Below, piece after piece: positions 1-64,000 of a DNA stretch of 64,000 nucleotides (the first letter of the stretch is position 1; the number at the start of each line of letters is the position of its first letter). Where the stretch lies: positions 448,001 through 512,000 of the forward strand of contig BK006947.3 in assembly GCA_000146045.2 (NCBI GenBank). Direction: 5' to 3'. The DNA comes from TPA_inf: Saccharomyces (lineage: Eukaryota). The notes under the pieces were generated by a model that worked only from the letters and a program-made list of their open reading frames with translations, had not been told where the DNA came from and did no database searches. Both the position numbers and the translations under genes were made by a program.

Positions 1-1374
1 CTTTGTAAACAATATCTTAGAACTGGAACGGCGGAGGCCGATGTTGCACCTGTTGTTCCCCCTCATCTCGAAGAGGATTCTGGAGATTTAAACGACTCCC
101 AATCAAGTATAGAAAGTTCTTTGTCTTCAAAGAGCGAAAATAGGTATTCACATATGGGCATCCAAGAGGAAGATGTTCTGAATGAGAGAATTCAAGGATT
201 CCTGTCCAAAAAAGTTCCTAATACTCCAGTGGTGGTTGACCTATTGCCCAAAGATAAGCTCAGAGGGGATACGGCTTCCTTTTTTGGTACCACGGACTCT
301 TATGGTAATTTACTAATCAAGGCAGAAACAGATTTTTTACCGTCCAAGATTAATATTACATTAGATACCCCTATAGAAGGCCATGCAGATCCCATATCTG
401 AAACATTTCCGGCCAATTATGTCTCGCCCTACGGTATTGGTTTAATCAGTGATATTGACGACACCATCAAGCATACTGGCGTTACGGGTGACAGGAGATC
501 GATGTTTCGTAATGTTTTCATCCATGATGTTCAATCGTGGGTAATAGATGGTGTTCCTCTTTGGTACAAAACTTTACATGATGTCGCAGACGTTGATTTC
601 TTTTATGTTTCTAATTCACCCATCCAAACTTTTACTCTTTTGAAACAATATATTTGCGCCAATTTTCCTCCGGGTCCAATTTTTTTGAAACAATACTCTG
701 GTAATTTCTTTTCCACTATCATGACTTCAAGTGCGAATAGAAAAATTCAGCCGATTGCAAATATCTTAAAGGATTTTCCCAAAAAAAAATTTATTTTGGT
801 CGGTGATTCTGGTGAACATGACTTAGAAGCGTATACCACTACGGCTTTACAATTTCCGAACCAGATTCTGGCTATTTATATAAGATGTTGCTCTAATTCC
901 ATGAGTGATGTCCCATCGCATGATGAAGAAGTTATGAATGAAGTGAACAATATCATCGAATTACAACAACGGCCCATGCAAATGACCAAGTCTACCGTAC
1001 GTACCAGGAGAAGACCACCACCACCTCCCATTCCTTCCACTCAAAAGCCATCGTTGACAGAAGAGCAAACCGAAAGTATAAGAATGTCACGCCGTAATAA
1101 AGATGAGAACAATGCTAAAAGAGTTGCCCCACCACCGTTGCCGAACAGACAGTTACCTAACTTAGACGCTAATACTTACTATGTACCATCCTCACAAAAT
1201 GACTATGGCATGTATGGTGCTTTCATGGATAAAAAAGCAGATGAATGGAAGAGAAGAGTAATGGACTCAATTCAAAAATTGAGCAATCAAGACACCACAT
1301 TGATGTTCTTTTCGGATCCGGCATTAAGTTTGGAAGACAGTATTCGCAGAATTAGGGAGAAGTATTCAAACTAA
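1..1374 (+). CDS. APP1: Phosphatidate phosphatase APP1, 5'-truncated by the window edge. The frame is open from nt 1 and carries the DIDDT (DxDxT) catalytic motif and the proline-rich C-terminus.
   Basis: Frame 1 has no stop from position 1 to 1374. The translation contains GLISDIDDTIKHTG (a HAD-like DxDxT motif) and a PPPPPIP/PPPLPNR tail typical of App1. The upstream partner of YPT53 on chrXIV is APP1. Confidence 0.8.
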   Translation, partial: LCKQYLRTGTAEADVAPVVPPHLEEDSGDLNDSQSSIESSLSSKSENRYSHMGIQEEDVLNERIQGFLSKKVPNTPVVVDLLPKDKLRGDTASFFGTTDSYGNLLIKAETDFLPSKINITLDTPIEGHADPISETFPANYVSPYGIGLISDIDDTIKHTGVTGDRRSMFRNVFIHDVQSWVIDGVPLWYKTLHDVADVDFFYVSNSPIQTFTLLKQYICANFPPGPIFLKQYSGNFFSTIMTSSANRKIQPIANILKDFPKKKFILVGDSGEHDLEAYTTTALQFPNQILAIYIRCCSNSMSDVPSHDEEVMNEVNNIIELQQRPMQMTKSTVRTRRRPPPPPIPSTQKPSLTEEQTESIRMSRRNKDENNAKRVAPPPLPNRQLPNLDANTYYVPSSQNDYGMYGAFMDKKADEWKRRVMDSIQKLSNQDTTLMFFSDPALSLEDSIRRIREKYSN

Positions 1375-1867
1375 ATACACTGTTATTTATATACATCGGG
1401 AGGGAGTTTAAAAATTGTATACACTAAAGTGACCTTATGAATTGGAGCCATTTTCAACGTTTTAGAGTGATGTTGCATCCTTTTCATCAGATCGGGAAAT
1501 TAAAAAAACGGTTATAGAAGGGCTAAATGTAAATATGTAAATTTTATGAAGTCAAGAGTAAAGAAAATCTTCGGTTGCCGATCAAATACACTCTTACAAA
1601 ATACCCTAAACTCAGTTTATCTTTCCATTCCAACTGATTATCGCGTACGCCTTGGTGACCAACCATACCCTAAAATGTCAATTTCCGGGGCGGAAGGGGT
1701 CCTTAAACTGCAAAGCCTCTTCCCATGTAAATAAAATAAATCCGTAGAATTTATTAAATATTGTCATATTATAAGTCGGGAAAGGCCTTCTGAATGCACG
1801 TATATTGACCAAATAGAGTTAGATTCAAATTATTTATTACATTTTTTCAGCATCGAAGTTAAGTAGA

Positions 1868-2530
1868 ATGGATAAACATACAGCAGCTATTCCAACATTA
1901 ACTATCAAAGTAGTCTTACTCGGAGAATCTGCTGTCGGGAAGTCCTCAATAGTCCTCAGGTTTGTATCTGACGATTTTAAAGAGAGCAAAGAACCTACTA
2001 TTGGTGCCGCATTTTTAACAAAGAGAATTACAAGGGATGGCAAGGTCATTAAATTTGAAATATGGGATACGGCAGGCCAGGAGAGATTTGCTCCTTTAGC
2101 GCCTATGTACTACAGAAATGCTCAAGCTGCTTTGGTAGTTTTTGATGTTACTAATGAAGGGTCTTTTTATAAGGCTCAAAACTGGGTCGAAGAACTACAC
2201 GAGAAGGTAGGACATGATATCGTTATTGCCTTGGTGGGGAACAAAATGGATTTGCTGAATAATGATGACGAGAATGAAAATAGGGCTATGAAAGCACCAG
2301 CTGTACAAAATCTCTGTGAAAGAGAGAACCTCTTATATTTCGAAGCAAGCGCTAAGACTGGTGAGAATATTTACCAGATATTTCAAACATTAGGCGAAAA
2401 AGTACCATGTCCTGAACAAAATACACGACAAAGCTCTACTCATGATCGCACAATTACCGATAATCAACGAATCGATCTCGAATCAACGACTGTAGAAAGT
2501 ACTAGGGAGACTGGGGGTTGTAACTGCTAA
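1868..2530 (+). CDS. YPT53: Rab5-family GTPase Ypt53
   Basis: 220 aa. Contains GESAVGKSS (P-loop), WDTAGQERF and GNKMDL G-box motifs, and a C-terminal GGCNC prenylation motif. Its position downstream of APP1 fits the YNL093W arrangement. Confidence 0.88.
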   Translation: MDKHTAAIPTLTIKVVLLGESAVGKSSIVLRFVSDDFKESKEPTIGAAFLTKRITRDGKVIKFEIWDTAGQERFAPLAPMYYRNAQAALVVFDVTNEGSFYKAQNWVEELHEKVGHDIVIALVGNKMDLLNNDDENENRAMKAPAVQNLCERENLLYFEASAKTGENIYQIFQTLGEKVPCPEQNTRQSSTHDRTITDNQRIDLESTTVESTRETGGCNC

Positions 2531-2870
2531 ACTGCAAGCAAAACAACAGCAAACGCGGCATATTCAGCGTCTTAGCGAAGCTTGCCATTGAAAAGAACAG
2601 TTCGTAACAACAGCTGGAAGAATAGTACTGGAAATTTTCAATTACTTTTGCAAAACAAGCACTTTTTTGTTTCACTTCCATTAGCCGCAAGAAATACACT
2701 TTTTTTAGGGGCGGGAATTTTCATCGCCAGATCGAGAATCACAAGGCCTTTACGTACTATAGTTTGTAATTTATACAAAATCAGCTACTGTTATTTTGGT
2801 GTACCAGCGGCAAAAATTGGTGAGGATCTGAAAATTAATTAGAGGTGAACACATATCAGTAATTTTGACT

Positions 2871-4073
2871 ATGGACGAGAATGAATTTGATAATCAAAGG
2901 GAGAATAAAGCTGTAGCTCGAGTGATCATATCATTTCTTAAGTATGAAGAGTATGCCCTAAAGGAAATCTACAATTTGAGAGTGAAAAAATGGGCATCGA
3001 TCTCAGATCGTCAAAAAGACATGGTACCAAACTATACAAAATATTTAGCTAATCTGAAAGCCGCAATTATAGAAAATGGCAAGTTCTTTAGAAGTGTCGC
3101 CGAATATGCCCTGCAATCAATAAGTTTTGAGCCAGGAGAAATCGTACAACCAAACGATTTAGATATGAGTAAAACATGCTCTTTACTTACGCAAGTTTAT
3201 AGGGAGTGGTCCGCAGAGGCCATTTCTGAACGTAATTGCTTAAATTCGAGGCTTGTACCGTTTTTGAAGACCCTATCACCCCCAAAAGCCGACATTTTGA
3301 TACCGGGTTGCGGCACAGGACGCCTTCTCGTGGATCTTAGCAGAATGGGCTATAATTGTGAAGGTAACGAATTTTCATATCACATGCTGCTTGTATCTCA
3401 ATACATGTTGAATGCAGGATTACTCCAAAACCAAATTATTATCTATCCCTTCATACACTGTTTCTCCCACTGGAAAAAAATTGAAGATCAGTTGTCTCCC
3501 ATTAAGGTGCCGGACATAGAAGCGTGGTCTTCAAATAAAGGTATGGGGTCCATGTCGATATGTGCTGGCTCGTTTGTTGATTGTTATGGTCGTAATCAAG
3601 GCACAAAAATCTCGTCACATTATACATTTTCGCGAAGGATGCAACTAAGTAGAGCAAAAGCTGAAAACTCCAAAGACGTTGTAGTAACAAACTTTTTTAT
3701 AGATACGGGATCCAACATCTTGGATTATTTGGATACTATTGGCCACGTCTTGAAGCCAGGCGGAATCTGGTGCAATTTCGGCCCATTGCTTTATCATTTT
3801 GAAAATGACCATGGGGTTGAAACTACCTACGAAGTTAACCCTTACTCTGGGTTTCAAGATAAAATCAATGACTATACACCACTGATGGGTTTAGAGCTTT
3901 CTAGCGATGATATCATAAGCATTGCCACAAATCATCTGGACTTTGAATTAATACGGAGAGAGTCAGGAATACTTTGTGGGTATGGCCGCTACGCGGGTCC
4001 AGAAAGTTGCGCCATGCCTGGATACATGTGCCACTATTGGATCCTGAAGTCGAACCCCACCAATGAATCATAA
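2871..4073 (+). CDS. Seven-beta-strand SAM-dependent methyltransferase (YNL092W, carnosine N-methyltransferase-like). I take the start as the first ATG, because the ORF-track start at 2865 is a TTG.
   Basis: 400 aa from the ATG at 2871. Contains [11 protein letters not shown] (a methyltransferase motif I glycine-rich loop). Position and size match the YNL092W locus. Confidence 0.7.
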
Positions 4074-4407
4074 GCTTACACAATAATCTAATTGCACTAT
4101 ATAGAAGTTGCTGACACAGCCGTTTTAGAGAACTCAGAATGTTACCCGCGCGGAAAATTCTTTTTGCTCCCTCTCGCTATGTTCTGTTTACCATATTGAC
4201 AGTACTGGTTATCAGCCTAGATCCAGTAATACATAAAGCCCTCAATTTGAACTATATATCAAAGCTAGAAGAAGAGTGATTTGTCATAATTGATTCACTT
4301 TATAAGCTCCTTTATCGTTTCAGTTTCCAGGTGCATTTATCGCTTAAGGCCATTACTTTCAACAATAAGCAATCTTTATAAGTGAAAAATTGGGGAAATT
4401 GCCAAAG

Positions 4408-7400
4408 ATGCCCCCAAACTCCAAGAGTAAGAGAAGAAAGAACAAATCCAAGCAACACAACAAGAAAAATGGCAACTCTGATCCTGAACAAAGTATAAAT
4501 CCTACACAGCTAGTACCTCGAATGGAGCCAGAGTTGTATCATACAGAATCGGATTACCCAACTTCAAGAGTAATAAAAAGAGCGCCCAATGGCGATGTCA
4601 TCGTGGAACCAATAAATACAGACGATGATAAGAAAGAACGTACGGCGAACTTGACTCATAATAAGGATAGTATGGATTCTGCTTCTTCCTTAGCTTTTAC
4701 TCTAGATTCTCACTGGGAATCATTATCGCCAGAAGAAAAGAAAACTATTCTACGAATCGAAAAGGAGGAAGTATTTAATGTCATAAGGAATTACCAGGAC
4801 GATCATAGTTGTAGTTGCTCTGTTTGTGGACGCCGCCATTTAGCAATGGATCAAGAAATGGAGCGTATATACAATACACTTTATGCCATGGATAAGGATA
4901 AAGACCCTGAAACCAATCCTATCAAATTCCACTTAGGCATAATAAAGGAGCTACAGATTTCCAAAAATCAACAGCAAAATGATTTATCTTCTACAAAGGG
5001 CGAAGTTGTAAAAAATTTCCTTTCGTCAAGTACAGTTGGCTCTTTGAAAGAGGAAGTGCTGCATTTCAAACAAAAGCAACTTTCAAAACAAGAACAAGCG
5101 CATAATGAAACGGCGGATAATACCTCATTACTTGAAGAAAATTTGAACAATATACACATCAACAAAACTTCTAGTGAAATTTCCGCAAATTTCAATTCTG
5201 TGAGCGATGAAGAGTTGCAACAAAAATATTCCAACTTCACAAAAACGTTTATTTCATCACATCCCAAAATAGCAGAGGAGTATGTACAAAAAATGATGAT
5301 GTATCCGAATATTAGAGCACTGACTGATGACTTAATGAATAGTAACGGGCAAGGATTTCTTAATGCAATCGAAGACTTTGTGCGAGATGGCCAGATACAA
5401 GCATCGAAAAAAGACGACAGCATCACTGAAGATGAAGCATCTAGTACAGATTTGACTGATCCAAAGGAGTTTACCACAATGCTGCATAGTGGAAAACCAC
5501 TTACAGAAGATGAGTATGCCGACCTCCAGCGCAACATTGCTGAAAGGATGACTAATGCGTACGATACCGCAAGTAAGAAATTCAAAGATGTGTCACAATT
5601 AGAGAAGGAGCTATTTACACGATTCATGTCGGGGAGAGACAAAAAATCTTTCAGAGAGTTGATAATTCAATCCTTTAAAAATAAATTTGATGGGGAATTA
5701 GGTCCATCCGTTCTAGCAGCCACTTTAAGCTCGTGCTTTTCATCTCAATCGAAGGATACTTCGTTAGATACTGATTCTATATATGAAGATGAAGATGAGG
5801 AAGACTATGATGACTATTCAGAATATGCTGAAGATAGCGAAGAGGTTTCTGAGTATGAAGGAATAGAGGCAGTCGAAAAACCAGAGCATGATGAAAAAAG
5901 CAACGGGATACGTGAAACATTACATTTAAGTTATGACCACGATCATAAACGACAGAACCACCCTCACCATCACTACCATAGTACCAGTACCCACAGCGAA
6001 GATGAACTGAGTGAAGAAGAGTATATTTCCGATATAGAATTACCGCATGATCCTCATAAGCACTTTCACCGCGATGATGATATATTAGATGGGGATGAAG
6101 ATGAGCCAGAGGAAGAGGATGAAAATGAAGGCGATGACGAAGAAGATACTTATGACAGCGGTCTTGATGAAACTGACCGTTTAGAAGAAGGTCGGAAATT
6201 GATTCAGATAGCCATTACAAAGTTGCTTCAAAGTCGAATAATGGCTTCTTATCATGAGAAACAGGCAGATAATAACAGACTAAAACTTCTACAAGAACTA
6301 GAAGAAGAAAAAAGAAAGAAAAGAGAGAAGGAAGAAAAAAAGCAGAAAAAAAGAGAAAAAGAGAAAGAAAAGAAGAGGCTGCAACAGTTAGCTAAAGAGG
6401 AAGAAAAACGAAAAAGGGAAGAAGAGAAAGAAAGGCTAAAGAAGGAATTAGAAGAGCGTGAAATGAGAAGACGAGAGGCTCAAAGGAAAAAGGTTGAAGA
6501 AGCCAAACGGAAGAAAGACGAGGAGAGAAAGCGTAGATTGGAAGAGCAGCAGCGGAGAGAAGAAATGCAAGAAAAACAACGGAAACAGAAAGAGGAACTA
6601 AAACGCAAGAGGGAAGAAGAAAAGAAACGTATTAGAGAACAGAAAAGGCTAGAACAAGAAAAGCTACAGAAAGAAAAAGAAGAAGAAGAGAGACAAAGAT
6701 TAATTGCAGAGGATGCGCTAAGAAAACAGAAATTAAACGAAGAACAAACATCTGCGAACATACTTTCCGCCAAACCTTTTACTGAGAATGGAGTTGGCAA
6801 CCCTGTTTCATCTCAATCACATCCCAACATGACTAACTACCAAGAGGATAATAGTTGCAGTATCAACGATGAAATACTTAAAATGGTTAATAGCGTGGCT
6901 GCATCCAAACCAGTTTCACCCACAGGCTTTAACGTTCATGATCTACTTCTTCCTTCAACTAACAACCAGATGCCTGCTATGGAACAATCACACTTGCCAC
7001 AGCCAGGTAATCAAAACAACCATTTTGGAACTACAACTATTCCGAATGCGTTAGACTTGGCTACAAAATCTTCTTTACAGACTGAAAACAACTATTTAAT
7101 GAACTCACAAACTCTGGAAAATACAAGTCTATTGATGCATAATAATTCATCGCCAACTAAGCTATTGCCAAATGACTTTGGTTTATCATCTTGGGGTGGT
7201 CTGACAAATACAATGTCCATAAATCCTACATGTAAACCACCGGTTATTCAAACTTCAGAAATGGAATCACAAGCCCATAAATCTAGTCCTCAAGCTACAA
7301 TGCCATCTTTTGGACTACCTAATGGTGGTACTCACCGTAAATCGTTTACCGACGAGTTGAACACTTTAACTAGCATGCTTTCTTCTTCCGGGTTCGCAGA

Positions 7401-8130
7401 TACATCACTTTCATCATCAGGATTCCCCCCATCACAGCGTTCTGTGTGGAATGATCAAAAAAGCTCATTTTCGGGACCGTCGACTGCAGGAAACTTTAAC
7501 AACAGCAGTATACAAAGCGGTATGCTGCTCGCACCTACATTAGGAAGCGTTGAATCGTTTCCAAATCGAACTTCTATCTGGGACAGCAGCACCACTCCGA
7601 TGATGAATAAATCCGAGCTTTCCGGTCGCAATATAACTAGTACTGCGCAAGATAGCCCTGCGTTCATGGCATCAAATATCTGGTCTAGTAACAGTCAATA
7701 CAATTCACCATATTTGACTAGCAACGTCCTTCAATCCCCTCAAATTTCGAGTGGAGTGGATGAAAGCCACATTCTGGATAGCATCTACAATACTTATTTA
7801 GCTATTTCCCCACAAGATAGTTTAAACCCCTACATTGCTATCGGGACACTATTCCAAAATTTAGTAGGACTTAACTTGGATTACTCGACGTTTATCAACA
7901 AATTGATAAGCATGCAAGGAGCCTACAATTGCGAATTCTTTACTGATAACAATGGATCCATTACCCACGTTCGATTTGCGAGACAAACTCCCGCTGGCCA
8001 CTCAAAGGGGTTGCTGAATCAACTCTTTAGTGGATTGAACGATCCAACTGCTACACCATTTACGTCAAGGCCTCATACCTCCACAAGGGCTAGTTTTCCA
8101 ATTGCCTCTTCAACTACGCAAACGTCTTAA
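4408..8130 (+). CDS. NST1: Nst1 (negatively affects salt tolerance). It has a long Lys/Glu/Arg-rich coiled-coil block and an acidic Asp/Glu-rich block. I use the first ATG, because the ORF-track start at 4390 is a TTG.
   Basis: 1240 aa from ATG 4408 (MPPNSKSKRRKNK...). The charged KEEEKRKREEEKE... region lies at roughly 6280-6720. Size and position match YNL091W. Confidence 0.78.
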   Translation: MPPNSKSKRRKNKSKQHNKKNGNSDPEQSINPTQLVPRMEPELYHTESDYPTSRVIKRAPNGDVIVEPINTDDDKKERTANLTHNKDSMDSASSLAFTLDSHWESLSPEEKKTILRIEKEEVFNVIRNYQDDHSCSCSVCGRRHLAMDQEMERIYNTLYAMDKDKDPETNPIKFHLGIIKELQISKNQQQNDLSSTKGEVVKNFLSSSTVGSLKEEVLHFKQKQLSKQEQAHNETADNTSLLEENLNNIHINKTSSEISANFNSVSDEELQQKYSNFTKTFISSHPKIAEEYVQKMMMYPNIRALTDDLMNSNGQGFLNAIEDFVRDGQIQASKKDDSITEDEASSTDLTDPKEFTTMLHSGKPLTEDEYADLQRNIAERMTNAYDTASKKFKDVSQLEKELFTRFMSGRDKKSFRELIIQSFKNKFDGELGPSVLAATLSSCFSSQSKDTSLDTDSIYEDEDEEDYDDYSEYAEDSEEVSEYEGIEAVEKPEHDEKSNGIRETLHLSYDHDHKRQNHPHHHYHSTSTHSEDELSEEEYISDIELPHDPHKHFHRDDDILDGDEDEPEEEDENEGDDEEDTYDSGLDETDRLEEGRKLIQIAITKLLQSRIMASYHEKQADNNRLKLLQELEEEKRKKREKEEKKQKKREKEKEKKRLQQLAKEEEKRKREEEKERLKKELEEREMRRREAQRKKVEEAKRKKDEERKRRLEEQQRREEMQEKQRKQKEELKRKREEEKKRIREQKRLEQEKLQKEKEEEERQRLIAEDALRKQKLNEEQTSANILSAKPFTENGVGNPVSSQSHPNMTNYQEDNSCSINDEILKMVNSVAASKPVSPTGFNVHDLLLPSTNNQMPAMEQSHLPQPGNQNNHFGTTTIPNALDLATKSSLQTENNYLMNSQTLENTSLLMHNNSSPTKLLPNDFGLSSWGGLTNTMSINPTCKPPVIQTSEMESQAHKSSPQATMPSFGLPNGGTHRKSFTDELNTLTSMLSSSGFADTSLSSSGFPPSQRSVWNDQKSSFSGPSTAGNFNNSSIQSGMLLAPTLGSVESFPNRTSIWDSSTTPMMNKSELSGRNITSTAQDSPAFMASNIWSSNSQYNSPYLTSNVLQSPQISSGVDESHILDSIYNTYLAISPQDSLNPYIAIGTLFQNLVGLNLDYSTFINKLISMQGAYNCEFFTDNNGSITHVRFARQTPAGHSKGLLNQLFSGLNDPTATPFTSRPHTSTRASFPIASSTTQTS

Positions 8131-8564
8131 ATTTGCTCCGGTACGCAGGGCCAAAAATATTTACATACATACATAATTCGACGAAATTTCAGAAGAGACA
8201 CTAAACAATCGTACATCTCTCTACTCGATGTGAGCCACGCGTCGGTTTTTCTTACCGTCGTGGCTTTAGAGGTGAGGCTGCGACACCCCATACATCTTAC
8301 CCGGCATTTAATTTCCATTTTTCGCAGGAATGTGAATATGATAATAGACTTCGGTACACTCTTTTTTAGGTATAACATATATCAATTGTTCAACAACAAT
8401 TATTCAAAGCGCAACTCTCCAAAGGTAGTTATTCTGATAATTTGAACCAAAAGTCCCCAGATTAAGTCTTAATTAAACTGCCCTTGCATACCGCTGTAAA
8501 CGATTTGTGTGCAGACATCAATTGCTGAAACGTTCTGCTTTGGTTGTGCTTTTGATCCCGTACT

Positions 8565-9143
8565 ATGTCTGAAAAGGCCGTTAGAAGGAAACTTGTTATT
8601 ATTGGTGATGGTGCTTGTGGCAAGACCTCTTTACTATATGTATTTACATTAGGAAAATTCCCTGAACAATATCATCCGACAGTGTTCGAGAATTATGTCA
8701 CTGATTGCAGAGTTGACGGAATAAAAGTGTCCTTAACGCTCTGGGATACAGCGGGACAAGAGGAATATGAACGTTTACGTCCATTCTCATATTCAAAAGC
8801 AGATATAATATTAATTGGGTTTGCTGTAGACAATTTTGAATCACTAATTAACGCAAGGACGAAATGGGCGGATGAGGCATTACGATATTGTCCTGACGCA
8901 CCAATCGTTCTTGTAGGCTTGAAAAAAGATTTGAGGCAAGAAGCCCATTTTAAAGAGAATGCTACCGATGAAATGGTTCCCATTGAAGATGCAAAACAAG
9001 TTGCAAGGGCCATTGGGGCCAAGAAATACATGGAATGTAGTGCACTGACTGGTGAGGGTGTGGATGATGTCTTTGAAGTAGCTACAAGAACCAGTTTGCT
9101 TATGAAGAAGGAACCAGGGGCTAACTGTTGCATAATTTTATAA
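8565..9143 (+). CDS. RHO2: Rho-family small GTPase Rho2
   Basis: 192 aa. Contains GDGACGKT (P-loop), WDTAGQEEY, and a C-terminal CCIIL CaaX box (geranylgeranylation). Confidence 0.9.
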   Translation: MSEKAVRRKLVIIGDGACGKTSLLYVFTLGKFPEQYHPTVFENYVTDCRVDGIKVSLTLWDTAGQEEYERLRPFSYSKADIILIGFAVDNFESLINARTKWADEALRYCPDAPIVLVGLKKDLRQEAHFKENATDEMVPIEDAKQVARAIGAKKYMECSALTGEGVDDVFEVATRTSLLMKKEPGANCCIIL

Positions 9144-9507
9144 AAAAAACTTACACTGAAATGATACATTATCTTTTTAGCAAGGGAGGGAAAAACAATA
9201 CCGTATTATAATTTTAATCAAATTTCATAGATATAATGGAATAAGTTAAAAAGGCTTATCGATAGTGCATGTATAAAACACAAACCCATTCGATATGTTT
9301 GTTCGTTAATGTCCTACAGATTCTTATTCGAGAGCCTTTACCAGAAGCAAAATTTCCGACGGATATAAGAAAATGGCACATCAAACCATAGCTCAAGGTA
9401 CTGCGCCGATGAGCTAAACGGAACTGCCTAGTTTGATTATTTTTCGTTTATATACTTATTTACTTATTTACGCTATTTGTATTCGAATTCCTTACGAGGC
9501 GATGAGT

Positions 9508-9542
9508 GAAAGACGCGCCAGTAGGACGCGTCTTTTTTTTTT
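9508..9542. promoter_or_regulatory. TOP2: Two MCB-like cores (GACGCG ... ACGCGT) arranged as a hairpin-capable inverted repeat (AAGACGCG-N9-CGCGTCTT) followed by a T10 tract, about 170-190 bp upstream of the TOP2 ATG
   Basis: Sequence gaaAGACGCGccagtaggACGCGTCTtttttttttt. The 3' half reproduces the PMS1 AGACGCGTCT palindrome. Confidence 0.45.
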
Positions 9543-9703
9543 CAGTATAATGTAAACATATTATTGAATTGCCGAAGGAGACAAAAAGAAAAGAAAAGAG
9601 GAGATCATCTTTCATATAATCCAACCACGTCGTAGAGCAAACCACGACAATTTTAACTTTCTGTTTCAGTTAAAGGAGTTTATAACGACCAGCACGGCTA
9701 ACC

Positions 9704-12700
9704 ATGTCAACTGAACCGGTAAGCGCCTCTGATAAATATCAGAAAATTTCTCAACTGGAACATATCTTAAAAAGACCAGACACTTATATCGGTTCTGTTG
9801 AAACTCAAGAGCAGCTGCAATGGATATACGATGAAGAGACCGATTGCATGATTGAAAAAAATGTCACAATTGTACCAGGGTTGTTCAAAATCTTTGATGA
9901 AATCTTAGTCAATGCGGCAGATAATAAAGTTCGTGATCCATCGATGAAACGAATCGATGTAAACATACATGCTGAGGAACATACTATAGAAGTGAAAAAT
10001 GATGGAAAAGGTATTCCCATAGAGATTCATAACAAGGAGAATATTTATATTCCTGAAATGATATTTGGTCATTTGTTGACATCATCCAATTATGATGATG
10101 ATGAGAAGAAAGTCACTGGTGGTAGAAACGGTTATGGTGCTAAGCTTTGTAATATATTTTCCACTGAATTCATATTAGAAACTGCAGATCTAAATGTTGG
10201 CCAGAAATATGTTCAAAAATGGGAAAATAACATGAGCATTTGCCACCCCCCAAAAATAACATCTTACAAGAAGGGTCCATCATATACAAAGGTGACATTT
10301 AAGCCGGATTTAACCAGATTCGGAATGAAAGAGCTAGATAATGATATCTTAGGAGTGATGCGAAGAAGAGTTTATGATATCAATGGTTCTGTTCGTGACA
10401 TTAATGTCTATCTGAATGGCAAGTCCTTAAAGATAAGAAATTTCAAAAATTATGTTGAACTCTACTTGAAATCACTCGAAAAAAAAAGACAACTAGATAA
10501 CGGTGAGGACGGTGCCGCTAAGTCTGATATCCCGACTATTCTTTATGAGAGAATAAACAACAGATGGGAAGTTGCTTTTGCGGTTTCTGATATCTCTTTT
10601 CAACAAATTTCTTTTGTGAATTCCATTGCAACTACCATGGGTGGTACCCATGTCAATTACATAACAGACCAAATTGTAAAAAAAATTTCAGAAATTTTGA
10701 AGAAAAAGAAGAAAAAAAGTGTGAAGTCTTTTCAGATTAAAAATAATATGTTCATTTTCATTAATTGTTTGATTGAGAATCCTGCATTTACCTCACAAAC
10801 AAAAGAGCAACTGACAACAAGAGTCAAAGATTTTGGGTCCCGTTGTGAGATTCCTCTTGAATATATTAATAAGATTATGAAAACTGATTTGGCTACAAGA
10901 ATGTTTGAAATTGCCGACGCAAATGAAGAAAATGCGCTAAAGAAGTCTGATGGTACAAGGAAAAGCAGAATTACTAATTACCCTAAACTGGAAGATGCCA
11001 ACAAAGCCGGTACAAAAGAAGGCTATAAATGTACTTTAGTTCTGACAGAAGGGGATTCCGCCTTGTCATTAGCTGTTGCAGGTTTAGCTGTTGTTGGTAG
11101 AGATTATTATGGTTGTTATCCACTTCGTGGTAAAATGCTGAATGTTAGAGAAGCTAGTGCTGATCAGATACTAAAAAACGCGGAAATTCAAGCCATTAAA
11201 AAAATTATGGGGTTACAACATCGCAAGAAATATGAAGATACAAAATCTTTAAGATATGGGCATCTTATGATCATGACCGATCAAGATCATGATGGTTCGC
11301 ATATTAAAGGTTTAATTATAAACTTTTTAGAAAGCTCATTTCCTGGTCTTTTGGATATCCAAGGTTTCTTACTTGAATTCATAACTCCGATCATCAAAGT
11401 TTCCATCACTAAACCAACAAAAAACACTATTGCATTCTACAATATGCCGGACTATGAAAAATGGAGAGAGGAAGAATCGCACAAATTTACTTGGAAGCAG
11501 AAGTATTATAAAGGATTAGGGACTTCTCTAGCACAAGAAGTCCGAGAATATTTTTCGAACTTGGACAGACATTTGAAAATATTCCATTCTTTGCAGGGTA
11601 ATGATAAAGATTACATTGATTTAGCTTTCTCCAAGAAAAAGGCAGATGACCGTAAAGAATGGCTGAGACAATACGAACCTGGTACTGTTTTAGACCCTAC
11701 TTTAAAAGAGATTCCAATTAGCGACTTCATTAATAAGGAATTAATCCTTTTTTCTTTGGCCGATAATATACGGTCGATTCCCAATGTTTTAGATGGATTT
11801 AAACCTGGCCAAAGAAAAGTTCTTTATGGTTGTTTCAAAAAAAATTTAAAGTCGGAACTGAAAGTAGCTCAACTTGCACCATACGTGAGCGAATGTACGG
11901 CATATCACCATGGTGAGCAGTCATTGGCACAAACTATTATTGGGCTAGCCCAAAACTTTGTTGGGTCCAACAATATTTACTTGCTATTACCTAACGGTGC
12001 TTTCGGTACAAGAGCCACTGGTGGTAAAGATGCAGCGGCAGCGAGATATATCTACACAGAATTGAACAAATTAACTCGTAAGATATTTCACCCTGCTGAT
12101 GATCCATTATACAAATATATACAAGAAGATGAGAAAACAGTGGAGCCAGAGTGGTATTTACCAATTCTTCCTATGATTCTTGTTAACGGTGCTGAGGGTA
12201 TTGGCACTGGCTGGAGTACTTACATTCCTCCATTCAACCCATTGGAAATTATAAAGAATATAAGACATTTAATGAACGACGAGGAGCTTGAGCAAATGCA
12301 TCCGTGGTTTAGGGGATGGACCGGTACTATTGAAGAAATTGAGCCTCTGCGTTACAGAATGTACGGTAGGATTGAACAAATTGGAGATAACGTCTTAGAA
12401 ATAACTGAGTTGCCAGCCAGAACTTGGACATCGACTATAAAGGAGTACTTACTTTTAGGTTTAAGCGGTAACGATAAAATAAAACCCTGGATCAAAGATA
12501 TGGAGGAGCAGCACGATGATAACATCAAATTCATAATCACGCTATCACCTGAGGAAATGGCTAAAACAAGGAAAATAGGTTTTTATGAAAGATTTAAACT
12601 AATTTCGCCTATAAGTTTGATGAATATGGTCGCATTTGATCCTCACGGGAAAATCAAGAAGTACAATTCCGTGAATGAAATATTAAGCGAATTTTACTAC

Positions 12701-13990
12701 GTCAGACTAGAATACTATCAAAAAAGAAAAGACCATATGAGCGAAAGGTTACAGTGGGAGGTAGAGAAATACTCTTTCCAAGTAAAATTTATTAAAATGA
12801 TTATTGAAAAGGAGTTAACAGTCACCAATAAGCCTAGGAACGCTATTATCCAAGAACTTGAGAATTTAGGGTTCCCCAGATTTAATAAGGAAGGTAAACC
12901 ATATTATGGAAGTCCTAACGATGAGATAGCTGAACAAATTAACGACGTAAAAGGCGCAACTTCTGATGAAGAAGATGAAGAAAGTTCACACGAAGATACT
13001 GAAAATGTTATAAATGGTCCTGAAGAACTATATGGCACATATGAATATTTATTAGGAATGAGAATATGGTCATTGACCAAGGAAAGATATCAAAAGCTGT
13101 TGAAACAAAAACAAGAAAAGGAGACAGAGTTGGAAAACTTGTTAAAACTTTCCGCGAAAGATATATGGAACACTGACTTGAAGGCTTTTGAGGTGGGATA
13201 TCAAGAATTTTTGCAACGAGATGCAGAAGCTCGCGGTGGTAATGTTCCCAATAAAGGGAGCAAAACGAAAGGTAAAGGAAAAAGAAAGCTTGTTGACGAC
13301 GAAGACTACGACCCATCAAAAAAAAACAAGAAAAGTACTGCTAGAAAGGGCAAAAAAATTAAGTTAGAGGATAAGAATTTTGAAAGGATTTTGTTAGAAC
13401 AAAAACTAGTAACCAAAAGCAAGGCGCCTACAAAGATTAAAAAAGAGAAAACGCCTTCTGTTTCAGAAACAAAAACAGAAGAAGAAGAGAATGCTCCTTC
13501 TTCCACGAGTTCTTCTTCTATTTTCGACATAAAGAAAGAAGATAAAGATGAGGGCGAACTGAGTAAGATTTCGAACAAGTTTAAAAAAATTAGCACGATT
13601 TTTGACAAAATGGGTTCTACTTCCGCTACATCGAAGGAAAATACACCAGAACAGGACGATGTAGCCACTAAAAAAAATCAAACAACCGCTAAAAAAACAG
13701 CTGTAAAACCTAAATTGGCCAAGAAGCCAGTCAGGAAACAACAAAAAGTTGTGGAACTATCTGGTGAAAGCGACCTAGAAATTTTAGATTCATACACTGA
13801 TCGGGAAGATAGCAATAAAGATGAAGATGATGCTATACCACAACGATCAAGGAGACAAAGATCGTCGAGAGCTGCGTCGGTTCCTAAGAAATCTTACGTT
13901 GAAACTTTAGAATTATCTGACGACAGTTTCATCGAAGATGATGAAGAGGAAAACCAAGGATCAGATGTTTCGTTCAATGAAGAGGATTGA
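9704..13990 (+). CDS. TOP2: DNA topoisomerase II
   Basis: 1428 aa. Contains an N-terminal GHKL ATPase (ILVNAADN, GRNGYGAKL), the TOPRIM motif (LTEGDSA), the catalytic Tyr region (AQLAPYVSE...YHHGEQSL), and a long charged S/K/E-rich C-terminal tail. Confidence 0.95.
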   Translation: MSTEPVSASDKYQKISQLEHILKRPDTYIGSVETQEQLQWIYDEETDCMIEKNVTIVPGLFKIFDEILVNAADNKVRDPSMKRIDVNIHAEEHTIEVKNDGKGIPIEIHNKENIYIPEMIFGHLLTSSNYDDDEKKVTGGRNGYGAKLCNIFSTEFILETADLNVGQKYVQKWENNMSICHPPKITSYKKGPSYTKVTFKPDLTRFGMKELDNDILGVMRRRVYDINGSVRDINVYLNGKSLKIRNFKNYVELYLKSLEKKRQLDNGEDGAAKSDIPTILYERINNRWEVAFAVSDISFQQISFVNSIATTMGGTHVNYITDQIVKKISEILKKKKKKSVKSFQIKNNMFIFINCLIENPAFTSQTKEQLTTRVKDFGSRCEIPLEYINKIMKTDLATRMFEIADANEENALKKSDGTRKSRITNYPKLEDANKAGTKEGYKCTLVLTEGDSALSLAVAGLAVVGRDYYGCYPLRGKMLNVREASADQILKNAEIQAIKKIMGLQHRKKYEDTKSLRYGHLMIMTDQDHDGSHIKGLIINFLESSFPGLLDIQGFLLEFITPIIKVSITKPTKNTIAFYNMPDYEKWREEESHKFTWKQKYYKGLGTSLAQEVREYFSNLDRHLKIFHSLQGNDKDYIDLAFSKKKADDRKEWLRQYEPGTVLDPTLKEIPISDFINKELILFSLADNIRSIPNVLDGFKPGQRKVLYGCFKKNLKSELKVAQLAPYVSECTAYHHGEQSLAQTIIGLAQNFVGSNNIYLLLPNGAFGTRATGGKDAAAARYIYTELNKLTRKIFHPADDPLYKYIQEDEKTVEPEWYLPILPMILVNGAEGIGTGWSTYIPPFNPLEIIKNIRHLMNDEELEQMHPWFRGWTGTIEEIEPLRYRMYGRIEQIGDNVLEITELPARTWTSTIKEYLLLGLSGNDKIKPWIKDMEEQHDDNIKFIITLSPEEMAKTRKIGFYERFKLISPISLMNMVAFDPHGKIKKYNSVNEILSEFYYVRLEYYQKRKDHMSERLQWEVEKYSFQVKFIKMIIEKELTVTNKPRNAIIQELENLGFPRFNKEGKPYYGSPNDEIAEQINDVKGATSDEEDEESSHEDTENVINGPEELYGTYEYLLGMRIWSLTKERYQKLLKQKQEKETELENLLKLSAKDIWNTDLKAFEVGYQEFLQRDAEARGGNVPNKGSKTKGKGKRKLVDDEDYDPSKKNKKSTARKGKKIKLEDKNFERILLEQKLVTKSKAPTKIKKEKTPSVSETKTEEEENAPSSTSSSSIFDIKKEDKDEGELSKISNKFKKISTIFDKMGSTSATSKENTPEQDDVATKKNQTTAKKTAVKPKLAKKPVRKQQKVVELSGESDLEILDSYTDREDSNKDEDDAIPQRSRRQRSSRAASVPKKSYVETLELSDDSFIEDDEEENQGSDVSFNEED

Positions 13991-14410
13991 ATAATATTTA
14001 TCCAGAGAAAGCGCCATTCTTTTTATATGTTTATATCAGAAACAAATAGAAGTCGATCGTAATGACTAGATTATATAATCAGAAATAGCCTTTGGTGATC
14101 ACTTCCATTTTAGTCAGCATAATAGAAAGTTTAATTACGCGCTTTTTTACATTCCGACAAAGATCTGCCCGAGAAAATTCTTCGAGAAGACAACAACAAC
14201 AAAAAAAATAAAGCCTGGGCGAAAAACATCGTGCGTTTACATAATATCTTGAAAAGCAAACAGATATATAAACCGCTATTGAAATTACCTTTTTAAGTAT
14301 TCGCCTAGAAGCCTTGTTTCAAGTAGCATCAACAACAGGTGTTAGGTTAAACTGCTTTGACTTTTTGTTCTTTAACGAATATCATTAAAAAAAAAGGACA
14401 TCTATAAAGA

Positions 14411-17400
14411 ATGTCTCCAAACTCGTCGAAAACTCGAACGGACCAGATAAGCTCCATGCCTGGTATTAATGAAGCCACGAAGGTGGAAAGTAAGAATGTT
14501 GTGAAGGATGCTGTTCCAATAAAATCTGAAGTTGAAACCAATGGTACATCAATAGTAAGAGAAAAACAAGATCCATCGTACGTTGGTTGGAAACAAGTTG
14601 GTGGTTGGGAGGAAAAGGACGAGTTAACTTCCGAAGACCTTTTAGTGGACGTAAACAAGGACACTTTTTTGGGGAACCTTTTACCAGATAAATTCTATGG
14701 TGATTGGTATCATGAAGTCGCTATTCTCATCATCGCTGGTTTATGTTCCTTTGTGCTGGGCTATTTTAAATTCTCTCTCGCGTCCGTCCTTATCGTGATG
14801 CTAACCACAGGAATGTTATATAGAACTTCGTCCAAAAAATATAGGGAATCGTTAAGGGATTTAGCCCAGAAAGAACAAACTGTAGAGAAAATTACTAGTG
14901 ATTATGAATCTGTCGAATGGTTAAACACCTTTTTAGATAAATACTGGCCCATTATCGAACCTTCTGTCTCCCAACAAATTGTCGATGGTACAAATACTGC
15001 ATTATCTGAAAATGTGGCAATTCCAAAGTTTATAAAAGCCATCTGGCTGGATCAATTTACGTTAGGTGTGAAGCCTCCAAGAATTGATGCCATAAAGACA
15101 TTCCAAAATACAAAATCTGATGTCGTAGTCATGGACGTATGTCTATCATTCACTCCACACGACATGTCTGATCTTGATGCAAAACAATGCAGGAATTACG
15201 TAAATTCCAATGTCGTATTAAAGGCAAAGATATTCGGAATGGACATACCTGTTTCAGTTGCTGATATTTTTTTTCAAGTTTTTGTTAGATTTCGTTTCCA
15301 ATTGATGACAACTTTGCCTCTTGTTGAAACTATAAATATTCAGTTATTGGAAGTTCCTGAAGTTGATTTTATTAGTCGTTTATTGGGTAACTCCGTCTTT
15401 AATTGGGAAATCCTGGCTATTCCAGGCTTAATGAGATTGATTCAAAAAATGGCATTTAAATACTTGAGCCCTGTTTTACTCCCACCTTTCTCTTTGCAAC
15501 TTAATATACCACAACTTCTTTCCAAGACTGGCTTACCTATAGGTGTTTTGGAAATCAAAGTCAAAAATGCCCATGGATTAAGAAAACTTGTGGGCATGAT
15601 CAAGAAAACAGTTGACCCATACTTGACATTTGAGCTCTCTGGTAAAATAGTCGGTAAAACTAAGGTTTTTAAAAATTCTGCTAATCCTGTTTGGAATGAA
15701 TCCATTTACATTCTGTTGCAATCTTTTACTGATCCACTTACAATAGCCGTATATGACAAACGCGAAACCTTAAGCGACAAAAAAATGGGTACAGTAATTT
15801 TCAACTTGAATAAGTTACATGCAAATCACTATCACAAAAATGAAAAGGTACATTTCCTAAGAAATTCTAAACCTGTCGGTGAGTTGACATTTGATTTGCG
15901 ATTTTTCCCCACTATTGAACCAAAAAAATTACTGAACGGTGATGAGGAGCCTTTACCGGATATGAATACAGGTATCACCAAAATTACTATTCGCGAACTC
16001 AAGGGACTGGATGAACTAAGTGACAAAAAATTCGTCTTTGCAGAGTTGTATGTCAATGCAGAATTGGTGATGACCACAAAGAAAGAGAAAAGAACTGCCC
16101 ATTTGAAATGGAACTCAGATTATTATTCTGTGGTAACAGACCGTAGAAAGACTATCTGTAGATTTGTTTTGAAGGATCAGAGTGGTAAAGTAATTTCATC
16201 TTCGGTACAACCATTAAATCATTTGATAGATAGAACAGAAGTCAATAAAGAATGGATTCCTTTAAGGAATGGAAAGGGAGAATTAAAAGTCACCACTTAC
16301 TGGAGGCCGGTAGATATCGACCTCGGATTGAAAAGTGTAGGATATACTACTCCTATCGGTATGTTGAGAGTGTTTATCAATAAGGCTGAAAACTTGAGAA
16401 ATCCAGATAGCTTAGGAAAGATAAGTCCATACGCCAAAGTATCCGTCAATGGTGTGGCAAGAGGTAGGACAAATGAAAGAATAGAGACATTGAATCCTAT
16501 CTGGAACCAATCAATTTATGTGTCTGTCACATCTCCCTTACAAAAAGTCTCAATTGACTGTTTCGGTATAGATACAAATGGCGATGATCATAATCTCGGG
16601 AGCCTTAATATTCAAACTCAGAATATATATCATAAAGACAATGACGATAAATATACCATTTTTATTGACAACGCTCCAAGAACTGGCAACTTAATTGGAA
16701 AGAAGGGTGTAAAGGGGACCGTTACGTATTATTTATCATTTTATCCAGTTGTTCCTGTTTTAAGCTTGGAAGAGGCGAAGGAAGTTGACGAGATTAATGA
16801 GAAAAAAGATAAGCTAGAAAAGCAGAAAAGTACACTGGATGACAAAAACATCTCAAAGGAGGAGAAAGAAAGAATTAAAAAGGAAGAGTTCAGGCTCACC
16901 GAAAAATATGACATGTATAGTTACAAAATGAAGCTTGACCTCGATGAATTGCTGCAATACAATGCTGGTGTACTAGGTGTTACTGTATTAGGCGGGGAAC
17001 TACCCCAGCCTGGGCTCTATGTTCAAACATTTTTTGATTCCTGTGGTTACGCAGCGATAACTAGTGCAAAAAATGCTATTAGGACCATTAAAACAGGCTG
17101 GTCGGGCGATTTCATGATAAAAGAGCTGGAATGGTCCGTGACTACATTTAGGGTAACAAAGACTAAAGACGCGAATAAGGCGGAAAATTTTATTTGCGAA
17201 GTCAACATTCCAACAATTGAATTGGTGAGGAACTGTTATTACAAACCTTCCGTATTAAATCTAATAGGGAAAAAGAGTGCCAAACTATTAGTTCAAGTGT
17301 CATGGTTCCCCGTAACTGCCACGGAATTGCCTCAATCAGACTTGATAACTAACTCTGGTGATTTGAAAATCACCGCTAAAAGTGCTGAAAATCTAATTGG

Positions 17401-17947
17401 TGTTAATAAGAATGGTTATTCCGATCCATATGTCGAATTCTTTTTGAATGAAAAGAGCACATCACCCTTCTTTAAAACCGCAGTTCAAAAAAAGACACTA
17501 AATCCTACCTGGAACGAAAGCAAAACTATCGAAGTTTCAAATCGTGTCAATGACTACTTGACAATTAACGTGAAAGACTACGAATCCACTAACTCCAATA
17601 GGAGTATTGGAAAAGCCGTTGTTCCATTATCTACTATTGATCCAGAGAGCGATACCACCTTTAATATACCGTTAGTGGGACCAAAGGGAGAAGATGGCGG
17701 TGTGCTACATCTTGAATTTGAGTTTGAACCCCGCTATACTACCAATGTAGTCAAACGTGAAGCCGGGCTTGGAAATTTTGCCACGAAAGGATTAGGTACA
17801 GGCATCAAAGCTGGTTCTACAGTTTTCGCCTTAGGAACCAATGTTGTAAGCACCGGATTAGGAACAATTGATAAAGTAAAGGCCGGAGTCTTTGGTGGCA
17901 AGAAGTCTACAACCACTGGGGACAAAAAATCCGAAGAGAAGCAATAA
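14411..17947 (+). CDS. TCB2: Tricalbin (N-terminal TM/SMP domain followed by multiple C2 domains)
   Basis: 1178 aa. Has a hydrophobic N-terminal segment followed by several C2-like repeats (DPY..F, NPVWNE / NPIWNQ / NPTWNE motifs). Size and position match YNL087W. Confidence 0.82.
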   Translation: MSPNSSKTRTDQISSMPGINEATKVESKNVVKDAVPIKSEVETNGTSIVREKQDPSYVGWKQVGGWEEKDELTSEDLLVDVNKDTFLGNLLPDKFYGDWYHEVAILIIAGLCSFVLGYFKFSLASVLIVMLTTGMLYRTSSKKYRESLRDLAQKEQTVEKITSDYESVEWLNTFLDKYWPIIEPSVSQQIVDGTNTALSENVAIPKFIKAIWLDQFTLGVKPPRIDAIKTFQNTKSDVVVMDVCLSFTPHDMSDLDAKQCRNYVNSNVVLKAKIFGMDIPVSVADIFFQVFVRFRFQLMTTLPLVETINIQLLEVPEVDFISRLLGNSVFNWEILAIPGLMRLIQKMAFKYLSPVLLPPFSLQLNIPQLLSKTGLPIGVLEIKVKNAHGLRKLVGMIKKTVDPYLTFELSGKIVGKTKVFKNSANPVWNESIYILLQSFTDPLTIAVYDKRETLSDKKMGTVIFNLNKLHANHYHKNEKVHFLRNSKPVGELTFDLRFFPTIEPKKLLNGDEEPLPDMNTGITKITIRELKGLDELSDKKFVFAELYVNAELVMTTKKEKRTAHLKWNSDYYSVVTDRRKTICRFVLKDQSGKVISSSVQPLNHLIDRTEVNKEWIPLRNGKGELKVTTYWRPVDIDLGLKSVGYTTPIGMLRVFINKAENLRNPDSLGKISPYAKVSVNGVARGRTNERIETLNPIWNQSIYVSVTSPLQKVSIDCFGIDTNGDDHNLGSLNIQTQNIYHKDNDDKYTIFIDNAPRTGNLIGKKGVKGTVTYYLSFYPVVPVLSLEEAKEVDEINEKKDKLEKQKSTLDDKNISKEEKERIKKEEFRLTEKYDMYSYKMKLDLDELLQYNAGVLGVTVLGGELPQPGLYVQTFFDSCGYAAITSAKNAIRTIKTGWSGDFMIKELEWSVTTFRVTKTKDANKAENFICEVNIPTIELVRNCYYKPSVLNLIGKKSAKLLVQVSWFPVTATELPQSDLITNSGDLKITAKSAENLIGVNKNGYSDPYVEFFLNEKSTSPFFKTAVQKKTLNPTWNESKTIEVSNRVNDYLTINVKDYESTNSNRSIGKAVVPLSTIDPESDTTFNIPLVGPKGEDGGVLHLEFEFEPRYTTNVVKREAGLGNFATKGLGTGIKAGSTVFALGTNVVSTGLGTIDKVKAGVFGGKKSTTTGDKKSEEKQ

Positions 17948-18315
17948 TTCTATCGATGGTAAAGAGTATGTGTCACGAAATCATCTTGATGCCGCAATGT
18001 ACGAGCAAAAAAAGAAAAGAGAAATCAATCTTAACAACTCAACCATGCCGAGTGCTACTATAGTACTTTTCTTTATTACTACGTATGTAAATTGTAACAA
18101 ATGTGTACTTTTATGTGTGTTCTTAAATGGGAAACTACTTAGCGTTTTGTTCATTTCCAGTGTTAAGTAGGAAGAATGACTGAGCGAAAAAAACCGTAGA
18201 AGTAGAACTTAAAATAAGAACGGAGGCTAAACCACCAAAACAGCTCATCAACAGTTAAAACACCACCAATATTTCCAGAAAAAAGAACTGTAGATATAGT
18301 CTCATTAGTATTTAG

Positions 18316-18642
<327 letters not shown>

Positions 18643-19130
18643 GTAAACATACACATGTATAGCATAATCTTCGATTCCTTTTACCCATTCGTAGATGGCA
18701 TCGACAGTGTACTTATAATACTACCGTGAGAAACGATATTAAGAACAAGACGAAAAATGGTGGAAAATCTGGAAAGCAAGAACGTAGCACGCTAGAGTTA
18801 TTCTAGCTTGTCAGCTCGACTGTTTAATTATTATTGTTATTATATTAACATTAACGTAATAACCATTGAACTACATTAAAGAAATAACTGTCTCGCTTAT
18901 ATCTGGTCTATTTTTTGTTTTTTGCCTTTCCTTTTAAATTCTTTATAACCTTGAAAACAAAAAATCACATTGGTAAATTACAATCATTTATTACCAAATT
19001 TGTCCATTAACTATTTTAGCGTGACTGACTGATAAAGACTGTTTCACTCTCTTTATTTATTCATAACAAAAATTCAGATATTTTGAACTATAAAGTACTA
19101 AAGGCAGAAAAATTAATAGCAAATTAAGCG

Positions 19131-21623
19131 ATGGCAATCAAGTCATTGGAATCGTTCCTTTTCGAAAGAGGTCTAGTAGGATCCTATGCCATTGAGGCTC
19201 TGAATAATTGTACCCTGGATATAGACGTCAACCATTATGTTTCCAGATTGTTGACCAATAAAAGAGAACAGTATTTGGATGCCATTGGTGGTTTCCCTAC
19301 CAGTTTAAAAATGTATTTGGAAAGCGACTTAAAGATATTCAAGGATTTCAATATTACCCCTATTTTTGTCTTTAATGGTGGTTTGACTTACAACCAATTA
19401 GAGGCATCGGGCCATTTTACTGCAGCATCTGCTTCTGCGTCGATTTCGTCAACCACTACTTCCAGCAGCGGTACCAATGCCACAACAAGATCCAACACGG
19501 AATCCGTTCTTTTGCAGAGAAGTAGAGGCTGGACACAATGGAACAACTTGATTAGTTCGAATCAGAATTCCTATATTGACCAGCCTATTCAACCCCAAGA
19601 GCCATTCAGACATAACACCACAATTGACTCCAAAGCTTACCAAAACGATTTGATCGCTTATTTTATTGAGCATGGGTATATGTACCAAGTGGCTCCTTAC
19701 TCCTCTTGGTTTCAACTAGCATATTTATTGAATAGCGCTTATATTGATGCGATCTACGGCCCAACTGATTGTTTGATGCTAGATTGTGTTGATAGGTTCA
19801 TTTTGGGTATGGAATTTCCAAATAAAGAATTTCGATTCATTGACAGGTCAAGAGTGATGAAGGATTTAGGTTGTACCCATGAAGAGTTTATCGATATTGC
19901 TATGGCTGTAGGTAATGATTTGCAACCAACAACTTTACCACCATTGCAAATTTATCCAGTTCCTCAGCTGTTTGATATTGCTCTAGAAATGGTTTTGAAT
20001 ACAGGTACAAACTTCTATGCCTATCAACTATCTACAACCTTACAAAATGACTCCAAAGAGAATATTCAAAACTACCAAAGAGGTATTTCTGCATTAAGAT
20101 ACATGCCAGTCTTGAAAGATACAGGTAAAGTTGAATTATTTGTTCAAGAGATCGTTGTTTCAGAGGAGGACAGTGAAAAGAATAACAAGGATGGAAAAAA
20201 GAGTAATCTTTCCTCACCATCTTCTGCGTCATCTAGTGCTTCTCCTGCTACCACCGTGACTAAGAACGCTAGTGAAAAGTTAACTTATGAAAAATCCAGC
20301 ACTAAAGAGGTTAGAAAACCAAGAGATATTCCTAATGATGTTCATGATTTTATCGGCCAAATGTTACCTCATGAATACTATTTCTATAGATCCATAGGAC
20401 TGGTTACTGGAAAATTATTTGACGCAATTGTCACAGGAGTTTATCCTGAAGAGCCTCCATTGGGCGGAGGATCTTCTACATCCTACAAGAAACTGGTTTC
20501 CAAGTCCGTTGAAATCTTCAAGAATAAAGAAATCAATTTATTAACTCAACCAATTAACAGATACTATCAGATTAAACAAATTAAACAAGTCAAGTGGTAT
20601 GCGGCAAATGAGCCTACCACTTTGACCAACAGGATGTCACCTTCTATGTTTGAAACTATCAACCACTTAATTGTTAAAACAGAAACGTCTGATGAAAAGG
20701 AATTTTCTATCTCTGAGTTCATTACAACAATAAATGGTTCTAGCAATATGGCGAAAGATTTTATATCTGAAAAAGTCATTTTCCCAAACTCCGTACCAAT
20801 CGAATCCAAATTAAACTCACCATTTAATTTATTGTCGACCAATTTCTTAAGATTACTAGTACTATTGGAGTTCTTCACTTTTGATTTCAAGGAAAAACTG
20901 CTAGAGCCTACGAGATGGGGTGAGGTATTCTTAAAATTAAATGAGCTCAATATTGACAGTAAGTATCACGAATCAGTTATTATCTTTTTGGTATTTTTGA
21001 AATGCGATGTCTTAAAACTTGACGAAGAAGTTCAACCACCGGCTCCCTCAGCCCTATCTCAAGCCACTCTTCGTTCATATCCTGAAGAATCATTGTACGT
21101 CCTATTGATTACGCGTGTATTAACTTTATTTCAAGTGGACCAAAAGCCATCAAATTACCACGGACCAATTGATAAGAAAACTTTGATCTTTAGAGATCAT
21201 CTTTCTTTCATAAAGGAAAATTTAAATGAACTTTTTGAAGCCGTTTTGATCTCATCTTTAACTTCTGGCGAGTTTAATAGATTATCACTTGATAACTTTG
21301 GTTGGGCAAGAAAGATTGTTAGATATTTACCGTTCAAATTAGATTCCCCAAATACTATAATGGCTATGATGTGGGAGTTTTTCTTACAAAAATATCTTCA
21401 CAATGGTAATGCCAAGAATGATGCATTGTCTTTAGTTGCTACTGAATTCAACACTTACAAATCCACACCAAATCTTGATGAACAGTTTGTCGAATCCCAT
21501 AGATTTCTTCTTGAAATTTCAAAAGTCATGCAGGAGCTAAATGCTGCGAAATTAATCGATGAAAACGTGTTTAAATTATTCACTAAAGCAGTTGAGTTTA
21601 CTACAACAGCTCTATCTAGCTGA
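19131..21623 (+). CDS. MKT1: Mkt1 (XPG-N nuclease-like fold, Pbp1-interacting; maintenance of K2 killer toxin)
   Basis: 830 aa. Size and position match YNL085W. Codon 30 is GAT (Asp). Confidence 0.82.
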   Translation: MAIKSLESFLFERGLVGSYAIEALNNCTLDIDVNHYVSRLLTNKREQYLDAIGGFPTSLKMYLESDLKIFKDFNITPIFVFNGGLTYNQLEASGHFTAASASASISSTTTSSSGTNATTRSNTESVLLQRSRGWTQWNNLISSNQNSYIDQPIQPQEPFRHNTTIDSKAYQNDLIAYFIEHGYMYQVAPYSSWFQLAYLLNSAYIDAIYGPTDCLMLDCVDRFILGMEFPNKEFRFIDRSRVMKDLGCTHEEFIDIAMAVGNDLQPTTLPPLQIYPVPQLFDIALEMVLNTGTNFYAYQLSTTLQNDSKENIQNYQRGISALRYMPVLKDTGKVELFVQEIVVSEEDSEKNNKDGKKSNLSSPSSASSSASPATTVTKNASEKLTYEKSSTKEVRKPRDIPNDVHDFIGQMLPHEYYFYRSIGLVTGKLFDAIVTGVYPEEPPLGGGSSTSYKKLVSKSVEIFKNKEINLLTQPINRYYQIKQIKQVKWYAANEPTTLTNRMSPSMFETINHLIVKTETSDEKEFSISEFITTINGSSNMAKDFISEKVIFPNSVPIESKLNSPFNLLSTNFLRLLVLLEFFTFDFKEKLLEPTRWGEVFLKLNELNIDSKYHESVIIFLVFLKCDVLKLDEEVQPPAPSALSQATLRSYPEESLYVLLITRVLTLFQVDQKPSNYHGPIDKKTLIFRDHLSFIKENLNELFEAVLISSLTSGEFNRLSLDNFGWARKIVRYLPFKLDSPNTIMAMMWEFFLQKYLHNGNAKNDALSLVATEFNTYKSTPNLDEQFVESHRFLLEISKVMQELNAAKLIDENVFKLFTKAVEFTTTALSS

Positions 21624-22052
21624 AGCGTGAGAATGAGTATGATGGAAATAGTGGAACTATTTAAAAAGCACCCAATAAAGAAAGATAGTTACTGTAAAGA
21701 GGTATATTATCATTATTCAGAGGGTTCAAGTACCATCATCAAGATTTAACACAAGCACAGTGAATAGCAACAATTAAAGAAAAAACTAATCAAAATCACG
21801 GTAGAAATAGGAGAAAAAAAGTAAAACAGAAACTAAGTCACTGTTTCTTTATATGACATATTCTATTATATAAATATGTAAAGAACGCTGAACAGTAAAA
21901 ATTTTATGAAATTCCGGCAGAGAAGAAAAGGAAAAAATAAGTATACACCACACCGTTACTGGATAGATTGAAGTTCAAATCAAAAAAGTTTACAAGTGAA
22001 ATAACAAACAGTAAATATTACACATTCATGTACATAAAATTAATTATCGGTG

Positions 22053-23102
22053 TCAATTGATTTCTGCTTGTAATGCTTGCAATTCGTGTCTCTTATTGTT
22101 CAAGTAATTCTCCAATACTTCAACCTGCTGTTCAATGTTATCCAAGTCATCAGTTATCGACCTGATGTTAATCCGCTTAGAAAGTTTTGAGCCTCCTTGA
22201 GTTTTTTCACTCTTTTTGTAGTTCAAAAGGCCTTCTAATTGTTCTCTCATGTTCGCAACTTGATCATCTGTCAGAGAAGCATATTTTTGCTTTATACTGT
22301 CTTCATTTGAAAGCACGTTACTGCCACTGCTATCGGAACTCGAGTTCTGCCCATTGTCACGCAGATTGTCCACTTCGTTAGCTTCTTCTTTTCTCTTTGT
22401 AGGAGGTTGAGAGGACCGTAAATCATAGCTCAGTTGTTTTTTATTGCACACCTCCGCCAGAGAATTTGGTAAACTTGCTGGAATTTCAGCACCCAAATCA
22501 TTTCTTTGTCTTAAACAGTGAATAAAATAAAAAGTAGGATCTCTATCAATTGATGGCAAATTTTGTGGGTTAATTAAACTCCAAACCTTATTTAAATCTG
22601 TCTTACTGATGTTAAAAAATTTTGTGGAAAGTTTTGTTGACAGTTCGTTGAATGTAATAGTACCATCGGTTAGTTTTGCACAGCTATTATAAATTTTTTC
22701 ATATTGATTCAAATCATCTGGAGACATGTACCAATCTACTTTGATTTCCTTCTTTGGAGGCAAGTCTGCGTTTTCTATTTGCTTGCGCTTCTTTCTTTCT
22801 TTGATTAGATTCACCTTACTCCCTGGAATCAACCAATCAGGCAATTCATCTGGAACAGAGCTAATGTTTTTATTAACCATATCAAATATTAATCTCATGC
22901 AAATTACAAATTCCTCAAAGTCTAAATTGTCGTCGTCATCAATATCAGCTAAAAACCAAATCTTGTTTAGAACCGATGAATCTAATTTGGAATTATAAAG
23001 AATTGGTAAAACCTGGTCATGGTTTACCTTATTCTCTATTGGTTTCAAACCCGAGAAGATTTGCCAGTATTTTTTTATTTCAAATTGTTCCAACTTGGGC
23101 AT
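22053..23102 (-). CDS. END3: EH-domain endocytosis protein End3
   Basis: 349 aa. Contains N-terminal EF-hand/EH-like repeats ([13 protein letters not shown]) and a C-terminal coiled coil. It is divergent from SAL1. Confidence 0.82.
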
Positions 23103-23376
23103 TTTTCAGAGATCCCTGTTATCTTTACCGGCCTTTCCAATACCCACTAACTCTATGGTTATATTACAATCGTCTGATTATAACAGGCAATTAACCTTGT
23201 GTTTCTGACGTTCTTTTCATTCATTCTTGATATGTTAAATCATAGGGGTCCTACACGATCGTCAAATATGATATTTAAAAAGTAATAAATAAAAATGCAG
23301 CTTTTTTATTAGCGATGGGAAATATTGAATATTTGAAGGGGCAAATAACGTTTAATTCAATCGAATGACGGTCTAA

Positions 23377-24861
23377 ATGCTGCTGAAAAATTGCGAGACG
23401 GACAAGCAGCGAGATATACGGTATGCGTGTTTGTTCAAGGAACTTGATGTTAAGGGAAATGGTCAAGTTACTCTAGATAATCTGATAAGTGCTTTTGAGA
23501 AGAACGACCATCCGCTCAAGGGAAATGATGAGGCAATCAAAATGCTGTTTACTGCAATGGATGTTAACAAGGACTCTGTAGTTGATTTAAGCGATTTCAA
23601 GAAGTATGCTTCCAATGCCGAATCTCAAATTTGGAACGGCTTCCAGAGGATAGATTTAGATCATGACGGTAAGATTGGCATTAACGAAATAAATAGGTAT
23701 TTGTCAGACCTCGACAACCAGAGCATATGTAATAATGAACTTAATCATGAACTTTCAAATGAAAAGATGAACAAATTCTCGAGGTTTTTTGAATGGGCGT
23801 TTCCAAAGAGAAAAGCCAACATTGCGCTACGAGGCCAGGCTAGCCACAAAAAGAATACTGATAATGATCGGTCAAAGAAAACCACCGACTCAGATTTATA
23901 CGTTACATATGATCAATGGAGAGACTTTTTGCTGCTGGTACCGAGAAAGCAGGGTTCGAGACTTCATACTGCTTATTCCTATTTTTACCTATTCAACGAA
24001 GATGTCGATCTGTCCTCAGAGGGAGATGTTACTCTCATAAACGATTTCATTCGCGGGTTCGGGTTTTTTATTGCTGGTGGTATTTCAGGTGTTATTTCAA
24101 GGACTTGTACCGCGCCATTTGATAGACTGAAAGTGTTTCTCATCGCAAGAACGGATCTATCCTCGATCTTGTTAAATTCAAAAACAGATCTCCTTGCTAA
24201 AAACCCCAATGCTGACATAAACAAGATATCATCTCCATTAGCAAAGGCTGTCAAAAGCTTATATAGGCAAGGCGGGATAAAGGCTTTTTATGTTGGGAAC
24301 GGTTTAAACGTCATCAAAGTTTTTCCAGAAAGTTCGATAAAGTTTGGTTCTTTCGAGGTCACCAAGAAAATAATGACCAAATTAGAAGGCTGCCGCGACA
24401 CAAAAGATCTTTCAAAGTTCTCTACTTACATTGCTGGTGGTTTAGCTGGTATGGCAGCTCAGTTTTCCGTTTATCCTATAGATACTTTGAAATTCAGGGT
24501 GCAGTGCGCTCCTTTGGACACAAAGTTGAAGGGGAATAATTTGCTCTTTCAGACTGCAAAAGATATGTTTCGAGAGGGGGGGGGTCAGATTATTTTACAG
24601 AGGTGTCACAGTCGGTATAGTGGGCATATTTCCCTATGCTGCATTAGATTTGGGGACTTTTTCTGCCTTAAAAAAATGGTATATTGCCAAACAGGCAAAG
24701 ACCCTGAACCTACCACAAGATCAGGTCACTCTAAGCAACCTGGTTGTACTTCCAATGGGTGCATTCAGTGGAACTGTAGGAGCTTCTGTTGTTTATCCAA
24801 TCAATCTTTTAAGAACAAGACTACAAGCCCAAGGAACATATGCACATCCTTATGTGTATAA
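23377..24861 (+). CDS. SAL1: Ca2+-binding mitochondrial ATP-Mg/Pi carrier Sal1, in its frameshifted 494-aa allele (sal1-1 type). It has N-terminal EF hands and a mitochondrial carrier domain that is truncated by a +1 frameshift.
   Basis: Contains EF-hand loops (DVKGNGQVT, DVNKDSVVD, DLDHDGKIG) and carrier repeats. The frame is lost after a G9 run at about 24576-24584, and the out-of-frame tail runs to a stop at 24861. Confidence 0.8.
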   Translation: MLLKNCETDKQRDIRYACLFKELDVKGNGQVTLDNLISAFEKNDHPLKGNDEAIKMLFTAMDVNKDSVVDLSDFKKYASNAESQIWNGFQRIDLDHDGKIGINEINRYLSDLDNQSICNNELNHELSNEKMNKFSRFFEWAFPKRKANIALRGQASHKKNTDNDRSKKTTDSDLYVTYDQWRDFLLLVPRKQGSRLHTAYSYFYLFNEDVDLSSEGDVTLINDFIRGFGFFIAGGISGVISRTCTAPFDRLKVFLIARTDLSSILLNSKTDLLAKNPNADINKISSPLAKAVKSLYRQGGIKAFYVGNGLNVIKVFPESSIKFGSFEVTKKIMTKLEGCRDTKDLSKFSTYIAGGLAGMAAQFSVYPIDTLKFRVQCAPLDTKLKGNNLLFQTAKDMFREGGGQIILQRCHSRYSGHISLCCIRFGDFFCLKKMVYCQTGKDPEPTTRSGHSKQPGCTSNGCIQWNCRSFCCLSNQSFKNKTTSPRNICTSLCV

Positions 24862-25015
24862 CGGCTTTAAAGATGTTTTGTTAAAGACGCTAGAAAGGGA
24901 AGGTTATCAAGGTCTATTTAAAGGTCTAGTACCAACTTTAGCAAAAGTATGTCCAGCAGTTTCCATCAGCTATTTATGTTACGAAAATCTGAAAAAATTC
25001 ATGAATCTGGAGTAG
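24584..25015 (+). pseudogene. SAL1: Out-of-frame continuation of SAL1 (+1 frame), encoding the conserved last mitochondrial-carrier repeat. A functional ~545-aa Sal1 would read through this segment.
   Basis: Frame 2 from the G-run translates as VRLFYRGVTVGIVGIFPYAALDLGTF...PINLLRTRLQAQG...SISYLCYENLKKFMNLE*, which is a canonical carrier signature. It is contiguous with the SAL1 frame-1 ORF if one G is removed. Confidence 0.75.
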
Positions 25016-25262
25016 TGATAATAACATATGCATATGTATCAACTAGTGAATTCTATTTAATTATAAACCGCTGCTGCGGTTTGTGGGCGTACTGTCAGCC
25101 AAGCTTTCGTTATAATATATATTCTTTTCAACATGTACATAGCTAGAACTCTAGAAAGCACAGATTAATACCGATTCTAATACAGATTTTAATGACCTCA
25201 ATAGTTAATTGATATTTGATAAAATATTATAAAAATCGTCTATAACAGAACGCGAAAAGAAA

Positions 25263-25272
25263 AGACGCGTCT
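25263..25272. promoter_or_regulatory. PMS1: MCB (MluI cell-cycle box, ACGCGT) embedded in the perfect 10-bp palindrome AGACGCGTCT, just upstream of PMS1
   Basis: Sequence aaagACGCGTctc at about 25263-25272. The MBF target consensus is ACGCGT. Confidence 0.6.
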
Positions 25273-25390
25273 CTCTTAATAATCATTATGCGATAAAATG
25301 TTTCACCACATCGAAAACTTATTAATTGAGACAGAAAAAAGGTGTAAGCAAAAGGAACAGAGGTATATCCCTGTGAAATATTTATTTAGC

Positions 25391-28012
25391 ATGACACAAA
25401 TTCATCAGATAAACGATATAGATGTTCATCGAATTACATCTGGACAAGTTATCACCGACTTAACAACTGCAGTGAAAGAACTCGTTGATAATAGTATAGA
25501 TGCGAACGCAAACCAGATCGAAATAATCTTTAAAGATTATGGTCTTGAATCTATCGAATGTTCTGATAATGGTGATGGCATAGACCCTTCAAATTATGAG
25601 TTCTTAGCTTTAAAACATTACACATCAAAAATTGCGAAATTTCAAGATGTTGCTAAAGTACAGACGTTAGGGTTTAGAGGGGAGGCCCTATCTTCTTTAT
25701 GTGGCATAGCTAAACTAAGTGTGATAACAACAACTTCACCACCAAAAGCGGATAAGTTGGAGTATGATATGGTCGGTCACATTACTTCAAAGACAACGAC
25801 ATCAAGAAATAAAGGGACGACCGTGTTAGTTTCGCAGTTATTTCATAACTTGCCCGTTAGACAGAAAGAATTTAGCAAAACTTTTAAGCGCCAGTTTACC
25901 AAATGTCTCACAGTTATACAAGGTTATGCAATCATAAATGCTGCCATTAAATTTTCAGTTTGGAATATCACACCAAAGGGTAAAAAAAATCTAATTCTAT
26001 CAACAATGAGAAATTCAAGTATGAGAAAGAATATATCCTCAGTATTCGGTGCAGGTGGTATGCGTGGGCTTGAAGAGGTTGATTTAGTGCTTGATTTAAA
26101 TCCCTTCAAGAATAGAATGCTTGGGAAATACACCGATGATCCTGATTTCTTAGACCTCGATTATAAAATTCGAGTGAAGGGCTATATATCACAGAATTCG
26201 TTTGGTTGTGGTAGAAATAGTAAGGATAGGCAATTCATTTATGTGAATAAAAGGCCAGTGGAATACTCTACGCTTTTAAAATGCTGCAATGAGGTTTACA
26301 AAACGTTCAATAATGTTCAATTTCCGGCTGTATTTCTCAATCTTGAATTACCCATGAGCTTAATTGATGTAAACGTCACTCCAGACAAAAGAGTGATACT
26401 GTTGCACAACGAACGGGCCGTCATTGATATTTTCAAAACAACTCTCAGTGATTATTACAATAGACAAGAATTAGCTCTTCCCAAAAGAATGTGCTCACAA
26501 TCAGAACAACAAGCTCAGAAAAGACTTAAAACGGAAGTCTTTGATGATAGAAGCACAACACACGAATCCGATAATGAAAACTATCATACCGCCAGAAGCG
26601 AAAGTAATCAATCCAATCATGCACATTTTAATAGTACTACTGGCGTAATAGACAAAAGTAATGGTACAGAACTAACTTCTGTGATGGACGGTAATTATAC
26701 TAATGTCACTGATGTCATCGGTTCGGAGTGTGAAGTTTCGGTTGATTCATCAGTTGTATTGGATGAGGGCAACTCAAGTACACCGACTAAGAAGCTGCCA
26801 AGTATCAAAACAGATTCTCAAAACCTAAGTGATCTGAACCTGAATAATTTTTCCAATCCTGAATTTCAAAATATAACTAGTCCAGATAAAGCACGTAGCT
26901 TGGAAAAAGTTGTTGAAGAACCAGTTTATTTTGATATTGATGGTGAAAAGTTCCAAGAAAAAGCGGTTCTATCACAAGCAGATGGTTTAGTTTTTGTAGA
27001 TAATGAATGTCATGAGCATACAAATGACTGCTGTCATCAAGAAAGAAGAGGAAGTACTGACACAGAACAAGATGATGAAGCTGACTCTATATACGCAGAG
27101 ATTGAGCCAGTTGAAATCAATGTGAGAACTCCTCTAAAGAACTCACGTAAATCGATTTCCAAAGATAATTATAGGTCATTGAGTGATGGATTGACGCATC
27201 GCAAATTCGAAGATGAGATATTGGAGTACAATTTAAGCACAAAAAATTTTAAAGAAATAAGTAAAAATGGCAAACAAATGAGTAGCATCATAAGTAAAAG
27301 AAAATCAGAAGCTCAAGAAAACATTATCAAAAATAAGGACGAACTAGAGGATTTCGAACAAGGAGAAAAGTATCTGACGTTAACAGTTTCAAAAAATGAT
27401 TTTAAAAAAATGGAGGTTGTTGGACAATTTAATTTAGGATTTATCATAGTGACCAGAAAAGTTGATAACAAATATGATCTGTTTATTGTCGATCAGCATG
27501 CAAGTGATGAAAAGTATAATTTCGAAACACTGCAGGCCGTGACAGTTTTTAAATCGCAGAAATTGATAATACCTCAGCCGGTAGAATTAAGTGTCATTGA
27601 TGAACTTGTGGTGCTGGACAATTTACCAGTTTTTGAAAAGAATGGATTCAAATTGAAAATTGACGAAGAAGAAGAGTTTGGCTCCAGAGTTAAGCTGTTA
27701 AGCTTACCTACTTCCAAACAAACCCTTTTTGATTTGGGTGATTTTAATGAACTGATACATTTGATCAAAGAAGACGGTGGGTTACGAAGAGACAACATCA
27801 GATGTTCCAAGATTCGTTCTATGTTTGCTATGAGAGCATGTAGAAGTAGTATAATGATAGGTAAACCGCTGAATAAGAAGACTATGACCAGAGTCGTTCA
27901 TAATCTCAGTGAACTTGATAAGCCTTGGAATTGTCCCCATGGACGTCCAACAATGAGACATTTAATGGAATTACGTGATTGGAGCTCATTTTCGAAGGAT
28001 TACGAAATATGA
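25391..28012 (+). CDS. PMS1: MutL homolog Pms1 (mismatch repair). The start is assigned to the second in-frame ATG (873 aa). An upstream in-frame ATG at 25298 would give 904 aa.
   Basis: Contains the GHKL ATPase motifs (ELVDNSIDA, GFRGEALSS) and a C-terminal MutL dimerisation/endonuclease region (DQHASDEKYNFE, CPHGRP). An MCB element sits only ~30 bp upstream of ATG 25298. Confidence 0.82.
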   Translation: MTQIHQINDIDVHRITSGQVITDLTTAVKELVDNSIDANANQIEIIFKDYGLESIECSDNGDGIDPSNYEFLALKHYTSKIAKFQDVAKVQTLGFRGEALSSLCGIAKLSVITTTSPPKADKLEYDMVGHITSKTTTSRNKGTTVLVSQLFHNLPVRQKEFSKTFKRQFTKCLTVIQGYAIINAAIKFSVWNITPKGKKNLILSTMRNSSMRKNISSVFGAGGMRGLEEVDLVLDLNPFKNRMLGKYTDDPDFLDLDYKIRVKGYISQNSFGCGRNSKDRQFIYVNKRPVEYSTLLKCCNEVYKTFNNVQFPAVFLNLELPMSLIDVNVTPDKRVILLHNERAVIDIFKTTLSDYYNRQELALPKRMCSQSEQQAQKRLKTEVFDDRSTTHESDNENYHTARSESNQSNHAHFNSTTGVIDKSNGTELTSVMDGNYTNVTDVIGSECEVSVDSSVVLDEGNSSTPTKKLPSIKTDSQNLSDLNLNNFSNPEFQNITSPDKARSLEKVVEEPVYFDIDGEKFQEKAVLSQADGLVFVDNECHEHTNDCCHQERRGSTDTEQDDEADSIYAEIEPVEINVRTPLKNSRKSISKDNYRSLSDGLTHRKFEDEILEYNLSTKNFKEISKNGKQMSSIISKRKSEAQENIIKNKDELEDFEQGEKYLTLTVSKNDFKKMEVVGQFNLGFIIVTRKVDNKYDLFIVDQHASDEKYNFETLQAVTVFKSQKLIIPQPVELSVIDELVVLDNLPVFEKNGFKLKIDEEEEFGSRVKLLSLPTSKQTLFDLGDFNELIHLIKEDGGLRRDNIRCSKIRSMFAMRACRSSIMIGKPLNKKTMTRVVHNLSELDKPWNCPHGRPTMRHLMELRDWSSFSKDYEI

Positions 28013-28187
28013 TCTAGCTTTGATATTCATTCATTATATAATTAACAAATACATTATATACAGGGAGTGACAACACAAAATATACTCGTGCATTGAAGAT
28101 GCTTGATGGATATATGTATTACGACATAAAGCTTAGCCATTAAGAATATGAACGTGGCTTTAATTTGTTTATATGTGGAGAGTATAA

Positions 28188-28688
<501 letters not shown>

Positions 28689-28931
28689 CTAGCCTGATAT
28701 ATGAAGGAGTTTTTTTAACCTTAAAGAACAAATATATTTCATTTCTATAATGAGCGCCATGTCGTCAATAGGGATATTGTATCTTCAGCTGTCATGTAAC
28801 ATATTAACTTCCAGGAATCTTAATTGAATGATTATGTAGGGATGATCTTGTAGCGTAAATATAGATACATAGTTAGAGCTGTTGCAGCATATACATATAC
28901 ATATATATTATATATTTTTCTTTTATTTTTT

Positions 28932-30032
28932 TCATGCGGGGGGATGCATTTCATGCAGTATTCTTTCTAATTGCTCTACATCCAATCTTTGGATGAACAG
29001 GTTTCGCAGTAAACCTAACATGGTGATAAAACTAGCTAGTCCCACAGGGACGACACAAAGAACCGTGATTTTATATAGATCTATCGTTCGCTTAGTGGTA
29101 AAATTGAATGCTTTTTTTGGATATTTTTTGGGTCTTTTAGGGCTTTGTGAATGAGAGACTGAGGGCCTGTTAACAGGAAACAATCCGCCATCACTGTTAT
29201 CGGAGAGACTGTCGTTGGAAGGAACATCTACTGTACTTTCGTCGGCTACCACAACATGTGAGTCTTCATCAGCGTCATCTTCACCATCCTCATAGTCTTC
29301 TGTTTCTTCTGGAACATTAGTATCCTCTTGTACTTCGCCTTCCTGGTTCCTGATATACCTCAGATCCGAGGTAAGATAACTTTGCCAAATGTACACTGCT
29401 GTTAGTACACAACTAATGAGTATCCATGTATGCAAAAAATAGTCGAGTTCCGGAGACAAAGACGACAAAAGAAGGAGTTCTAAGGTGACAATGATCAATG
29501 ACATGGAAAACATTCTTAAAATGGCGGCCACAGTAGAGTACTTGACGATCCATCGGACCATCAAAGAGTCGAGAATGGCATACGAGAGGTATAAAGACAC
29601 CAGGCACCAAAGTGAGCAAAGGAGATATTCAGACGCTCTTGCTGTAGTGAGTGCGGATAATAGGAGTGAATCCTTACCGTCGCCATTCACAGCCTTTTGC
29701 GAAGCTCCTTCAAATGATGAGTTATTGTCGTAAGCGCTATTGAGTTTTTGCCAGAAATAAGTGAACGCATCTCTTAGTGATTGTGGCTCGTAAAGCGTTA
29801 TGCTGGTGCGCATGGAGACTCTCCAAGCCTTCCGCAGAGATGTGAAGATGTAAGTTAACGGCGGTAAAAGGGATATGTCCCTGCATAAGGCCATCAGCAT
29901 ATGCTGCTTGGCAGTTAAATGATTCAAAGACAGCGTTTTCATAGAACTGTACGTCTTTTTAAAGGTCGCTCGCTCATGCTTGGCATACTTGTCCTCATGA
30001 GGGCCCATACCAGTACTTAGTATCCACGTCAT
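28932..30032 (-). CDS. EOS1: Multi-pass membrane protein Eos1 (ER; N-glycosylation / oxidative-stress related)
   Basis: 366 aa with several hydrophobic helices and an acidic C-terminal stretch. I identify it by size and position (YNL080C). Confidence 0.65.
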   Translation of the reverse strand: MTWILSTGMGPHEDKYAKHERATFKKTYSSMKTLSLNHLTAKQHMLMALCRDISLLPPLTYIFTSLRKAWRVSMRTSITLYEPQSLRDAFTYFWQKLNSAYDNNSSFEGASQKAVNGDGKDSLLLSALTTARASEYLLCSLWCLVSLYLSYAILDSLMVRWIVKYSTVAAILRMFSMSLIIVTLELLLLSSLSPELDYFLHTWILISCVLTAVYIWQSYLTSDLRYIRNQEGEVQEDTNVPEETEDYEDGEDDADEDSHVVVADESTVDVPSNDSLSDNSDGGLFPVNRPSVSHSQSPKRPKKYPKKAFNFTTKRTIDLYKITVLCVVPVGLASFITMLGLLRNLFIQRLDVEQLERILHEMHPPA

Positions 30033-30565
30033 CTGGTTTTTTAAAACCCTGAAGAATCAAATAAGATTATTTGACCAAAGGAAGGGAAGGGAAGAGAAAA
30101 AAAACTTAAAGAAAAAAGAAATGAGAAACCCTGGTGTGTTCACGTAGATGCACAGACGGTGGGCAACCCAAAACTTAGTCTTCCGATAAACTTTTCAGGT
30201 TCTTGTACACGTGGAAACGCCCGATATATATCACATGTAGCTGTGTAATATGAGAATGCCTTTGTCCATGTGATAAACCGTGCAAAACTTAACATGGGAG
30301 CAGGCACAAGTGTGAGTCCCACGAACAAAACGCCGCTCGGGTAATAACGCCCAATGTAAAAACATCATAAATCAGCACGCAAACGGTAAAGAACAAAAAC
30401 ATCTTCAAGGGAAAAGTATACAGATGTATAGTCTAAGCTATTGTATTTGTATAAATGGTTCTTATTTTAGTTTCGTTTGCCCATGAGCGTTTGATTTGCT
30501 CAAGAACAAGGAACAAAGACCAGCGTGTTGGGGAAAAGAAAAAGAAAACAAAAAACAAAAGTAGA

Positions 30566-31165
30566 TCACAAGTTTTCCAGAGATGCAGCAATTTCGTCCA
30601 GTTCCTTCTTTGCGTCTTCGTACTTGACGGTCAATTCCTCGTTCTTTCTTTCCCATTCTTCTCTTTGTTCTTCCAAGGCAGCTACTCTTCTTTCCAATTG
30701 ATCTGCCTTCAAGTCGGACTCTCTCAATTTCTCAGTGGTTTCCTTTAGCTTGGTGTCGCTTTCCTCCAAGTCTTCTTCCAATTGCTGGTTCTTCTTGGAG
30801 AAATTGTCGTTGTTGGACTGCAAGTGGTGAGAGTCCTCGGACAATTGCTTGGATTCAGCCAATTCTGCTTCCAACTTCTCGATCTCTTCCTCCAATTGGT
30901 GGTTCTTCACCGTCAAGGACTTGATCTGATTTTCTTTTTCAACGTTATCCTGTTCTGTTTGCTTAGAGTCAGAAAGTCCCGCTTCCAGCTTCTCGATCTC
31001 ATCCTCCAATTGCTGGTTTTTGACGGTTAAAGACTTGATCTGATTCTCCTTTTCGACGTTCTCTTGCTCCAAGTCCTTGTTCTTCTCTTTCAACTCCTCG
31101 TACTTCTCCTGCCATGATTCGGCTTCCAACTTCAAGTTGCTTAGCTTTTCTCTGATTTTGTCCAT
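30566..31165 (-). CDS. TPM1: Tropomyosin 1 (199 aa, continuous coiled coil)
   Basis: Heptad-rich E/K/L sequence MDKIREKLSNLKLEAE..., with a 38-aa internal tandem duplication. Confidence 0.9.
   Translation of the reverse strand: MDKIREKLSNLKLEAESWQEKYEELKEKNKDLEQENVEKENQIKSLTVKNQQLEDEIEKLEAGLSDSKQTEQDNVEKENQIKSLTVKNHQLEEEIEKLEAELAESKQLSEDSHHLQSNNDNFSKKNQQLEEDLEESDTKLKETTEKLRESDLKADQLERRVAALEEQREEWERKNEELTVKYEDAKKELDEIAASLENL
30836..31063 (-). repeat. TPM1: Tandem duplication of 2 x 114 nt inside TPM1, encoding two 38-aa copies (ENVEKENQIKSLTVKNQQLEDEIEKLEAGLSDSKQTEQ / DNVEKENQIKSLTVKNHQLEEEIEKLEAELAESKQLSE)
   Basis: The two near-identical nucleotide blocks are visible on the plus strand (ttccaacttctcgatctcttcctccaattggtggttcttcaccgtcaaggacttgatctgatt... 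/ ttccagcttctcgatctcatcctccaattgctggtttttgacggttaaagacttgatctgatt...). Confidence 0.85.
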
Positions 31166-31351
31166 TGTTGCCTTTTTTGTGTGTATGGGGTGTGAGTTCT
31201 ACTATGTAGATTTCTTCTACCAACCTAATCTTTTACAGTATCAGAAGGGAAAAACGAACCTTCTTCTTGCCAAGTATGCAGTATGTGATCTCTAACACTT
31301 TTCCGTTTCTCGTAGATCGTGCTATGGTGTGCTGATTTTTTATTTTAATGG

Positions 31352-31387
31352 TTACCCGACTTCTTTACCCGGCTCTCCGTCGGGTAA
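31352..31387. promoter_or_regulatory. Cluster of three Reb1-type sites (TTACCCGa, TTACCCGG, and an inverted tCGGGTAA) in the TPM1/NIS1 divergent promoter
   Basis: Sequence gTTACCCGActtcTTTACCCGGctctccgtCGGGTAAgat. The Reb1 consensus is TTACCCGG. Confidence 0.6.
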
Positions 31388-31459
31388 GATATATGTGCTA
31401 GCGCCACGCGATGGCTGGTTTGTCTTTTTAAGTTCTTAATATTTATTTTTATATTTTGA

Positions 31460-31481
31460 TTTTTTTTTTTTTTTTTTTTTT
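31460..31481. repeat. Poly(dA:dT) tract, about 22 consecutive T on the plus strand, in the TPM1/NIS1 intergenic region (a nucleosome-excluding element)
   Basis: Direct read of the homopolymer. Confidence 0.9.
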
Positions 31482-31767
31482 CCATTAGTGAATGACAGCA
31501 ATGTATTAAGCTGCTGCCGCGCATACAAAATGTACTGCGTTAAATTAGATTAGCTTAAATTAGTGCTTGGTAAAGGAGGAGTGGTTTCAAGTCCGGTGTG
31601 CGCCCCACTTTATTCGGGTATCTTCTACGTTTTTACATCCATGTTTCAGGTACTGTTGAAAATAGTTAAGATCGTTCGTATTTCTTAATTCATGTATTTT
31701 TCCCTGTTCCTAACTCGCAAACATCAGTTTTCTTGCAGATACGTCTTGAAATACAACCATACAGACA

Positions 31768-32991
31768 ATGGAGACATACGAGACTAGCATTGGGACTCAG
31801 TCTTATCCCCCGACTTTGTTCCCACCTCCCCTGGGTACCGGTGGGTTTACCACTTCAGGTTATATACATGCGCTTGTGGATTCTACATCGAACTCGAACT
31901 CGAACTCGAACACAAATTCGAACACAAATTCGAACACAAATTCAAATTCAGATACCAAGATTCCTATAGTGCAAATATCGGATGACTCTCATATAACACA
32001 CGACAGCTTCAAACCATATATGGAGTACCACGATGCTTCGCACTTGAGGAACCGTAACATAAGCAAAGCGGACCAGGTTGAAAGCACTGAAGTGATGGAA
32101 CAGTTTACGCAATGGTCGAATTATAAGATGAGGTCTCGCTCTCCTACCATAAACGCAAAGCCAATTCGACACACTTCACAACGAAGAACAGACTTTACCA
32201 GCAAAAATGAACTCTCCAAGTTCAGCAAGAATCATAATTTCATTTTTCACAAAGGGTTTTTGAAGAGGCAACACTCCATACGCAGGGAAGACAGGCAAGC
32301 AAAGGTACGGTCAAGATTCAGGAGCAAGAAGGAGCTGACATCCGTTTTGAACTATATAGAACTGGAACAAATGGATATTGCAAATGTCCTGGCTTCGCAA
32401 CCGGTAAACTTACACGCTATCAGAAATCTCACTAGCAGGGACCCTGCGGTAACTCCTATCCCATTTTTAAGAAGCCAGATGTATGCAACCAGTAGTCGTC
32501 CACCGTATCTAAGGAACCGCTCCATAAGTAGGAAACTACCCAAATCACAACCAGGTAGTCTCCCGACGACTATGCCTGCGACGGCGACGAAAACAATTAA
32601 ACAGAATTCAACGACCCCAACCACAAGATCTGTTTATAACAAGAATGTGGGGCGGTCCAATACTTCCCCTAGTGTGTTGTACCACCCAAAAAGAAGAGGA
32701 AAATTGAACACCAAATCGCATGCAAGAAAGGAGCAACTGCTGTTGGAACTGTGGAGAGAATACTTAATGCTGGTTATAACACAGAGGACGCAACTGCGCC
32801 TGACTTTGCTTTGCTCTCCGGGTTCAGCATCGAATGAAAGCTCTGTCTGCTCTTCTAACGCCAGCGACTTAGACATGTCCCTTTTATCTACTCCTTCAAG
32901 TCTCTTCCAGATGGCAGGTGAGACCAAAAGCAATCCTATAATTATACCCGACAGTCAAGACGATAGTATACTTAGTAGCGACCCCTTTTAA
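31768..32991 (+). CDS. NIS1: Nis1 (septin/Nap1-interacting protein; Ser/Thr/Asn-rich, low complexity)
   Basis: 407 aa. Size and position match YNL078W. Contains an (SN)/(TNSN) repeat encoded by a hexamer microsatellite. Confidence 0.68.
   Translation: METYETSIGTQSYPPTLFPPPLGTGGFTTSGYIHALVDSTSNSNSNSNTNSNTNSNTNSNSDTKIPIVQISDDSHITHDSFKPYMEYHDASHLRNRNISKADQVESTEVMEQFTQWSNYKMRSRSPTINAKPIRHTSQRRTDFTSKNELSKFSKNHNFIFHKGFLKRQHSIRREDRQAKVRSRFRSKKELTSVLNYIELEQMDIANVLASQPVNLHAIRNLTSRDPAVTPIPFLRSQMYATSSRPPYLRNRSISRKLPKSQPGSLPTTMPATATKTIKQNSTTPTTRSVYNKNVGRSNTSPSVLYHPKRRGKLNTKSHARKEQLLLELWREYLMLVITQRTQLRLTLLCSPGSASNESSVCSSNASDLDMSLLSTPSSLFQMAGETKSNPIIIPDSQDDSILSSDPF
31888..31947 (+). repeat. NIS1: Coding hexanucleotide microsatellite: (TCGAAC)4 (ACAAATTCGAAC)2 ACAAAT TCAAAT, encoding SNSNSNSNTNSNTNSNTNSN in NIS1
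   Basis: Direct read. It is in frame with NIS1 codons 41-60. Confidence 0.85.
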
Positions 32992-33092
32992 GTAGGTAAC
33001 CCCCCCTGGATTGCATAGCCATTGCATAGCCTTAGACATCAAACTTTATTTAATCACATTATCCTTCTATGTATCTTTTTCCCCCGCTCGAT

Positions 33093-33113
33093 TTCTTCTA
33101 GAACATTACGGAA
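33093..33113. promoter_or_regulatory. APJ1: Heat-shock element: four alternating 5-bp units TTCtaGAAcaTTaCgGAA (one imperfect unit), about 290 bp upstream of APJ1
   Basis: Contains the palindromic TTCTAGAA core. APJ1 is an Hsp40 gene. Confidence 0.5.
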
Positions 33114-33390
33114 AATAAAGGAAAAAAATGACTGGAGCATCGAATCTGTAGACTAAAAAGGTAATGACGCGTTCTTCGTTCCCACAAGTATGTGAAATCG
33201 TTTGAACGCTTTTATATACTGATAGGAATAGATTATAATAGTATTCAACATTCATCAAACAGTTTATATCGGTAATAAACCAACCTCACGATACAGTGAT
33301 TATTTCTCTAAACAACACGAGCCGTACTGTACCTACGATAAAGTAAAACACATTTTTCTTTTGCTACCAGTGGACACAAGATAACGGAGA

Positions 33391-34977
33391 ATGCAACAAA
33401 ACACGTCTTTATATGACTCTTTGAACGTTACTGCCGCTGCATCCACATCTGAGATTAAGAAAGCTTACAGGAACGCTGCATTAAAATATCATCCTGATAA
33501 AAACAATCATACAGAAGAATCCAAGCGAAAGTTTCAAGAGATATGCCAGGCATACGAAATACTTAAAGACAATCGTTTAAGAGCTTTGTATGACCAGTAC
33601 GGTACCACAGATGAAGTCCTGATTCAAGAGCAGCAGGCGCAGGCGCAACGCCAACAAGCCGGGCCGTTCAGTTCATCCTCAAATTTCGATACGGAAGCAA
33701 TGTCATTCCCGGATCTATCTCCAGGTGATCTTTTCGCGCAGTTTTTTAATAGTTCTGCTACCCCCTCTTCTAATGGCTCCAAAAGCAGTTTTAATTTTAG
33801 CTTCAATAATAGCTCTACGCCGAGCTTCTCCTTTGTTAATGGCAGTGGCGTGAACAATCTGTACTCCTCGTCAGCAAAATACAACTCCAACGATGAGGAC
33901 CATCATTTGGATAGAGGCCCTGATATCAAACATAATCTAAAGTGCACATTGAAGGAACTCTACATGGGTAAGACTGCAAAGTTGGGTTTGAATAGGACAA
34001 GGATTTGCAGTGTTTGTGATGGGCACGGTGGTCTAAAGAAATGCACTTGTAAAACATGCAAAGGGCAAGGTATTCAAACCCAAACTAGGCGTATGGGACC
34101 TCTAGTACAAAGTTGGTCTCAAACTTGTGCAGATTGCGGGGGTGCCGGGGTTTTTGTCAAAAATAAAGATATTTGCCAACAGTGCCAAGGTCTTGGCTTC
34201 ATTAAGGAGAGGAAGATTCTACAAGTCACCGTTCAACCGGGATCGTGTCATAACCAACTTATAGTACTTACGGGCGAAGGTGACGAAGTTATTAGTACTA
34301 AGGGAGGCGGTCACGAAAAGGTAATACCTGGTGACGTCGTTATCACCATTTTACGTTTAAAAGATCCGAATTTCCAGGTTATCAACTACTCCAATTTGAT
34401 ATGTAAGAAGTGCAAAATCGACTTCATGACCAGTTTATGTGGAGGCGTAGTTTATATTGAAGGGCACCCTAGCGGTAAGTTGATCAAACTTGATATTATA
34501 CCTGGCGAGATACTGAAGCCTGGTTGTTTCAAGACTGTTGAGGACATGGGGATGCCCAAGTTTATCAACGGTGTTCGGAGCGGTTTCGGTCATCTATATG
34601 TCAAATTCGATGTGACGTATCCAGAGAGACTGGAACCTGAAAATGCTAAGAAAATACAAAATATTCTGGCTAATGATAAATACATTAAAGCAGAACGTTC
34701 CACCATGGAAACCGCAGATTCAGACTGCTATTGCGATTTGGAGAAGTCATATGACAGTGTGGAAGAGCATGTGTTAAGTAGCTTTGAGGCCCCTAATTTA
34801 AACAATGAAGTTATTGAAGACGACGACCTTGGTGATTTGATTAATGAAAGAGATTCTCGGAAAAGGAACAACCGTCGATTCGACGAAAGTAATATTAATA
34901 ATAATAATGAAACGAAACGAAATAAATATTCTTCACCGGTAAGCGGTTTTTATGACCATGATATTAATGGATATTGA
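33391..34977 (+). CDS. APJ1: Type I Hsp40 (DnaJ) co-chaperone Apj1
   Basis: Has an N-terminal J domain (YHPDKN), a G/F-like S/N-rich linker, and a CxxCxGxG zinc-finger repeat region (CSVCDGHG, CKTCKGQG, CADCGGAG, CQQCQGLG). 528 aa. Confidence 0.82.
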   Translation: MQQNTSLYDSLNVTAAASTSEIKKAYRNAALKYHPDKNNHTEESKRKFQEICQAYEILKDNRLRALYDQYGTTDEVLIQEQQAQAQRQQAGPFSSSSNFDTEAMSFPDLSPGDLFAQFFNSSATPSSNGSKSSFNFSFNNSSTPSFSFVNGSGVNNLYSSSAKYNSNDEDHHLDRGPDIKHNLKCTLKELYMGKTAKLGLNRTRICSVCDGHGGLKKCTCKTCKGQGIQTQTRRMGPLVQSWSQTCADCGGAGVFVKNKDICQQCQGLGFIKERKILQVTVQPGSCHNQLIVLTGEGDEVISTKGGGHEKVIPGDVVITILRLKDPNFQVINYSNLICKKCKIDFMTSLCGGVVYIEGHPSGKLIKLDIIPGEILKPGCFKTVEDMGMPKFINGVRSGFGHLYVKFDVTYPERLEPENAKKIQNILANDKYIKAERSTMETADSDCYCDLEKSYDSVEEHVLSSFEAPNLNNEVIEDDDLGDLINERDSRKRNNRRFDESNINNNNETKRNKYSSPVSGFYDHDINGY

Positions 34978-35555
34978 AGGTTATATAGTCATGCAGTAAT
35001 GTTATACATTTTCTATTTTTATTTTTTGTATCAGTACTCTATCTATAAGGACATTCCTTTTTTTAAGCAATGCGGAAAGATACGCTATTCTTCCTGTGGA
35101 TGGTTTACCGCGGTTTGGGTGGTAATATCATTGCAGCCCTAGTCCTTTAGCAGTTTTTTTAGCGTGTAATACATTGTTATTCATCTTTTTCTTAGTGCCT
35201 GCCAAGAGATCGTGGGAGGTTACTTAACAGAAAAGCAAAAAAAAAAACCGATTAGAATGTGCATGCCGTTGTTACAGAGAAGCAAGGGAAGTTCACCACT
35301 GATCATATTTCTAAGTTCATCAAAATATCGTTTTGGTTTCAGCAGTAGGGATCTTTAACCCAAGTGTTCATTTTCTTTCCTTTTTGCTTTTTATTTGAAT
35401 GATCTGAACAAAAGGAGAAACATATACTGTACTATTGCGTGAAAACGAACAGAGCACAACCCTCAAGAAAAAAGAGAACTACCCCTTAGTTCCATCTCAT
35501 TTACTTAAGCAACACTTCCTAATTATTCTCTAATCCTAATAAAAAAAAAGAACTG

Positions 35556-37310
35556 ATGTCGCGGGAGGCATTTGATGTACCGAATATAGGTACTAACAAG
35601 TTTTTAAAAGTCACACCTAATTTATTTACCCCAGAGCGATTGAATTTATTTGATGATGTCGAACTATATCTTACGTTAATAAAAGCATCCAAATGTGTCG
35701 AGCAGGGAGAAAGGCTGCACAATATAAGTTGGAGAATTCTGAATAAAGCTGTTCTAAAGGAGCATAATATTAATCGATCTAAAAAAAGAGACGGCGTGAA
35801 GAACATATATTATGTGTTAAATCCAAACAACAAACAGCCAATAAAGCCAAAGCAGGCAGCAGTAAAGCAGCCACCATTACAAAAGGCCAATTTGCCTCCC
35901 ACAACGGCAAAACAGAACGTTTTAACTCGGCCAATGACATCACCAGCTATCGCACAGGGTGCTCACGATAGATCCTTGGATAATCCTAATTCTACAAACA
36001 ATGATGTGAAAAATGACGTTGCTCCAAACAGACAATTCTCCAAATCTACTACGTCAGGGTTGTTTTCAAATTTTGCAGACAAATATCAAAAAATGAAAAA
36101 TGTGAACCATGTTGCTAATAAGGAAGAACCACAAACTATTATCACTGGTTTTGATACAAGCACTGTTATAACCAAGAAACCTTTACAATCAAGACGCTCA
36201 AGATCACCTTTCCAGCATATAGGAGACATGAACATGAACTGCATTGATAATGAGACTTCCAAGAGTACCAGTCCTACTCTTGAAAATATGGGAAGTAGAA
36301 AATCCTCTTTTCCTCAGAAGGAATCTTTATTCGGAAGGCCAAGGTCTTACAAGAATGACCAAAATGGTCAACTGTCACTTTCGAAAACATCCTCTAGAAA
36401 AGGAAAAAACAAGATATTTTTCAGCAGTGAAGATGAAGATTCCGATTGGGACAGCGTTTCGAATGATTCAGAATTCTACGCTGATGAAGATGATGAAGAG
36501 TACGATGATTATAATGAGGAAGAAGCAGATCAGTACTATAGAAGACAATGGGACAAGCTTTTATTTGCCAAAAATCAACAGAATCTTGACTCAACGAAAT
36601 CATCTGTTTCATCAGCGAACACAATCAACTCAAACACATCCCATGATCCCGTACGAAAAAGTTTACTCAGTGGACTATTCCTTAGTGAGGCAAATAGCAA
36701 CAGTAATAACCACAATACTGCACATAGTGAATACGCTTCTAAACACGTTTCGCCGACTCCTCAGTCCTCTCATAGTAATATCGGTCCTCAACCGCAGCAA
36801 AATCCACCGAGCGCTAATGGTATAAAACAACAAAAACCTTCTTTGAAAACAAGCAACGTGACAGCTCTAGCATCGCTATCTCCCCCGCAACCATCCAACA
36901 ATGAGCGGTTATCGATGGATATACAAAAGGACTTCAAAACTGATAATGAGTCCAATCATTTATATGAATCTAATGCTCCGCTAACTGCTCAAACTATACT
37001 GCCCACCGCCTTATCTACTCACATGTTTTTGCCAAATAACATTCACCAACAACGAATGGCGATTGCCACTGGTAGTAATACGCGACATCGTTTTTCGAGG
37101 CGGCAGTCGATGGATATCCCATCCAAGAACAGGAATACTGGGTTTTTGAAGACCAGAATGGAGATCTCTGAGGAAGAAAAGATGGTACGTACAATATCAC
37201 GGCTTGACAATACGAGTATTGCAAACAGTAATGGAAATGGTAATGATGACACCTCTAATCAGAGAACGGAAGCACTGGGGCGTAAGACGAGTAATGGAGG
37301 GCGAATATGA
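35556..37310 (+). CDS. MKS1: Mks1 (negative regulator of RTG / Ras-cAMP signalling), Ser/Asn-rich
   Basis: 584 aa, highly S/N/Q-rich. Size and order match YNL076W. Confidence 0.72.
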   Translation: MSREAFDVPNIGTNKFLKVTPNLFTPERLNLFDDVELYLTLIKASKCVEQGERLHNISWRILNKAVLKEHNINRSKKRDGVKNIYYVLNPNNKQPIKPKQAAVKQPPLQKANLPPTTAKQNVLTRPMTSPAIAQGAHDRSLDNPNSTNNDVKNDVAPNRQFSKSTTSGLFSNFADKYQKMKNVNHVANKEEPQTIITGFDTSTVITKKPLQSRRSRSPFQHIGDMNMNCIDNETSKSTSPTLENMGSRKSSFPQKESLFGRPRSYKNDQNGQLSLSKTSSRKGKNKIFFSSEDEDSDWDSVSNDSEFYADEDDEEYDDYNEEEADQYYRRQWDKLLFAKNQQNLDSTKSSVSSANTINSNTSHDPVRKSLLSGLFLSEANSNSNNHNTAHSEYASKHVSPTPQSSHSNIGPQPQQNPPSANGIKQQKPSLKTSNVTALASLSPPQPSNNERLSMDIQKDFKTDNESNHLYESNAPLTAQTILPTALSTHMFLPNNIHQQRMAIATGSNTRHRFSRRQSMDIPSKNRNTGFLKTRMEISEEEKMVRTISRLDNTSIANSNGNGNDDTSNQRTEALGRKTSNGGRI

Positions 37311-37457
37311 TTACTAAGTTAAATAAATCAGATACAGTATTTAAAGTTCTTTCAAAAAAAGATAATGTCATATATTTTACTATCTACGCAGTGAAAGAGT
37401 TCCTTCTAATGACACACTATTCACTTCGGGTAACGGATATTGTGTACTGAAAAATAT

Positions 37458-37486
37458 AAAAAATTTTATCCCGGAAATGCGATGAG
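37458..37486. promoter_or_regulatory. IMP4: RRPE-like (AAAAAATTTT) plus PAC (GCGATGAG) module about 120-150 bp upstream of IMP4
   Basis: Sequence ataAAAAAATTTTatcccggaaatGCGATGAGatg. Confidence 0.65.
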
Positions 37487-37606
37487 ATGAAAATGCATGA
37501 AGTAGCGTATATATTGATTGCATGAGGTTGGACTTGAAAGGGCATATATACTCGGTTTTATCATTGATTCAAGTGTTCCCATAAATAATAAAACAGTTAA
37601 ATCGAA

Positions 37607-38479
37607 ATGCTAAGAAGACAAGCCCGTGAAAGGAGAGAATATCTATACAGAAAAGCGCAAGAATTACAAGATTCTCAACTGCAACAAAAACGTCAAATAA
37701 TTAAACAAGCGCTAGCTCAGGGGAAGCCATTGCCAAAGGAACTAGCAGAAGATGAGAGTTTACAAAAGGATTTCAGATATGACCAAAGTTTAAAGGAGAG
37801 CGAAGAAGCAGATGATCTACAGGTTGATGATGAATATGCTGCCACAAGTGGTATAATGGATCCAAGAATCATCGTCACAACATCTCGTGACCCAAGCACT
37901 CGTCTCTCGCAATTTGCCAAAGAAATTAAACTGCTATTTCCAAATGCTGTCAGGCTGAACAGAGGTAATTATGTGATGCCAAATCTAGTGGATGCTTGTA
38001 AAAAATCCGGTACTACAGATTTGGTGGTATTACATGAACATAGAGGTGTTCCAACTTCTTTGACCATATCACATTTTCCACATGGACCCACTGCACAGTT
38101 TAGTTTACACAATGTTGTTATGAGACATGATATTATAAATGCTGGTAACCAAAGCGAAGTGAATCCACATCTAATATTTGATAACTTTACTACCGCTTTA
38201 GGGAAAAGAGTAGTCTGTATTTTAAAGCACTTGTTCAATGCGGGGCCCAAAAAAGATTCCGAAAGAGTAATCACTTTTGCGAATAGGGGTGATTTCATTA
38301 GCGTTAGACAGCATGTATATGTGAGAACAAGAGAGGGAGTAGAGATTGCCGAAGTTGGTCCTAGATTTGAGATGAGGTTGTTTGAACTGAGGTTGGGAAC
38401 TTTAGAAAATAAGGACGCTGATGTTGAGTGGCAGTTGAGAAGATTCATAAGGACTGCCAATAAAAAAGACTATTTGTGA
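37607..38479 (+). CDS. IMP4: U3 snoRNP protein Imp4 (Brix domain)
   Basis: 290 aa with a Brix-domain architecture. An RRPE+PAC ribosome-biogenesis promoter module lies about 120-150 bp upstream. Confidence 0.83.
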
Positions 38480-38552
38480 ATTTTTTTATAGATTTGTAAA
38501 GGTTAAAATAGAAGGCCGATGAGGCCTTATGTAAGTCTAATATGGTATTCTT

Positions 38553-38573
38553 AAAAAAAAAAAAAAAAAAAAA
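38553..38573. repeat. Poly(dA) tract (~21 A) in the convergent IMP4/MLF3 3' intergenic region, with a T12 run nearby at about 38641-38652
   Basis: Direct read. Confidence 0.9.
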
Positions 38574-38765
38574 GCGTCTTAGAGGGAATATAAGAGAAAA
38601 GAAGAGATAGCATAACACATGATTTATTTTTATTTTTGCGTTTTTTTTTTTTCTTAATTGTTTATCAATGTATCTGTGAGAGTATCTACATAAAAAAAAT
38701 AACCATATGAAGACATAAATTTAAAAGAACAAAACGAACGAAGGGAAGAGGTGCAGAAAGGAAAT

Positions 38766-40124
38766 TTATGTATCACAACTATTAAATTCAGTTGAAAATC
38801 CACCATTTGAAACTTTTTTCTTAAGCACTTCACTGACTTTTTCAACTCTTAACTCATGTTCGGAGGATAACGTATTAGAAGAAGACACGTAAGAAGGATC
38901 TGTTGATAAAGGCATGGGCTTGCCTATTGCTGTATATGACGAAGATGTCGATAAAGGCGTCTGGGTTGCTAATTCGGGATTACTTGCCAAGTTTGCACTT
39001 GAACGCAAAGACGAACTTAACGGAAAGGAAGGATCTAGCATGTCCATGGTTAAATCTTCTTCTTCGCTGTCACTTGATTCTATTTGGAACTTGGGATTCT
39101 TGTGCATGTTTGCAACAGGGTCAACGTTTGATAAAATGGATTGTCTTTGAAATAGTATCGAAGATGACCGGTTTTTTGGGGATTTTGCATTGTTATTAGC
39201 ATTATTTGAATATTGTCTCGCAGATTGCTGCGGAGATACATAAGGCGAAGTAGCTGGTAATTCTGTAGTTTTGATGAAGGGGTTGGAAAATGTCGTTGTT
39301 GCTGACGATGAAGAATAGGCTTGTGGTGGGGACCTCTTGAGGATGAAAGGGCATGAGTACGCTTGGGATTTCATAGGTGGTCTAGATGTAGGCGTATTAT
39401 TGGCCTGTGCAAGTTTTTCATCATTCAACATATCGACGTAAGAGTAGAATCTTAGTATTCTGGAGTTTGGTTCGCCATTTGAAGTTGTGGTGGTCATCCC
39501 GGTGTTATTGATGTTATTCAAGGTGGGACGTGTAGCCGCAGAATGCGAATGAGATCTCGAAAGTTTAAGATCTGGCGATGCTGGCGAAGATTCTGATGAG
39601 GGAAGAGTGGCACTATTCGTTCTAGCCAACAGGGCCATGTTTAGGCTCACAGCAGAGGAAGGTCTTCTTGAATAAACCATATCGACATCGCTCAGGTCAG
39701 TGTTCTCATCGTTCACTATTGAGCAACTAGCATCTAAAGCTGGAGCCACCGAGTTTTCTAACGTACGACGGCGATGGTGATGATTTTGCATGTTGCAAAT
39801 GGGGTTCAAGATGTACTCTTGATGTGCTAGCGAGCTTGTGGTGGAGTTCGACGCCGACCTAGACGTTGGTATGACGTTATCTAGCGGAGAGGAAACATTA
39901 TTGGAGTTCTTCCTCAACGATGGAGTTCTAACCTCGCTACCAGAGATAGGTATCGGAGAAATGGTCTGCAAGTTGTAAAAACTATTAGATCTTGAGCTAT
40001 GAGATGTGTTGGAGGCGGAAACCGGAGGTTGAAGAAATAAATCGTTTGAACTTGCCTCTTGCACGGTTCTTTCGAAGATAAAAGAAGGGTTGCTGTTGTT
40101 CGAATTTGACTTGTACACGCACAT
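38766..40124 (-). CDS. MLF3: Mlf3 (Ser-rich protein; leflunomide multicopy suppressor). The first ATG gives 452 aa; the ORF-track start at 40157 is a GTG.
   Basis: S/N/T-rich low-complexity protein. Size and position match YNL074C. Confidence 0.62.
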   Translation of the reverse strand: MCVYKSNSNNSNPSFIFERTVQEASSNDLFLQPPVSASNTSHSSRSNSFYNLQTISPIPISGSEVRTPSLRKNSNNVSSPLDNVIPTSRSASNSTTSSLAHQEYILNPICNMQNHHHRRRTLENSVAPALDASCSIVNDENTDLSDVDMVYSRRPSSAVSLNMALLARTNSATLPSSESSPASPDLKLSRSHSHSAATRPTLNNINNTGMTTTTSNGEPNSRILRFYSYVDMLNDEKLAQANNTPTSRPPMKSQAYSCPFILKRSPPQAYSSSSATTTFSNPFIKTTELPATSPYVSPQQSARQYSNNANNNAKSPKNRSSSILFQRQSILSNVDPVANMHKNPKFQIESSDSEEEDLTMDMLDPSFPLSSSLRSSANLASNPELATQTPLSTSSSYTAIGKPMPLSTDPSYVSSSNTLSSEHELRVEKVSEVLKKKVSNGGFSTEFNSCDT

Positions 40125-40385
40125 ACCGTCTTTTTTGGCAGTTTCCTTTGACAGCACTTAGATTCTCCTCAAGCTCTTTTTACCGTACCTGTTCCTATTT
40201 GAAATATTTAGATCTGTGAAAGGATTAGTCTTTTATTCGTGATAAAAGCGAAAATCTAATCCCCTGGGCGCCGCGGAGTGCTCTTCGCCGAGATAAATAT
40301 ACTAAAAGAGAGGCTTTAATTAGTACCCGAAATGACGGTGAATAGTGGGATACTTTTATAATGGTGTTATGTTACATGATTGCCG

Positions 40386-42116
40386 ATGAATGTGCTGTTA
40401 AAAAGACGCAGTTTAACGTTTGCACCGAGATGGCTGTGGTGCAAGTGTCGAAGTAGCAGGAGCAGGCCGTATTCTCTGGCACACGCGGTCGACACAAGTA
40501 AGATGGAGGCAACCAGGAGGAACGGTCAGATTGTGAAGGACCTGGGTAGATACTATCCGTCAATGTCAGAATCAGCACTCCACGATCTTTGCCAGGAGTA
40601 TAAAGAAGTCACTATCGCAGACTTTAATGAGAGATTCTTGGGCAACCCAGCCACATTACACCATGAGGATAATCCTAATTTGTTACTTAGTATTAATGGC
40701 AGGATTAAAAGCATTAGGTTTTCAGGCCAGAAGATTGTTTTTATAGATCTTTACAACGGCAGTAGCGGATTGAAGAATGATACGCAACTGCAGTTGATCG
40801 TAAACTACAATAAAATTGGTGGGAGTAGTGAGGATAAGGCGAATTTCTCAGAATATATGAACTTTTTGAAGAAAGGAGATTATATTAAGGCGCTCGGTTA
40901 TCCCGGGTTTTCCCAATCCAGAGTCAAGATGCTGTCCTTGATATGTAATAAGCTACCTATAGTATTGTCTGTTTCGCAACTGCCGTTACCTTCCAGACTG
41001 AATGATGAAACCAAGATCAAATCTAATAGAGTTGTTGACTACCAATTAAACGGCACTCAGACACTGCTAGTAAGGGCGCGTATCATCAAACTTTTGAGGA
41101 AGTTTCTCGACGACAGAAACTTCGTTGAGGTTGAAACGCCTATACTGTCATCAAAGTCCAACGGTGCCATGGCGAAGCCCTTTATAACGTCGTCCAAGGA
41201 CTTCGACCATTTGGAGTTGCGTATTGCACCAGAATTATGGCTGAAGAGGCTTATAATTAGTGGTTTACAAAAAGTATACGAAATAGGAAAGGTCTTTCGA
41301 AACGAAGGCATTGATTCCACGCATAATGCTGAGTTTTCCACTTTAGAATTCTATGAAACTTACATGTCAATGGACGATATAGTCACAAGGACTGAAGATT
41401 TGTTCAAATTTTTGATTACTAACTTGCAAAAGTTCTTTCAAGATACCCGTCTGCCTGTCCCTAAGACGTTTAGTGAATTACATCTGGCACTATCCGAGAA
41501 TAATTGGAAGTTTAGAAAAGTCGAATTCCTGCCCACTTTGAACAAAGAGCTTGGCATTGATCTAATGAACTCTGGATTGGATATCAATAAGCCGAGCGAA
41601 CTTTTGAAGGCTTTACCGAAAGACATTGCGAAGAAGTATTTTCCTTCTGCAGATAACACTGGGCAATTATCTTCGCTGCAAATCCTAAATAAACTATCGG
41701 ACGTGTTCCTCGAGCAGCGCCATTGTCAATCAACCTTGCCTACGGTAATATACCATCAACCTGCAATATTATCGCCCTTAGCCAAGACGGATCCGCAAAA
41801 TAAGCAAGTCACGAAGAGATTCGAAGTCTTCATCAAAGGTAAGGAATACATCAATGCTTACGAAGAGGAAAATTGCCCCCAATTACAACTGCAGAAGTTT
41901 CTACAACAAAAGCAGATTAACGAATTGACAGGAAACAAAACTGAGACCTTATCGCCTGTTATTGACTACCAGTATGTTGAGACGATGAAATACGGTATGC
42001 CTCCAGTAGGTGGCTTTGGCCTTGGCATAGATAGATTGTGCATGCTATTTTGCGACAAGAAGAGGATAGAAGAGGTTCTGCCCTTTGGCTGTGTGGATGA
42101 TGTAAACAGGCAGTAA
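40386..42116 (+). CDS. MSK1: Mitochondrial lysyl-tRNA synthetase (class IIb). The first ATG is used; the ORF-track start at 40380 is a TTG.
   Basis: 576 aa. Contains class II aaRS motifs (a motif-2-like FRNEG, and a motif-3 GGFGLGIDRL near the C-terminus) and an N-terminal mitochondrial presequence-like segment (RRSLTFAPRWLW). Confidence 0.85.
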   Translation: MNVLLKRRSLTFAPRWLWCKCRSSRSRPYSLAHAVDTSKMEATRRNGQIVKDLGRYYPSMSESALHDLCQEYKEVTIADFNERFLGNPATLHHEDNPNLLLSINGRIKSIRFSGQKIVFIDLYNGSSGLKNDTQLQLIVNYNKIGGSSEDKANFSEYMNFLKKGDYIKALGYPGFSQSRVKMLSLICNKLPIVLSVSQLPLPSRLNDETKIKSNRVVDYQLNGTQTLLVRARIIKLLRKFLDDRNFVEVETPILSSKSNGAMAKPFITSSKDFDHLELRIAPELWLKRLIISGLQKVYEIGKVFRNEGIDSTHNAEFSTLEFYETYMSMDDIVTRTEDLFKFLITNLQKFFQDTRLPVPKTFSELHLALSENNWKFRKVEFLPTLNKELGIDLMNSGLDINKPSELLKALPKDIAKKYFPSADNTGQLSSLQILNKLSDVFLEQRHCQSTLPTVIYHQPAILSPLAKTDPQNKQVTKRFEVFIKGKEYINAYEEENCPQLQLQKFLQQKQINELTGNKTETLSPVIDYQYVETMKYGMPPVGGFGLGIDRLCMLFCDKKRIEEVLPFGCVDDVNRQ

Positions 42117-42316
42117 ATTTTGCGACGCCTGCCAATGCTTTTGTAAATAAATCAGACATATACTGTAAATAATTAGAATGGCATTTAATTTTTTTTTTTT
42201 CTCTACACCAATAAACTACGCTACGCGAAAAATCCAATATAAATATTCAGTTATAGCTAATGAGAGTGTCGAAAAACCTTGAAAACAACTACTGCACACC
42301 AAATTGATACGATTAA

Positions 42317-43240
42317 ATGGTACCCCCCACGGTAGAAGCATCCTTGGAGTCTCCTTACACTAAGTCGTACTTTTCACCTGTCCCAAGCGCGCTCTTGGAA
42401 CAGAATGACTCTCCAATAATAATGGGTATCGATGAAGCTGGCAGAGGGCCCGTATTAGGGCCAATGGTCTACGCAGTAGCCTATTCTACACAGAAATATC
42501 AGGACGAAACTATAATCCCTAACTACGAGTTTGACGACTCTAAAAAACTTACAGATCCCATCAGAAGAATGCTGTTTTCCAAGATATACCAGGACAACGA
42601 AGAACTAACCCAGATCGGCTACGCAACTACGTGCATCACTCCGTTGGATATCTCTAGAGGAATGAGCAAGTTCCCACCGACGAGAAACTATAACTTGAAT
42701 GAGCAGGCGCACGATGTCACAATGGCACTCATTGATGGCGTGATAAAGCAGAACGTGAAGCTCAGTCACGTGTATGTGGATACTGTTGGACCACCAGCGT
42801 CCTATCAGAAGAAACTGGAGCAACGATTTCCTGGTGTCAAGTTTACGGTCGCCAAGAAGGCAGACTCGCTCTACTGCATGGTCAGTGTGGCGAGTGTCGT
42901 TGCAAAAGTGACCAGAGATATACTAGTCGAATCCTTGAAGAGGGATCCCGATGAGATCCTGGGTTCTGGATACCCCTCCGACCCGAAGACAGTCGCATGG
43001 CTGAAGCGCAACCAGACAAGTCTTATGGGCTGGCCCGCCAACATGGTAAGATTCTCATGGCAGACATGCCAGACTCTGTTAGATGACGCCAGTAAGAATA
43101 GTATCCCTATCAAGTGGGAAGAACAATATATGGACAGCAGGAAGAACGCCGCACAAAAAACCAAGCAATTGCAGCTCCAGATGGTCGCTAAGCCTGTTAG
43201 AAGGAAGAGGCTGAGAACCCTAGATAATTGGTACCGGTGA
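42317..43240 (+). CDS. RNH201: RNase H2 catalytic subunit A
   Basis: 307 aa. The [16 protein letters not shown] catalytic DEAGRG motif is diagnostic of RNase HII/H2A. Confidence 0.88.
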
Positions 43241-43522
43241 TCACCTCCAGTTTGCACATACTATATATCTTCATGTAATACTACATATGTCATAACTTCA
43301 ATAACTCATACAAGTCATCTGCTACTATGCTTTGCCGTTTCTACTATCCGTGAAGCGTGACCGGCCCTTCTCACCCCCCGTGTTACGCAAAGAACAACAA
43401 GAGGTCGAGACAACCAACCGGAACGACTAGAAGAGAGGCTGTTACGTTTCCTGTTTGTTCACGCTCAACATCTTCCATTGCTGTAAACTGCATCCAGTAA
43501 AATTAATAGTTATTAGCGTACT

Positions 43523-44971
43523 ATGTCTGCCTTTGTCAGGGTGGTTCCAAGAATATCCAGAAGTTCAGTACTCACCAGATCATTGAGACTGCAATTGAGA
43601 TGCTACGCATCGTACCCAGAGCACACCATTATTGGTATGCCGGCACTGTCTCCTACGATGACGCAAGGTAATCTTGCTGCTTGGACTAAGAAGGAAGGTG
43701 ACCAATTGTCTCCCGGTGAAGTTATTGCCGAAATAGAAACAGACAAGGCTCAAATGGACTTTGAGTTCCAAGAAGATGGTTACTTAGCCAAGATTCTAGT
43801 TCCTGAAGGTACAAAGGACATTCCTGTCAACAAGCCTATTGCCGTCTATGTGGAGGACAAAGCTGATGTGCCAGCTTTTAAGGACTTTAAGCTGGAGGAT
43901 TCAGGTTCTGATTCAAAGACCAGTACGAAGGCTCAGCCTGCCGAACCACAGGCAGAAAAGAAACAAGAAGCGCCAGCTGAAGAGACCAAGACTTCTGCAC
44001 CTGAAGCTAAGAAATCTGACGTTGCTGCTCCTCAAGGTAGGATTTTTGCCTCTCCACTTGCCAAGACTATCGCCTTGGAAAAGGGTATTTCTTTGAAGGA
44101 TGTTCACGGCACTGGACCCCGCGGTAGAATTACCAAGGCTGACATTGAGTCATATCTAGAAAAGTCGTCTAAGCAGTCTTCTCAAACCAGTGGTGCTGCC
44201 GCCGCCACTCCTGCCGCCGCTACCTCAAGCACTACTGCTGGCTCTGCTCCATCGCCTTCTTCTACAGCATCATATGAGGATGTTCCAATTTCAACCATGA
44301 GAAGCATCATTGGAGAACGTTTATTGCAATCTACTCAAGGCATTCCATCATACATCGTTTCCTCCAAGATATCCATCTCCAAACTTTTGAAATTGAGACA
44401 GTCCTTGAACGCTACAGCAAACGACAAGTACAAACTGTCCATTAATGACCTATTAGTAAAAGCCATCACTGTTGCGGCTAAGAGGGTGCCAGATGCCAAT
44501 GCCTACTGGTTACCTAATGAGAACGTTATCCGTAAATTCAAGAATGTCGATGTCTCAGTCGCTGTTGCCACACCAACAGGATTATTGACACCAATTGTCA
44601 AGAATTGTGAGGCCAAGGGCTTGTCGCAAATCTCTAACGAAATCAAGGAACTAGTCAAGCGTGCCAGAATAAACAAATTGGCACCAGAGGAATTCCAAGG
44701 TGGGACCATTTGCATATCCAATATGGGCATGAATAATGCTGTTAACATGTTTACTTCGATTATCAACCCACCACAGTCTACAATCTTGGCCATCGCTACT
44801 GTTGAAAGGGTCGCTGTGGAAGACGCCGCTGCTGAGAACGGATTCTCCTTTGATAACCAGGTTACCATAACAGGGACCTTTGATCATAGAACCATTGATG
44901 GCGCCAAAGGTGCAGAATTCATGAAGGAATTGAAAACTGTTATTGAAAATCCTTTGGAAATGCTATTGTGA
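43523..44971 (+). CDS. LAT1: Dihydrolipoamide acetyltransferase (E2) of mitochondrial pyruvate dehydrogenase
   Basis: Contains a lipoyl domain with the lipoyl-lysine motif (IETDKAQMDFEF), an Ala/Pro-rich linker, an E3-binding domain, and a C-terminal catalytic domain with DHRTIDG (catalytic His). Confidence 0.9.
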   Translation: MSAFVRVVPRISRSSVLTRSLRLQLRCYASYPEHTIIGMPALSPTMTQGNLAAWTKKEGDQLSPGEVIAEIETDKAQMDFEFQEDGYLAKILVPEGTKDIPVNKPIAVYVEDKADVPAFKDFKLEDSGSDSKTSTKAQPAEPQAEKKQEAPAEETKTSAPEAKKSDVAAPQGRIFASPLAKTIALEKGISLKDVHGTGPRGRITKADIESYLEKSSKQSSQTSGAAAATPAAATSSTTAGSAPSPSSTASYEDVPISTMRSIIGERLLQSTQGIPSYIVSSKISISKLLKLRQSLNATANDKYKLSINDLLVKAITVAAKRVPDANAYWLPNENVIRKFKNVDVSVAVATPTGLLTPIVKNCEAKGLSQISNEIKELVKRARINKLAPEEFQGGTICISNMGMNNAVNMFTSIINPPQSTILAIATVERVAVEDAAAENGFSFDNQVTITGTFDHRTIDGAKGAEFMKELKTVIENPLEMLL

Positions 44972-45365
44972 GGTTAGAATGAAAATAAAATTCGCCAGTA
45001 AATGCGTATCTTGGAGAAAATATCAATTTGTTATTTTGTATATATAAAAAATTAAAAAAAAAAAAAAAAAAATACTCAAATACTCAAATACGTATACATT
45101 ATACTGAAATACTTCGCTTGTCTTCGAATCTAAATCCTCTCTCTCTTCTGTCTCAAAATGATATAAATAAATCACGTCAAACGGTGCGTCAACATCTTTG
45201 TTTTTTCACCTCATGTGGAATTGGTTGAAATTAACAAAGGAGTGGGATATAGGATATAACGCATAAAGTTTAGCATACTACTTTCGTATATTATTGTTCG
45301 GTGAAAGAAACTAGTTCCCTCTTATCTCTCAATATTTGCCAAAATTAGCTTTTAACAAATAAACC

Positions 45366-45548
45366 ATGAGTTTCCTACCATCTTTTATCTTAAGCGATGA
45401 ATCTAAAGAACGTATTTCCAAAATTTTAACTTTGACTCATAATGTAGCACATTATGGCTGGATCCCATTTGTTTTGTATTTGGGCTGGGCACACACTTCT
45501 AATAGACCAAACTTTTTGAACTTACTGTCTCCGTTACCAAGTGTTTAA
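45366..45548 (+). CDS. TOM7: TOM complex small subunit Tom7 (60 aa, single TM segment)
   Basis: ATG-initiated 60-aa ORF with one hydrophobic helix (WIPFVLYLGWA) at the expected YNL070W position. Confidence 0.72.
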   Translation: MSFLPSFILSDESKERISKILTLTHNVAHYGWIPFVLYLGWAHTSNRPNFLNLLSPLPSV

Positions 45549-45955
45549 AAACATCAGTTCGATACAACTTGGGTGAGAGAGGAAGCCCATATTTCCAATT
45601 TTGAATTACTTGACCGTTACTGCAAATAATAAAAATTGACATGTACATAAAGTATATATATAATAAAATATAAAATTCATTTTGCATATTGTTATTCTTT
45701 CACGCTTTGTTTTGATATGGTGAAAATTCGAAGTCTCTAGAATGTCCTTTAGGTACCTTTCTTTAAGATGTGGTTCATATTCAAAAAATCTGATCAATTA
45801 GAATTTATACCAGTGTTTTAATATGTTTATTTATCTGTTATTGATATTATTTAAAATGTGAAACAAAATAAATAAAAATAACTAAAAATGTAGGGTGGTT
45901 TGTTGTTTTGCAAAAAATAAAAGATAAGATTGATCACAAATTCATTTCATGAAAT

Positions 45956-47001
<1,046 letters not shown>

Positions 47002-47378
47002 CTTTTATGGTTGGTTGGTTGTTTAATACCTTAACAAAATGCACTTAGTGGAATATCTACATGTGTTATAGTTTTAAGAATCAGTTTTACCAATATCAGA
47101 ATAATTTTCCAGAATTCGAAATTGCAGCGGTCCGCAGTGCGAATGTTTAGCCGGAGGGACCAAGTGTCTGCCTAAGAAGAGATCACCACCCTCCCAAGCT
47201 GATACAAGGATCAAATGGAAAATCACCCACTTGGGGACAGCCCAGGAGACGCTTTAGCGGGCAGTTTCAGGTTCTAGGAGCGTTCTCCGAAGGAAGTCCT
47301 TCTGCCGCTGTTTTTCACCCGTTGGCCGAAGCGTTGAGAAACAGCCAAATTTTCTGATTCATAGGAAATTTTTAAAGG

Positions 47379-47393
47379 AGGTTTGGGTGTGTA
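47379..47393. promoter_or_regulatory. RPL16B: Rap1-like site (aGGTTTGGGTGTgta; 10/12 match to ATGTATGGGTGT) about 380 bp upstream of the RPL16B ATG
   Basis: The conserved TGGGTGT core is present. Ribosomal-protein promoters typically carry Rap1 sites 250-450 bp upstream. Confidence 0.4.
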
Positions 47394-47700
47394 TAGTGTA
47401 CGGATTGAATATGTCAAGGATGCAAACACAGCAGCGAAAATAAAGTTCAGTTGCATAAATTAGAGTGAACATTGCGGGGTGTTCAAAATCATAAAGGTCA
47501 GATGATCAAACGCATGAGGAAGAGTAAAATAGGGAATGCACGGTGATTAAATATTATATATGAAAGACAGTTATATATGTACTTCGTGACATAGATTCGG
47601 ACGACAATAGAATGAAAGGAAAGCAGCTCATATGACTGGCTGCAGCTTAGCCATTTCTCATTCATTTCTTTAGTCTTAGTGATTCACCTTGTTTCTTGTC

Positions 47701-50289
47701 TTAGTTGTTGATAATACTGATCTTTGCACCATCCGTATCTAGTATTAGTTCCTTGGCATTGGCGGTGCTACCACCTTGGTTTTTCAAAGGTGAAGAATTA
47801 ATATCTTTAGTTTCCAGATCATTTGAGTTAGAGTCCGAATCTTTTTCTGAAGTAGCATTCTCGTTTTCTTTGGCTTTAATGTCCGGATTTATGGAAAATC
47901 CTCTCTTGTTGCCTCCGCTATCTGCGGCAGGAGTGTTGTTTGTTGAGCTAAACTGCAATAAATTCCATACACCTGGAGAACTTTTGACATTCTGCGATTT
48001 ACTTGTTGATGGTGTCAGCCGTCTATTATCATTGTTTGATTCCATGCTTTTCAAGACATTAGAATCCAATACTAGACCTGTTTGTTTGTTTTCCATTCCG
48101 CTAGTCTGTAAATTAGAATTATTTGCGCCGTTATTATTAGTATTGTTGCTATTACTATGAAGAGGTGACCTAGCCCTATTAGCGCTTCCTCTTTCTGGTG
48201 TATATGCTTCCATCGCAGTAATATGAAATGCCTTAGTAGGAGATCGTAATAGCGTGTCATATGGTTGAGAAAGGCGTAGACTGTTCGCTGCCAATGAGGA
48301 AGTTGTTGTTCCAGTTTGCGGAACTGAGTTAGAATTACCGGAAGACGTGGTAGTTGTCGGCTCCAAATTACCATTTTCATCAAGTGAAGAAGTAGATATG
48401 GCGGGTAGATTCATTTTGGTACCGCCGTTATTGTTTGTCGATTTGTCGGCGCTATCGCTGATGTTGTTTATTATTTTGGAATTAGCACATGCATTAGTGA
48501 ACGAGACTAGAGCGTTGTTTGGAGATTGCCTATTCATTTGTGATATTGATATTGCAGGCGGATGAAGTGACTCTTTGTATTCTTTCATATTGTTTTGATT
48601 TAAGTTAGCATTTGAATTGGGAGCTTGCAATTGTGGCGTCTTGATAGGTCTTGCTAACGCTATATTTCGATTTTGGGTATCCGCGAAGGTAAATTGAATC
48701 TCTTGACGTTGTTCCTGTGGTGGCGGCTGCTGTGACTGATTTTGATGTGACACAGGGGGCTGTGATTGTTGCGATGCAGGAAGGTTACCTTTGGATGGGA
48801 CATGTTGTACGAACCCTTCTATGATGTTATTGTTGGATGGTTCTAGCACATTGTGAGATTGTAGTTGTCGTTTAGGGGGTTGAGCCATGTTAAGCGATAA
48901 CCTATAGTCCATTTCCATGGGTAAACTGTTGAATTTTGCCATATGTAACTGTAGTTGCCTTGCTACTGAGGATCCCCGCCTGATTTTCCCCACTTTTCCG
49001 GTATTCCACTTGTTTAGAAATTCTTGCTGATAAGATTCGCTAATTCTCCATTTCATACCTTTGCCCGGCTCATTGGGTCTTCTCGGAACCTTTTCAAACG
49101 CCTTATTTAATGATAAATTATGCCTAATGGAGTTTTGCCAACCGGATTTAGCAAACCTGTAGTATGCATAATTGGAAGAAATATACTTGTAGATATCGGC
49201 TAGTGAAATAACTCCCTCCGGCGACGACAGTATGGCCTGTGTTATCATAGTTGCGTATGAATGAGGTGGTTTAACGTTCCTGTTTTCGTCATGGGATAGG
49301 TCCGAAGTAAAATCCAAAGCTTGAGGATAGGCATTTGATGACTTGTATGAATCTACAAAATTTGCAGCGATGATGGTATTTGGAGGACCCTGTGGAGAAG
49401 CCGCTTGTGGATTGATGGTATTGCTTGTTGTTGTAGATGCTGTATAGTTTGGGTTTATGGACGTAAAGTAGCCATTCTTGTTCTTACTATTATTATTGTT
49501 GTTGAAGATGCCTTGTTCGCTAGGGCCCAAGTTCGCTCCGCTACCAAAAGGAGCATTGCCACCACTTCCATAAAGCTTAAACCCTTTGATTTGTTGATTA
49601 GAGGTTAATTGCCTTTGCTTAGCATAATTAGACTGTTTTATAATGTCTCTTAGCAGGGGGTTGTTGTTGCCTTCCAATCCGAACATGTTTATTAAATTAG
49701 GCATCAGGTGTTCTATACAAATAGGAGCAACAACCGGGTCACTGTCGGGCAGGATAAACATCATTTGTGTTCCTCCTATGTCTAGCAGGGTTCCGGAAGA
49801 TAATCGAATGGGAGGATTGTTGGGTCCATTATGAGTCCTTTGAAAGTTTACTTTAGCGCCGTTACGGCCCAATATGTGCAATTCCCAACCGCCGATATTC
49901 ATGTTGTATTTTATTATGGCGTGCTTTCTAGAAACGACTTTGGCAGGTCCGAGATCAATATTCACTCTATATGAGTTTTTTACACCATCTGAATTTTCCT
50001 GTAGTGCACTGTTTAAGGGATCAGTATTTCTACCAATAGAAACTTCCAAATCCTTCACATAATAGGTCCAGTTTGGTCCGGAGAGTTTAGCATAAGCTTG
50101 TATTTCCGTCGCCATGTTCTTGTCGTTGGAATATTGTAATGATACGGTAGTTGGCTGATCTGGGGCTGTCAGTGAAGAGATGATGGCATTTATTACACCT
50201 TGATGATGCTGAGCGGTATATTTTGTGCTGCCATAATTTGTTTGAGTCATATTTAGTTCGTTCATCTCGTTAAAATTGCTGCTGGACAT
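47701..50289 (-). CDS. FKH2: Forkhead transcription factor Fkh2 (FHA domain plus forkhead winged-helix)
   Basis: 862 aa. Contains the forkhead DNA-binding domain (KPPHSYATMITQAILSSPEGVISLADIYKYISSNYAYYR...WQNSIRHNLSLN) and an N-terminal FHA-like region. Confidence 0.9.
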   Translation of the reverse strand: MSSSNFNEMNELNMTQTNYGSTKYTAQHHQGVINAIISSLTAPDQPTTVSLQYSNDKNMATEIQAYAKLSGPNWTYYVKDLEVSIGRNTDPLNSALQENSDGVKNSYRVNIDLGPAKVVSRKHAIIKYNMNIGGWELHILGRNGAKVNFQRTHNGPNNPPIRLSSGTLLDIGGTQMMFILPDSDPVVAPICIEHLMPNLINMFGLEGNNNPLLRDIIKQSNYAKQRQLTSNQQIKGFKLYGSGGNAPFGSGANLGPSEQGIFNNNNNSKNKNGYFTSINPNYTASTTTSNTINPQAASPQGPPNTIIAANFVDSYKSSNAYPQALDFTSDLSHDENRNVKPPHSYATMITQAILSSPEGVISLADIYKYISSNYAYYRFAKSGWQNSIRHNLSLNKAFEKVPRRPNEPGKGMKWRISESYQQEFLNKWNTGKVGKIRRGSSVARQLQLHMAKFNSLPMEMDYRLSLNMAQPPKRQLQSHNVLEPSNNNIIEGFVQHVPSKGNLPASQQSQPPVSHQNQSQQPPPQEQRQEIQFTFADTQNRNIALARPIKTPQLQAPNSNANLNQNNMKEYKESLHPPAISISQMNRQSPNNALVSFTNACANSKIINNISDSADKSTNNNGGTKMNLPAISTSSLDENGNLEPTTTTSSGNSNSVPQTGTTTSSLAANSLRLSQPYDTLLRSPTKAFHITAMEAYTPERGSANRARSPLHSNSNNTNNNGANNSNLQTSGMENKQTGLVLDSNVLKSMESNNDNRRLTPSTSKSQNVKSSPGVWNLLQFSSTNNTPAADSGGNKRGFSINPDIKAKENENATSEKDSDSNSNDLETKDINSSPLKNQGGSTANAKELILDTDGAKISIINN

Positions 50290-51680
50290 TTCTTGCGCAT
50301 TGATAAAGTTTCAATAAAGGAAACGGAGGGAGCACACCAATATTTATGTGTATCGTACTGTTTTTTTTTTTTTTTTCTAGCAATGATCACTTATGCGAGG
50401 GAATCGGGAAGATTGGCTTTGAAGTGTTTTTAGCCTTTTGTTCCTTAGTATGATCTTGATTATTGAGCGGTTCAATTCAGTGGAAAAGGACTGCTCTATA
50501 GTGTTTTAAGTTTTACAGAAATATAGTGATCCTATGAATGTCACTTTTTTGTTTACCTTTAGAAATGCGGAACCATTGGCATTTTTTTTCTTTATTTACT
50601 AATTTACCTAGAAAATCCAAATGGCACAGGGCGAGCGAATTTTTTTTCCCTCTTTTAATGAGCGAAATCGAAGATTTTCGGTAATGTTGTGCGAAGGGTT
50701 CTGGGGCGGGGTCCGGCATAAGTCATCATCAATGCTAAGGGAACGATTATATGGCACAGAAAGAGACAGGAAGAAGAGGCCATCAAAATGTTGCAGCTTA
50801 AGGGATAAGCATAAAGCGTAATCAATAAAAAACAGCCTGTACCCAACAGGCAGCAAATTTTTGAAAGCCTGTTGCAAGATACATATGACACAAATTATTA
50901 AAATATGTTGAATTAATATTCAGTTCTTACAGTTGACATGATCCGACTCAAATGTTAATGTTCTTGAGGTTCTATAGTTTCAAAATAGCTTTTTACTTTC
51001 TGCTATTGGACCCTTTTGGACCAGCCGAAGGAAGTTTTTTTTCTTTATGTTTAGCTCTTTTTTCATCACTTCTAATTCGCAAATAGAAGGGGAAGGAGGA
51101 CAGCAATTATGTAAAAATTAATTAGTATGTCAGTAACAAAAAGAAGAGATAACAGAGGTAGTTCCTCTAGACATTTTTAAGACGACTATTGATGCCAGGC
51201 AAATTTTGGATTTACTGCTCCTCTTTTAAGAAGACAAGTGTGTGATATCGTAGCGGTAGGAACCAATTTTGCAATCGATTTACTTACAGCCAAGAAAATC
51301 TATTTTCATGTTTAGCATTGCCATTTCTTCTGTGTCACACGTTGTGCTTGCCAGGAACTATAGGAGAGACGTATACAAGCATCAATGTTACGAATGTACG
51401 ATCCCGTTTGCATCTGATGTGTAAACTCATGTGGTGCACTGGTGTTGTTTCCAAGACTGCACTATTAACTGGGAATTTTTTTTTTTCTTCTAGTGAATTT
51501 TTTTTTAAAGCGACGCACAGGAAAAGTGAAAATTATTTAAACGGACGGCAAACATGAAAAAAAAAATTACCAACCATATTTCTATTTCCTTTCCCTTTAC
51601 CTATTCTCTTTTTGAAATAGTTCATTTTCTCTCTCTGAAACGACAATAAACCAAACTCTAGCCTCCAATAGTCACTAAAG

Positions 51681-52256
51681 ATGAAGTACATTCAAACCGA
51701 ACAACAAATTGAAATCCCAGAAGGTGTTACTGTCAGCATTAAGTCCAGAATCGTCAAGGTTGTCGGTCCAAGAGGTACTTTGACCAAGAACTTGAAGCAT
51801 ATTGATGTTACCTTCACCAAGGTCAACAACCAATTGATCAAGGTTGCTGTTCACAACGGTGACAGAAAGCACGTTGCCGCTTTGAGAACCGTTAAATCTT
51901 TGGTTGACAACATGATCACTGGTGTCACCAAGGGTTACAAGTACAAGATGAGATACGTCTACGCGCATTTCCCAATCAACGTCAACATTGTTGAAAAGGA
52001 TGGTGCTAAATTCATTGAAGTCAGAAACTTTTTGGGTGACAAGAAGATCAGAAACGTCCCAGTTAGAGATGGTGTTACTATCGAATTCTCTACTAACGTA
52101 AAGGACGAAATCGTCTTATCTGGTAACTCTGTTGAAGACGTTTCCCAAAATGCCGCTGACTTGCAACAAATCTGTCGTGTTAGAAACAAGGATATCCGTA
52201 AGTTTTTGGATGGTATCTACGTTTCCCACAAGGGTTTCATTGTCGAAGACATGTAA
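51681..52256 (+). CDS. RPL9B: Ribosomal protein L9B (uL6)
   Basis: 191 aa. MKYIQTEQQIEIPEGVTVSIKSRIVKVVGPRGTL... is a canonical uL6 sequence. Confidence 0.9.
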   Translation: MKYIQTEQQIEIPEGVTVSIKSRIVKVVGPRGTLTKNLKHIDVTFTKVNNQLIKVAVHNGDRKHVAALRTVKSLVDNMITGVTKGYKYKMRYVYAHFPINVNIVEKDGAKFIEVRNFLGDKKIRNVPVRDGVTIEFSTNVKDEIVLSGNSVEDVSQNAADLQQICRVRNKDIRKFLDGIYVSHKGFIVEDM

Positions 52257-52653
52257 ATGGAACAAAAAAGTGTCTTTGCGCTTAGAGGCGCTTAAATATG
52301 TACATTATTCCTACTTTTTTATTTAGTATTATGTAAAGACTGAGGTTCTTTGTCATTGGATGTGCCTCACTTCCAATGATGAATTGACAGGCTCTCTAGG
52401 GAATGCTGTCAAGGGGAAACGTTGCTAGTGCTCATTGAAATAAAGAGCCACTTTACGTTTTCTCAAATTGCTTTTGTTTTTTCTTCTATTGATGCTAATT
52501 GCATATTTTTTGGTAAAGGAAAGAAACACTAAAAAATAAATATTCTCTAATACGTTACAAATGATTTTCTTTTTTCTTGAGTCTTGCAATCATACCCGTA
52601 GCTTTCTCTTGTTCTTCGGCTATTGCTTTAAATCAAAATGATATCTGGGTGTA

Positions 52654-52710
52654 CCAGCAAGTTTCGAAATGAAAACATAAAAATATGGTTACCCGACATA
52701 TATGCTGGTT
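52654..52710. promoter_or_regulatory. SUN4: Two Ace2/Swi5-type ACCAGC sites (ACCAGC at about 52654-59; GCTGGT at about 52705-10), flanking a Reb1-like TTACCCGA (about 52690-97), roughly 800-860 bp upstream of SUN4
   Basis: Direct motif reads. SUN4 belongs to the M/G1 daughter-specific (Ace2) class. Confidence 0.4.
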
Positions 52711-53505
52711 TAATACTGGTTAAACTGAACAGAAGCATCTCTTTTCTCTATTAGGACGTAAACGACAACGTTTTTTTTTATAGGAAAAGTAAACAAAGCG
52801 CAGTGGAAGGCAGCGAAAGGAACCTGCACAGCGCGAAGTTTATAAACAATGACTTTTCCAGATCTCGGATTTTTTTCTCGCACGTTCCCTTCAGCATGAA
52901 TCTTATTTAAACACTTACTTTCGAGAAAAATAACAGTAGTTTCCCCAAAAAAAATAGTACTATCACACGTATTTTAAATATAATCGCCGTATTATTCACT
53001 ATATTCAATTTCAACTTTATAGCAAGAAAAGGAAAGATCGATTCGTTCTTTTACCATTATCCAACTACTCTACACTCCTTTTTCGCCGAAGAAAAGAACT
53101 CTTCCAACTAATTTTCACTCCTTTAAGCATTTTTTTTTTTTACTTTTTTACAAGTCGTATGTTTAATTTAATGATAAGACCTTTCATGTTACTATATTTT
53201 GAGTTTGCAAATTATTCCACTGATTACGAAATTGCTGTGCTTTTTTCGCTTCGGTGCATCGTCATTTTTCGAGAATAAAGCAAATTTTTACATGCCCGTT
53301 ATTTTTCCGTGCACAACTTCTTTTTGGCTTTTTTGGCCGTCGGATTTACGGCGCGAAAATAAGTTTCTGACTTCTCGAGATATAGCCATTGTAGAAACTA
53401 AAACAATATTGATTGATTCAATTAGCACTAATCTTAGAAAATTTGCAATCCTACTCTTTTCGCAATGATTTTATTTACTAACCCATCCCAAATTTATTTT
53501 AGTAA

Positions 53506-54777
<1,272 letters not shown>

Positions 54778-55723
54778 ACTTAGGCGCATCAACAGTTGAG
54801 TAAGTTGATTGTATTATTACCCCATTCTTTTCTGCCCGTCCATTTTATTGTCTGTTTAACATACACTAAAACCCACGCCGGATTAATATCAATTTTTTTT
54901 TACTTTGTTTCTATTTATCATTCTTCCAGACATAAATTATTTTGTAATATTAAAGACATTTGAAAACCTACATACATCGCACACCTCTTCTTTCATTGTC
55001 CTAAAAACCACCCAAAAAAAAAAAAAAGACATCAAATCTCTTTTTTTTTTTTTTGTAGTTCTGTTGCCGTATGCTATCTACTCCTAAGGCTTTTTTCTAC
55101 TACGGCAATCTATTCACAATGTGCAATTAGGCTAAATGCTAAAAAAAGAAAAAAAAATCCGGAGCCCCTCGATGACTCCTGTTTCCGTTTTATACTGTCC
55201 AGCGCAGACCGCACTTCCTACGTATACTTCTTACGGGGAAGGGAGCATACACGAAAACAAAAGGACCCGTAATGACTCGGAAACTCCATAGATCGGTAAA
55301 TACCGGCTCGTTACCCGTCCTCCATCGGAAAATCTCTCACCGATTTGTTCCGGTATCGGATAATTTATGAATCACCCGGCTTGATGGAACCGTTTTTGTT
55401 CCGTGAAATGCCCGGCCTGCATTGTTTTCTTCAGACGAGAAGCCGTTCCAACGTTTCTTTTTCTCGTCACCGGGAAGTTGCGGGCACCTTAGGGCAAGGA
55501 AAAAGAAACTTCTCTGCCCTCATCGAGGATACAGTTGATCATACTCAATATTATATAACGCTTAACACTGTCAAGGTTATACACTTTTTACTAACTTTTT
55601 ATTGCTAATATTGTCGTTCTATATAAAATTATGGATTTTTCCAGGCTTACAAAGTTAGCATTTATACGGAGATAAATTTATTTTTTTGAGAATCCAAGCT
55701 AGATTCAGAAAGTCGAATCAGCA

Positions 55724-57484
55724 ATGTCACGAAGTAACAGTATATACACAGAAGATATTGAGATGTATCCTACTCACAATGAGCAGCATCTGACGAGAGA
55801 ATACACAAAACCAGATGGTCAAACGAAAAGTGAAAAACTAAATTTCGAAGGCGCTTATATCAACAGTCACGGGACTCTATCCAAGACTACCACAAGGGAA
55901 ATAGAAGGCGATTTAGACTCTGAGACTTCTTCTCACTCCAGTGATGATAAAGTTGATCCAACCCAACAGATAACTGCAGAGACAAAAGCGCCATATACTT
56001 TACTAAGTTACGGTCAGAAGTGGGGAATGGTTGCAATTCTAACAATGTGTGGCTTTTGGTCTTCATTGGGATCACCGATCTATTATCCCGCTTTGAGGCA
56101 GTTGGAAAAGCAATTTAATGTGGATGAAAATATGGTTAACGTTACTGTGGTTGTGTATCTGTTGTTTCAAGGTATATCTCCCACAGTTAGCGGTGGTCTG
56201 GCGGATTGCTTTGGACGGAGACCTATAATTTTAGCAGGTATGCTGATATACGTTATTGCATCCATCGGGCTAGCATGTGCTCCATCATACGGTGTTATTA
56301 TCTTCTTGAGGTGTATTCAGAGTATTGGTATTTCCCCCACAATTGCAATCAGTTCTGGTGTTGTCGGGGACTTCACTTTGAAGCATGAAAGAGGTACATT
56401 TGTTGGCGCCACCTCAGGGTTTGTTTTACTGGGTCAATGTTTTGGTAGTCTTATTGGTGCCGTCCTGACTGCAAGGTGGGATTGGAGAGCTATCTTTTGG
56501 TTTTTGACCATTGGTTGTGGAAGTTGTTTTCTAATTGCCTTTCTTATTTTGCCAGAAACAAAGCGAACCATTGCAGGTAACCTTTCCATTAAGCCTAAAA
56601 GATTCATCAACAGAGCGCCGATTTTCCTACTGGGCCCAGTTAGAAGGAGATTCAAGTACGATAATCCTGATTATGAGACATTAGATCCCACCATTCCGAA
56701 ACTAGATTTGTCATCCGCCGGGAAGATCCTTGTATTGCCAGAAATTATTCTGTCTTTATTTCCATCAGGGCTCTTATTTGCTATGTGGACGTTAATGCTT
56801 TCCTCTATTTCATCCGGTTTATCAGTGGCGCCATACAACTATCATTTGGTCATTATTGGTGTGTGTTATCTACCCGGTGGTATTGGCGGTTTAATGGGTT
56901 CCTTCTTCACAGGTAGAATTATTGACATGTATTTCAAGAGAAAGATCAAGAAATTCGAGCAAGACAAAGCTAACGGGTTGATTCCACAAGACGCAGAGAT
57001 TAATATGTTCAAAGTCCGTTTAGTTTGTCTTCTGCCCCAAAATTTCTTGGCCGTCGTAGCCTATCTTTTATTTGGTTGGAGTATAGATAAGGGCTGGAGG
57101 ATCGAATCTATTTTAATTACTTCATTTGTCTGTTCATACTGTGCTATGAGTACATTATCAACATCAACTACGTTATTGGTCGATTTGTACCCAACGAAAT
57201 CATCTACAGCAAGTAGTTGTTTCAACTTTGTTAGGTGCAGTTTGAGTACCATCTTCATGGGTTGCTTTGCCAAAATGAAAGCTGCGATGACTGTAGGTGG
57301 TACTTTTACATTTTTATGTGCGCTGGTATTTTTCTTCAACTTCTTAATGTTTATTCCGATGAAATATGGTATGAAGTGGAGGGAGGATAGATTATTGAAA
57401 CAACAAAGACAGTCTTGGTTAAACACCTTGGCAGTCAAAGCCAAAAAGGGAACAAAAAGAGACCAGAACGATAATCATAATTAA
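55724..57484 (+). CDS. AQR1: MFS multidrug/short-chain monocarboxylate transporter (DHA1 family)
   Basis: 586 aa with ~12 predicted TM helices and an MFS signature (GGLADCFGRRP). Confidence 0.78.
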   Translation: MSRSNSIYTEDIEMYPTHNEQHLTREYTKPDGQTKSEKLNFEGAYINSHGTLSKTTTREIEGDLDSETSSHSSDDKVDPTQQITAETKAPYTLLSYGQKWGMVAILTMCGFWSSLGSPIYYPALRQLEKQFNVDENMVNVTVVVYLLFQGISPTVSGGLADCFGRRPIILAGMLIYVIASIGLACAPSYGVIIFLRCIQSIGISPTIAISSGVVGDFTLKHERGTFVGATSGFVLLGQCFGSLIGAVLTARWDWRAIFWFLTIGCGSCFLIAFLILPETKRTIAGNLSIKPKRFINRAPIFLLGPVRRRFKYDNPDYETLDPTIPKLDLSSAGKILVLPEIILSLFPSGLLFAMWTLMLSSISSGLSVAPYNYHLVIIGVCYLPGGIGGLMGSFFTGRIIDMYFKRKIKKFEQDKANGLIPQDAEINMFKVRLVCLLPQNFLAVVAYLLFGWSIDKGWRIESILITSFVCSYCAMSTLSTSTTLLVDLYPTKSSTASSCFNFVRCSLSTIFMGCFAKMKAAMTVGGTFTFLCALVFFFNFLMFIPMKYGMKWREDRLLKQQRQSWLNTLAVKAKKGTKRDQNDNHN

Positions 57485-57867
57485 TTGGCATTCTTCAATT
57501 TGATAGACACTTATCCCTGCATATTTTTTTTATAAACAGCTTATAGACTTTCATGTAAATTTTTCCTAATTAATGTATTATTTACTTCGTTAATTTTCCG
57601 TTGAATTATTGACATGTTAAAGGTGCACTAAATATACCTAATACAAAAAATGGTTTTCTGTGGCAAATATATACAGTGGAAATTTCAGCATATAATCCCT
57701 GCTTTACTCTTTCCTTAAGATTTCGTCATAATTAGAACTTTTTTTGGTAAACTGCATTTTCTACCATTATTACTTTACATATGTATAGCTACAAAACTGT
57801 ATTTTGAAGTGAAAAGTATGATGAATAAATGAATCGTGAATAAGTTGATCTTTTTTTATCAAGAAAA

Positions 57868-59097
57868 TCATTGAGATGCACATTGAACACCTTCGCCACC
57901 TTGTTCTTCTTCATCGGAATCATAGTTTGCACCACCCCTGGAGGCCCGTGTTCTGTTGTATTTGGCTGGGTCAAAGTCTGCGAGTACACATTCGTCCACA
58001 GTAGCTTTCTTTGGAATGGCTGGGACAATTCTTGGAGGCAAAATTTCTTCTAACTTCTTCAAGTTTTCTTCTGATGTGAAATGGTTTTCTGGGAACTTGA
58101 TAGTAAATTTGATGATTAAATTACCATAGCCACCGTATTTTGGAATTGGCATACCTTTACCTTCGATGACCTTACGCATACCTGGGGCAATAACTTCACC
58201 TGGAACAATACCGACCTTTAACCAATCACCAGAAACATGTTCCAATGCAAATTCACCACCAGCGATAGCAGTCAATAGATCAATTTCAGCCTCATATACT
58301 AAATCATCACCATCTCTCTTGAAGCTCTTGTGTGGTCTCTCAGAAACTATGAAGACAACATCACCTGGAATGACATCTGGGGCTTGGTCAGCTTCACCTT
58401 TGAAAACGATTCTTTGACCATCTTTCATACCTGGTTCGACATGGACTTCTAGGATCTTCCTTTCGTTTTCAACTTTCTTACCGTTACAAGATTTACAACG
58501 ATCCTTAGGATCAATGATATCACCAGTACCGTGACAGACATCACACTCTGTTTGGAATCTTTGGATCATTGGACCCATTTGTCTTGTTACAAATTTAATA
58601 CCTTGACCATTACAGCTGGTACACTTCTTGACGGCGCCTTTCTTACCACCACGACCTTCACATTCTTTACATAGGATCTGTTTGTTAAGGGCTAACTTAG
58701 CTGTCCTACCCTTATATAATTCTTCAAGTGAGGCAGAAATTTCATGCTTGATATCTTTACCTCTTTGGGGACCTCTTGGTCTTTGTGCGCCACCAGCACC
58801 AAAGAATTGGGAAAAGATATCGTCACCAAAACCGAATCCACCACCTGGGAATCCGCCAGCGCCACCAGCACCACTTAGACCATCTTCACCAAATTGGTCA
58901 TATATATCTCTCTTTTCAGGATCTGATAAAATTTCATAGGCTGCTGAAGCTTCTTTGAACTTTTCTGCAGCTTCCTCACTTGGATTCTTATCTGGATGGT
59001 ATTTTAAGGCGCATTTTCTATAAGCTTTCTTAATTTCGACATCAGTGGCAGTTACTGGAACACCTAGAATATCGTAAAACTTAGTTTCTTTAACCAT
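57868..59097 (-). CDS. YDJ1: Type I Hsp40 co-chaperone Ydj1
   Basis: 409 aa. Has a J domain (YHPDKNP), a G/F region, four CxxCxGxG repeats, and a C-terminal CASQ farnesylation box. Confidence 0.95.
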
Positions 59098-59757
59098 CTT
59101 TGGACGTTTATTATTGTTGTTGGAAGATGTAGAATTCAGTTTGGATAATTTTTAATTATGTTCTATCAAAAGATATGGTAACAAATAACAAAAAAATAAA
59201 TACGTAACAGTTATCAAATAAGACGCTTGTTCGGGCCTAATATATATGGGGAAAAGGACTTTTTGTGACTTTGATTTATAAAAACGAACTACACACCTTA
59301 TCAAACAAGAACTACCTAACCAACATATAAACGTAGAGCAAGTTTTTACACGTTTTATAAGTACGTGGATTGATCTGCAAGTTAAATACTTTCCATACCT
59401 GCCGATGCTCTATTGCCTTTTCATTTCTTGAAAAAGAAATGAAAAAATTTTCTATTTTTTCGATGGCCTTCTATAATTTTGTACGAAATATTATAGGTCA
59501 GGTGTATATCACGTGCTCAAACCAGCGACTTCACATCTTATTTTATACCAACATACTCATTATAACAATGTATTCCATAGTTGAATACACACAACTCAAA
59601 CGTGTATAAACGACTTTATTTTGCCGACTCTCTACGGTCAATGTCTTGTTACGTTTTCAAGTGCTTTTAGAAACTCTGCACTCTCTTCCCCTTAACTCGT
59701 AGACAAGGAGCGATAGTTGAATGGTAGGAACGAAAAAGAAACGGTTAGAAAGAACAT

Positions 59758-60702
59758 ATGCCTCGAATATCTACATCATTGATAAGAAAAGCTTCGAGAA
59801 TACGACCTGGTTTGCATCTTTTGCTTCCAGAATGTAGGACTCTCGAGCAAGCGAAACTCGAGTACAAATGGCTCACCGAAGAGCTGCCTCCGGATAAATC
59901 AATCCGCTGGGCTTGCTTACAGAGATACAAACACGTCCCATTGCAGTACATCTTAAGATCGCAACCGTTTGGGGCCTTGGACATAGTTTGCAAGCCTGGT
60001 GTTCTTATACCAAGATGGGAAACCGAGGAATGGGTGATGGCCATAATAAGAGCTCTAAACAACTCTATGCTTTCAAGGCATACTATACCACTGCATATTT
60101 GTGATACGTTTACAGGAACAGGGTGTATTGCTCTCGCTTTGAGTCATGGTATAGCAAATTGCACGTTCACTGCCATTGACGTGTCAACAAGAGCAATTAA
60201 GTTGGTTAAAGAAAATATGCTGAAAAACAAGGTGAGTGGTGGTAAGCTCGTGCAACATAATATATTGTCCTCAAAAGCTAGCGATGAATATCCATCCCAT
60301 ATAGATATATTAACCGGTAACCCCCCCTACATTCGAAAGCGTGACTTCAATAGAGATGTTAAAACTTCCGTAAAGCTGTTCGAACCAAGGCTAGCGCTAG
60401 TGGGTGAGCTTGAATGCTATATAAATCTAGTAAATTATTGGCTGCCGAAGACAGACTCCTTCTTTTATGAGATTGGAGACGTTGAACAGTTTAATTACGT
60501 GGAGAGGCGCATTAAAGAAGATTCATATCTCAGCCGTATTTGGTCTATTGGTTTGAAATATGACTCGAATGGGAAAGCAAGAGTCGTATATGGGTTTAAG
60601 GCCACTCCCAAAGGGCGAATACTACACCAGATTTTTGCATCCTTTGGGACTATAAGACATTTAGCAACCGCACTCAGTGGGCACAAAGCTAATTGCAACT
60701 AA
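59758..60702 (+). CDS. MTQ1: Mitochondrial release-factor glutamine N5-methyltransferase (HemK family)
   Basis: 314 aa. Contains the NPPY catalytic motif (LTGNPPYI) and a SAM-binding DTFTGTGCIAL motif. Confidence 0.8.
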   Translation: MPRISTSLIRKASRIRPGLHLLLPECRTLEQAKLEYKWLTEELPPDKSIRWACLQRYKHVPLQYILRSQPFGALDIVCKPGVLIPRWETEEWVMAIIRALNNSMLSRHTIPLHICDTFTGTGCIALALSHGIANCTFTAIDVSTRAIKLVKENMLKNKVSGGKLVQHNILSSKASDEYPSHIDILTGNPPYIRKRDFNRDVKTSVKLFEPRLALVGELECYINLVNYWLPKTDSFFYEIGDVEQFNYVERRIKEDSYLSRIWSIGLKYDSNGKARVVYGFKATPKGRILHQIFASFGTIRHLATALSGHKANCN

Positions 60703-60775
60703 GTATATAAATGTAAATATATATATTCTCAGGTTTTTTTGTTGGAAGTTATCAAACGGAACACTCTGTGGACAT

Positions 60776-62212
60776 TTATATTTTTTGTTTCTTAGCTCCA
60801 TGTTCAGCAAGCTTTTCACTGGAGTCAGCTGCAGTCGCGTTTTCCGATACAGGTTCAGGAGCAGGGATGACTCTGTGACACCACATTAGATATCCACCAC
60901 CACCTTTCATGGTCATCAGAGGGTGTAGCTTACCCCTTATACTTTGGTACGGCCTACATCTAGTTTCCAAAATTGATGGTGCTAAAAACCTGAGGTCTGA
61001 ATATAAAGTATGAGCTAATTCCAACAAAGTTTCTTTGAATTGACCATAGCATACAATCGGCCTTGAACCATGGATTTTTTCGGCCAACTTTGGCACTAGT
61101 GTTGGTAAATGTAGTGTAGTAGCCATTACAAGACCGTCATATAGGAATTCTCCTGTTAGTTCTAAAATTTGCCATTGTGTATTGTACCATCTGAGTTTTC
61201 GGTAGTACGAGTTTTTCTTACCACCTTTTAATGCACGGGCTTCTTCTTTAGGTAATGGTGTAAATCTGCTCTGAATCTCTTGTAGTGTAGGCGGTTCAAA
61301 AAAATCTAATAGAGAAATGGTGTGTACATGCTCTTTAATAAATTTCTCAGAATAATTAGCAAACTTCAGCAAATCCAAGTTGGCATGTTCATTTTCGTGA
61401 ATAACTATGACTTTGCCCTTGGATTTGCTTTCATTGTCACCGCCAAACATTCTTTCCAACAGAAAGTAAACCAATAACCCACCCGTTTCATCCATACAGA
61501 GATAGTTGCCTTCTGATTGGATGTTCGCAAGATTTAACAGCATCCCCATCGATTCCTGAGACATATCCAATACCCTTTGGATATCGCCTTTGTCGATTAA
61601 GAATTGTAAAAGGTTAGAGCTACTTAAATACTCAACGGTGAAGTACTTGGCGAATTTTTGTTTCTTCCTATTCACATATTTCTCTTGAGAATATACGGTC
61701 TTGTTGTGAAAACTTTTGTGAGATTTGATAATTTTGTCGATTATTTCTTTACTAGATAAAGATTCTTGTTTCATTTTTTCAATTTCTTCAACGGTTAACT
61801 CTTGGGCCTTGCTGCCCATGTTAACCAGATTCTGATTCGTAGCACTGCTGTCAATGCTAGACAATTCAAGAGACACAGATTTTTCCTTAATAGATAAAGG
61901 AGGCTCGCTTTGACCATCGTCTTTATCATTATTGACATCTTTGATCTCCTGCGATAATAGCCTTACTTTCCCGATGGGAATTTTGTTCTTTGGTTTCGAA
62001 TCTCTATTTTCATCGGATGAAACCTCTTCGCCATCATAATATATCTCGAAAGTCAACCCGAAAGGATAACCAATTATGTCATTAACCTCGAAAGCACCGA
62101 ATTTTCCTAATGATACAGAGGTGTTGGGCTTTAGTTCCACTATCTTGTAATTTTTTGATGGCAGCCGGACGATAACGTGCTGATTAAAATCTATGGTTGT
62201 CAAAGCATTCAT
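60776..62212 (-). CDS. GCD10: tRNA (m1A58) methyltransferase non-catalytic subunit Gcd10 (Trm6)
   Basis: 478 aa. Size, order, and divergent pairing with NOP2 match YNL062C. A Ribi-type promoter module is shared with NOP2. Confidence 0.78.
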   Translation of the reverse strand: MNALTTIDFNQHVIVRLPSKNYKIVELKPNTSVSLGKFGAFEVNDIIGYPFGLTFEIYYDGEEVSSDENRDSKPKNKIPIGKVRLLSQEIKDVNNDKDDGQSEPPLSIKEKSVSLELSSIDSSATNQNLVNMGSKAQELTVEEIEKMKQESLSSKEIIDKIIKSHKSFHNKTVYSQEKYVNRKKQKFAKYFTVEYLSSSNLLQFLIDKGDIQRVLDMSQESMGMLLNLANIQSEGNYLCMDETGGLLVYFLLERMFGGDNESKSKGKVIVIHENEHANLDLLKFANYSEKFIKEHVHTISLLDFFEPPTLQEIQSRFTPLPKEEARALKGGKKNSYYRKLRWYNTQWQILELTGEFLYDGLVMATTLHLPTLVPKLAEKIHGSRPIVCYGQFKETLLELAHTLYSDLRFLAPSILETRCRPYQSIRGKLHPLMTMKGGGGYLMWCHRVIPAPEPVSENATAADSSEKLAEHGAKKQKI

Positions 62213-62392
62213 TGTGCACTAAATTCAAAGTTTTTTTGTCCAATTCGTTTGCAACAATGTGAGTAGGATCCAACGTGCCAAAGAATTTAAAGTTGAATAT
62301 TATTATTGTTATTATACACCTCATCGACTTTTTTTTTTTTTTTGATGAAATTTTTCAGATTTTACAAAACCGTTACCCAGTTTCACGTTTTC

Positions 62393-62416
62393 TGAAAAAA
62401 ATTTTCATCTCATCGC
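62393..62416. promoter_or_regulatory. RRPE (TGAAAAAAATTTTC) immediately followed by PAC (CTCATCGC, reverse complement of GCGATGAG) in the GCD10/NOP2 divergent promoter. A second PAC-like CCTCATCGA lies at about 62319-62327.
   Basis: Both are known motifs of the ribosome-biogenesis (Ribi) regulon. They sit about 125-150 bp upstream of the NOP2 ATG. Confidence 0.65.
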
Positions 62417-62539
62417 AGAATAAGTTTAAGATGAGCTGAGCTGCAAATACAGTTGTCGCTAAGGTATATAGATTTGTAATTCTGGCGGAATTCCCCTTGT
62501 GTTGGCTAATATTAGAATTACATATACATATAATAGGAA

Positions 62540-64000
62540 ATGGGTAGTAGACGTCATAAGAACAAGCAAGCCGCCCCACCAACCCTGGAGGAGTTTCAGG
62601 CAAGAAAGGAAAAGAAGGCTAATAGAAAGCTAGAAAAAGGAAAGAGACCTTCTACCACGCAAGGGGATGAAGTTTCTGATAGAAAGAAAAAGAAGTCGAA
62701 GCCATTCAAGAAATCTAGAAAAGAGGAGGAAGAAGTTGTTGAAGAGGATAAGGATTTGCCAGAAGTTGATCTTGAAGAATTATCAAAAGCCAGGAAATCT
62801 TTATTTGATGATGAAGAAGATGACGATGAAGCAGGATTGGTGGATGAAGAACTAAAAGATGAATTTGACTTGGAACAAGAATATGATTACGATGAAGATG
62901 AAGATAATGACGCCCACCCAATTTTTTCAGATGACGACGATGAGGCTGATCTTGAAGAACTAAATGCACAAAACATGGAAGCTCTTTCTAAGAAACTTGA
63001 TGAAGAAGAAGCTGAAGAAGCTGAAGAAGCCGAAATGGAGTTAGTGGAAGCGGAGAACATGCAACCAAGAGCAGACATATTGCCCACTGAGGAGCAGGAA
63101 GAAATGATGGCACAAGAAACTCCTAATTTAACTTCCACAAGAACAAGAATGATTGAAATTGTAAAGGTTTTGGAAAATTTTAAGACTCTTGGTGCAGAAG
63201 GCAGATCGAGAGGAGAATACGTTGACAGACTTTTGAAAGATATTTGTGAGTACTTTGGTTATACACCATTTTTGGCGGAAAAGTTATTCAATCTATTCTC
63301 ACCAGCAGAGGCGATGGAGTTTTTCGAAGCCAATGAAATTGCAAGACCAATAACCATCAGAACCAACACCTTGAAGACCAGAAGGAGAGACTTAGCTCAA
63401 ACTCTTGTGAATAGAGGTGTTAATCTACAACCTATTGGTTCTTGGACTAAAGTTGGTCTTCAAATATTCGATTCCCAAGTCCCAATTGGTGCTACGCCAG
63501 AATATTTGGCAGGTCACTATATTTTACAAGCGGCATCATCTTTTCTACCAGTTATTGCTCTAGATCCTCATGAAAATGAGCGTATCTTGGATATGGCAGC
63601 TGCTCCAGGTGGTAAGACCACTTATATATCAGCTATGATGAAAAACACAGGTTGTGTTTTCGCTAACGACGCCAATAAATCTAGAACAAAATCTTTAATT
63701 GCTAATATCCACCGTCTAGGCTGTACCAACACTATTGTATGCAATTACGATGCCCGTGAGTTCCCTAAGGTAATTGGAGGTTTTGACAGAATTTTACTGG
63801 ATGCCCCATGTTCCGGTACTGGTGTTATCGGTAAGGATCAATCTGTCAAGGTGTCTCGTACCGAGAAGGACTTCATTCAAATTCCACATCTACAAAAACA
63901 ATTGCTTCTATCCGCCATTGATTCTGTTGATTGCAACTCGAAACATGGTGGTGTAATAGTATATTCGACATGTTCTGTTGCAGTGGAAGAGGACGAAGCT
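62540..64000 (+). CDS. NOP2: Nucleolar rRNA m5C methyltransferase Nop2 (NOL1/NOP2/Sun family), 3'-truncated by the window edge (first 487 codons)
   Basis: The ATG at 62540 opens a frame with no stop to 64000. It has an acidic N-terminus (DDEEDDDE) and then the methyltransferase core (MAAAPGGKTT, LLDAPCSGTG, STCSV). Confidence 0.85.
   Translation, partial: MGSRRHKNKQAAPPTLEEFQARKEKKANRKLEKGKRPSTTQGDEVSDRKKKKSKPFKKSRKEEEEVVEEDKDLPEVDLEELSKARKSLFDDEEDDDEAGLVDEELKDEFDLEQEYDYDEDEDNDAHPIFSDDDDEADLEELNAQNMEALSKKLDEEEAEEAEEAEMELVEAENMQPRADILPTEEQEEMMAQETPNLTSTRTRMIEIVKVLENFKTLGAEGRSRGEYVDRLLKDICEYFGYTPFLAEKLFNLFSPAEAMEFFEANEIARPITIRTNTLKTRRRDLAQTLVNRGVNLQPIGSWTKVGLQIFDSQVPIGATPEYLAGHYILQAASSFLPVIALDPHENERILDMAAAPGGKTTYISAMMKNTGCVFANDANKSRTKSLIANIHRLGCTNTIVCNYDAREFPKVIGGFDRILLDAPCSGTGVIGKDQSVKVSRTEKDFIQIPHLQKQLLLSAIDSVDCNSKHGGVIVYSTCSVAVEEDEA

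Follow-up and report, generated by a model that had tools for sequence, protein, structure and literature searches.

The SAL1 gene (YNL083W) in the analysed part of Saccharomyces cerevisiae chromosome XIV is broken by a +1 frameshift in a run of nine G residues, and we identify it, with a probability of about 0.97, as sal1-1, the known loss-of-function allele of S288C. The window (the whole stretch of DNA analysed, 64,000 nucleotides) carries this gene next to END3, MKT1 and PMS1. The product of intact SAL1 is presumably a Ca2+-regulated mitochondrial ATP-Mg/Pi (ADP/ATP) carrier. Both the break in the G run and the match to sal1-1 had been proposed in an earlier note on this DNA, and both are borne out: the frame is lost at codon 403, the truncated product is the S288C reference protein, and the position of the frameshift is the published one. 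The frameshift is thus already known, and it is real and correctly read. The sequence of the tract, its reading frame, the identity of the product with the reference protein, the reproducibility of the G9 run and the interrupted tract of intact alleles were all observed here, while the loss of function (raised petite frequency, slower growth and aac2-delta lethality) is taken from the literature. No evidence against the identification was found; the points that emerged are minor. The features of the locus are collected in Table 1.

Table 1. Features of the SAL1 locus, in window coordinates.
Feature	Position	Strand	Remarks
sal1-1 ORF (YNL083W, S288C form)	23377..24861	+	494 aa; stop codon 24859-24861; chrXIV 471377-472861
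Ca2+-binding EF-hand region, N-terminal	23428..23712	+	residues about 18-112; intact in sal1-1
SAL1 codon 131	23767 (chrXIV:471767)	+	ATG (Met) in the window; GTG (Val) in BY-type and other sal1-1 assemblies
Mitochondrial-carrier repeat 1	24067..24381	+	residues 231-335, intact; best Mito_carr stretch of the 494-aa product
Carrier repeat 2, first half	24415..24582	+	residues 347-402: helix 3, PIDTLKFR and matrix helix; in frame
G9 homopolymer, the sal1-1 lesion	24576..24584	+	relative to intact GGGTGGGC: one G gained, T>G at 24580, C>G at 24584
Tail of sal1-1 product, out of frame	24583..24858	+	92 aa, 12 Cys, without similarity to the carrier
+1-frame continuation	24584..25015	+	residues 403-545 of intact Sal1p; native stop 25013-25015

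Sequence and identity of the SAL1 allele

Positions 24570-24589 of the window read TCGAGA GGGGGGGGG TCAGA, with a G count of exactly 9; the tract GGGGGGGGG is preceded by ATGTTTCGAGA on the 5' side and followed by TCAGATTATTTTACAG on the 3' side. No other G or C run in the 64-kb window reaches 8 residues, and base composition predicts about 0.04 runs of at least 9. The S288C codons across the tract are GAG GGG GGG GGT CAG A, and the reading first departs from that of the intact ORF of 545 codons at codon 403 (nt 24583). Read from 24584, the +1 frame encodes VRLFYRGVTVGIVGIFPYAALDLGTF...ENLKKFMNLE*; this continuation is not translated in the sal1-1 frame, and it aligns with the C-terminus of all orthologs. 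The carrier is indeed recoverable in the +1 frame, as had been suggested from the sequence: the frame is open to the native stop, and when one G is removed in silico the predicted protein has 545 aa and three Mito_carr stretches.

The 494-aa product is identical to NP_014316.3 / DAA10462.2, annotated in S288C as "Ca(2+)-binding ATP:ADP antiporter SAL1", and its UniRef title is [quoted passage not shown]. Published chrXIV positions equal the window positions plus 448000, with a constant offset, which places the window at chrXIV 448001-512000 of S288C, and a published variant table gives YNL083W at the same chromosomal interval as in Table 1, with variants at 471767, 472577, 472580 and 472584. 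The neighbours of SAL1 are END3 (22053-23102, minus strand), MKT1 (19131-21623) and PMS1 (25391-28012). The window also holds the S288C marker alleles MKT1 Asp30 (GAT, 19218-19220), MKT1 Lys453 (AAG, 20487-20489) and PMS1 Arg818, and all sampled assemblies without sal1-1 carry MKT1 30G together with 453R.

Papers that cite the original studies report sal1-1 in BY4742 as the insertion of 1 bp, which shifts the frame at codon 403 (of 545) and which W303 lacks (citing Chen 2004); the designation "1200insG" is also in use. According to the same kind of source, (i) sal1-1, CAT5-91I and MIP1-661A together raise the loss of mtDNA in BY about 100-fold (citing Dimitrov 2009), (ii) BY strains into which a frameshift-free SAL1 has been swapped grow faster, (iii) the viability of aac2-delta strains requires functional SAL1, (iv) the SAL1 polymorphism is, in the "100 genomes" set, private to S288c and its close relatives, and (v) sal1-1 has been mapped genetically and its repair, now routine there, was confirmed by Sanger sequencing in several laboratories.

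Protein domains and the extent of the loss

The N-terminal part of the product is that of a Ca2+-binding carrier. Pfam models of EF-hands (EF-hand_7, residues 18-78; EF-hand_1/5/6, residues 85-112) all score above their cut-offs, and residues 7-112 match the structure of the SCaMC-1 N-terminal domain (PDB 4zcu/4n5x; E=3e-11). The S288C product thus retains the EF-hands of the Ca2+-dependent ATP-Mg/Pi carrier subfamily. In the JGI data homologs are named "solute carrier family 25 phosphate transporter 23/24/25/41", and the ADP/ATP carrier structures 4c9j and 1okc match Sal1 in PDB at E about 1e-16. Transport of ATP-Mg/Pi or ADP/ATP is credited to Sal1p by Traba et al. 2008, as reported in a paper citing that work.

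The carrier domain is cut in its middle. The repaired 545-aa protein gives three Mito_carr stretches (Pfam, 205 bits), whereas the 494-aa product gives two (99.9 bits), corresponding to repeat 1 and half of repeat 2; the ORF at 24620-25015 alone holds a complete Mito_carr repeat (81 bits). The first half of repeat 2 is identical among Saccharomyces orthologs through G402, and the frame breaks between the matrix helix, which follows the repeat-2 signature PIDTLKFR (residue 367), and transmembrane helix 4. The part recoverable in the +1 frame had been described as the third carrier repeat, and it does include all of repeat 3; it also includes helix 4 of repeat 2, and because the break precedes this helix the loss comprises helices 4-6, more than the third repeat. 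The SAL1 gene is therefore a member of the SLC25 family, and its S288C product is a fragment that lacks the three tandem repeats (about 100 aa each, six helices) of that family.

In the S288C tract the extra G and the T>G and C>G substitutions together make the G9 run, and translation shifts at codon 403. The product retains the EF-hand domain but, of six transmembrane helices, only the first three, and ends in 92 nonsense residues. With only three helices and such a tail it would form no three-repeat carrier barrel and would therefore be non-functional, a conclusion based on the literature and on carrier architecture.

The tract of intact alleles

Intact loci were gathered by exact look-ups of the END3 and intact Sal1 proteins, complemented by a pattern scan of metagenomes. 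All 28 distinct S. cerevisiae sources with intact SAL1, RM11-1a included, carry GGGTGGGC in the context GA GGGTGGGC TCAGA, and the intact Met131 protein of these sources equals the NCBI record under RM11-1a. The JGI metagenome scan, run with a variable-gap pattern, returned two contigs only, both with GGGTGGGC. Variant calls for W303 relative to the reference (472577 GG>G, 472580 G>T and 472584 G>C) imply the same tract. The homologous tracts of S. mikatae (GGGTGGGT) and S. kudriavzevii (GGGCGGAC) are both interrupted as well; the Sal1 orthologs of five other Saccharomyces species are 544-545 aa long, those of S. uvarum, S. eubayanus and S. arboricola being collinear proteins of 545 aa. The earlier note was thus right to suggest a strain-specific lesion, the G9 run going with the 494-aa product and GGGTGGGC with the intact gene, but not in expecting the intact allele to be G8.

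The intact and S288C tracts are separated by an edit distance of 3 (the two substitutions and the gained G listed in Table 1, the extra G being assigned to 24576 by alignment). The lesion is thus a cluster of three changes and not the outcome of slippage in a pre-existing homopolymer; the G9 run itself was made by the mutation and is no ancestral hotspot.

The same difference bears on what a repair of the frame would produce. The intact codons are GAG GGT GGG CTC AGA (E G G L R), whereas deletion of a single G from the S288C tract gives GAG GGG GGG GTC (E G G V) in place of the natural GAG GGT GGG CTC (E G G L), i.e., the replacement L403V. An exact look-up of the 545-aa L403V protein, in both the Met131 and the Val131 background, found it absent among about 15 billion proteins. 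In 28 orthologs residue 403 is a variable hydrophobic one (L, F, M, I or P, never V), and because hydrophobic residues vary at this position L403V is probably tolerated.

Origin of the lesion

Each of the three sal1-1 changes adds a G. Elsewhere in the surrounding 9 kb the window and the intact haplotype closest to it differ at 7 sites; at this local divergence, at least two further substitutions would fall by chance so near the insertion (within 9 bp) with a probability of about 2.4e-5. We infer that the three changes are linked. Chance clustering of this kind is so improbable that one complex event, or misalignment errors that are linked, is favoured; the more likely origins are a single complex event of error-prone synthesis and substitutions that lengthened the run before slippage. 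Error-prone polymerase tracts and dislocation mutagenesis are both established in polymerase-fidelity work, and a complex error of the kind considered here could have come from an error-prone polymerase tract or from misalignment ("dislocation") mutagenesis. A nearby G9 or C9 copy that could have served as template was sought among G or C runs of at least 8 residues, and the 64-kb window holds no other such run.

A stepwise path, implied by the earlier note and concerning the origin only, would lead through two independent substitutions to a functional G8 allele (L403V) and then by slippage to the gain of one G. G8 lies one step from G9 and two from the intact allele, its protein would probably be tolerated given the variability of residue 403, and two G10 variants described below suggest that the length of the tract can change. 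However, no stepwise intermediate (GGGGGGGC, GGGTGGGG or G8) occurs among the 28 intact sources, the V403 protein is missing from the protein collection on either background, and the divergence given above makes it very unlikely that two independent substitutions would fall within 9 bp. We regard this path as less probable and prefer linked changes as the origin of the tract.

Whatever its molecular origin, sal1-1 is a rare variant inherited through the S288C laboratory lineage. The chromosome-level assembly GCA_947370305.1 (L009/L022) carries G9 together with MKT1-30G (ancestral) and MKT1-453K (S288C-like), and over 9 kb its sequence departs from that of the window at only 2 sites. Because this assembly pairs G9 with MKT1-30G, sal1-1 is not strictly tied to MKT1-30D. 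Dimitrov et al. are reported to have found sal1-1 present, and MKT1-30D absent, in the progenitor strain EM93. The haplotype of GCA_947370305.1 fits this genotype and may be a pre-S288C progenitor haplotype.

Tract length and possible recoding

In two Logan assemblies the site of the G9 run is occupied by G10: SRR2186297 (L013, 5955-5964) and SRR2186298 (L014, 2594-2603). The additional G splits SAL1 into ORFs of 414 and 131 aa. The first of these assemblies also has an extra A in the A7 run of PMS1 (window 27397-27403), by which PMS1 is split into 711 and 200 aa. The G10 tract could come from read error or from genuine slippage of the homopolymer in the strain concerned, and these assemblies are the sole hint that tract length can change.

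The G9 tract might act as a reversible switch in laboratory populations, the loss of one G giving G8 (with the probably functional Sal1p-L403V) and the gain of one giving G10; we consider this quite unlikely. A search of the literature for sal1-1 reversion or homopolymer instability found nothing relevant. If such a switch operated, stocks of BY/S288C could be mixed for SAL1 function, and this might explain some sporadic suppressors of aac2-delta lethality or differences in petite frequency from stock to stock. In a weaker version, slippage during transcription, or of the ribosome (+1, on GGG-GGG-GGU), may give a trace of full-length protein.

That such recoding supplies useful amounts of full-length Sal1p, by +1 ribosomal frameshifting on GGG-GGG-GGU with its rare GGG codons or by transcriptional slippage, is very improbable. 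A Gly-tRNA can re-pair perfectly in the +1 frame on a G run, this frame is open to the native stop, and homopolymer runs are able to cause polymerase slippage; but no conservation of the shift was seen in the other strains and species examined, all of which have an uninterrupted ORF and no homopolymer, and the genetics of the allele is that of a loss of function, with growth and mtDNA stability improved by repair and a functional SAL1 needed by aac2-delta strains. Nor is the RNA downstream of the run stably structured: a 121-nt fold compared with shuffled sequences gave z = +0.51, nothing beyond the controls. The codon following the G run is the common GGT and not a pause codon as at programmed frameshift sites. 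A programmed frameshift site was rejected, the shift being unconserved and without a stimulatory element.

Reproducibility of the G9 run

The G9 run was found in 7 further distinct sources, comprising short-read, long-read and metagenome assemblies: Logan DRR531724, SRR12125347, SRR9627126, SRR11430779 and ERR3326250, the ENA metagenome assembly ERZ12289769 and the chromosome-level assembly GCA_947370305.1. The exact S288C MKT1 protein is encoded on 23 contigs, one of which ends short of the tract and was excluded as uninformative; the 494-aa SAL1 is encoded in all of the others (22/22). In the collection searched, 63 blocks list the 494-aa product with Val131.

The suspicion that G9 is a homopolymer sequencing or assembly error hiding an intact gene, which draws on the error-proneness of homopolymers and on the two G10 assemblies, one with its additional A in PMS1, has next to no chance of being correct given this recurrence in independent assemblies and collection blocks, the genetic mapping of the frameshift with its Sanger-verified repair in several laboratories, and the two substitutions that also separate the intact allele and that a miscalled length cannot yield.

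Codon 131 and other variation at the locus

The window differs from other sal1-1 alleles at codon 131. A published table lists A>G at chrXIV:471767 as a BY-specific difference from the reference, and GTG (Val131) is present in every other sal1-1 assembly examined; the 494-aa protein has Met131 on a single contig, that of the reference, and Val131 on 57. Among intact alleles Met131 is the usual state (419 contigs). The discrepancy may stem from a mutation that recurred, from recombination or from a change confined to the reference clone.

The adjacent PMS1 gene varies in annotation and in sequence. Its open frame extends upstream to an ATG at 25298, a start that gives 904 aa in place of the 873 aa counted from 25391, and gene callers report lengths of 873, 877, 879, 904 and 908 aa across assemblies. 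Relative to S288C, PMS1 has an insertion polymorphism at window position 26635, of 12 bp in L003 and L005 and 10 bp in L008; in YJM strains the PMS1 insertion gives an 877-aa Pms1p. In some automated S. cerevisiae annotations (L006, L007 and L010) SAL1 and PMS1 are fused into one model of 1390-1394 aa. Such fused models cause the protein cluster at 90% identity to mix Sal1 with Pms1, and they left the homology search without a representative of S. cerevisiae Sal1.

Significance and comparison with known systems

The significance of the sal1-1 allele is that of a practical caveat and not of a discovery. In both the reference yeast genome and the BY deletion collection, a mitochondrial ATP carrier gene is present as a null allele, with which mtDNA is lost more often, growth is slower and AAC2 becomes essential; studies of mitochondria, ageing or QTLs in the S288C background must reckon with it. 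Repair by deletion of one G would create the non-natural L403V, the natural sequence being GGGTGGGC with Leu403. The cluster of three changes is, in addition, a small example of a complex, run-creating mutation.

Compared with published sal1-1 (Chen 2004, Genetics 167:607; Dimitrov et al. 2009), the gene of the window is alike in identity, strain background, codon-403 shift and length of the product (494 aa), with no difference of substance; the reference sequence in the window has Met131, whereas BY strains have Val131. The sal1-1 literature summarises the lesion as a 1-bp insertion, while variant tables also list the two adjacent substitutions. Intact SAL1 of RM11-1a, other non-S288C strains and W303 (545 aa, "Suppressor of AAC2 lethality") shares 99.5-99.8% nucleotide sequence identity over the ORF and has the same genes, END3, MKT1 and PMS1, at its flanks; it differs in having GGGTGGGC, Leu403, an unbroken frame and three carrier repeats, as judged for W303 from published variant calls only.

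SAL1 shares its layout, an N-terminal EF-hand domain followed by a six-helix SLC25 carrier, with the animal SCaMC/APC proteins (SLC25A23/24/25), which are ATP-Mg/Pi exchangers; in contrast to these, the S288C product is without helices 4-6. Within the S288C lineage, sal1-1 resembles the Ty1 insertion in HAP1, MIP1-661A, CAT5-91I and MKT1-30D, the last located 5.4 kb away in the same window, which are likewise rare, deleterious, private or nearly private to this lineage and of mitochondrial effect; unlike these missense changes and the transposon insertion, sal1-1 is a frameshift null. Finally, in bacterial phase-variable contingency loci the reading frame is likewise set by the length of a G run, and both G9 and G10 forms of SAL1 occur in public assemblies. 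The SAL1 run differs from such loci in being a recent lesion that is absent from natural strains, with no sign of selected on/off switching.
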